Shown here: positions 1 through 38,827 of the stretch, in pieces
Numbering within the stretch: the first letter of the stretch is position 1
Layout of the letters: every line of letters starts with the position of its first letter
Assembly: GCA_046861385.1 (NCBI GenBank)
Contig: JBHHTW010000022.1
Span: forward strand, 1-38,827
Length of the DNA: 38,827 bases
Direction: 5' to 3'
Origin: Fidelibacterota bacterium
GTDB lineage: Bacteria > Fidelibacterota > Marinisomatia > Marinisomatales > TCS55
Position numbers and translations under genes: made by a program
Notes under the pieces: model-generated
The model's database searches: none
The model's input: only the letters and a program-made list of their open reading frames with translations
Told to the model about the DNA's origin: nothing

Positions 1-191
1 GTATTATTATAATCATCCAAATGGCAGCTATTGCATCCCGTCGTAATACCCTCATGGGAAAAAACAGCACCTTCCCAAGTAACAAATGAGCTATGACAAT
101 CTTCACAAGTTGTTGCAAAATTTAAATCAATATGATTGGGATCAGTTGTATTGTTGTAATCATCCATATGGCAGCTATTGCATCCCGTCGT
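1..191. repeat. 147-bp-period direct repeat encoding a duplicated 49-aa di-heme module
   Basis: gtattattataatcatccaaatggcagctattgcatcccgtcgt (1-44) versus gtattgttgtaatcatccatatggcagctattgcatcccgtcgt (148-191). These translate to GITTGCNSCHLDDYNN and GITTGCNSCHMDDYNN. Confidence 0.85.
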
Positions 192-1943
192 GATTCCCGT
201 GTGAGCAAATGTGGCTCCTACCCAAGTCGTTGTGGAGGAGTGACAATTTTCGCAAGTGGTCGTAAACCCCAGTGTTTCATCATGAACCGGGTTCAATGCG
301 TCGTGATAGTTCGTCAAATGGCATGTTGCACATGCCAAGGATAATTGATGGCTGAATATAATTGGTATCCATCCAGATTCATTGTGGCATTTATCACAAT
401 ATTCCAAAGGATATCCATAATCAGTATGGTTCGGATCTGTGGTGCTCTCGTAGGAAGATAAATGACACCCGGAACTCTCACAATTGACTGATAAACCATT
501 ATACACATTGTCTACATGGCAAAGTTGACAATCAACTGGCACATGTAGACCATGAAGAACAAAACCGGTTTGGGTAACTGAATGTGTAAAGGAATTGTCC
601 TTCCAATCTTCAGTGGAATGGCAGACTTGGCAATCGGAGCTAATATTATTATTCCCGTGAGGAGGATATGCAGATGTTTCATACTCCGGAGAATGGCATT
701 GAATGCACGATTCACTGCTGAATGATGTATGGGAAAAAATAGATTGCTGCCAGGAAACTGTAGTATGACATGCCTCACAGAAATCAGCGATATTATGAGA
801 ACCATGGTCATAAGAAGATATAGTGTAATTTGTCTGAGCTAATCCAGTAGATATATGGCACCCGGCACATGTCAAGGGTAAATCATAATTTCCAGCCGTT
901 CCATGGCATTGTTCGCAATCCGTAGTGATATGGCTTCCGGTTAATGGGAATGCAGTCAAATCATGATTAACTTCGGCTCCAAGCCACTCTATGGTTGTAT
1001 GGCAAATCTCACAATCTTGATTAAAGTTTTTCTCATTATGATTTGGTGCGTTGGGGAATTGACTTAATCCGGTCGCTTCGTAATCCTGTTGGTGGCATGA
1101 CCAACAATCGTCCTGAGTTCCCTGGAATACCCCGGAATGACACCCAGAGCATTCCGCGCCGAAGTGAGCACCCGTCAAAGGCCATTGTGTTCGTATATTG
1201 TGATCAAATGTAGATGGAAACCAGGAGGAGCGGTTGAGTTCGTGGCATTCCTGGCAGTCCGTGCTGATCCTTGCCTGAAAATGAGATGGGTTTTCTGCAT
1301 TGTTATACACATTTATATGACAGCTATAACAATCAGATGGCGTTACATCAAAACGTGTCAAATCATCATGGCAGAAACGGCAATCTACAGAACGATGAGC
1401 GCCCATGAGGGAAAAACGTGTTTCTTCATGATCATATATTCTCTGTTCTACTATCCAGGTATTTGATGTATGGCACCCACTGCATTGATCTCCTAATTGG
1501 CTTTTGTGAATATCCAGATGGCACGAATTACAGGAAGCCGAAATATGACTAAATCTATGTTTTTCGCCAAGGGTAGCCCCTTTATGACAATTAGAACAAT
1601 TGGCAATCGTATGGACACCTTCCAGTTTAAATGCCGTTTTACTATGATCGAAATTGCTTAACTCAAGCTTATCCCATCCGCCTGTTCCGTGGCAATCGCT
1701 GCACTCATAACCTGGGACGGCCAACTCCTGCCCATGTAGTAGTGTTAGTAACATTATTGTAAATATTATTCCAACGGTAGTTAGTTTTAAAATATTATTG
1801 TCATTGCCTGCCCGCCTCTTATCACTTATTAAAAAGGTGGCAGGCGGGCAATCTTCTTCTATAAGCAAATCCAAGGAGATCACTTTGTCGCAAGCTCCTC
1901 GTGATGACATATTTAGAATTACTGATGAATACTTTTGATTCAT
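1..1943 (-). CDS. Giant multiheme cytochrome c (at least 23 heme motifs), 3' end truncated by the window edge
   Basis: Hand translation of the minus strand gives one open frame from ATG 1943 to position 1, about 647 codons; it is not in the ORF track. It reads MNQKYSSVILN...ILKLTTVGIIFTIMLLTLLHGQELAVPGYECSDCH, with a hydrophobic signal-like segment. I count 22 CxxCH (e.g. CSDCH, CSNCH, CRFCH, CWSCH, CEICH, CNSCH) plus one CX4CH (CESSGCH). Repeated 'FDH..T.F.L.G.H...C..CH' modules match the upstream cytochrome. The start is uncertain (in-frame ATGs at 1943 and 1910). Confidence 0.93.
   Translation of the reverse strand, partial: MNQKYSSVILNMSSRGACDKVISLDLLIEEDCPPATFLISDKRRAGNDNNILKLTTVGIIFTIMLLTLLHGQELAVPGYECSDCHGTGGWDKLELSNFDHSKTAFKLEGVHTIANCSNCHKGATLGEKHRFSHISASCNSCHLDIHKSQLGDQCSGCHTSNTWIVEQRIYDHEETRFSLMGAHRSVDCRFCHDDLTRFDVTPSDCYSCHINVYNNAENPSHFQARISTDCQECHELNRSSWFPSTFDHNIRTQWPLTGAHFGAECSGCHSGVFQGTQDDCWSCHQQDYEATGLSQFPNAPNHNEKNFNQDCEICHTTIEWLGAEVNHDLTAFPLTGSHITTDCEQCHGTAGNYDLPLTCAGCHISTGLAQTNYTISSYDHGSHNIADFCEACHTTVSWQQSIFSHTSFSSESCIQCHSPEYETSAYPPHGNNNISSDCQVCHSTEDWKDNSFTHSVTQTGFVLHGLHVPVDCQLCHVDNVYNGLSVNCESSGCHLSSYESTTDPNHTDYGYPLEYCDKCHNESGWIPIIFSHQLSLACATCHLTNYHDALNPVHDETLGFTTTCENCHSSTTTWVGATFAHTGITTGCNSCHMDDYNNTTDPNHIDLNFATTCEDCHSSFVTWEGAVFSHEGITTGCNSCHLDDYNN
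1799..1909. repeat. 111-bp palindromic REP/RPE-like element
   Basis: Terminal inverted repeat tgtcattgc (1799-1807) / gtgatgaca (1901-1909). Internal hairpins attgcctgcccgcc..ggcaggcgggcaat (1803-1852) and atcac..gtgat. The layout matches the GTCATTGC..GCAATC..GAGATTGC..CTCGCAATGAC class of short palindromic repeats. Confidence 0.7.
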
Positions 1944-1984
1944 ATAATTTTCATATTACTATATTTGTAATCGATGAGTTTCAT

Positions 1985-3406
1985 CTACCTGATTTCTTCA
2001 GTAAATGTATGGCAGTCACTACACTGACGGGGTGTTGGAATATATCTGGTAAATAGTCCGTTTATATCTTTTTCTGATTTATGGCATTCATTGCACTTCA
2101 CATCTTGATGTCGGCCATCCAGTGGAAAAGAGGATTTTTGATGATCAAATTTTGTAAGGGTAAACAAATCATTTGTATGACAGGATTCACAGGCGTTATC
2201 AAAATTTTTCATAAATTGATTTCGATGCACATCCTCATGACAGACATTACATGAATACCTCGTCCACGTAAAGCGTGTTGTTGTAATCCCTGGTTTGGGT
2301 TGGTAAGGTTCGTGGCATTTATTGCAAGGGACGGCCAGATGCGAACCATCTAATTGTAACCGGGCCAATTGATGCATTGATGTGGTAAAAGATGATGGAA
2401 TAAAACCATTCACATTATGACATGGTGTGCAATCACCGCCATCTTCCCGTCTCGTAAATTGGTTATAATGTTTGTCCTCGTGGCATCGATCACAGCGATC
2501 ATATTCTGGCAACCGGCTTACTTCAGTTTTCTGGTGGCATTCATTGCATTTCACATTGGAATGTTTCCCATTTAAAGGATACTTTGTTTGACCATGATCA
2601 AAGGGTTTTAGATCTTCTTTCCAGTCTACAGTTGTATGACATGTTTCACATGTGGCTCCAAAAGTTCCTTTATGAAAATCTTCGTGACAACTAGTGCAGT
2701 TTTCAAAAGCGAGACCCGTTAACTGCCACACCTGATTCGGGCGATCTTCTTGAGCTGGGTGACATTTAATACAATCAACTTTCTGATGAGCACCGGTTAA
2801 GAGAAACTTTGCCCGGGTATGATCGAAATCATTGATAGCAAGGTTCCAATCTGAAGTGTTATGGCAGGATACACAATTATTAGAGACCTGATTCTGATGG
2901 ATATTCTCATGACAGCTATGACATGTCTCTTCCAACCCGAGAAATGTTCTGCCCAATACATTATGCTGAGGTCGGTCACTGGCCCAATTAATAATAGAGT
3001 GTCCTTTAATATTTTCACTCGTATGGCATTTATTGCACTCTAGTTCCTGATGTTTGCCTGTTAAAACATATCCTGTTTCTTCATGATCGAATTGTTTGAT
3101 ATCCTTTGGCCAATAGACCAATTCAAAGTCTTTACCATTATGGTCAGAGTGACACTCACCGCACTCGTTTAGTTTATCTCTATGGTAACCTTTCTTGGCA
3201 TCGAGTCTTTCTTTTAACGGTGAATGACAATCTACACACCCGGTTGACAATTCCTTTTTTCTTAATTCATGGCATTGAGTGCAGTTGGTGTTTCCTTCAA
3301 GATGAGCATGGTATTTAGAGAGCGGTCCCGGGGAAAATTGGGCAAAAATCAATCCAGTATTAATGAAGACCCAAAAGAGAATATTATAAGAAACTTTTCT
3401 ACCCAT
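1985..3406 (-). CDS. Periplasmic multiheme cytochrome c, 17 CxxCH motifs
   Basis: N-terminal signal peptide (…GLIFA-QFSPG). 17 CxxCH counted from CTQCH to CSDCH, with repeated FDH..T.F/YPL.G.H linkers that could supply distal His ligands. Confidence 0.95.
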   Translation of the reverse strand: MGRKVSYNILFWVFINTGLIFAQFSPGPLSKYHAHLEGNTNCTQCHELRKKELSTGCVDCHSPLKERLDAKKGYHRDKLNECGECHSDHNGKDFELVYWPKDIKQFDHEETGYVLTGKHQELECNKCHTSENIKGHSIINWASDRPQHNVLGRTFLGLEETCHSCHENIHQNQVSNNCVSCHNTSDWNLAINDFDHTRAKFLLTGAHQKVDCIKCHPAQEDRPNQVWQLTGLAFENCTSCHEDFHKGTFGATCETCHTTVDWKEDLKPFDHGQTKYPLNGKHSNVKCNECHQKTEVSRLPEYDRCDRCHEDKHYNQFTRREDGGDCTPCHNVNGFIPSSFTTSMHQLARLQLDGSHLAVPCNKCHEPYQPKPGITTTRFTWTRYSCNVCHEDVHRNQFMKNFDNACESCHTNDLFTLTKFDHQKSSFPLDGRHQDVKCNECHKSEKDINGLFTRYIPTPRQCSDCHTFTEEIR

Positions 3407-4256
3407 AGCTTTCGTTTTTTATATCTTCCTTATCTATGCCTAATGTAATTAAATCTGTTAATACAGATTCTAAAAATCTGGGGGGAGGAGTTAATTCTTT
3501 TTCTTTTGCTGCTCTTTTTTCATAAATAGAATTTCCGGGTCCACAAACATAAATGGTTCTATTTTCTTCCGGAAGAATCTCATTAATCATCTCTAAATCT
3601 ACTCGTCTATTGTAACATTTTACCGGTAACCCTGACTTCGGTTTTCTTGTAAAGGCAAATACAATATCCAAATGATCAGGAAAGTCCTTTTGCAGTTGGA
3701 GAAGCTCATTTCCGAAAATGGTGTCTGACCAATTTCGATTACTATAAAGCAATTTATGTTTTATATCGGGATAATTGCGAAGCGCATATTTAATAATACT
3801 GTAATTGGGCACAATTCCACTTCCGGCGCAAATATGGACCAATGTTTCCTCCACCGGTTCTTTTAAAACATAAGGACCTGTGAACCCGGTAATGACCATT
3901 CTGGTTCCCCGGGGAGTCCTTTTGGCTAAAATGGGAGACAGTAGTGGAGGATACTTTGTTTTTCCCGAAATATAACGCTCTTCTTTTATCGTAACTGCCA
4001 AATATTTCTCGTCCGGTGCGCTCGAAAGTGAGTAGGCCCGTGGTTTTTCCCTTTTCCCTTTCTTATCTTCTAAATATTTTGTCCATCGTTCCAAGGCTTC
4101 AAATTGATGTGGATCAATGGTTAAAAAATGCCCTGGTTCATATGCCAGTAAATCATTGCCTGTAAATAGAATTAAGGTGGTTGTTTCATCCGTATTGATA
4201 ATCACTTCGGCCACCATCACTTCAAGTTGTTTTATTTTTTTGCGAATATCATTCAT
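3399..4256 (-). CDS. FNR-family FAD/NAD(P)-binding oxidoreductase
   Basis: RAYSLSS (RxYS flavin motif), AGSGIVP (NAD(P)-binding loop), YVCGP and terminal ESYG. No Fe-S cysteine motif and no signal peptide. Confidence 0.88.
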   Translation of the reverse strand: MNDIRKKIKQLEVMVAEVIINTDETTTLILFTGNDLLAYEPGHFLTIDPHQFEALERWTKYLEDKKGKREKPRAYSLSSAPDEKYLAVTIKEERYISGKTKYPPLLSPILAKRTPRGTRMVITGFTGPYVLKEPVEETLVHICAGSGIVPNYSIIKYALRNYPDIKHKLLYSNRNWSDTIFGNELLQLQKDFPDHLDIVFAFTRKPKSGLPVKCYNRRVDLEMINEILPEENRTIYVCGPGNSIYEKRAAKEKELTPPPRFLESVLTDLITLGIDKEDIKNESYG

Positions 4257-4264
4257 GTGTTGTT

Positions 4265-5578
4265 CTATGCTTTAGATTCTATTTTTTTCCCAAATTCAAT
4301 TCCGATTGAATTCAACAGCGGGAATGGTAATTCTCCACCGGCAAAAATAAAAACATAATTATTTTCAATATCTATTTCGGAATCACGTGTCTTCAGTGTG
4401 ACGGAATCTTGTTCAATTTTTACAGGGTTGGAGTTGAATACTACTCTTAATAATTTTTCTGAAATCGCTTTTTCAATTTGAGCCTCATTCCGAGCTTTTA
4501 ACCTGAAGAAATTTTCCTTTCGATAGGAAATGGTTACTTCATTGCCTTCCTGATGGGCCAAACCAATCGCAGCTTCAATGGCACTATCTCCTCCGCCAAT
4601 CACCATTAATTTCCTATTCTTGTAGGTTTCAGCATCCAATAATTTATACATCACTTTACTCATATTTTCACCCGGTACTCCCAATTTTCTGGGGGTACCT
4701 CTCCTCCCCAGAGCCAATATGACGTTTGATGCAGAAACTGGATCAGATGAAGTATTAACAGTGAAATTTCCAAACTCACCGGTTACACCCAATAGCTTAT
4801 GCCCGGTTAATAATCTGATTTTTTGCTCGCTTATTACTTTTTCCCAAATTTCTAACAATTCTTCCTTTTGATATTCTCCTTTTTTTAAAGAACCAAATAA
4901 GGGCAATTCCACCGGTTGTACCAGCACCAATTTTCTTCGGGGATACTGGAGGATGGTTCCGCCAGGCTGGTCCTGATCCAATATTAAATAATTTAAACCC
5001 AATTCTTTTGCTCTAAGACCGGCAGATAAACCTGCAGGGCCGGCTCCGATAATCACAACATCAAATTCAGCTTTTGAACTTGTTGATTTATTTTTATGAA
5101 TATGGTCCATGGCAGTGACACCATGGCTAATCGCATTTTTAATCAATGCTAAACCGCTCAATTCCCCAATGATATATAGGCCGGATATATTGGTTTCAAA
5201 ATGCTTTGACAACTGCGGGATATCCTCTCTTTGACTAATGTCTCCCAACCCGACTTCGATGGCTCCCACCGGACAATTTTCCGCACATTTTGCGTGCCCC
5301 ACACAATGACTTCCATGTATAATTGTTGCTTTTCCTTCAATGAGCCCCAACACGACCCCTTCTGGGCAAGAATCCACACAGATTCCGCATCCAATACATA
5401 ATGAGCGATTAATAATGGGGTGTTGTAATAATGCTTTATCTTGTCTTTTTGCCCTCGTTTCTTCCAACCGTTTTTTGGTTTGAACTTCTTTTTTCTTCAT
5501 ATTTCGAATATAGGGCACCAGAAACAAAAGAATGATTAAAAGACCGATCCCCCAGCTGATTAATTGTTCATTGCCCAT
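4265..5578 (-). CDS. Membrane-anchored 2x[4Fe-4S] ferredoxin / TrxR-fold NAD(P)H flavoprotein fusion
   Basis: N-terminal TM helix (ISWGIGLLIILLFLVPY). Ferredoxin motifs CIGCGICVDSCP and CVGHAKCAENCP. FAD motif IIGAGPAG and NAD(P)H motif GGGDSAIEAA. No redox-active CxxC. Confidence 0.88.
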   Translation of the reverse strand: MGNEQLISWGIGLLIILLFLVPYIRNMKKKEVQTKKRLEETRAKRQDKALLQHPIINRSLCIGCGICVDSCPEGVVLGLIEGKATIIHGSHCVGHAKCAENCPVGAIEVGLGDISQREDIPQLSKHFETNISGLYIIGELSGLALIKNAISHGVTAMDHIHKNKSTSSKAEFDVVIIGAGPAGLSAGLRAKELGLNYLILDQDQPGGTILQYPRRKLVLVQPVELPLFGSLKKGEYQKEELLEIWEKVISEQKIRLLTGHKLLGVTGEFGNFTVNTSSDPVSASNVILALGRRGTPRKLGVPGENMSKVMYKLLDAETYKNRKLMVIGGGDSAIEAAIGLAHQEGNEVTISYRKENFFRLKARNEAQIEKAISEKLLRVVFNSNPVKIEQDSVTLKTRDSEIDIENNYVFIFAGGELPFPLLNSIGIEFGKKIESKA

Positions 5579-6450
5579 CAGAAAACCCAGGTATAACCCA
5601 GTGAAACAGCAACTGTAATATGAACAAACATAATCACAATCATGGTATAGGCGAACGGTTTATGAATCACATGCCAGTAGTGAAATAAACTTTGAGCTGC
5701 ATGCCAAAAAGCAATTTGGCGATCCATTTTAACAATCTGTTTCAATGAATGTTTAAATTGTTTCATTTCTTTTCGGGAGATAGATGACGATTTGGATATT
5801 TCTGTTTTAATTTTTTGCCATTTGAACCCGAAAGATATATCCATGAAGAAAATCGTGAATATACCCAGTAAACCCCGTTTTTTAATTTTATCCGCGCCGG
5901 ACAATTCCCGGATTCTTTCCACAGTACTATCAGATATATCAAATTCTTTCTTAAACTGATCTGTCCGTATTTGTAATTTTTCTTTAAAATCTTCCCGGGT
6001 TATTTCCTTCCCGCTCACGCGATGGGGTATTTTAATATAGATATACCTTCCAATAAATCCGCTTAATGCAACCGCCACCATTGACCAATAGGATATGGAG
6101 ACGAGACCTCCAAATTTAATGGCTGTGTGAAACGTAACCAGAATCGGTCCGGCAATCCCTAAAAAAATATGGTAATTCAGCCAAGTCGGCAATTTGCCCC
6201 ATTTTCGAAAAAACTTTACCCGTTTTCTGATGGAATAAATAAACATCAGCAGCATCATGCCTCCGCCCACAATACCCAAGCCATGCCCGAACGTACCACC
6301 CGGTTTCCACAATTTGTGTATCAGTTTAATATGCGGCCGCTCTGCAAGAGGAGATAAATAGTAAGGGCCAATATTTATGATTATCCATGCAGAGATAATT
6401 ACCAACAAAAATGTGGTTATGGTTAATATTATTTTATGAATTTTATTCAT
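5578..6450 (-). CDS. Integral membrane protein, putative di-heme cytochrome b (ferric-reductase-like TM domain)
   Basis: Several hydrophobic helices and two His pairs each 14 residues apart (H94/H108 in WLNYHIFLG…TFH; H263/H277 in VIHKPF…VH). Its stop overlaps the next ATG (TGATG at 5580-5576). Confidence 0.72.
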   Translation of the reverse strand: MNKIHKIILTITTFLLVIISAWIIINIGPYYLSPLAERPHIKLIHKLWKPGGTFGHGLGIVGGGMMLLMFIYSIRKRVKFFRKWGKLPTWLNYHIFLGIAGPILVTFHTAIKFGGLVSISYWSMVAVALSGFIGRYIYIKIPHRVSGKEITREDFKEKLQIRTDQFKKEFDISDSTVERIRELSGADKIKKRGLLGIFTIFFMDISFGFKWQKIKTEISKSSSISRKEMKQFKHSLKQIVKMDRQIAFWHAAQSLFHYWHVIHKPFAYTMIVIMFVHITVAVSLGYTWVF

Positions 6451-6573
6451 TAAAGGAAAATCCCGAATTGTAATTTAAATAATTACGACTATTACCTCTT
6501 ATTATTTGTTAACTCTATTATTTATATGCGATTACAATTGTGATTGATTAAACATTTTTCGTTAATTTTACCA

Positions 6574-7011
6574 ATGGATATACCCATACACCCGATACTG
6601 GTTCATTTTCCAATAGCATTAATTACTTCTGCATTTTTCTTTCAAGCACTGTATGTATGGAAACTCCCATTAATTTGCCGAACAATGAGTATGTGGCTTT
6701 TGGGATTAGGCGCACTATTAAGCATACCTGCGACAGTATCCGGGCAGGAGGAGGCTGTATATGTAGGCCAATTCGGATTAGAAACGATTGTATTAGAAAC
6801 AATCCAACTTCATGAATTAATGGCAAATTTAGCGACGTGGGGGAGCTTGATTACAGTGCTGGCTTGGGTTTATTTCTTTTTAAATAATCCCCATGATGAT
6901 AGAATAGATCGCTTGGCGCTTGCCTTTTTAGGTTTGCTGACAGGGTTCGTAATTTTTACCGGGTATTTGGGAGGACTTTTATCTCACGGTCATGGTGTTG
7001 GTATGCCTTAA
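6574..7011 (+). CDS. DUF2231-family membrane protein
   Basis: HPILVHFPIAL signature, 4 hydrophobic segments, C-terminal GYLGGLL..HGVG. ATG 6574 preferred over TTG 6544. Confidence 0.8.
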   Translation: MDIPIHPILVHFPIALITSAFFFQALYVWKLPLICRTMSMWLLGLGALLSIPATVSGQEEAVYVGQFGLETIVLETIQLHELMANLATWGSLITVLAWVYFFLNNPHDDRIDRLALAFLGLLTGFVIFTGYLGGLLSHGHGVGMP

Positions 7012-7023
7012 TTGTATGAATCA

Positions 7024-8139
7024 ATGACTTATTATACTTACGATGTCATCGTTCTTGGGGCCGGTATTAATGGATGTGGCATCGCTCGGGAACTCTCGCT
7101 TCGCAGTAAAAAAGTACTGGTTATTGATAAATCTATTATTGGCGGCGGAACATCTTCAAAATCCTCAAGATTGATCCATGGCGGATTGCGATACTTGGAG
7201 TCCTTCCAATTTAACTTAGTCAAAGAATCACTTTTGGATCGAAAAGAATTGACAGAATTATACCCGGACTTGGTTCGATTTCGTCCTTTTTACCTTCCGG
7301 TATATAAATCCAGTCCCAGAAATGCATTAATCATTTGGACGGGTCTTAAGTTATATGATTTTCTATCTGACAAATATACAGATCATCAATCTAAAATCAT
7401 TCCCAGAAAAGAATTTTCACTCCATGCCCCCTGCTTAAAACAAGAGAATCTCCGCGCTGTTTTTAAATATTATGATGCCAAAACCAATGATTTAAAATTA
7501 ACCCGGCAAGTGGCAAAAGATGCAGAAAATCTCGGATGTACTATTGTTGAAAACACAAGCGTTAAACAAATCAAAAATAATCAATCTCATTTTACCATTT
7601 CCTCAAACCATGGGAATTTTCAAGCACCGGTATTGATTAATGCGACGGGTCCCTGGATTGATGAAGTCAACCATCAATACCATTTATCTGCTAAATATCA
7701 AATCAGAAAAATCAGCGGGATACATATAGTGATACACGGTCTTGTGGCAAACGATCTCTTATTTATGCAGACAAAAGGAAAGCGAATTTTTTTCATCATT
7801 CCCGAGCCGGAACTAAATCAAACATTGATCGGAACGACAGAGCGAGAAGAAGTTATTTCACCCGATGACGTTATCGTCAATCCGGAAGATGTAAAATATG
7901 TTTTGAAAAATATTAATGAGTATTTAAACACGGACCATCAAATTCACGCATCCGATATTCGTCACACATTTATTGGCATTCGACCGTTGATTTCCCATAA
8001 AGAAAATCCGACAGATTTATCTCGAGAGTATGAACTAGACCTCCATAAAATAAATGGGACTAAACTACTCCATGTTTTTGGTGGGAAAATGACCACCTTT
8101 TTATCCCTCGCTCGAAAAGCAGCTGATTTGATACGTTAA
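7024..8139 (+). CDS. FAD-dependent glycerol-3-phosphate dehydrogenase-like oxidoreductase (short form)
   Basis: GlpD motifs VLGAGINGCGIA, GTSSKSSRLIHGGLRYL, INATGPW, IGTTE, GIRPL and GGKMTT. The ORF ends soon after GGK.TT. ATG 7024 or TTG 7012. Confidence 0.82.
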   Translation: MTYYTYDVIVLGAGINGCGIARELSLRSKKVLVIDKSIIGGGTSSKSSRLIHGGLRYLESFQFNLVKESLLDRKELTELYPDLVRFRPFYLPVYKSSPRNALIIWTGLKLYDFLSDKYTDHQSKIIPRKEFSLHAPCLKQENLRAVFKYYDAKTNDLKLTRQVAKDAENLGCTIVENTSVKQIKNNQSHFTISSNHGNFQAPVLINATGPWIDEVNHQYHLSAKYQIRKISGIHIVIHGLVANDLLFMQTKGKRIFFIIPEPELNQTLIGTTEREEVISPDDVIVNPEDVKYVLKNINEYLNTDHQIHASDIRHTFIGIRPLISHKENPTDLSREYELDLHKINGTKLLHVFGGKMTTFLSLARKAADLIR

Positions 8140-8210
8140 TATTATTATGCGTATCTTAAAGAAAGTTCTGCATACTAATCATCCAATTAGTCTTTCGCTC
8201 CTGTAGTTTT

Positions 8211-9317
8211 TTATTCATCTCTAATAATATTCACCAAAAATGCTTTGGCATTTGTGGATGAAAATAACCCATATCCATTTTCAATGTTTGACTCCGGCAG
8301 AAGATATTGATTTTGACCCACAGGATCACCCTTGAAATAGTTATAATAAGCATCGTCAGTCGTTTCAACAATGATTAGATGCAGACCGTAATAATTGAAA
8401 AAGAGCCAGCTCATTGAAATGGGCGGCGTGGATGCTTGCCACGTGAATGGATTGATCCGGTATGGGTCGCCATTTTCGTCACGTAAATAATCCTCTTTCC
8501 ATATTTTATAAACAAGCGATGTATCATAAATAAGATTTACAAATGTTGAATCTCTCACTTGGTTCCGGTTAAAATCAGAATATGAGTCCGTTGAAATTGT
8601 GTAGATGCCATCACCATTCAGATCATTGAAAGGTTCTAACCCCCTTTGAGCGGCCTCCAGGGCTAAAGTGGTTATTTTGATGGCTGTGTTTTGGCTTTCT
8701 TCAAAGTCCAGTAAAAAGAGAGGGAATGAAGCAAAGCTTTCTGTATAGCATCCGCCATTTTTATAAACAGCATTTGAAATGGAATGAAAATCAATAAGAT
8801 TGATCAAAGTATCGGGTTGATCCAAAAAATGAATCCATTCGAATTCGAAATTATCAACATTTACAGATGGAACGACCAATTCTTTATTATCACAAACGTA
8901 TGATTGATTTACCGGACTAAAAAAATCCATACCGTCCGGGATGGTTGTTTCAGCCGTCACTTCATAGGAACCATAGTTGGCGCTCAAAATATATGTCTTA
9001 CCTGGAAGGAAGATTACAGAATCGGGAGTCAGATAACGACCAATTCGCCCTGGGACGGGATCAGCAATATATTCGACTCCAGTACTTTTTTCTGTAATGG
9101 TTACAGCTGCATTTTCAATGTATAAATCATTCATATCGACTTGGGCTTCGATATCTGACGATATGGATACATAACAGGTATCCCCCACTCGTCCCATGGG
9201 AAGATTCGCTCCCAAATTACAAAAAACCACCAATTTATCTTCATAAGCAGCAACATTTTTATCAAAACTGCAGGATAAAACTAAGAGAGAAAATGATATG
9301 ATAATAAAATGTCTCAT
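8211..9317 (-). CDS. DUF4249-like lipoprotein, partner of the TonB-dependent receptor
   Basis: Lipobox LVLS-C, the pattern ENAAVTI…PGKTYIL…AETTIP, and C-terminal SNIENGYGLFS. Lies 1 nt downstream of the TBDR gene. Confidence 0.75.
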   Translation of the reverse strand: MRHFIIISFSLLVLSCSFDKNVAAYEDKLVVFCNLGANLPMGRVGDTCYVSISSDIEAQVDMNDLYIENAAVTITEKSTGVEYIADPVPGRIGRYLTPDSVIFLPGKTYILSANYGSYEVTAETTIPDGMDFFSPVNQSYVCDNKELVVPSVNVDNFEFEWIHFLDQPDTLINLIDFHSISNAVYKNGGCYTESFASFPLFLLDFEESQNTAIKITTLALEAAQRGLEPFNDLNGDGIYTISTDSYSDFNRNQVRDSTFVNLIYDTSLVYKIWKEDYLRDENGDPYRINPFTWQASTPPISMSWLFFNYYGLHLIIVETTDDAYYNYFKGDPVGQNQYLLPESNIENGYGLFSSTNAKAFLVNIIRDE

Positions 9318-9318
9318 C

Positions 9319-11682
9319 TTAAAAACTTATGTTAATTCCAATTGATGGAATGATTGGAAAAACGGATATATCACTCCGGGTAACTTTTCCTTCATCCGGT
9401 TCGTCTACGTTAGGTTCTCCCGGGTCCGGATATCCATTGCCATTGGTATCATGTTTATCTTTTTCCCAGTCTGCATCATCATCTAATCCATTATAAATAT
9501 TGCCCACAGTATAAAAGTATCGAAAAATATTATCTCTGTTATAACTATTGATTACCTGAAGATAGAGGTCCAAGTTCATTTTTTTGAGTTTGAAATGCCT
9601 AACAGCGCCCAAATCCAGCCGATGATAATCAGGATATCGTCCGGAGTTCCTTGAACCGGGGATTGTACTGAATCCACCGACTGTATTATCAAATGTATAA
9701 TCCAGATTTTCAATATAATATCCCAAAATAGGTGTAAACGCCTGACCTGATTGATAAGACCACTGCCAATTCAATTCCCATTTTTTATTTATATGGTAAC
9801 TGCCAATAATCGTGAAGGCATGGCGACGATCCCAATTTGTAAAATACTCTTTCCCGCCCATCAATTTCCTGGAGATGGAATATGTGTAGGATACCCAGCC
9901 ATTTAAACGACCAGCCAATTTTTGAGCGAAAACTTCAAAACCATAAGCATAACCATTGGCTTCATCAAACATATCAGTCAGTTTTTCATCGGAAATAATT
10001 TCATCAGAAGATGCTCGGGTATCGACAAATGTGAGCATATTTTTTAAATCTTTATAATAGGTTTCAATCTGAAGTTTATATTTTTCACCAAAATATTCTT
10101 CATATCCCAGCACCACCTGTATGGACTTTCCCGGATCAACCGATTCATCTATAGCCATCCAAAAATCAAGCAGGGTCGGATTATAATCATCCTGTACCGT
10201 CATGATAAATTGATGATAATTCCCTAATGCAAAATTAATATAGCGGTTTTTAGTCAAAAGGTATTTTAATCCCAGGCGCAAATCGGGGAAAAATTTATCC
10301 GGATGGGCGTTATAACTATTCATCCGAAAGCCCGGTTCAATAATAAACCGCTTTCTCGGGATCCATTTTAATTTCACATAAGCAGCTGTCTCTACAGGCG
10401 ATTTTTTAATCACAAAAATGGAAGAATCAGCAAAAGCATTGTCATAATTAAATCCTAATTCTTTCCAATGACCGCCAAATTTCCAGGTCATTTTATCATT
10501 CTGGAAATAGGTAAGGTTGGCAGAAGCAGTCAAATCGTGGATGGTGTTATCCTGGATAATTCCCGACTCACCCCCGAGATTAAAAAACGTGAAAAATCGA
10601 CTGCTTGCTAATAAAAAGTTCCCAACGAGCAGGTCATTGAATATTCGTCTGTATGAACTACTGATTGTTTCATTTCCCCAATAGGTATCCATCCCCAAAT
10701 CATCGAATACAAATACATCTTTCCCATTGTAAAAACTGATACTGACCCTATCTTTAGAGGTTATATCGGTAAAAACATGACCTTGGAGATCGTAAAAATA
10801 ATATGGAGGTACATTAAAATCTGTTTGCTCAAGAACTTTATCGAAATAGGTTCTCCGGCCGGATACTAACCACGCGCCATTCGGGATAGGCCCTTCCAGT
10901 GTGGTTTGGGCTGATAAGATAGAAATATTCATTTTTGCATCAAATTTTTTACTGTTTCCCTCCCGGCTTGTAACATTTAAAACAGCAGATAGTCGTCCCC
11001 CGTATTCAGCATTATATCCACCCTTAATTAATTCCGCATCTTTTATCGCATCAACAATAAAATTCGAGAATACACCTCCAAGATGAGATGGATTATATAC
11101 CGTTATACCATCCAGCAGAATCAGATTTTGATCCGTATTTCCACCGCGAATAATTAGTCCAGTGCTGAATTCCGAAGGAGTTAAAACACCGGGTAAAGCT
11201 TGAATAGTACGAAAAATGTCCGGTTCCAAAACAGAAGGAATTGATCGAATTTGTCGCGTTGATAAATTCACTCGACTTGGCTGAATATTGAATTGACGGG
11301 CGATTTTTTCCGCTGATACGTCTACTTCAGCCAATGTCAATACTTCCGGGTTTAGGCTGATATTTATTCTTTGAATTCGGTCAGCGGTAAAGTGAATTTT
11401 ATTCTTATACTGAACATATCCCAAAAAGGAGACTATTAACGTCAGGGAATCAGCCTCGATATTATCAATGACATAATAACCGTTTCGATCGGTGGCCATT
11501 CCCCGACCTGTTTCCTGAAAAAAAACATTCGCACCGATCAATGTTTCACCTGTCTTGCCATCGGTGATGATACCGGTCAACCGGGAAGTTTGAGCAATGA
11601 CAGTTGAATTATGATAAAAGAATAGAAAAAAGAGTGAAAGCTTAATTGCTTTCAGAAAAAATACGTAAAATTTCCTCTGCAT
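9319..11682 (-). CDS. TonB-dependent receptor with N-terminal carboxypeptidase-regulatory-like domain
   Basis: Signal peptide, N-domain GIITDGKTGETLIGANV, plug motifs LPGV…IRGGNTDQNLILLDG…YGGRLSAVL, beta-barrel pattern and C-terminal Phe (IGINISF). Confidence 0.92.
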   Translation of the reverse strand: MQRKFYVFFLKAIKLSLFFLFFYHNSTVIAQTSRLTGIITDGKTGETLIGANVFFQETGRGMATDRNGYYVIDNIEADSLTLIVSFLGYVQYKNKIHFTADRIQRINISLNPEVLTLAEVDVSAEKIARQFNIQPSRVNLSTRQIRSIPSVLEPDIFRTIQALPGVLTPSEFSTGLIIRGGNTDQNLILLDGITVYNPSHLGGVFSNFIVDAIKDAELIKGGYNAEYGGRLSAVLNVTSREGNSKKFDAKMNISILSAQTTLEGPIPNGAWLVSGRRTYFDKVLEQTDFNVPPYYFYDLQGHVFTDITSKDRVSISFYNGKDVFVFDDLGMDTYWGNETISSSYRRIFNDLLVGNFLLASSRFFTFFNLGGESGIIQDNTIHDLTASANLTYFQNDKMTWKFGGHWKELGFNYDNAFADSSIFVIKKSPVETAAYVKLKWIPRKRFIIEPGFRMNSYNAHPDKFFPDLRLGLKYLLTKNRYINFALGNYHQFIMTVQDDYNPTLLDFWMAIDESVDPGKSIQVVLGYEEYFGEKYKLQIETYYKDLKNMLTFVDTRASSDEIISDEKLTDMFDEANGYAYGFEVFAQKLAGRLNGWVSYTYSISRKLMGGKEYFTNWDRRHAFTIIGSYHINKKWELNWQWSYQSGQAFTPILGYYIENLDYTFDNTVGGFSTIPGSRNSGRYPDYHRLDLGAVRHFKLKKMNLDLYLQVINSYNRDNIFRYFYTVGNIYNGLDDDADWEKDKHDTNGNGYPDPGEPNVDEPDEGKVTRSDISVFPIIPSIGINISF

Positions 11683-12145
11683 GGTTGATTACATTTACCT
11701 GATTGTAGATTTTTACAAGCATTCCACTTTCATCAATTAAATATGTTTTTCTGCTTGGAAAAAACATGCCGTCAGCTCCATATGTTTTAGACACTGATTT
11801 GTCACTATCTGTTAGTAAGTGGAAGGGGAGTTTATGCTTGGTAATAAATTTTTGATGACTTTTGGCATTATCGTAACTAATCCCAAATACCACAATTTTG
11901 TTTTCCTGGAAAGAGCTGTAAGAATCCCTGATACCACAGGCCTCTTTTGTACATCCTGGTGTCTCATCTTTTGGATAAAAATATACCATAACTTTTTGCC
12001 CTTGATATTGGGAGAGTGTGTGTATCTGTCCATTTTCATCGGCCAATGAAAAGTCAGGTGCCACGTCTCCAATTTTCAATGGTATCGTCCGACTCCATAG
12101 GAGACCCATTATCATTATAGTTATGGATAAAACCTTTAACATCAT
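11642..12145 (-). CDS. bcp: Peroxiredoxin of the BCP/PrxQ family with N-terminal signal-like segment
   Basis: GDVAPDF and FYPKDETPGCTKEAC (PxxxTxxC with resolving Cys five residues later), plus RKTYLID. Confidence 0.9.
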   Translation of the reverse strand: MMLKVLSITIMIMGLLWSRTIPLKIGDVAPDFSLADENGQIHTLSQYQGQKVMVYFYPKDETPGCTKEACGIRDSYSSFQENKIVVFGISYDNAKSHQKFITKHKLPFHLLTDSDKSVSKTYGADGMFFPSRKTYLIDESGMLVKIYNQVNVINHAEEILRIFSESN

Positions 12146-12209
12146 TTTACACTTGCGATAATTTAGCCATAGAAAACTTTATTTCATTCATTTAATAACG
12201 GCATCATTT

Positions 12210-13382
12210 TCAAAATGTTTCGATAACAACATGTTCCAGGGCAGATTCAAGCAGAAGTGGTATATCTAGTTTTTCTTCCTGAATCAATACTTCTTTCAGC
12301 TTTGCTTTTGTTGCAGGATGCTTTGGTGTAAATAACGAACAACAATCTTGGTCAGGTAAAATGGAAATGTCGTAAGTATTTATTTCCCGTGCTTTTTCAA
12401 TAATCTCTAGTTTATCAAATCCGATCAAAGGTCTTAGAACGGGCATTGTTATTGCTTCCTCAATGACGCCCATGTTTTCCAACGTTTGAGATGCAACCTG
12501 TCCCAGGGAGTCACCGGTAATCAACGCACTTGCTTTTACTATATGAGCAATCGCTTCTGCGATACGAACCATAAACCGCCTGTATAAAATCACTCGATAC
12601 TTCGCTTCTGTTTCAGTCATAATCTCTTTTTGAATCGGCGCAAGCTCAACTAAATATAATTTCGACCTTTGCTGAAACGACTGCAATATTTCAATCATTT
12701 CTCTCACTTTTTCAATTGATGCCTGGTTTGTGTAGGGAACCGAGTGGAAATGCACGAAAATATTCGCTGCCCCTCGTTTCATAGCGTAATACGATGCAAC
12801 GGGAGAATCAATCCCGCCGGATAAGAGTGAGACGACTTTTCCACTGACACCAACCGGTAATCCACCCTGTCCACGAATTTTTTCAGTATAAATGAACGCC
12901 ATACCATCTACAATATCAATAAAACAAGTTCTGTCCGGTTTTCCCAGGTTAACTGTTTTACCGGTGGCTTCTAAGATAGCTCCACCAATTTCCTCATTCA
13001 TTTTTTGTGAACTGACAGGAAAATTTTTATCTGTTCTTCTCGATGTGACACGAAAGGACTCATAGTTGCCGGAACCCATTGTTTCCACAGCCAACCTGAT
13101 AATAGGTTCCATTTTCTGCTTCGTTTGAAAAGCTGGAGCAAAATACACTAATCCGCAGACATTTTTTAATACGGTCTCGATAGATGAGATTTCATTTTGT
13201 CCTTTCTCGTTCAGTCGAATGATTATTCGCCCGTACAATCGGGAAATAGACGAGAAAGAATCCGGGACGAATCGCTTCAGGGATTCCCGAAGATTCTCCT
13301 GAAGTTTTTTCTCAAAATAACCGCGGTTTTTACCTTTGAGTCCAATTTCTCCGTAATGACAAAGTATAATGTCTGGTTTCAT
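12210..13382 (-). CDS. thiI: tRNA 4-thiouridine synthase ThiI (short form, no rhodanese domain)
   Basis: YGEIGLKGKNR, THUMP domain, PP-loop LLSGGIDSPVA, TGDSLGQVASQTLEN, RPLIGFDK and DCCS. Confidence 0.96.
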   Translation of the reverse strand: MKPDIILCHYGEIGLKGKNRGYFEKKLQENLRESLKRFVPDSFSSISRLYGRIIIRLNEKGQNEISSIETVLKNVCGLVYFAPAFQTKQKMEPIIRLAVETMGSGNYESFRVTSRRTDKNFPVSSQKMNEEIGGAILEATGKTVNLGKPDRTCFIDIVDGMAFIYTEKIRGQGGLPVGVSGKVVSLLSGGIDSPVASYYAMKRGAANIFVHFHSVPYTNQASIEKVREMIEILQSFQQRSKLYLVELAPIQKEIMTETEAKYRVILYRRFMVRIAEAIAHIVKASALITGDSLGQVASQTLENMGVIEEAITMPVLRPLIGFDKLEIIEKAREINTYDISILPDQDCCSLFTPKHPATKAKLKEVLIQEEKLDIPLLLESALEHVVIETF

Positions 13383-13504
13383 ATGAGAAACTTACGTATT
13401 CATGATTGAGATTTAAGTACCTAAAATAGGGTATCATTCCACGTTTTTCCCTCTTTTTGGAATACCAGCCTGCCGGACGAACAGGTATTGACCATATCAA
13501 TGCA

Positions 13505-13525
13505 TCCATCAACAATGTTGATGGA
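13505..13525. repeat. Perfect 10-1-10 inverted repeat between the CBM9/DUF5916 gene and thiI (terminator or operator)
   Basis: tccatcaaca-a-tgttgatgga, 17 nt past the stop at 13543. No clear U-tract follows. Confidence 0.5.
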
Positions 13526-13542
13526 ATCTATAATAATTACAT

Positions 13543-15861
13543 TTATAGAGAGCTTTGAAAAAGGTATTGAAACTTTAAAAAGATTTGTCTGTTATTTTGA
13601 ATCAGATCCAATGATTGATATCCATGGGGACCTTCATCGTAAATATGATCTGATCCGAGATAAAAAATTGTAAATGGATTGGGCTGGTACGTAATTAAAG
13701 GCTGGAGATTGAAGGATTTAACTATGTCGCCAAATACAAAATCTTTTTGATAAAAATGTTCACCAATCATCCGAACAGAAAAATACCGGTTGAATTGGTA
13801 ACTAAATTTAATGTACCAACGATTTCCTTTATAATAATGGTCAGGATTATCCAGATACGTGGCAACATTACCCGAATAAGATAATCGGGTTCCAATTTGA
13901 TCCGTCCATTTGATACGAGTAAAAGCCCCCCAGGAATTGACAAAACCAATTTCCGGAATGTCCAAATAACGGATAATGGCACGGTTGACTGATCCATTGA
14001 ACCCAAAGGAATATCTCTCGCTGAAGCGGGTATGAATACGAAATGAAAATTGATAAATACCGTTGAATAGGCTGTCCTGGTATACTTCGTTACTGGGGGA
14101 AAAATTAAGGTTTATGTTGGTTTGTCCGGCAAATTGCCCCCCGACAGCCATAAATACCCAGTTTCCTCTCATATCCCAGTTATAGTACCAATCCCGGCCA
14201 GCGGCAAAAATGAAATGCATGTTCTGGACCCAAAAATTATTTGGATAAATATTATGCATAATATTACCGTTTAATTGACGGATATGATTCCGTTGAATAA
14301 ACCCGTTATCCAACCGAAACGTGGGTGTCCTTTCTGAGTACAGGGTAGAATATCCCCAATTTCTCCCGCTGCGATCCAACATAATAAATAATTGATGGCC
14401 TTGGAACGTTTCGCCATCAAAATCAGATGTCAGAGATGGATCACCAAACTTCATTCCGTTAATGCCCGCATCACTTGAAACAATTGTATCTTTGGGTTCA
14501 ATGGTTCCACTGGCAAAAGCCTGCCATGTAAGTGAAAGATTATTATTAATGTAATATTGACCGTCAAATCCGACCAGAGTTCCTCTACCATCCTGATAAA
14601 CTTTATCGCTTAGTACGCCGCCAACATAAGAGCTATTATTCATGGTATATTTGAGGCGGGCGATATTGACAACGCTTTTTCCAACATCAGCCAGGGCACT
14701 CCAATCCTTAAATGGAATAATAATACCTGTATTTTCATCCATTGCACTAATGATTCCATAATCTATTCCCCATGCCCGTCCCAATAATTTTGCTGCATAT
14801 TTTGGATCATTAATTGTACGAGTATAGATCGCTCTGATGCTAGGCATCCAACCATTTCCTCCGGTGCGAAAAAGATCACTGCCTTCATTAAAAAACGGTC
14901 TTTTTTCCGGGAAGTACAATGCGAAAGGAGAATTGACATCAAATTGAGAAACATCTGCTTCCACCTGACTAAAATCCGGATTTACGGTTAATTCTAAGGT
15001 AGTGGCTGAACCGATCGGTAATTTTAACCCAATGGCTATATCAGAATTAACATTTTCATTGATAAACTGTTGGTTCTCTTTTAAAGTGCCGGTCTGGGTT
15101 CCGACGATGCTCGGCAACCACTCAATACTTCTTTTGGATTTAATTCCTTCAATACCGGTCAAATAACCCAGCTGACACAGCTGGCATGGATTATTTCTAT
15201 CTATTTTTGTCCAGGAAAATTGTCTCCGGGTATCCGATCTGGGTAAGGTCCTGAATGCAGTGAATCGCCAGGCATGATTTTCTTTTTCAGGGAAACGTAA
15301 ACTGCTGAAAGGAATGGCCATTTCAACTACATAACCATCCTCTGCAATCCTGCCGGTTGAATGAAAGATAATATCATATGATTTATCTTCATTATTTCCA
15401 ACTTTGATTCCGTCAGCTTGAATTCCCAACGGATTAACAAAGCATATAACAGCGGATGTTGCTTCGCCATAAGTATCAATCATGATACCGACAAAATCAT
15501 CCTGCCATATTTTATCTCTAGGCGAAATGGTTGCCCTGATATCGTCAGGGTCATCATAGGCATAAAATGCAATATATAATTGTTTATCATCATACATGGT
15601 TCTGACTTCTGTTAGTACGGAAGGTGAAATATTCTCTCCCGGCATCACTTCATAAAACACATCTGAACTAGCTGCATCTGTCCAAACCGGTTCATCTAAT
15701 ATTCCGTCTATGTTAACAGGCGAATTTATTTTGGATATATGCAGCACAGGAGCGTCGTCATTCGTTTCTTTATCTCCGGATAACAGCATTGTAGATCCAA
15801 TAATAAAAATTAAAATTACCCTAATAATCATTCTAATACAGGTTAAGGTTGATAACTCCAC
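13543..15861 (-). CDS. CBM9-like sugar-binding domain + DUF5916 outer-membrane protein
   Basis: IDGILDEPVW, YDDKQLYIAF…D, GYVVEMAIPFSSLRF (CBM9/DOMON-like), TVNPDFSQVEAD…FPEKRPFF (DUF5916) and a barrel-like terminus FLKFQYLF. The start may be ATG 15831. Confidence 0.82.
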   Translation of the reverse strand: MELSTLTCIRMIIRVILIFIIGSTMLLSGDKETNDDAPVLHISKINSPVNIDGILDEPVWTDAASSDVFYEVMPGENISPSVLTEVRTMYDDKQLYIAFYAYDDPDDIRATISPRDKIWQDDFVGIMIDTYGEATSAVICFVNPLGIQADGIKVGNNEDKSYDIIFHSTGRIAEDGYVVEMAIPFSSLRFPEKENHAWRFTAFRTLPRSDTRRQFSWTKIDRNNPCQLCQLGYLTGIEGIKSKRSIEWLPSIVGTQTGTLKENQQFINENVNSDIAIGLKLPIGSATTLELTVNPDFSQVEADVSQFDVNSPFALYFPEKRPFFNEGSDLFRTGGNGWMPSIRAIYTRTINDPKYAAKLLGRAWGIDYGIISAMDENTGIIIPFKDWSALADVGKSVVNIARLKYTMNNSSYVGGVLSDKVYQDGRGTLVGFDGQYYINNNLSLTWQAFASGTIEPKDTIVSSDAGINGMKFGDPSLTSDFDGETFQGHQLFIMLDRSGRNWGYSTLYSERTPTFRLDNGFIQRNHIRQLNGNIMHNIYPNNFWVQNMHFIFAAGRDWYYNWDMRGNWVFMAVGGQFAGQTNINLNFSPSNEVYQDSLFNGIYQFSFRIHTRFSERYSFGFNGSVNRAIIRYLDIPEIGFVNSWGAFTRIKWTDQIGTRLSYSGNVATYLDNPDHYYKGNRWYIKFSYQFNRYFSVRMIGEHFYQKDFVFGDIVKSFNLQPLITYQPNPFTIFYLGSDHIYDEGPHGYQSLDLIQNNRQIFLKFQYLFQSSL

Positions 15862-15941
15862 TATATTACTCTGTCTTACTGACTCTAAGTCTTTATTGTT
15901 AGTTGTTTGGGGTAAGCAATTCTGAGGAAGATTAATTGGGG

Positions 15942-16751
15942 TTAAGTATGATGTATTTCTCTTCCAATAAACTCGTCCATAGAATTATTAATTCCAAGGA
16001 AATCCAAAATAGTATCCTGAAATGAAACGGGGAGCAGCCTGAGAGGGAAAATGGAATAAACAAACCGAGGCATAATTAGCCTGGCCTTACCTTTTGCAAC
16101 TGCTTTAATGATCCGTTTAACAACGTCACCTTCCTTTAGAATCGGGAGAATAAAGCTAAATCGGGTTTTGGTTCCGGCAAACATTCCCGTATCCACAAAA
16201 AACGGACAAACGACCGTGGTTTTAACATCACTTCCATTCTTTTTTAATTCCAGCCGCAGGGATTCATCGAAACCAATGGCTGCAAATTTACTACTGCAAT
16301 AGTCGGTTAATTTTGGCGTGGCGGCTAACCCTCCGGATGAAGCGATGGTCACAATATGTCCTGAATTTCTTTCCAACATCCCGGGTAAGAAACATTTTAC
16401 CAGCCAGAAATGCGCTAAAATATTCACCTGGAATGTTTTTTCGATCATCGCATCCGAAGCATCCAATAAATTTTTTCCCGTCACAATTCCAGCATTATTA
16501 ATCAGGATGTCGACGGAATTAATTTGGGAAGCTGTATCATAAATATCTTGTTTATTGGATAAATCGCACAGATATGTTTTAACTGCAATACCCTTTTCAA
16601 CCAGTTCATTCTTAACCGATTCGAGACCATTTTCATCTATGTCCAGCAATATCATTTTCCCTCCCAGGTTTCCCATTTGGGTGGCCATCAACCTACCCAT
16701 TCCACTGGCTGCTCCGGTAATAAGAATTTTCTTACTTTTGTAATAGTTCAT
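15942..16751 (-). CDS. Short-chain dehydrogenase/reductase (retinol dehydrogenase/17beta-HSD11-like)
   Basis: TGAASGMG, NNAG, catalytic YCSSK, and VCPFFVDTGMF. Confidence 0.92.
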   Translation of the reverse strand: MNYYKSKKILITGAASGMGRLMATQMGNLGGKMILLDIDENGLESVKNELVEKGIAVKTYLCDLSNKQDIYDTASQINSVDILINNAGIVTGKNLLDASDAMIEKTFQVNILAHFWLVKCFLPGMLERNSGHIVTIASSGGLAATPKLTDYCSSKFAAIGFDESLRLELKKNGSDVKTTVVCPFFVDTGMFAGTKTRFSFILPILKEGDVVKRIIKAVAKGKARLIMPRFVYSIFPLRLLPVSFQDTILDFLGINNSMDEFIGREIHHT

Positions 16752-17218
16752 TATTCTTTTTCGAAATCAAGAGAGATTGAATTAACACAGTAACGTTTTC
16801 CGGTTGGGTTAGGTCCGTCATCAAATACATGCCCCAAATGTGAACCGCAATTAGCACACTGGATTTCAGTTCGTTTCATCCCCATACTGTTGTCTTCTAT
16901 ATATTTGATTTTCCCATCACCAATGGTTTCATAAAAACTGGGCCAACCGCTGCCGGAATTATATTTGGTTTTTGAACTGAATAATTCATTTCCACATGCA
17001 GCACAAATATATATTCCGTTTTCAGTATAAGAATAATATTTACCTGTGAATGGTCTTTCAGTTCCTTTTCGACGAAGAACAGAATATTCTTCTGGTGTCA
17101 GGCATGTTTGCCAATCCTGCTCGGATTTTATTCCTTTTTTTATCATTTGTGTCTCCCTTGAATTGGGTTGAGCTAAAATGAAAATGGGTAGAATTGATAG
17201 TATGAGAATGTACTTCAT
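16751..17218 (-). CDS. msrB: Peptide-methionine (R)-S-oxide reductase with signal peptide
   Basis: GTERPF, Zn motifs CAAC and [19 protein letters not shown] and catalytic RYCVNS. N-terminus [16 protein letters not shown]. Confidence 0.95.
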
Positions 17219-17310
17219 ATATATTCCTTACTTGAATATGCTTAATCAAAAAGAAGATTTCAACTATTGAATTTCTCTTTATACATTCCAAGGTTATAGG
17301 AAAGTTCCCA

Positions 17311-18297
17311 ATGAGAATAGTCTGCCTTATTTTAGTATTGTGTACCATACTGCCCTCAGGTGAAGTCGATCAATACCTCGCTTGGAGTCAACTGCCGAAT
17401 GATGAATCAGATCTGTTGAACAAGCTGTTCAATGAGGAAATTCAGATTGCGCTTTTGGCAATCAACGAAAATCATCGTGACTGCTCCTGTGAAGAAGCTG
17501 CCGGTAAAATTTTAAAGCATTTTGGTATTGGTTTAAATACTCCATTGGAAATTCGATTAAAGAATTCAACCGATCTTGAAAAATATCCGAACGATGATAT
17601 TTTATTAAGTGAACGATATAAACGCAGCATTTTCAGAAAAGAATTCACAAATGAAATTATCGATCAATACCAAGATTACAGTCTGAATATGCAAATTGAT
17701 GAAATCATTAATATTGGTGGAATTTACATCGGCGTAGATAAATTAACGCATTTTACAGCATCCGGTTATCTATACTATAAAATTTATCATTTAGCACTTG
17801 AACAGGGGGAATCTGAGGATGCCGCAATTCAAATGGCTATCAATATGGGTATTATTGGAGAAAAAAATATCTTGGGGAGATTTCCATCCGGTGTTTTCTC
17901 TTTTGCAGATTTAGAGAGCAATTATCAGGGATTTCAATTTGCAATGGATCTTTGCAGGGATGACCTGGTTTATTTAAAGAGGACAGGAAAAGGTTGGGAA
18001 TTGGAGGGACAATTTGATTTACAAAAATATGTAAATCCTTTTTGGGATGAATCCTATAATCCCTCTTTTTATTATGAAGGTTACAACTTGGCGCTGATGC
18101 CAAAATCTGAAACTGTATTAAATAATATTCCCCATTATTGTTCAAAATATCACAGTAAAAGAATTCAAGGAATTGTTACTTATTACACCAGCAAAGCCGA
18201 TTCCAGTTATTCCATTAAATATTTACAAAAACTAGTAAAAAGCGGTGAAGTTCCGGACCCAAGTCCCTTTAATATTCGTAACATTTGTCCGGAGTAA
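17311..18297 (+). CDS. Secreted hypothetical protein
   Basis: 328-aa ORF with hydrophobic N-terminus, a GVDKLTHF motif and several Cys. I did not recognise the family. Confidence 0.7.
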   Translation: MRIVCLILVLCTILPSGEVDQYLAWSQLPNDESDLLNKLFNEEIQIALLAINENHRDCSCEEAAGKILKHFGIGLNTPLEIRLKNSTDLEKYPNDDILLSERYKRSIFRKEFTNEIIDQYQDYSLNMQIDEIINIGGIYIGVDKLTHFTASGYLYYKIYHLALEQGESEDAAIQMAINMGIIGEKNILGRFPSGVFSFADLESNYQGFQFAMDLCRDDLVYLKRTGKGWELEGQFDLQKYVNPFWDESYNPSFYYEGYNLALMPKSETVLNNIPHYCSKYHSKRIQGIVTYYTSKADSSYSIKYLQKLVKSGEVPDPSPFNIRNICPE

Positions 18298-18300
18298 ATT

Positions 18301-19665
18301 GTGTTGTATTATGTTGTAAAACTGATGGGAATTACTGCTATTCGAACTTTTTTTAATCATATTTCTTCAAAGCACAGTGATAAAATCCCTGAAAATGAAC
18401 CAATTATTTTTACATCCAATCATCCCAATACAATGATGGATCCAATTATTATCGGATATACGTGTAGAAGAAATCCCTATTATTTTGCAAAAAGCACTCT
18501 GTTTGATAATACTATCATCAGGTGGTTCCTCAAACAGATGCAGTTGGTTCCTGTCTACCGCAGAGAAGATAATCCAAACCTGATGCACCGAAATGAAGAA
18601 ACATTTAGAGAAGCGGATGAAATCCTCAATCGACACAAAGCATTTCTCATTTTTCCCGAAGGGATTTCGACAGGTGACCGCACCCTGAGTGAAATTAAAA
18701 CGGGCGCCGCCAGAATTGGATTCCAAGCTGAAGTCAATCACAATTGGACATTGGGCGTAAAGATTATACCCGTGGGGTTAAACTATTCCAAGGCCATTCA
18801 ATTTCGCAGTGATGTTTTGGCCCGCTACGGAAAACCCATTATATTATCAGACTTTCGATCTTTGTATGAACAGGATAAGGTGGAAGCAGTCCATCAGGTG
18901 ACGAGCCAAATCGAAACAGCGCTTTCTAAATTGACAGTTTACTTAAAAGATTTAGAAATGCAAAATATAGTCGAAGCATTGGAAACAATTTATAAACAGG
19001 AATTGGCTGTTGATTTAGGGCTTGAAATTGAAAATAAATCCCATGACTTTTCCGTATCAAAAGGGTTGGTCAATGCTGTAGAATGGTATTTTGAAAACCA
19101 ACCTGAAAAAGTTGAAAAATTCAAGGCAATGCTGAGCCGTTACCAGCGACTCTTGAGTCGCTTGCAGATTAAAGATGAATTTCTTGATCCTTCGAGCGGA
19201 AGTGTAACTTTTTATGAAAGAACAAAGGCTATTTTGTTTTTAGTGGTCATGTTTCCTGTTTATTTATACGGTCTAATAAATAATGTTATACCCTATAAAT
19301 TTCCCAGATGGTACACGACTCACTTTGTAAAATATAAAGCAGAAATTGCTCCGTGGAAAATGATCACTGGCTTAATAATCTTTTTAATATATTATCCAAT
19401 TGAAATTATCCTTTTTTCATATTTTTCAGAAAGTGCGCCATGGACCATTGCTTATGCATTATCCCTTATTCCTAGTGGGAATTTTGTTTTAATATATATT
19501 CAATGCATAAGGGACTATCGCCAGCATTTGCGATTTTTATCCATCTTTTACAAAAAGCGAACATTGGTTTACGAATTAATAAAGCAGAGACAAAAGATAA
19601 TTGATTTTTTGAATACATGCAAACAAGAGTATATGCCGACGGTTGGATTGGATGGAAATAATTAA
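18301..19665 (+). CDS. PlsC-family (lyso)phospholipid/glycerol acyltransferase with C-terminal TM helices
   Basis: NHPNTMMDP (HX4D-like), AKSTLF, PVYRRED, IFPEG, KTGAARI and IIPVGLNY. Confidence 0.88.
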   Translation: MLYYVVKLMGITAIRTFFNHISSKHSDKIPENEPIIFTSNHPNTMMDPIIIGYTCRRNPYYFAKSTLFDNTIIRWFLKQMQLVPVYRREDNPNLMHRNEETFREADEILNRHKAFLIFPEGISTGDRTLSEIKTGAARIGFQAEVNHNWTLGVKIIPVGLNYSKAIQFRSDVLARYGKPIILSDFRSLYEQDKVEAVHQVTSQIETALSKLTVYLKDLEMQNIVEALETIYKQELAVDLGLEIENKSHDFSVSKGLVNAVEWYFENQPEKVEKFKAMLSRYQRLLSRLQIKDEFLDPSSGSVTFYERTKAILFLVVMFPVYLYGLINNVIPYKFPRWYTTHFVKYKAEIAPWKMITGLIIFLIYYPIEIILFSYFSESAPWTIAYALSLIPSGNFVLIYIQCIRDYRQHLRFLSIFYKKRTLVYELIKQRQKIIDFLNTCKQEYMPTVGLDGNN

Positions 19666-19694
19666 GGATATTCATTAAAATTTTTCATACCGGC

Positions 19695-21881
19695 ATGGCT
19701 CCAGAGGTTAAAAATACAAATGTAGTCCCCAGTATCGTCGCCGGTATCATCAGTAGTATCATTATTATTGTTTCTGCCATGGCCCTTAGTGCGTTGGTTT
19801 TTACGGGAACCCTTTCTCCATTCCTTTCAAGGGGTATTGGTATTCTACTCTTTGGATCAATGATTTTTGCCTTATTTAGCGCAATCACTTCCCGTTTTCC
19901 AACTGCCATCAGTGCCCCCCAAGATATTCCTATTGCCATTTTAGCCCTGATGGCCGCTCAGGTGATGTCAGATCCATCCGTTTCACTTAACGGGCAAAAA
20001 ATGTTCCAATTTATTTTTGTCACCATCGGATTGACTTCCCTTCTGGTGGGAATATTTTTTTATTTATTGGGCCAGTTTAAGCTGGGAAATTTAGTCCGAT
20101 ATATTCCTTTCCCCGTTGTGGGAGGATTTTTAGCCGGAACTGGATGGCTCATTGTTATTTTTTCAATCAGAATGATGACCGATTTGAATATCAGCTTCGC
20201 TCATCTGAATCATCTATTTATTTCCGATCTCCTTATTCGTTGGATACCCGGATTCATATTTGCAGTGTGTTTGCTTATCATCAGAAGAAAAATTAAGCAT
20301 TATTTCCTTGTCCCTGGATTTTTGTTCATAAGCATTACCATTTTCTACGGAGTGGCTTTTTCACTGGGATATACATTTATCGAACTGGAAAGCCAGGGAT
20401 TTTTGTTGGGGCCTTTCCCTGATGGCGGACTCTTCGCCGGTTTGCCCCTGAAATATATTCCCGAATATCCGTGGTGGTTGTTTTTACAATTCACACCTGC
20501 ATTATTGACGATGATGGTTCTGAATGCCATATCCATACTGTTTAACTACAGCGGTCTGGAATTAACAGTGAAGCATGAATTCGATATGAACAGAGAATTG
20601 AAAATGACTGGAATTAATAATATCCTGGTTGGAGCATTTGGCGCATCACCAGGGTACGTAACTGTCAGTGAATCATCCATGGCATATTCTATTGGTGCCA
20701 AAAGTCGTCTTTATAGCGTGACCGTAGCTGTTTTTTGCGGTATAGCTCTTCTGTTTGGAGCAAAAATGATATCATTCTTTCCCAAGGTCATTCTGGGAGG
20801 ACTCTTGCTGAATCTGGGCCTTTCCTTTTTGGTTGAGTGGCTTTATGATACGTGGGCAAGACTTAATAAAGGTGATTATCTGGTTATTGTTATTATTTTG
20901 GTTGTTATTGGAGTGATTGGATTCTTGGAAGGAATTGTAGTGGGACTTATCATGTCCATGATATTATTTGTAGTGAATTATTCAAAAGTTGATGTGATTA
21001 AACACGAATTAAATGGTCAAACATTTCACAGTAACGTGGAACGATCAGAGAATGAAAAAAGTATTATTCAAAGGCAAGGTGATCAAATCAGCATATTATC
21101 TTTACAGGGATTTATTTTTTTTGGTACGGCCCATCGATTGCTGGAGAACGTAGGGAGAAGAATAAAGGATCAATCAAGAGAAAAACTTACATATCTGATA
21201 TTTGATTTTCGATTTGTACCGGGGATGGATTCCTCCACGATAAACAGCTTCAATAAATTACACGTTTTGGCTGATAAGCATCATTTTAAAGTACTTTTTT
21301 GCGGATTAAATCATCATTCGTTAAAACAATTTGAGATAGATGGTCTTTTCCCCGATAATAAACATTTATTTTTTACGTTTGAAGATTTGGACCACGGTCT
21401 TGAATGGTGTGAAGAAAAACTCATTCAAAATGCAGTTAAAGAATCAATAGCTTCCACAAACTCAGAATCAAGTGAATCATTTACAAGTCTATTTCAAAAC
21501 ATTGCAGAATATTTCGAAGAAAGGAATATTGCCAGGGATCAAATAATTATTGAGCAAGGTCATGACCCAGGAGGAATCTATTTTATTGAATCCGGACGAA
21601 TCACCATTCAACTGGAGTCTCATAAGGAAAAAGGAATCCGATTAAAATCATTGGGATCCGGGACGGTGGTAGGGGAAGTTAGTTTATATCTCGGATCAAA
21701 GGCGTCTGCATCCGTTATTGCAGAAACAGACTGTAAAATATTTTTCTTATCCAAAAGTGACTTTCAAAAAATTAACAGTGAGTCACCGGAAAAAGCATCT
21801 GTGCTTCACGCCTATATCGTCCAACTGCTAAGTGATCGATTGGCCAAATCAAATACCACCATTCGGGCATTGATAGGATGA
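19695..21881 (+). CDS. SulP-family anion transporter with STAS and cyclic-nucleotide-binding domains
   Basis: Multi-TM N-domain with YIPFPVVGGFLAG, STAS domain (LQGFIFFGTA…DFRFVPGMDSS…DLDHGLEWCEE) and cNMP domain (IYFIESGRI…VGEVSLY…ASVIAE). Confidence 0.92.
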   Translation: MAPEVKNTNVVPSIVAGIISSIIIIVSAMALSALVFTGTLSPFLSRGIGILLFGSMIFALFSAITSRFPTAISAPQDIPIAILALMAAQVMSDPSVSLNGQKMFQFIFVTIGLTSLLVGIFFYLLGQFKLGNLVRYIPFPVVGGFLAGTGWLIVIFSIRMMTDLNISFAHLNHLFISDLLIRWIPGFIFAVCLLIIRRKIKHYFLVPGFLFISITIFYGVAFSLGYTFIELESQGFLLGPFPDGGLFAGLPLKYIPEYPWWLFLQFTPALLTMMVLNAISILFNYSGLELTVKHEFDMNRELKMTGINNILVGAFGASPGYVTVSESSMAYSIGAKSRLYSVTVAVFCGIALLFGAKMISFFPKVILGGLLLNLGLSFLVEWLYDTWARLNKGDYLVIVIILVVIGVIGFLEGIVVGLIMSMILFVVNYSKVDVIKHELNGQTFHSNVERSENEKSIIQRQGDQISILSLQGFIFFGTAHRLLENVGRRIKDQSREKLTYLIFDFRFVPGMDSSTINSFNKLHVLADKHHFKVLFCGLNHHSLKQFEIDGLFPDNKHLFFTFEDLDHGLEWCEEKLIQNAVKESIASTNSESSESFTSLFQNIAEYFEERNIARDQIIIEQGHDPGGIYFIESGRITIQLESHKEKGIRLKSLGSGTVVGEVSLYLGSKASASVIAETDCKIFFLSKSDFQKINSESPEKASVLHAYIVQLLSDRLAKSNTTIRALIG

Positions 21882-21993
21882 TTCTAGATTTGTATTCTTA
21901 CCAATTTTCTGATTGAATAACCAATACATTTGTTGCTGTTCGGATGTGAATTTCAGAAATTGGTAGTCGATATATCCCAATGAATGGTTAGTT

Positions 21994-23316
21994 ATGAAAA
22001 AATCGAAATTCAACAAATACTACGCAGAAAAACTTGCGAAATTCAGTCAAAATAGACTGTTTCAGAGTCTTGATCCCCCATTACAGGATTTCATTAGAGA
22101 AACAGGAGAAAAGTACCGTCTCACCTTTCAGGAATTGCAGCAGGTTACAGAAATTGCCGTCGATTTGAATATGTGGGAGGAGCCGTCTATTATAAAACAA
22201 TGGAATCATTTCGAGTTATTACTTTCAAACAATAATGGTCGGAAAAAGGAAAACATTTTAATAAACTTAAAAAAGCATTGGCTGTCTTTAAAAGCTAAAG
22301 AATCTGTCTATAATATCAATGGACCTAATGTTAAAAGTGTCGTTAGAAAGGTTAAAGAGAATACCGGTAAAAATGATGTGTTTGGTTTATGCCCAGTGGC
22401 TTCAGAAAAGACAGTTTGTTGTAATCTCTATACCATTGATGCAGTGCAGGGGTGTGGATTGGGATGCAGCTATTGCAGCATTCAGACATTTTATGAAGAC
22501 GGCGCTATCGGAATCGAAAAAAACCTTTCCGAAAAGCTGAACCAAATTCTATTGGATCCAGATAAGAATTATCATATTGGTTCGGGTCAGTCATCCGATT
22601 CCCTCGCCATGGGGAATCGAAACGGTATTTTGGAAGCCCAATTGGAATTTGCCGAGAAACATCCGAATATTATTCTCGAATTCAAGACAAAAACCAAAAA
22701 TGTTGATTATTTTCTATCACATAATATTCCAAAAAATATTTTTGTTTGCTGGTCGGTGAATCCACAAATCATTATTAATAATGAAGAGCATTTTACTGCT
22801 TCATTGGCACAAAGAATCAGTGCTGCCAGGCAATTGGCCAATGCAGGAATTATTGTAGGCTTCCATTTTCATCCAATCGTATGTTATGAAGGGTGGGATG
22901 CGGAGTATAGAAATATTGTTCAAACACTTCTTAGGACATTTTCACCAAATGAAATTGGAATGATTTCCATGGGGACGTTGACCTTTATCAAACCGGCTAT
23001 TAAAAATTTAAGAGCATTGGGTATTAAAAGTAAAATTCTTCAAATACAATTCAAGGATGCTTCAGGAAAATATTCATATTCGCGGGAGATTAAAGAAAAA
23101 ATATTCGGTACCGTTTGGGAAGCATTCAAACCCTGGCATGACAAAGTATTTTTCTATCTTTGCATGGAGGAGCGGGAATTATGGAAATCGGTTATGGGGA
23201 GGAGCTATGACTCTAATAATGAATTTGAAGATGCTTTATTTTCCAGTGTGTCCGGAAAAATGGAATCGCTAAAGAGAAATAATTTATTAAAAACTGCTCC
23301 AATACGCCCTGTTTAA
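21994..23316 (+). CDS. Spore photoproduct lyase-like radical SAM protein with N-terminal extension
   Basis: GCGLGCSYC (CxxxCxxC), GSGQSSDSL, LEFKTK, WSVNP…E and FYLCME are SplB-family motifs. About 130 extra N-terminal residues. Confidence 0.82.
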   Translation: MKKSKFNKYYAEKLAKFSQNRLFQSLDPPLQDFIRETGEKYRLTFQELQQVTEIAVDLNMWEEPSIIKQWNHFELLLSNNNGRKKENILINLKKHWLSLKAKESVYNINGPNVKSVVRKVKENTGKNDVFGLCPVASEKTVCCNLYTIDAVQGCGLGCSYCSIQTFYEDGAIGIEKNLSEKLNQILLDPDKNYHIGSGQSSDSLAMGNRNGILEAQLEFAEKHPNIILEFKTKTKNVDYFLSHNIPKNIFVCWSVNPQIIINNEEHFTASLAQRISAARQLANAGIIVGFHFHPIVCYEGWDAEYRNIVQTLLRTFSPNEIGMISMGTLTFIKPAIKNLRALGIKSKILQIQFKDASGKYSYSREIKEKIFGTVWEAFKPWHDKVFFYLCMEERELWKSVMGRSYDSNNEFEDALFSSVSGKMESLKRNNLLKTAPIRPV

Positions 23317-23354
23317 TCCATAATCGTCTTTCTAATATTTCAGACTTGCCGGTT

Positions 23355-23834
23355 TTAATCATCCTCATTATCATGGTCGCCATTATTTTCACCATTACCG
23401 TTATGCTCTAATTCTTCTCCAAATGTGGCGATTAATCCATTTATAAGTTTTTTCCTGTCACTTTTTGATAGTCTCTTGTCAAGTCGAGGGATATAATAGT
23501 ACCAGGGGGGCATGTCACTTTCACGTAATTCTCCGGCTGCTTCTTCCCCTTCGTTTTCTTTTTGAACACCCCACACAGACACATTGAAATGTTCTCGTCC
23601 ATCATTTACATCATGCTGGACTAACCATGAAAATGGTGCAACATGGCTGTACCAGGGCCAGTCAGTTTCATGACTGTGACAATCTTTGCAAGTCTGGTAA
23701 AATAATTCTCTAGTATCAGGGCTATCCCAATTTGGTTCAGAAACAACGGAAGGATTTTTGTGCTTCCGACCATAGGGGATTACCTGAATAATAACGAGTA
23801 CAAAGATGAGGTTTCTTATCATTTTCAATTTCAT
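23355..23834 (-). CDS. Haem-binding domain protein (monoheme cytochrome c)
   Basis: CKDCHS, WPWYSHVAPFSWL and MPP are Haem_bd-type motifs. N-terminal hydrophobic anchor. Confidence 0.85.
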   Translation of the reverse strand: MKLKMIRNLIFVLVIIQVIPYGRKHKNPSVVSEPNWDSPDTRELFYQTCKDCHSHETDWPWYSHVAPFSWLVQHDVNDGREHFNVSVWGVQKENEGEEAAGELRESDMPPWYYYIPRLDKRLSKSDRKKLINGLIATFGEELEHNGNGENNGDHDNEDD

Positions 23835-23981
23835 ATTAATGCAGCCTTATAATGGAATTGTGATTCACCAGTGACAGAATAATTATTGAATATTAGATCT
23901 AACTAGACCGAATATAGTGTTAATAATATAGTATATATATTCAGTCTTATAAATCACTTTTAAATAGATGATTTAGAAAAG

Positions 23982-25388
23982 TTAGGGCTCGTTTGGCATT
24001 TCACAACGGAAAGAATTCCCTGTTGGTTCAATCGGCTCCACCCAAACTTTGGCACCATGTGCTTCTGCGATCCGTTCCACAATCGCAAGACCGAGTCCTT
24101 GCCCTTTAACAGAGGTATTATCTAATCTGGTTTGGCGTTTGAAAATGGACTTTCTACTTTCTTCTAGTATGGTTTCGCCAAAGTCATTAACATGGATTTG
24201 GATGTTTCCATTTTGCTTAGTGGCATTGATGATAATCCGTTTACCTTTTTTTCCATATTTAATGGCATTACTTAAGAAATTCTTAAATATTTCTGATATG
24301 ATCGGATTTGCACTTACAAATAATTCGCCGGGTGTTTGGTATTCAATTTCAACATTTGCTTGTTTGGCTAATTGGTCAAACCCTGATATGATATCCTTTA
24401 ACATCTGATTTAAATCAATTTTTTGCTTTTCTAGGGAATCGCCCATGGCGATCCCTGAAAGGGCAGTAGCATTATCGATGACTTTTAATAAAGTATTGCT
24501 GCTATCATTGATGGACCGAACCATTTCATCTGTTGGTTCCTTTTCCATCAATAATTCGGAAAATCCATTGATAACACCTGCTGGATTTTTCAAGTCATGG
24601 GTAATGATATCCAGCAGTAATACTTTCAAATTATTGGATTCCTCTAATTCTTCCCTGTTTTTCTTTAATAATTCTCTGGCTGCTTTTTGTTCTGTAATAT
24701 CTTCTTTTACAGCTACAAAATGAGTAATCTCATTTTTTTCATCTAATATGGGCGCTATGGAAGCTGACTCCCAATATATATTCCCATTTTTTGCCTTATT
24801 AGAAAATTCACCTCGCCATTCTTTTCCGGATGTGATAGTATCCCATAATTGTTCATAAAATTCTTTCGACTGATACCCGGATTTTAATATTCTCGGATTT
24901 TCTCCTAAAACATCTTCAAAGGTATATCCGGTGAGCTTTGTGAATTTCGGATTCACATACTCGATATTTCCTTTAATATCGGTGATGACAACAGAAGCAG
25001 GACTGTTATTCACAGCACTTGCTAATTTCCTGGATTTTAGTTCTGCGAATGTTTTTTCTTGGACCTCGAACATTAATTCATCATTCGTCTCACTCAATTG
25101 TTTCGTTCGTTTTTCCACTCTTTTTTCCAGTTCCAACTGAATATCAAGTAATTCTTTTTCAGCTTTTGTTCGTTGATCAATTTCAGTTATCATTGGTTTT
25201 AATACATAGTAAAACAAAATCGGAAATACTAGAATCACAAGGATGGTTGAATCTATCAACCCTTCCAACCAAAGAGGAATTGATTGAAAGTATGTTAAAA
25301 AAAACATTAGAATACTCTCAACTGCAAATATAGTAATACCCAAAATCAATATGATTCTTTTAGGTGTAATTGCTTTTTTATTTCTCAT
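23982..25388 (-). CDS. Membrane PAS-domain sensor histidine kinase
   Basis: Two N-terminal TM helices, coiled coil, PAS/PAC (ITDIKGNIEYVN…WRGE…N..KNG..YW), H-box THDLKNP, N-box NFLSNAIKY and G2-box GQGLGLAI. Confidence 0.93.
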   Translation of the reverse strand: MRNKKAITPKRIILILGITIFAVESILMFFLTYFQSIPLWLEGLIDSTILVILVFPILFYYVLKPMITEIDQRTKAEKELLDIQLELEKRVEKRTKQLSETNDELMFEVQEKTFAELKSRKLASAVNNSPASVVITDIKGNIEYVNPKFTKLTGYTFEDVLGENPRILKSGYQSKEFYEQLWDTITSGKEWRGEFSNKAKNGNIYWESASIAPILDEKNEITHFVAVKEDITEQKAARELLKKNREELEESNNLKVLLLDIITHDLKNPAGVINGFSELLMEKEPTDEMVRSINDSSNTLLKVIDNATALSGIAMGDSLEKQKIDLNQMLKDIISGFDQLAKQANVEIEYQTPGELFVSANPIISEIFKNFLSNAIKYGKKGKRIIINATKQNGNIQIHVNDFGETILEESRKSIFKRQTRLDNTSVKGQGLGLAIVERIAEAHGAKVWVEPIEPTGNSFRCEMPNEP

Positions 25389-25444
25389 TAGTTAATCCTA
25401 ATTATTAATAGTACTATTTAATTCAATGCTCTCTCACATCAGTT

Positions 25445-25895
25445 GGTTGTTGTTAAACCTTTTGGACACATTTTCGTTTGAGTTAAGAGAGTATTTTGAT
25501 ACGTTATTTTGTCATCATTTTAATCAAAATAAGCTGTACAGATAGCCAAATTGTAACGCTTTCTTTCTTGCAATGTCCAGCGCTTTATTTTTTCACGTTA
25601 CGACAAAATTTGTCTTTGTTTGCCATGAGACATATCCGCTGGCGTCATATTATTAAGTGACTCATAGTAACGATGTTTATTATATTGATAAACAAATGAT
25701 TCAAAAGCTCTCCAAAACAACAGGGATCTTCTCTTCCGTATTGTACTTCTTTCGGGTCCTGCGTTAATCTCGTTTATACGTTTTTCCACTAATGAACTTT
25801 GATGCATTTTAGTCTCCTTTTTACTCATTCAAATTAACCGAAACGCTCTCATTTTATATTAACTCATTCTGTCCAATAGGCTCTGAACCGCTAAA
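25445..25895 (-). mobile_element. Decayed, internally deleted insertion sequence remnant (IS3/IS481-type DDE transposase fragment)
   Basis: The minus frame reads FVYQYNKHRYYESLNNMTPADMSHGKQRQILS*REKIKRWTLQERKRYN, the C-terminal tail of integrase-core transposases, interrupted by a stop at 25598-25600. Imperfect terminal IR cores ccttttggaca (25458-25468) and tgtccaatagg (25870-25880) match at 10/11. Ends are approximate. Confidence 0.7.
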
Positions 25896-26114
25896 TGCGG
25901 ACGATAATGATAAAAGGGGATTTTTTGTTTAAAAATAGATTCCTAAAATAAACAAAAACTTCACAAAAAAATTAATCTTAACACCTTTTTAACGAGGATT
26001 TCAAAGATCAATTTTTACATGATAAGAAAATATCAACAGTCCCGGAAACATTTCCATTATATTATAAATCTTCTAGAAAGCTATACCATGAAAAAAATAA
26101 ATTGATTTAATGTT

Positions 26115-27467
26115 TTGATAGGTCAGCCTTATTTTATCCATACTTTAACTATAGAATTATCATTGAAAACGTCTTCCCATAAAAAACAATCGATTGAAAA
26201 ATTCCGGCAATACGTCTCCAGCGGAAAAGCAGACTTTTTCGAAAAATACGGCATGGATTTTGTCATGGGCAGTCGGGAAGGCTCCACTCTCCGGGACATT
26301 GATGAAAAAAAATCATTATTCAATCTTCATTGTAACGGAGGTGTATTTAATCTAGGCCATAGAAATCCGGAAATCATAAAAGTCGTGACAGAAGCCATTC
26401 ATGAACTGGACATCGGTAACCACCATCTCATGAGCAGGGAAAGAGCAGAACTGGCTACTCTTTTGGCCGATCTCATGCCTGAGGACTTAAATATCACTAT
26501 CTTTGGTGCAAGTGGCGGTGAGGCTGTGGATACTGCAATCAAAATTTCCAGAGGATACACCGGCAGAAATCAAATCATTTCTGCCAAAGGAGGTTACCAT
26601 GGTCATACGGGTTTGGCTCTGGCTGCGGGAGATGAGCATTATCGGAAACCGTTCCGGGTGAATCTGTCGGGATTCGAGCAAGTAACTTTCGGTGACCTGG
26701 ATGAACTCTCTCATCGGATGAATGGGGAGACTGCAGCGGTCATCCTGGAAACCATTCCGGCGACATTGGGTGTTCAAATACCTGATATTGAATATTTACA
26801 GGGTGTACGATCTTTATGTAATCAAACGGGTGCATTACTGATCCTGGACGAAGTCCAGACGGGATTAGGCCGAACGGGAAAATTATGGGCGTTCGAACAT
26901 TACCAAATTCTTCCTGACATTGTGGTCTTGGGAAAAGGCTTATCTGGTGGAATCTATCCCATCACCGCTACGGTCATTCGAGAACCATTGGAAACCGTAT
27001 TTCATCCCGATCCTTTCATTCATATTTCAACATTCGGAGGCGCTGAAATCGGATGCCGGGTTGCCAAAAAAGTTCTGGAAATATCTTCAGCCACCGACTT
27101 CCTCAATCACGTCAACACGTTGGCCACCGGGTTTGAAAAAGAGTTGACAGCCCTCCAGAAAAAACATCATCGATTTTTCCTGGGTATCCGCCAGTTGGGG
27201 CTAATGATCGGTTTAAAATTAAAAAATGAATTATCTGGACCCATCCTGACAAAAACAGCCTATGACCATAATTTACTTATGGTTTACGCCAATAATGATC
27301 AATCAGTTTGCCAGTGCTTACCCCCGCTGGTCATGGACATAGATGATTTGTATTTTGTAAGTAAGCAATTGGATGGTGCCATCAAATCGGCCAAACGTCT
27401 CAGCCCTATCTTGAAGGGAAAAAAATTATTCAATACTATTCTTAAAAAGGATAAATCAACGCCATGA
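26115..27467 (+). CDS. Class III PLP-dependent aminotransferase (putrescine/acetylornithine aminotransferase-like)
   Basis: NLGHRNP, SGGEAVD.AIK, GYHG.T, LILDEVQTGLGRTG and DIVVLGKGLSGG (PLP Lys). The start is uncertain (TTG 26115 or TTG 26163). Confidence 0.92.
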   Translation: MIGQPYFIHTLTIELSLKTSSHKKQSIEKFRQYVSSGKADFFEKYGMDFVMGSREGSTLRDIDEKKSLFNLHCNGGVFNLGHRNPEIIKVVTEAIHELDIGNHHLMSRERAELATLLADLMPEDLNITIFGASGGEAVDTAIKISRGYTGRNQIISAKGGYHGHTGLALAAGDEHYRKPFRVNLSGFEQVTFGDLDELSHRMNGETAAVILETIPATLGVQIPDIEYLQGVRSLCNQTGALLILDEVQTGLGRTGKLWAFEHYQILPDIVVLGKGLSGGIYPITATVIREPLETVFHPDPFIHISTFGGAEIGCRVAKKVLEISSATDFLNHVNTLATGFEKELTALQKKHHRFFLGIRQLGLMIGLKLKNELSGPILTKTAYDHNLLMVYANNDQSVCQCLPPLVMDIDDLYFVSKQLDGAIKSAKRLSPILKGKKLFNTILKKDKSTP

Positions 27468-28375
27468 CTTCAGCCAACCAAATCATCAAAAAATTTGAAG
27501 TAGGGTTAAACCCAAATCAATTGGAATTATCCGCTGTTGGCGCAGATGTTTTGGGATATGGTGAAATATCCACTGTATTTAAGATTCACGGCCTGGAAGA
27601 TGTTGCCTGCAAACGAATGCCCCTGTTCGAATCCCAATTAGATGCGGAGGCGTATAATCAAAATTATCATGCCTATTGTGGTTACCTTGAAGAATGCGGT
27701 CTCACCTTAGTAAAAAGCCATACGGAAATATTTGAGCTCCCGGGGAAACCAATAACACTTTATATCATTCAAGAAAAACTTCCTTCAGAAGCATTTGCCC
27801 ATCAATTACTCCATTCACTTCCAGACCCCGATGTAAAAGAAATCATCGGTTCAATAATTCAGGAAATTCATAAAGTCTGGGATTTTAATACTCAGAATAA
27901 ACCGGGACTGGAAATCGCACTGGATGGACAATTATCCAATTGGGTACGGCTTGGAAACCGTTTTGCTTATATCGATACCAGTACCCCCCTCTTTAAAATC
28001 CATGGAAAAGAACAGCTGGACCCTGAACTATTTTTAAAAACAGCTCCGTCATTTCTCCGTTGGATCATTCGATTACTCTTTTTGCAGGATGTGATGGATC
28101 GATATTATGATCTCCGGTCTGTATTGATGGACTTAGCCGCCAATCTCTACAAAGAACAAAGAGAGGATTTAATTCCGGCTGTTTTGGACATGATCAACGC
28201 CCAATTTGGAAATGAGAATAAACCGATTGAAGAAAAAGAAGTCGAAAAATATTATAAAGAAGATAAACTCATATGGACTCTTTTTCTCACATTTCGCCGG
28301 ATTGACCGTTGGATTCAAACCAACATACTTCGCCAGACCTATGAAACCATTTTACCGGGAAAGATAAAGCGGTAA
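27464..28375 (+). CDS. DUF6206-like protein with protein-kinase-like motifs
   Basis: LGYGEISTV, VACKR, LDGQLSNW and YIDTSTP. ATGA overlap with the aminotransferase stop. The family name is from recall. Confidence 0.65.
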   Translation: MTSANQIIKKFEVGLNPNQLELSAVGADVLGYGEISTVFKIHGLEDVACKRMPLFESQLDAEAYNQNYHAYCGYLEECGLTLVKSHTEIFELPGKPITLYIIQEKLPSEAFAHQLLHSLPDPDVKEIIGSIIQEIHKVWDFNTQNKPGLEIALDGQLSNWVRLGNRFAYIDTSTPLFKIHGKEQLDPELFLKTAPSFLRWIIRLLFLQDVMDRYYDLRSVLMDLAANLYKEQREDLIPAVLDMINAQFGNENKPIEEKEVEKYYKEDKLIWTLFLTFRRIDRWIQTNILRQTYETILPGKIKR

Positions 28376-28466
28376 TTAATATTGCATCATTCCTCATACA
28401 ATTTTTTGTATCAATGTGTTCATCCAGCCTATTTGATAGTTTAATCTGCGCACAGCCAGCGATCTA

Positions 28467-29783
28467 ATGTGTGACACTTTTGTTGCATTAAATAGCGGCA
28501 CCGCAGACGGTTCAGTTATCTTTGGTAAGAATAGCGATCGGGAACCCAACGAAGCTCAATCTCTGGAATATCATCCTCCGGCATCCCATTCGCCGGGAGA
28601 AATGGTTGAATGTACCTATCTCAGTATTCCCCAGGTGAGCAAAACCAATGGAATGATCATCAGCCGCCCTTTTTGGATGTGGGGAGCTGAAATGGGAATC
28701 AACGAACATGGTGTTTCTATTGGAAATGAAGCAGTGTTTACAAAAATGCCGGATGAAAAACAAAACGTTTTAACGGGAATGGACCTGTTGCGACTTGGAT
28801 TGGAACGATCAAAATCTGCAATACAGGCATTGGAAATCATCACCGAATTATTGGCCGAATTTCATCAAGGGGGCATCTGTGGTTACCAAGACAAACAATT
28901 CACCTATCACAATAGTTTTATTATTGCCGATCCTCAGGAAGCCTGGGTACTTGAAACAGCAGGACATCTTTGGGCTGCTCAGAAAATTACATCATTTTAT
29001 GCCATCAGCAATGGACTCACCATTGGAGAGAATTTTGATTTAGCTCATGAAGATTTGATCCCAACCGCCCGGAAAAAAAGGTGGTTGAAATCTGGAAAAG
29101 ATTTTCATTTTGCTGAATGTTATTCTGACTGGTTTTACACAACTTTTTCAAAATGTCATATGAGACGAAACAGATCGGTTGAAATGGCCACCCTTGGTGG
29201 GAAAATGGATATTACCAAAGCATTGGTTCATTTACGGGATCACGGAGGAAATGCATATAATCCAACTAACCATTTTTTTATGAATCATATTTGTGCTCAT
29301 TCAGCCAATCGTCTTTCCAGGCATGCTGCCCAATCGGTCTCATCTTTGGTCACCCAATGTTCTAAAAATGAAATAACCGCCTGGACCACGGGAACATCCG
29401 CTCCCTGTACAAGCCTTTTTAAACCCATTGATCTTTCTAATATCTATCTTCCCGACAATGAATTACCGGGGGAATATTATGATGAAAAGGCGCTCTGGTG
29501 GCGACATGAAAAACTCCACCGAACTATTTTGGAGGATTACCCAAACCGCATTAAAGTGATCCAGAAAGAGCAAAAGACATTTGAACATACATTTATAAAC
29601 ACTTTTCCAATTACCGAAAGCGCTGAAAAACGGAGGGTAACAGAATACGCTTTTAGGCAAGGAAATGAACTCATAGGTGAGTGGTTGCTCCAATGTAAGG
29701 ATATTCCAATCCAATCCCATCATCACGGGTTATATCGTCGATACTGGAAAAAACAAAATCGAGCTGCTCGCATAAACATATGA
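28467..29783 (+). CDS. Secernin / peptidase C69-family Ntn-hydrolase
   Basis: N-terminal MCDTFV (Cys nucleophile), GKNSDREPNEAQ, WMWGAEMGINEHGVSIGNEA, GMDLLRLGLER, YHNSF and PCTSLFKP. Confidence 0.9.
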   Translation: MCDTFVALNSGTADGSVIFGKNSDREPNEAQSLEYHPPASHSPGEMVECTYLSIPQVSKTNGMIISRPFWMWGAEMGINEHGVSIGNEAVFTKMPDEKQNVLTGMDLLRLGLERSKSAIQALEIITELLAEFHQGGICGYQDKQFTYHNSFIIADPQEAWVLETAGHLWAAQKITSFYAISNGLTIGENFDLAHEDLIPTARKKRWLKSGKDFHFAECYSDWFYTTFSKCHMRRNRSVEMATLGGKMDITKALVHLRDHGGNAYNPTNHFFMNHICAHSANRLSRHAAQSVSSLVTQCSKNEITAWTTGTSAPCTSLFKPIDLSNIYLPDNELPGEYYDEKALWWRHEKLHRTILEDYPNRIKVIQKEQKTFEHTFINTFPITESAEKRRVTEYAFRQGNELIGEWLLQCKDIPIQSHHHGLYRRYWKKQNRAARINI

Positions 29784-31492
29784 TAAATTCCAATCGATTC
29801 ATCCTTCTTTGTTTGACGTTTCTATTCTTTTCAAGCTGCAGTGATCAGCCAATAATTGATCAATTGGTGAATATGTCAACCATTGAGTTCTCCGGAGATA
29901 AAGCACTGAATTCACTCACCACCTTTGTTACAAAATTTCCCGATAGGGACAGTGGTCAACCCAACAATGAGAAAGCAGCATTGTGGTTGAAAGATAAATT
30001 GAACCGATTGGGGCTCACTACACGAATAGACCGCTGGAGTATCATTAATTATAATCGGGAAGTTCTTTTGAAAAATGTCGTAGGAATCCTTCCGGGAAAA
30101 TCATCGAAAGAATTGGTCATTGTTGCCCATTTCGACCAGTCTCCGGACACCCATGAAGGAGCAGATAATGACGGTTCCGGTATATCCATATTGATGCAAT
30201 TAGCCGAAATTTTCGCCAATGGCCCAACGCCTGAATATACATTGGTTTTCCTGGCATCGGACGGGGAAGAATACGGAATGCTTGGAACATTGCAGTTTGT
30301 TGAAACCCATCATAATATTTCAAATATTATTGCCGGGATATCTTTAGATAATGTGGGTAAGAAATTTTATGATGGATTACTCATGGATCCCAGGGGACAA
30401 TTCAGAGGATATGGTGCCCTTTGGTTTCAGGTTTTAGCCCGGGAAGCTGCCTTGTCTATCCATGATGATTGGGCACCCAATATTAATCCGGTAATTAATC
30501 AATTATTGGATCAGGCTGTTCCGGTCTCATTCATGGATGAAGGTCCCATGGTGGCTGCAGGTATTCCTTCATTTGGATTCACCGGCGCCATACCCCCTGA
30601 GTGGGCCGAAAAAGCTTGGGAGACCTATCATTCCCCTGAAGATCTAGTTATATATCAATCGGTAAGCACCCTGGAACATACCGGTCGAATTACTGAAGCC
30701 ATCATTCGGCAATGTCTGGCGATGAAATCGTTTCCCAATGAATCGGGGCCTTATTTATATTTCCACCAGTCTCAAACGGTTCTTAAGGGATTTCCACTTT
30801 GGTTGATATTTCTATCCATCCCGACCCTCTTTTTCATCATTTCCTACCACCTTGGGAAAAAGACCAACCATCGCCTTTGGGCCCATTGGAAAGGAACCTG
30901 TATTCATTACCTGTCCTTATGGATTCCATTGATATTATCTGTATTAATCACTTACGTTTTTGTAGCGGTTGGATTGATGGATAAATATCATCTCTATCCT
31001 GCAACATCAAAGGATGCAGCGATCTATTCTCCAAAATGGATTGCTGTTATTCTATGGATCGCGTCCTTAGGATTTCTTTTTTGGATAGGACGAAAAATGG
31101 CAGGAGTCTTTTATAAACAACATCAACAACCAACGCTTGATTTTCTTAAGCAATTTGGATTTACGGTTGTTGGGTTATGCAGCTTAATACTTCTTTGGAT
31201 CAACCCGTTTTCCTTGATTTTTATATTTCCCACAATCGCCTGGATATTCTTTTCCGGAAGAAGACACGGTAGGAAAATCATAGATAGTTTGATTTTTCTA
31301 TCTGGATGTTTTCTAATTTTTGTACTGATTTACTTTTTTGGTTTCGAAATTATGAAAAACGGTTTTGCCATTCTCTGGTATTTGATGATGATGTTTTCCA
31401 TCCGCATGATATCCTTCCCAATGGCTGTATTAATTATGGCATTCATTGCATCCGGATTGGCAATGGTCGTGAATCCGACAAGTAGAAACTAG
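29780..31492 (+). CDS. M28-family metallopeptidase, lipoprotein-like N-terminus with multi-TM C-terminal domain
   Basis: Lipobox FSS-C. Zn-ligand motifs AHFD, GADNDGSG, DGEEYG, SLDNVG and YHSPED. Several hydrophobic helices after about residue 335. ATGA overlap with the C69 gene. Confidence 0.88.
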   Translation: MINSNRFILLCLTFLFFSSCSDQPIIDQLVNMSTIEFSGDKALNSLTTFVTKFPDRDSGQPNNEKAALWLKDKLNRLGLTTRIDRWSIINYNREVLLKNVVGILPGKSSKELVIVAHFDQSPDTHEGADNDGSGISILMQLAEIFANGPTPEYTLVFLASDGEEYGMLGTLQFVETHHNISNIIAGISLDNVGKKFYDGLLMDPRGQFRGYGALWFQVLAREAALSIHDDWAPNINPVINQLLDQAVPVSFMDEGPMVAAGIPSFGFTGAIPPEWAEKAWETYHSPEDLVIYQSVSTLEHTGRITEAIIRQCLAMKSFPNESGPYLYFHQSQTVLKGFPLWLIFLSIPTLFFIISYHLGKKTNHRLWAHWKGTCIHYLSLWIPLILSVLITYVFVAVGLMDKYHLYPATSKDAAIYSPKWIAVILWIASLGFLFWIGRKMAGVFYKQHQQPTLDFLKQFGFTVVGLCSLILLWINPFSLIFIFPTIAWIFFSGRRHGRKIIDSLIFLSGCFLIFVLIYFFGFEIMKNGFAILWYLMMMFSIRMISFPMAVLIMAFIASGLAMVVNPTSRN

Positions 31493-31548
31493 AACTATTT
31501 TTATTATGCTGGGTCCTTCCTAGTTCTTTCTATTGTTGGTCCGGCTGT

Positions 31549-32043
31549 TTACTCTTTATTTTCCTGAGTTCTCTTAGCCATATATTCATCAAGGGCCGTA
31601 TTTAATTCCCTAAGTGCTTCAACGGGTAACGTCTTCATACTTGTTTCCAGCTGATCGATATACATCTGAATATCTCTAGCACTGCTTTTGACGTCAGATA
31701 GGTCCTTTACCAACTTGGTGGATAGCATTTCCAGGGATGCATTGGAATTATCAACGGTTGCTGATAATTCATCCATTCTTTTTGCCTGATCGGCCAAAAG
31801 TGTTTCAAGATTCTTTAACGTCGCCCTGTCATCTTCCAACAAAGAATTTAGAATTTCTTCCATATCTCCTTTGATCTGCTGAACAATTTCTTCTTTCTGG
31901 CCAGCCGTGGCAGTCTGAACGTATTCCACCGTTGCTAAATTAAATTTAGCGCCTCCCCCCTCTCGTGGGATAAACGATAATGTTGAACAGGAACCAGCAA
32001 AAATGGTAAGGATTATTAAACTGTATTTAAGTAAGATTTTCAT
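31549..32043 (-). CDS. Hypothetical coiled-coil lipoprotein
   Basis: Signal peptide with lipobox FAGS-C followed by a heptad-rich helical sequence. Confidence 0.75.
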   Translation of the reverse strand: MKILLKYSLIILTIFAGSCSTLSFIPREGGGAKFNLATVEYVQTATAGQKEEIVQQIKGDMEEILNSLLEDDRATLKNLETLLADQAKRMDELSATVDNSNASLEMLSTKLVKDLSDVKSSARDIQMYIDQLETSMKTLPVEALRELNTALDEYMAKRTQENKE

Positions 32044-32170
32044 TCCAACTTCCCAACTATATTGGTTTGTTTACTTTAATTATTACCAATGGTTTATTTT
32101 TCTGTGTTATTGTCTATATCGAATATAGTATCAATGAAAATTCTTTTCCTTACCAAATTCATAATAAATC

Positions 32171-32236
32171 ACCTTGAGAAGGTAGATAAAAAATGTAGTG
32201 ATTTATTCAAACATATCTTTCCCGCCTTCTCAAGGT
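32171..32236. terminator. Long stem-loop downstream of the cyclase gene (terminator or REP-like)
   Basis: accttgagaagg (32171-32182) and ccttctcaaggt (32225-32236) form a perfect 12-bp IR that extends imperfectly inward. It lies 15 nt beyond the stop at 32252. Confidence 0.5.
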
Positions 32237-32251
32237 AGTTGTACGTATAAT

Positions 32252-32770
32252 TTATTCTTCAGCGAGATAAACGATGGGTTCAGTGAACTTATGGAAGCTC
32301 TTTCTTGTCTCTGGCGTAAGTTTCCTGAACGCTTGGGCAGATAAGATCAATCGACCGCGATGGGACGACTGTCCGCCTGATCCAAGCCTTACAGCAATAT
32401 TAACTGTATTACCAATGATCTCTGGTGTTGTAAAGGGTGGCATGTAGAGAACCATGAATTCACCATAGTGAGCCGCAGTTCTCAATTTCATTTTATAACC
32501 ATCTGCCTTGAGCCATTCTTCTATCTGGCGCTTCATTTCCATGAGTGTCCGAACACCTTTATCGGCACAATCAGCTGGGAAGTAACCCAGGGCGCTGTCA
32601 TACATGTAATCGATTACCTGACCCCCACCGGATTTAACAATCTTGTGGGTTGTTTCAGCAAAATGAGCAAGTAATTCGGCGATCTGATCCAAATTCATAT
32701 TTTTGGTTTCACGACCGAAATTGGTTAGATCAGTAAGAAATACCAATCCTTTTTCATGATAATTTTCCAT
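32252..32770 (-). CDS. Stand-alone class III nucleotidyl cyclase-domain protein
   Basis: FLTDLTNF (metal Asp14), GGQVIDYMYDS (Asp58), LRTAAHYGE and IGNTVNIAVRL (Asn124/Arg128). RBS gagagg 5 nt upstream of the ATG. Confidence 0.8.
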   Translation of the reverse strand: MENYHEKGLVFLTDLTNFGRETKNMNLDQIAELLAHFAETTHKIVKSGGGQVIDYMYDSALGYFPADCADKGVRTLMEMKRQIEEWLKADGYKMKLRTAAHYGEFMVLYMPPFTTPEIIGNTVNIAVRLGSGGQSSHRGRLILSAQAFRKLTPETRKSFHKFTEPIVYLAEE

Positions 32771-32861
32771 ATTATCCTCTCTGTTTTTTTTGGTTGCGCA
32801 GTCGATCCATATGCCCGACAGTAAGTAGGATTGATCGTCAGTCCTTGCGTCTGACAGTTGT

Positions 32862-32881
32862 TTAGGTTACGCGTAACCTAA
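32862..32881. promoter_or_regulatory. Perfect 20-bp palindrome, candidate operator in the divergent cyclase / efflux promoter region
   Basis: ttaggttacgcgtaacctaa is its own reverse complement. Regulatory function is inferred from position only. Confidence 0.5.
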
Positions 32882-33159
32882 TATTGAAAATTTCAATCTG
32901 CAAGAAATAATTAAGAAACTCAATGTAAAAATAGGACGCGAAATCAAATCATAAAATTGAAACTATTTTTAGATGGGAGCAGATTAAGCTTCCATTTATT
33001 TTCGTTACTGGTTTTAATCCAATTTTACTTAGATTTCAGGTTCTAAATTCTGGCAACAAACAATTTTCTTAAACGATTATCATCTAACATTTATTAGTTG
33101 TAAAGAGATGCTCTCACGGTAATGATTGTTAATAAGATTATAATCACAGGAGACCATAA

Positions 33160-34569
33160 GTGATCTTCATAAATAAATCTAAAAGAAATCTAATTATATA
33201 TTTCGTCATTTCAGCAACTCAAATGATTTCATTTGGATTTTCAAAAGAGCAGGATCAAACAGTATATTTAACTTTGCAAAGCTCGGTACACAGAGCCTTG
33301 CGCGATAATAATCAAATTCAACTGAGTAATTACGGTCTCAATAAAGCTCAATGGGATAATTATCAAGCTTGGTCACAGCTGCTCCCCACAATACAGTTCA
33401 GCACACGCTATATGCACATAGATGACCAGACTCTTGCTGAACGTGATTTTAGAATATATTTACCACCTGAATTAAGTAAACAGATACCTCAAACGGTATT
33501 CCAGGAATCTTATTATTCTGCCATTGACGTCTCAGTTCCTCTATTTAATGGGGCGGTACTCAATGGTATTCGAATCGCTAATGCCAATAAAATCGCTGCA
33601 GATAAGATGAATGAATCAACCATAAATACCACTTTATTTCAAGTGATAAGCAGTTATCTCAATGTGCTGAAGACTCAGGAACTACTCAGGCTCCAGGAAA
33701 ATTTTACGAATCTAACCAAGTTAAATTTTGAGAAAGCTCAACGACAGGAATCTGCTGGACGGTTTTCAAAAAATGAAGTACTCTTCTGGGAAATTGATTA
33801 TCAGAAACAGCAATCGGCTCTTACCAGCGCAGAATCAAACTTGCGCACAACAAAATCAGTTTTGACCAATCTACTCGATCTGGATATTGATACAAAGATT
33901 GAAGTTGAGTATACAATACCAAATACCATTTTAGAGGAATCTGATAAAATTGAACAGATGTCAGATGACGAAATTTTAAATATGATTAATCTGAATGAAA
34001 GCGATTTATTAATGGCGAATGCAGCGTTGGCCATGGGCAGATCACAGAAACAGATAGGCAAATTACTTTATAAAAATACCCAAGCTTCCTTTTTGCCATC
34101 CCTCAATTTTGGTTACACCTATGCCTGGCGAGAGAATAACACATTAAAATTGGACGATTACTCACCAGAAACCTATATGATTAATCTTTCAGTACCATTG
34201 TTCACTAGTTTCCAGAATCTTTCTAAAACAAGATCTGCCTACTTCGAATACCAACAAAATGTGGAAAACTATGAAGACCAATTAAACAATATCCAGTTTG
34301 TCTTATCTGAAACGGTTAATAAAATCATCAATCTGAAAACACAACGGCGATTATCACAGATGAACGTAATTTATTCAGAAAATAATTACCGGATAATCGA
34401 GCAGCAAAAAGACAATGGCGTAATTTCAAATCTGGATTTTATTAATACCAAATTGGATCTGCAAAATTCAGAATTGGCTGATATTAATAACCAATATGAT
34501 TTTATATCAGCAATCGTTGAATTGTATTACCTCCTTGGCAAACTAGATATAATTGTAGATATAAATTGA
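33160..34569 (+). CDS. TolC-family outer-membrane efflux protein
   Basis: LTLQSSVHRALRDN, two internal repeats with LP.I/L.F and VPLF motifs, helical coiled coils. AGGAG RBS before the GTG start. Confidence 0.9.
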   Translation: MIFINKSKRNLIIYFVISATQMISFGFSKEQDQTVYLTLQSSVHRALRDNNQIQLSNYGLNKAQWDNYQAWSQLLPTIQFSTRYMHIDDQTLAERDFRIYLPPELSKQIPQTVFQESYYSAIDVSVPLFNGAVLNGIRIANANKIAADKMNESTINTTLFQVISSYLNVLKTQELLRLQENFTNLTKLNFEKAQRQESAGRFSKNEVLFWEIDYQKQQSALTSAESNLRTTKSVLTNLLDLDIDTKIEVEYTIPNTILEESDKIEQMSDDEILNMINLNESDLLMANAALAMGRSQKQIGKLLYKNTQASFLPSLNFGYTYAWRENNTLKLDDYSPETYMINLSVPLFTSFQNLSKTRSAYFEYQQNVENYEDQLNNIQFVLSETVNKIINLKTQRRLSQMNVIYSENNYRIIEQQKDNGVISNLDFINTKLDLQNSELADINNQYDFISAIVELYYLLGKLDIIVDIN

Positions 34570-34582
34570 TAAAAGAATTCTA

Positions 34583-35719
34583 ATGGAGATTTTAATGAAA
34601 TATCGATTTTTTAACCAAGCAATGTTAACAGTCGTTGCGTTTTCAATATTATCTTGCAGTAGCGGGAAAAAAGGCAACGAAGAGACAGGAACTGCAGCCG
34701 ATACCAACCCTGAAATAAAGGAAGTTTTTACCGTTCCGGTGGAAGCTGCAATAGTAAAGAAAAGTATTGTTGAAGCCTCTATACCATTTACCGGTATCTT
34801 AAAGCCAATTAGTTCAGTTGATATTGTCTCCGAAGTATCGGGTAAAGTGAAAAATATTAATAAAAATTTAGGTCAGTCAGTATCAAGAGAGGATGAATTG
34901 GCTATTATTGATGATGAAATTCCGTATTATCAATTTCGACAGGCCCTATCACAAAAATTATCTGCAGAGAATAATTTGAAAATTGCCAAACTAAACCTTG
35001 AAAGCGACGAATTGTTATTTAATAATGAAGATATTTCAAAGATAGCATATGAGAATTCAAATCTAGCTGTGAAGAATTCTGAGGCAAATCTACTGGCAGC
35101 GGTAGCCAATCTGAGTCTTATGGAGCGGAATTATAATAACACGCGCATCAAATCACCTATTACCGGTATCCTTTCCAGAAAATATATCGAATTGGGAACC
35201 ATGGTGAATCCGGGTATGGTTCTGTATAGAGTTATCGATTTTACTACCTTAAAAGTTGAAATTGGCATATCCCAGGATTTAATTAATAACGCCAAAGTAG
35301 GATCAAAAGCCAATATAACTATTTCTGCTTTGGGTAATGAGACATTTCAAGGTGAAGTCAGATACTTATCTCCTGAAGCGGATGAGATCACGGGTACGTA
35401 CAAAATTGAAATTCACCTGGCAAATACTTCCGATATGAAAATTCGCGCAGGGATGACCGCCAAAGTGGATTTAATGATTACTGAGTTGAAGAAACAATTA
35501 ACCATATCCAGCGATGTAATCGTTTCTAAAAACGGTGATTTTTATGTTTATAAAATCGAGGGAAATATTGCGAAATTAACAAAAATTGAGACGGGTCATA
35601 CTTTTGGATCCCAAACGGTTGTGTTTTCCGGTTTAAAAGAAGGTGAAATGATTGTTGTTACCGGCATGAAAAACCTCGGAGAAAACACACGCGTCTATTT
35701 AGAAAATGTGGATGAGTAG
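34583..35719 (+). CDS. RND efflux periplasmic adaptor subunit (MFP)
   Basis: Lipobox ILS-C, SEVSGKV, hairpin coiled coil, IKSPITG, GMTAKV and GLKEGEMIVVTG. Confidence 0.92.
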   Translation: MEILMKYRFFNQAMLTVVAFSILSCSSGKKGNEETGTAADTNPEIKEVFTVPVEAAIVKKSIVEASIPFTGILKPISSVDIVSEVSGKVKNINKNLGQSVSREDELAIIDDEIPYYQFRQALSQKLSAENNLKIAKLNLESDELLFNNEDISKIAYENSNLAVKNSEANLLAAVANLSLMERNYNNTRIKSPITGILSRKYIELGTMVNPGMVLYRVIDFTTLKVEIGISQDLINNAKVGSKANITISALGNETFQGEVRYLSPEADEITGTYKIEIHLANTSDMKIRAGMTAKVDLMITELKKQLTISSDVIVSKNGDFYVYKIEGNIAKLTKIETGHTFGSQTVVFSGLKEGEMIVVTGMKNLGENTRVYLENVDE

Positions 35720-35771
35720 TTCCAAATGATCAATTTGATATTTCAAAGATGAGCAGGCGAAAAGAATCATA

Positions 35772-38700
35772 ATGAATATTGCAAAATTTTCAGTTAAGAA
35801 TTCAGTTCTGGTAAATATGTTAATGATAGGGCTGTTTGCCTTTGGTGGATTCTCGTTGATGCAGTTGCCCAGGGAACTTAATCCGAATATTGATTTTAAC
35901 TGGGTTTTTGTTACTGTTCCTTATCCGGGAGCGGCACCGACAGAAACTGAGAACCTCATTGTTGATCCCATCGAAGATGAAATTAAGGATATTGAAAAAA
36001 TTTCTGAGATACAATCTACCAGTGGCGAAGGTTTTGGATTTCTATTAATAAAATTCGGAGATATGTCCGCTAATGAGTTCAGCAAAAAATTATCCGAAGT
36101 TAAATCAGAAATCGACAAGGTATATTTACCGGAAGATGCGGAAGATCCGTTTATCGATGATTTTAGCAGTAGCGATTTTGTACCTGTAATTACAGTGAAT
36201 ATGGCATTCTCAATCCCTGAAGAAAATGCATTTAAAATCGCTGACGAATTAGAAGACGAATTAACGGATTTACCCGGAATTTCCAAAGTTCAGGTTTCAG
36301 GTTTTGCCCAAAGAGAAATATGGATTGAAGTTGATCCATCAAAACTCAATACATACAGTATTTCATTTGATGAAATCGTCCTGGCATTGAAAATCAGGAA
36401 TTTAAACGTCCCCGGTGGGAATATTACCATCGGTAAAACAGAATACTTAATACGATCACTGGGAGAGTATCAATCGCTAGATGAAATCAAGCATACCATT
36501 ATACGGAAATCCCCAAGCGGCGAATTCATCAAGATATCCCATGTTGCAACTGTCGTTGATCGTCGTGAAGAATTAAAAATTTTATCGCGTCTTAATGGTG
36601 ATCAATCAGTCACATTTTCTTTATCCAAAAAGAGCGATGCCAATTCGCTCGAAACCATTGATAATATTAAACAGGTCGTCAACAATTTCAGTCAAAAAGC
36701 TCCGGATGGAGTGTCATTTGGCTATACAATGGACAATTCTATCTATATTAATCGTGTATTGAATGTTCTTCGAAACAATGCTGTGATAGGAATGATAATC
36801 ATCATGATAGTCCTGTATGTTTTCCTAGGTAAAAGAAATGCTTTGTTGGCATCTTTGGGTATTCCAATTTCATTTTTTATAACATTTATCTTTATGAGCA
36901 TAACCGGCTATTCTCTGAATGGAAACACTTTATTTGCCTTGGTTATGGTCTTGGGTATCATTGTTGACGATGCGATTATCGTCATTGAAAATTGTCATCG
37001 ATACCGATTAAAAGGGTTTAATTCAGTTGATTCTGCCATAATGGGTACCAAAGAAGTCGTTACCCCAATTTTATCATCCATTGGTACCAATATCGCTGCA
37101 TTTTTACCATTGATTTTACTGACAGGTATTATGGGAAAATTCATGAGAATAATACCCTTTGTCTTTTCGTTGGCATTAATCGCATCTATGTTTGAAGCAT
37201 TTTTTCTTTTACCCTCTCATTATGCAGATTGGACATTGAAGTCAAAGGAACATAAAAAAGGTGACCGGAAATTTTTTATTCGTTTTAGAAAAAAATATCG
37301 ACGATTATTGGTCAAAGTTTTAAGGCGCAGATATTTAGTGATCATCGGATTGATCGTAGTATTACTACTTTCATTCACAGTTATACCACTTGTTGGCGTT
37401 GAACTTTTTGGTGAAGAAGATTTCGACCAGTTTACGGTTTTAATAAAGCTACCTGAAGGGACAAGTTTGGAAGAGACGGATCGGATTGTAAAAAAATTCG
37501 AGAACGCAGCAGAAAATCTTCCACAGGAAGCAATAAAACACATGATTACGAATGTCGGTTTAATTCAAGCAAACGAAGAATGGTTGACCAAGAAGAATGT
37601 TGCTCAGATTATGTTTCAGTTGGAACCAAATGAAACCCGTGAAATATCGACAAAGACTTTAATACGTATGATGGAAGAAAATGTTAAAACAATCAGCGGG
37701 CCGACTTCAGTTGAGTTTGAAGAGGTTACAGGTGGACCACCGGTTGGAAAAGACATCTCAATAAAAGTACAGGGCAGGTACTTATCCAATATTAAAAATG
37801 CAGCACTGGCGCTCCAGGATTCATTAAAATTATTTGAAGGCGTCAGCGGTATCAATGATAATTACCCTGCCGGGAAAAGTGAAATAAAGATTATTGCCGA
37901 TGAAGAAAAAGCCGCTTTGTACGGATTTAATATACAAACGGTCGCTATGTTTGTCCGTTCTGCATTTGATGGAATTAAAGCAACAGAATTTCGAGACGCT
38001 GACGAAGAGATAGATGTTATTGTCAGGTACGATGCAGCCAATCGAAAATCCCTCGATGATGTTCTTAATTTACGTGTGACCAATAATATGGGACAAACGG
38101 TCGCTCTTCGCGATATTGTGAAATTTGAAATAAAGCCAGGGCCAACAGAAATTAACAGATTTGATCAAAAAAGGACAATAATGGTCACAGCGAATGTTGA
38201 CAAATCCATTATTACGATTGACAAAGTGAGTAGTAGATTGAGCAGTGTATTCACTAATATCGAAAGATCCTTTCCAGGTGTATCAATTAAAACCGGAGGT
38301 CAATTTGAAGAATTCGCGAATACGTTTGCAAATATTGGACAGTTGTTTGCACTCAGCCTGATTATAATATTTTTAATCCTGGGAACACAGTTTAATTCCT
38401 ATTCACAACCATTGATTATTTTAACTACGATTCCTTTCTCCCTGATTGGAGCTATGTTAGGATTGTTAATATCAGGTAATCCATTTAGTATTGTTTCAAT
38501 GTTTGGATTCGTTGCTCTAGCCGGGATTGTGGTCAATGATGCAATTGTAATGATCGATTTTATAAATAATCGCCGATCTAATGAGGATATGAGTTCCAAT
38601 CAATACTGGAAAAGTATTATTGACTCCGGTCAAATACGATTAAGACCGATCCTTCTTACATCACTGACAACCATATCAGGGCTATTACCGATGGCGGTTG

Positions 38701-38827
38701 GACTTGGGGGTCAATCCGGGATGTGGGCTCCCCTGGCAAATGTCATTTTATTTGGATTATTGATTTCTACTATTCTCACACTTTTTGTAATTCCGTGTTT
38801 TGTGGCAATACTAGACGATATTAAAAA
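35772..38827 (+). CDS. RND efflux permease (AcrB/AcrD/AcrF family), truncated by the window edge
   Basis: Not in the ORF track. ATG 35772 gives MNIAKFSVKNSVLVNMLMIG…YPGAAPTETENLIVDPIED. Further on: GIIVDDAIIVIEN, AGIVVNDAIVMIDF, RLRPILLTSLTTISGLLP and the end LTLFVIPCFVAILDDIK. The first and last segments are in the same frame (1018 codons). Confidence 0.93.
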   Translation, partial: MNIAKFSVKNSVLVNMLMIGLFAFGGFSLMQLPRELNPNIDFNWVFVTVPYPGAAPTETENLIVDPIEDEIKDIEKISEIQSTSGEGFGFLLIKFGDMSANEFSKKLSEVKSEIDKVYLPEDAEDPFIDDFSSSDFVPVITVNMAFSIPEENAFKIADELEDELTDLPGISKVQVSGFAQREIWIEVDPSKLNTYSISFDEIVLALKIRNLNVPGGNITIGKTEYLIRSLGEYQSLDEIKHTIIRKSPSGEFIKISHVATVVDRREELKILSRLNGDQSVTFSLSKKSDANSLETIDNIKQVVNNFSQKAPDGVSFGYTMDNSIYINRVLNVLRNNAVIGMIIIMIVLYVFLGKRNALLASLGIPISFFITFIFMSITGYSLNGNTLFALVMVLGIIVDDAIIVIENCHRYRLKGFNSVDSAIMGTKEVVTPILSSIGTNIAAFLPLILLTGIMGKFMRIIPFVFSLALIASMFEAFFLLPSHYADWTLKSKEHKKGDRKFFIRFRKKYRRLLVKVLRRRYLVIIGLIVVLLLSFTVIPLVGVELFGEEDFDQFTVLIKLPEGTSLEETDRIVKKFENAAENLPQEAIKHMITNVGLIQANEEWLTKKNVAQIMFQLEPNETREISTKTLIRMMEENVKTISGPTSVEFEEVTGGPPVGKDISIKVQGRYLSNIKNAALALQDSLKLFEGVSGINDNYPAGKSEIKIIADEEKAALYGFNIQTVAMFVRSAFDGIKATEFRDADEEIDVIVRYDAANRKSLDDVLNLRVTNNMGQTVALRDIVKFEIKPGPTEINRFDQKRTIMVTANVDKSIITIDKVSSRLSSVFTNIERSFPGVSIKTGGQFEEFANTFANIGQLFALSLIIIFLILGTQFNSYSQPLIILTTIPFSLIGAMLGLLISGNPFSIVSMFGFVALAGIVVNDAIVMIDFINNRRSNEDMSSNQYWKSIIDSGQIRLRPILLTSLTTISGLLPMAVGLGGQSGMWAPLANVILFGLLISTILTLFVIPCFVAILDDIK

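What the first reader, a model, noticed from the sequence alone, without database searches (positions are those of the whole stretch)
1..6450. Candidate NAD(P)H-coupled trans-envelope electron conduit with at least 40 c-type hemes
Seen: five co-oriented genes with overlapping or very short junctions (1-nt overlap at 5578, 8-nt gap, 8-nt overlap, 41-nt gap). In order they encode a His-pair membrane protein, a TM-anchored Fe-S/flavoprotein, an FNR-like flavoprotein, a 17-heme exported cytochrome and a cytochrome with at least 23 heme motifs. Known: characterised extracellular electron transfer routes (CymA-Mtr, ImcH/CbcL-Pcc) draw electrons from the quinone pool. Inference: here cytoplasmic pyridine-nucleotide flavoproteins connect through a cytochrome b directly to a multiheme wire. 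This would be a possibly quinone-independent route for electron export or uptake, and I do not recognise it as a characterised system.
Basis: partly seen in the sequence, partly recalled or inferred. Interest (0 to 1): 0.82.

Follow-up and report, generated by a model that had tools for sequence, protein, structure and literature searches.

The report
NADPH-fed cytochrome wire across cell envelope
These genes most likely build a chain of haem proteins that carries electrons from the cell's NADPH pool across both membranes to the outside; the chain itself was predicted from sequence in 2017 but never tested, and its constant NADPH-type enzyme partner suggests it bypasses the usual quinone route.

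Summary
Observation confirmed: five co-oriented genes and 40 haem-c motifs (39 CxxCH, one CX4CH). The host is probably Marinisomatota.

The missing parts exist. Relatives add an 8-10-haem cytochrome and a predicted 22-strand barrel, whose orthologue lies on another contig of this genome.

The architecture is not new. [quoted passage not shown] 2017), which are untested and were modelled as quinone-linked.

What I did not find in print is the flavoprotein link. A membrane-anchored, circularly permuted TrxR-fold NADPH/Fe-S protein is present in 39 of 39 loci with at least 8 kb downstream, at three operon positions. A second subfamily uses an unrelated FNR/2Fe-2S reductase instead. The separate FNR gene is accessory (5 of 79 loci).

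Best reading: a split NOX-like, outward NADPH-to-surface conduit that conserves no energy (about 0.6). Nothing is shown biochemically.

Caveat: here a 179-bp repeat interrupts the start of the large cytochrome gene. A complete cluster lies in cultured Emticicia oligotrophica. The scan reported this system before in about ten other genomes.

The parts
5578..6450 (-). 290-aa five-helix inner-membrane protein, predicted dihaem cytochrome b of ferric-reductase type (His pairs 94/108 and 263/277), with a ~125-aa cytoplasmic helical loop
   Evidence: Hydropathy; invariant W90-H94-H108, S130-G131-G134, W259-H263-H277 in 45 homologues; AF2 pLDDT 89.9; K/R bias of loops 2 and 4
4265..5578 (-). 437-aa membrane-anchored flavoprotein: N-terminal TM, dicluster ferredoxin (one cluster with an invariant His ligand, H95), circularly permuted TrxR/Bdr-type FAD/NAD(P)H fold without CxxC; NADPH preference inferred from R353
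   Evidence: Pfam; closest PDB sequence is Bdr/YpdA, E 2.6e-24; alignment of 44; residue counts
3399..4256 (-). 285-aa soluble FNR-like flavoprotein, accessory
   Evidence: Pfam NAD_binding_1; FNR / nitrate-reductase flavin-domain hits; 5 of 79 loci; 9 of 41 relatives, all among cluster carriers, 4 of them unlinked
1985..3406 (-). 17-haem c-type cytochrome with Sec-type signal peptide (IFA|QF), c7-like repeats; predicted periplasm-spanning wire
   Evidence: 15-23 haems in full-length orthologues, usually 17 or 20
3..1943 (-). Large repeat multihaem cytochrome, at least 23 motifs, cut by the contig end (orthologue in a same-genus genome: 779 aa, 27 haems); mature N-terminus predicted at nt 1730; true start uncertain
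1767..1945 (.). 179-bp palindromic repeat (REP/MITE-like) between two ATAT copies, inside the presumed signal-peptide region of the large cytochrome gene
   Evidence: blastn copies on 9 other contigs and hairpin fold; frames and ATAT spacing; present without a skipping joint in three runs of one sample, possibly the source

Best explanation
A PCC3-type trans-envelope electron conduit with a split NOX/FRE-like entry module. Proposed path: NADPH -> FAD -> two Fe-S clusters of the membrane-anchored flavoprotein -> cytoplasmic-side haem b (H94/H263) -> periplasmic-side haem b (H108/H277) -> 17-haem periplasmic cytochrome -> large repeat cytochrome and/or 8-haem cytochrome threaded through a 22-strand outer-membrane barrel -> extracellular acceptor (metal oxide or chelate, humic quinone, oxidant or partner cell). 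Shown here: gene content, conservation, motifs and predicted folds. Inferred: cofactor binding, topology, contacts, NADPH specificity, direction, and which cytochrome plugs the barrel. Direction (inference): outward flow is downhill and aided by the membrane potential but dissipates it. The conduit would therefore serve redox disposal, assimilatory or detoxifying reduction rather than energy-conserving respiration. Inward flow to NADP+ would need a donor near or below about -450 mV.
For: (1) 39 of 39 GTDB loci with >=8 kb downstream (of 79 fetched) carry the flavoprotein, a barrel and >=30 CxxCH; 42 of 43 at >=6.5 kb. The loci span Marinisomatota, Calditrichota, KSB1, Ignavibacteria, Bacteroidia, Zixibacteria, Krumholzibacteria, Gemmatimonadota and Acidobacteriota. 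(2) The flavoprotein stays in the cluster through rearrangement: before the membrane gene in 20 loci, directly after in 24, further downstream in 17. (3) Genome-wide profiles in 41 relatives match: membrane protein 17, flavoprotein 16 (the missing one is a contig cut inside the membrane gene), strong barrel match in the same 17. (4) Non-orthologous replacement: of 25 metagenome loci fetched with a distant homologue, all 11 with >=1.2 kb upstream have an adjacent flavoprotein. Ten have a TM + FNR + 2Fe-2S type directly upstream (Pfam-confirmed for the 5 scanned), one has the Pyr_redox type. Proteobacterial plasmids carry FNR/2Fe-2S + membrane protein + 7-haem cytochrome cassettes; gnd/zwf lie beside one, gnd near another. 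(5) An 805-aa Atlas cluster (56 members, Pyr_redox 100%, Fer4 98%) aligns over 283 residues of the membrane protein, which suggests a natural fusion (automatic lead). (6) The catalytic domain is predicted cytoplasmic (0 vs 7.5 K/R around the TM), R353 is invariant in 44 of 44, and there is no CxxC. (7) AF2 gives a 22-strand barrel, pLDDT 87, with only outer-membrane barrels among the top Foldseek rows; the own-genome orthologue is 80% identical on contig C85. (8) Cytochrome c maturation genes are present.
Against: No biochemical or expression data. The best haem-protein fold match of the membrane protein is E. coli superoxide oxidase, recalled as quinone-linked. That match (Z 8.1, rmsd 3.2 A, 133 residues) is tied with generic helical bundles; Foldseek found nothing significant. 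He et al. modelled this protein type as quinone-active, and proteobacterial PCC3 is described as four genes with no flavoprotein. The profile HMMs used for counting were built from the same loci, and many loci are kin, so the counts are not independent trials. Orphans exist: L088 and L095 have the membrane gene without the cluster; L033 has membrane + flavoproteins but no cytochromes next. My own search for longer fused homologues found none among 133 candidates (weak by the tool's own note). In this genome the large cytochrome gene may be impaired by the insertion. Surface exposure of any cytochrome was not tested.
Confidence: 0.6

Rival explanations
1. Ordinary quinone-linked PCC3: the membrane cytochrome b exchanges electrons with the quinone pool. 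The flavoprotein is a separate NAD(P)H:quinone oxidoreductase (or an NADPH sink/source) co-regulated with the conduit, so electrons still pass through quinone.
For: Model of He et al. 2017; PCC3 described without flavoprotein; fold resemblance to cytochrome b561; host has complex I, a haem-copper oxidase and molybdoenzymes.
Against: The partners in both subfamilies are ferredoxin:NADP-reductase-like folds with terminal Fe-S clusters, not NDH-2 types. A probable natural fusion exists. No quinone-site evidence was found, but none was searched for structurally.
Confidence: 0.22
2. Same wiring run inward: extracellular electrons (Fe(II) or sulfide minerals, metal, partner cells) reduce NAD(P)+ directly.
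For: PCC3 was first noticed in Fe(II) oxidisers; the best-matching runs are from a hydrothermal-vent sample, possibly the source.
Against: Uphill for Fe(II) and against the membrane potential, with no ion-pumping subunit in the cluster (inference from gene content); PCC3 expression did not clearly track iron oxidation (passages).
Confidence: 0.1
3. The electrons stay in the envelope: a periplasmic capacitor or reductant supply (oxidant defence, metal assimilation, repair), with the barrel acting as a secretion or anchoring pore rather than an electron conduit.
For: The 22-strand barrel is not an MtrB family member; barrel-less three-gene cassettes exist, two of them near metal-response genes; the cluster occurs in Emticicia, recalled as an aerobe.
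Against: Barrel and 30-91 haem motifs per locus are kept in all 39 informative loci, far more than a periplasmic reductase needs.
Confidence: 0.08

Closest known systems
PCC3 putative porin-cytochrome c cluster (He et al. 2017, PMC5566968; Hoover et al. PMC10734462; bioRxiv 10.1101/2025.02.27.639646)
   Same: ~300-aa five-helix inner-membrane protein with two WX3HX13H and SGxxG; periplasmic and very large repeat multihaem cytochromes at 22-39 aa per haem; beta-barrel (22 TM regions in the Leptothrix example); same order of these four genes; functionally unverified.
   Different: Reported in Proteobacteria as four genes with a quinone-linked model. Here it is in FCB-group and other phyla, with a conserved NADPH/Fe-S flavoprotein, often an extra 8-10-haem cytochrome and sometimes an FNR. 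Direct sequence homology to the Sideroxydans/Leptothrix proteins could not be tested.
Porin-less MHC + IMP + 'other redox protein' cassettes (He et al. 2017, Supplementary Table 6) and PCC4
   Same: The Bradyrhizobium-type cassette (7-haem 256-258 aa, IMP 234-235 aa, redox protein 608-702 aa) has the sizes of locus L111, whose IMP matches my profile at E 1.8e-23. So a neighbouring redox gene was noticed before.
   Different: The text and table I saw do not identify that gene as an NAD(P)H flavoprotein or propose it as the donor. PCC4 domain drawings (Supplementary Figure 4) were not available to me.
NOX / FRE / MsrQ ferric-reductase-domain systems (recalled; He et al. also note the FRD likeness)
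   Same: Two haem-b His pairs across the membrane, fed from a cytoplasmic NAD(P)H flavin enzyme.
   Different: Five helices, only weak PF01794 matches, a separate flavoprotein of another fold with Fe-S clusters, and output into a multihaem c wire rather than O2, Fe chelate or MsrP.
MtrCAB/CymA and Geobacter Pcc/ImcH/CbcL (recalled; characterised)
   Same: Barrel plus multihaem cytochromes spanning the envelope.
   Different: No NCBIfam family for 5 of 5 barrels scanned; the cytochromes score far below the DmsE/MtrA cut-off; no quinol dehydrogenase of NapC/CymA type in the cluster.
Bacillithiol disulfide reductase Bdr/YpdA and TrxR-type ferredoxin:NADP reductases
   Same: Closest solved relatives of the flavin part.
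   Different: Below the family cut-off (164 vs 340 bits), circularly permuted, fused to a ferredoxin and a membrane anchor, no Cys outside the Fe-S domain.

Membership tests
PCC3 | Inner-membrane protein of about 300 aa with five TM helices | tested here: met
   290 aa, five hydrophobic segments, AF2 helices
PCC3 | WX3HX13H on TM3 and TM5, SGxxG on TM4 | tested here: met
   All invariant in 45 homologues; definition read
PCC3 | Large periplasmic multihaem cytochrome (median 21 haems), 22-39 aa per haem | tested here: met
   17 haems, 27.8 aa per haem, signal peptide; mostly 17 or 20 in orthologues
PCC3 | Very large repeat multihaem cytochrome that is extracellular | tested here: inconclusive
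   Size and repeats met (>=23 here, up to 49 in relatives); location not tested; start disturbed in this genome
PCC3 | Outer-membrane beta-barrel gene in the cluster | tested here: met
   22-strand model of the same-genus orthologue; 39 of 39 informative loci; own copy on contig C85, linkage inferred across an assembly gap
PCC3 | Sequence homology to the named Sideroxydans/Leptothrix PCC3 proteins | not testable with these tools
   No such record could be reached; the supplement holds them only as pictures
NOX (NADPH oxidase) family | Ferric-reductase TM domain (PF01794) | tested here: inconclusive
   20 of 45 homologues match at E<=0.1, best 1e-5; the window protein does not
NOX (NADPH oxidase) family | FNR-type dehydrogenase domain fused to the TM domain (definition recalled) | tested here: not met
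   Separate genes; core partner has a TrxR-type fold; FNR gene in 5 of 79 loci
MtrCAB/Mto/Pio conduit | MtrB/PioB barrel and DmsE/MtrA decahaem family membership | tested here: not met
   No NCBIfam hit for 5 barrels; TIGR03508 about 40 bits vs cut-off 192
Thioredoxin reductase / Bdr | Family cut-off and redox-active CxxC (TrxR) | tested here: not met
   82 vs 343 bits (TrxR) and 164 vs 340 bits (YpdA); Cys only in the Fe-S domain
Any EET conduit | Measured electron transfer to or from an extracellular partner | not testable with these tools
   Needs experiment

The most novel reading that the evidence does not exclude
A widespread, quinone-independent class of bacterial extracellular electron transfer. 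A NOX-like dihaem membrane protein is fed directly by interchangeable membrane-anchored NAD(P)H/Fe-S flavoproteins and drains the cytoplasmic NADPH pool through a 30-90-haem wire to the cell surface. It would be present in about 30% of sampled Marinisomatota genomes (61 of 201) and many other phyla, and would recast the PCC3 entry point.
Probability: 0.45. Interest if true: 0.85.

Novelty: new variant of a known kind. Interest (0 to 1): 0.6.

Why it matters
The characterised multihaem conduits I know of (recalled) draw on the quinone pool. A direct NADPH-to-surface wire would be a different kind of EET: low-potential, not energy-conserving, and usable by aerobes and fermenters for redox disposal, metal reduction or feeding partners. 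It would give a testable function to the untested PCC3 clusters and to an abundant uncultured marine phylum. It would also be an attractive part for bioelectrochemistry, because it couples NADPH to electrodes. A complete copy with its own ccsA sits on a plasmid of a cultured type strain (Emticicia oligotrophica DSM 17448, EMTOL_RS21085-21110), so the question can be tested directly.

Tried and rejected
Complex prediction, membrane protein + flavoprotein with haem and 4Fe-4S: no answer, score 0.03; this is no evidence either way.

Foldseek of the membrane protein: no significant match. VIA-align: best rows Z about 8, mostly generic helical bundles.

Search for fused longer homologues: two time-outs, then 0 of 133 candidates on residues 45-150, so the fusion rests on the Atlas row and on earlier scan notes. 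The 513-886-aa hits that I read looked like long N-terminal extensions or frameshifted read-throughs, and I did not count them as fusions.

Attempts to reach named proteobacterial PCC3 genes through plasmid records found only the small three-gene cassettes and Emticicia. Cluster look-up gave no taxa.

Sequencing runs: no RNA holder listed. Tandem Repeats Finder found nothing in 1-2100, although the protein repeat at the contig edge is visible. The hydrogenase family search gave no answer.

Rejected: MtrCAB/Pcc membership, thioredoxin reductase function, the FNR gene as a core subunit, and an assembly artefact as the origin of the cluster.

Literature: 8 searches showed no paper describing the flavoprotein-linked form. 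The library lacks most subscription papers. Supplementary Figure 4 and the body of Supplementary Table 4 of He et al., and the supplements of the 2026 peat preprint, could not be seen and may bear on this.
Full report
OBSERVATION. The window is the whole of contig C11, so the large cytochrome is cut by an assembly end that falls in an internal protein repeat. The closest named homologues of the membrane protein are Marinimicrobia/Neomarinimicrobiota, so the host is probably Marinisomatota. The best-matching runs are from one hydrothermal-vent sample that may be the source.

THE REST OF THE CLUSTER. In same-genus and same-order genomes the operon continues: large cytochrome (27 haems in G004), an 8-haem cytochrome, then a 510-570-aa protein ending in an aromatic residue. 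AlphaFold2 on 46 such proteins gives a small N-terminal beta domain and a 22-strand barrel (pLDDT 87). Foldseek returns ushers and porins at 7-12% identity, and no NCBIfam family matched the 5 barrels scanned. The orthologue in this genome starts mid-gene at the end of contig C85 (80% identity over 397 aa), so linkage across the gap is inferred, not shown.

CONSERVATION. Of these, 39 had >=8 kb downstream. All 39 carry the Fe-S flavoprotein, a barrel and >=30 CxxCH (range 30-91, which can include unrelated cytochromes in the flank). At >=6.5 kb the figure is 42 of 43; the other 36 loci were too short and were left out of that count. Across all 79 the flavoprotein is seen in 61 (20 upstream of the membrane gene, 24 directly after, 17 further downstream). 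Of the 18 without it, 17 have under 4.2 kb downstream. L088 and L095 look like true orphans, and L033 lacks cytochromes next to the flavoproteins. The HMMs were built from these same loci and many loci are kin, so these are not independent trials. Whole-genome profiles in 41 relatives agree: 17 have the membrane protein, 16 of these the flavoprotein (the exception is cut at a contig end), and the same 17 a strong barrel match; one further genome has a weak 61-aa barrel fragment. In the phylum, 61 of 201 sampled genomes carry the membrane protein. The FNR-like gene is accessory: 5 of 79 loci, and 9 of 41 relatives, all of them cluster carriers but 4 unlinked.

MEMBRANE PROTEIN. It has five helices, and the K/R bias puts loops 2 and 4 in the cytoplasm. 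W90-H94-H108, S130-G131-G134 and W259-H263-H277 are invariant in 45 homologues, and the four His also in 28 distant ones. This places one His pair near each membrane face, as in dihaem cytochromes b (inference). Pfam support is weak: Ferric_reduct in 20 of 45 members at E<=0.1 and Ni_hydr_CYTB in 17. The best haem-protein fold match, E. coli superoxide oxidase (Z 8.1, 133 residues), does not stand above generic bundles.

FLAVOPROTEIN. It has an N-terminal TM helix (44 of 47 orthologues by hydropathy) followed by a basic stretch, so the catalytic part is predicted cytoplasmic. The ferredoxin domain has C61/C67/C71/C92/C98/C102 and H95 invariant in 44 of 44; C64 is replaced in 19, which suggests a 3Fe-4S variant (inference). 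The flavin part is closest to Bdr/YpdA and TrxR-type ferredoxin:NADP reductases. The segment that ends those folds (the ETNxxGxYxxGE-like motif) lies before the first GxGxxG here, i.e. a circular permutation. There is no CxxC. An invariant Arg after the second Rossmann strand points to NADPH (motif meaning recalled).

INDEPENDENT SUPPORT FOR A PYRIDINE-NUCLEOTIDE LINK. A metagenome scan with a distant homologue gave 25 loci. All 11 with >=1.2 kb upstream have an adjacent flavoprotein. Ten have an unrelated TM + FNR + 2Fe-2S reductase directly upstream and one has the Pyr_redox type downstream; the longer ones continue into cytochromes with up to 45 haems, and two show a weak barrel match. Three proteobacterial plasmids carry FNR/2Fe-2S + membrane protein + 7-haem cytochrome; in Bradyrhizobium BTAi1 this follows gnd and zwf. 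The Atlas lists an 805-aa cluster with Pyr_redox and Fer4 that aligns over the whole membrane protein. My own search for long forms found none. The membrane protein family thus repeatedly pairs with an NAD(P)H flavin + Fe-S module of either fold.

MECHANISM. The best model is NADPH -> FAD -> Fe-S -> two b haems -> periplasmic wire -> barrel-threaded cytochrome -> outside (0.6). Moving electrons from the negative to the positive side dissipates membrane potential. So this would be redox disposal or reductive chemistry at the surface, not a coupling site; the reverse direction needs a very low-potential donor (inference). The host has complex I, a haem-copper oxidase, two molybdoenzymes, a membrane transhydrogenase and cytochrome c maturation genes, so it has both a quinone chain and an NADPH source. 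Rivals: quinone-mediated PCC3 (0.22), inward flow (0.1), periplasm-only function (0.08).

A LOCAL DEFECT. In 8 of 8 relatives the large cytochrome gene abuts or overlaps the preceding stop. Here 179 bp lie between two ATAT copies, most of it a palindromic repeat with copies on 9 other contigs. The ATGs at 1984 and 1954 stop after 14 and 4 codons, and the long frame opens from ATG 1943 through the element, giving 71 residues before the predicted mature Gln. The hydrophobic stretch and cleavage site are in frame, so export may survive, but this copy could be impaired. Three runs of one sample show the element and no joint that skips it.

COMPARISON WITH WHAT IS KNOWN. He et al. 2017 (PMC5566968; I read passages, sections 15 and 16, and the text of supplements 1, 5 and 7) define PCC3 as porin + extracellular MHC + periplasmic MHC + an inner-membrane protein with exactly the motifs above. 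They note the likeness to ferric reductase/NOX domains but propose quinone exchange. Their Table 6 lists porin-less cassettes with an unnamed 'other redox protein' of the size seen in L111. Hoover et al. (PMC10734462, passages) and the 2025 preprint (passages) treat PCC3 as four genes of untested function. A 2026 peat preprint (abstract and section 9) and a Verrucomicrobia paper (PMC5615132, passages) describe other or possibly related porin-MHC clusters; no flavoprotein input is mentioned in what I read. PMC7399161 and PMC11475568 (passages) added nothing on it. Eight searches found no description of the flavoprotein-linked form. It works like PCC3 and meets its testable defining features; direct homology to the named PCC3 proteins was not testable. 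It is not an Mtr/Pcc member and not a NOX by domain structure.

EARLIER SCAN NOTES. My reading was written down before I looked. Ten earlier findings on other genomes concern this kind of system and nine reach much the same reading. They are not independent evidence.

VERDICT. A real, widespread cluster. It is a new variant of a predicted, untested kind, with a well-supported but unproven NADPH entry that would matter if shown. Interest 0.6.

Noticed in passing
L108:8689-20487 (Emticicia oligotrophica DSM 17448 plasmid pEMTOL02): Complete cluster (ccsA, membrane protein, flavoprotein, 23- and 40-haem cytochromes, barrel) on a plasmid of a cultured strain; divergent genes encode a DUF5777 barrel, YceI, Rieske and c-type cytochrome.
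   Followed up: partly
window 1767-1945; copies on G000 contigs C33, C53, C60, C74, C80, C83, C89, C95, C103: A family of palindromic intergenic repeats (REP/MITE-like) in this genome.
   Followed up: partly
window 4265-5578: Circularly permuted TrxR-type fold with a His-ligated Fe-S motif; one cluster loses a Cys in 19 of 44 orthologues.
   Followed up: partly
L111:6490-15136, L109:5800-15278, L110:6007-9784: Three-gene FNR/2Fe-2S + membrane protein + 7-haem cytochrome cassettes on proteobacterial plasmids, near pentose-phosphate, heavy-metal or ccm genes; Bradyrhizobium pBBta01 has three copies of the membrane gene.
   Followed up: partly
window 23355-23834; L014:3208-3666; L024; L032: A mono-haem Haem_bd (PF14376) gene lies between the membrane and flavoprotein genes in L014, and similar-sized mono-haem ORFs follow the membrane gene in L024 and L032; a PF14376 gene lies 17 kb away in this window.
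   Followed up: no
window 6544-7011: Divergent DUF2231 membrane protein; a divergent ~146-aa ORF sits at the same place in several close relatives.
   Followed up: no
G000:C15:74794-84144: Another cluster of multihaem cytochromes (4, 5, 14, 4 haems) around a molybdopterin enzyme.
   Followed up: no
G000:C6:30905-42844: Five-haem cytochrome and a ~1200-aa molybdoenzyme; an earlier scan note calls this a nitrate reductase operon with alternative complex III.
   Followed up: partly
L061, L063, L098: Variant clusters: L061 splits the wire into seven cytochromes (91 motifs); L063 and L098 have two barrel genes.
   Followed up: no
window 21994-23316: Spore photoproduct lyase-family radical SAM gene in a probably deep-sea organism.
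   Followed up: no
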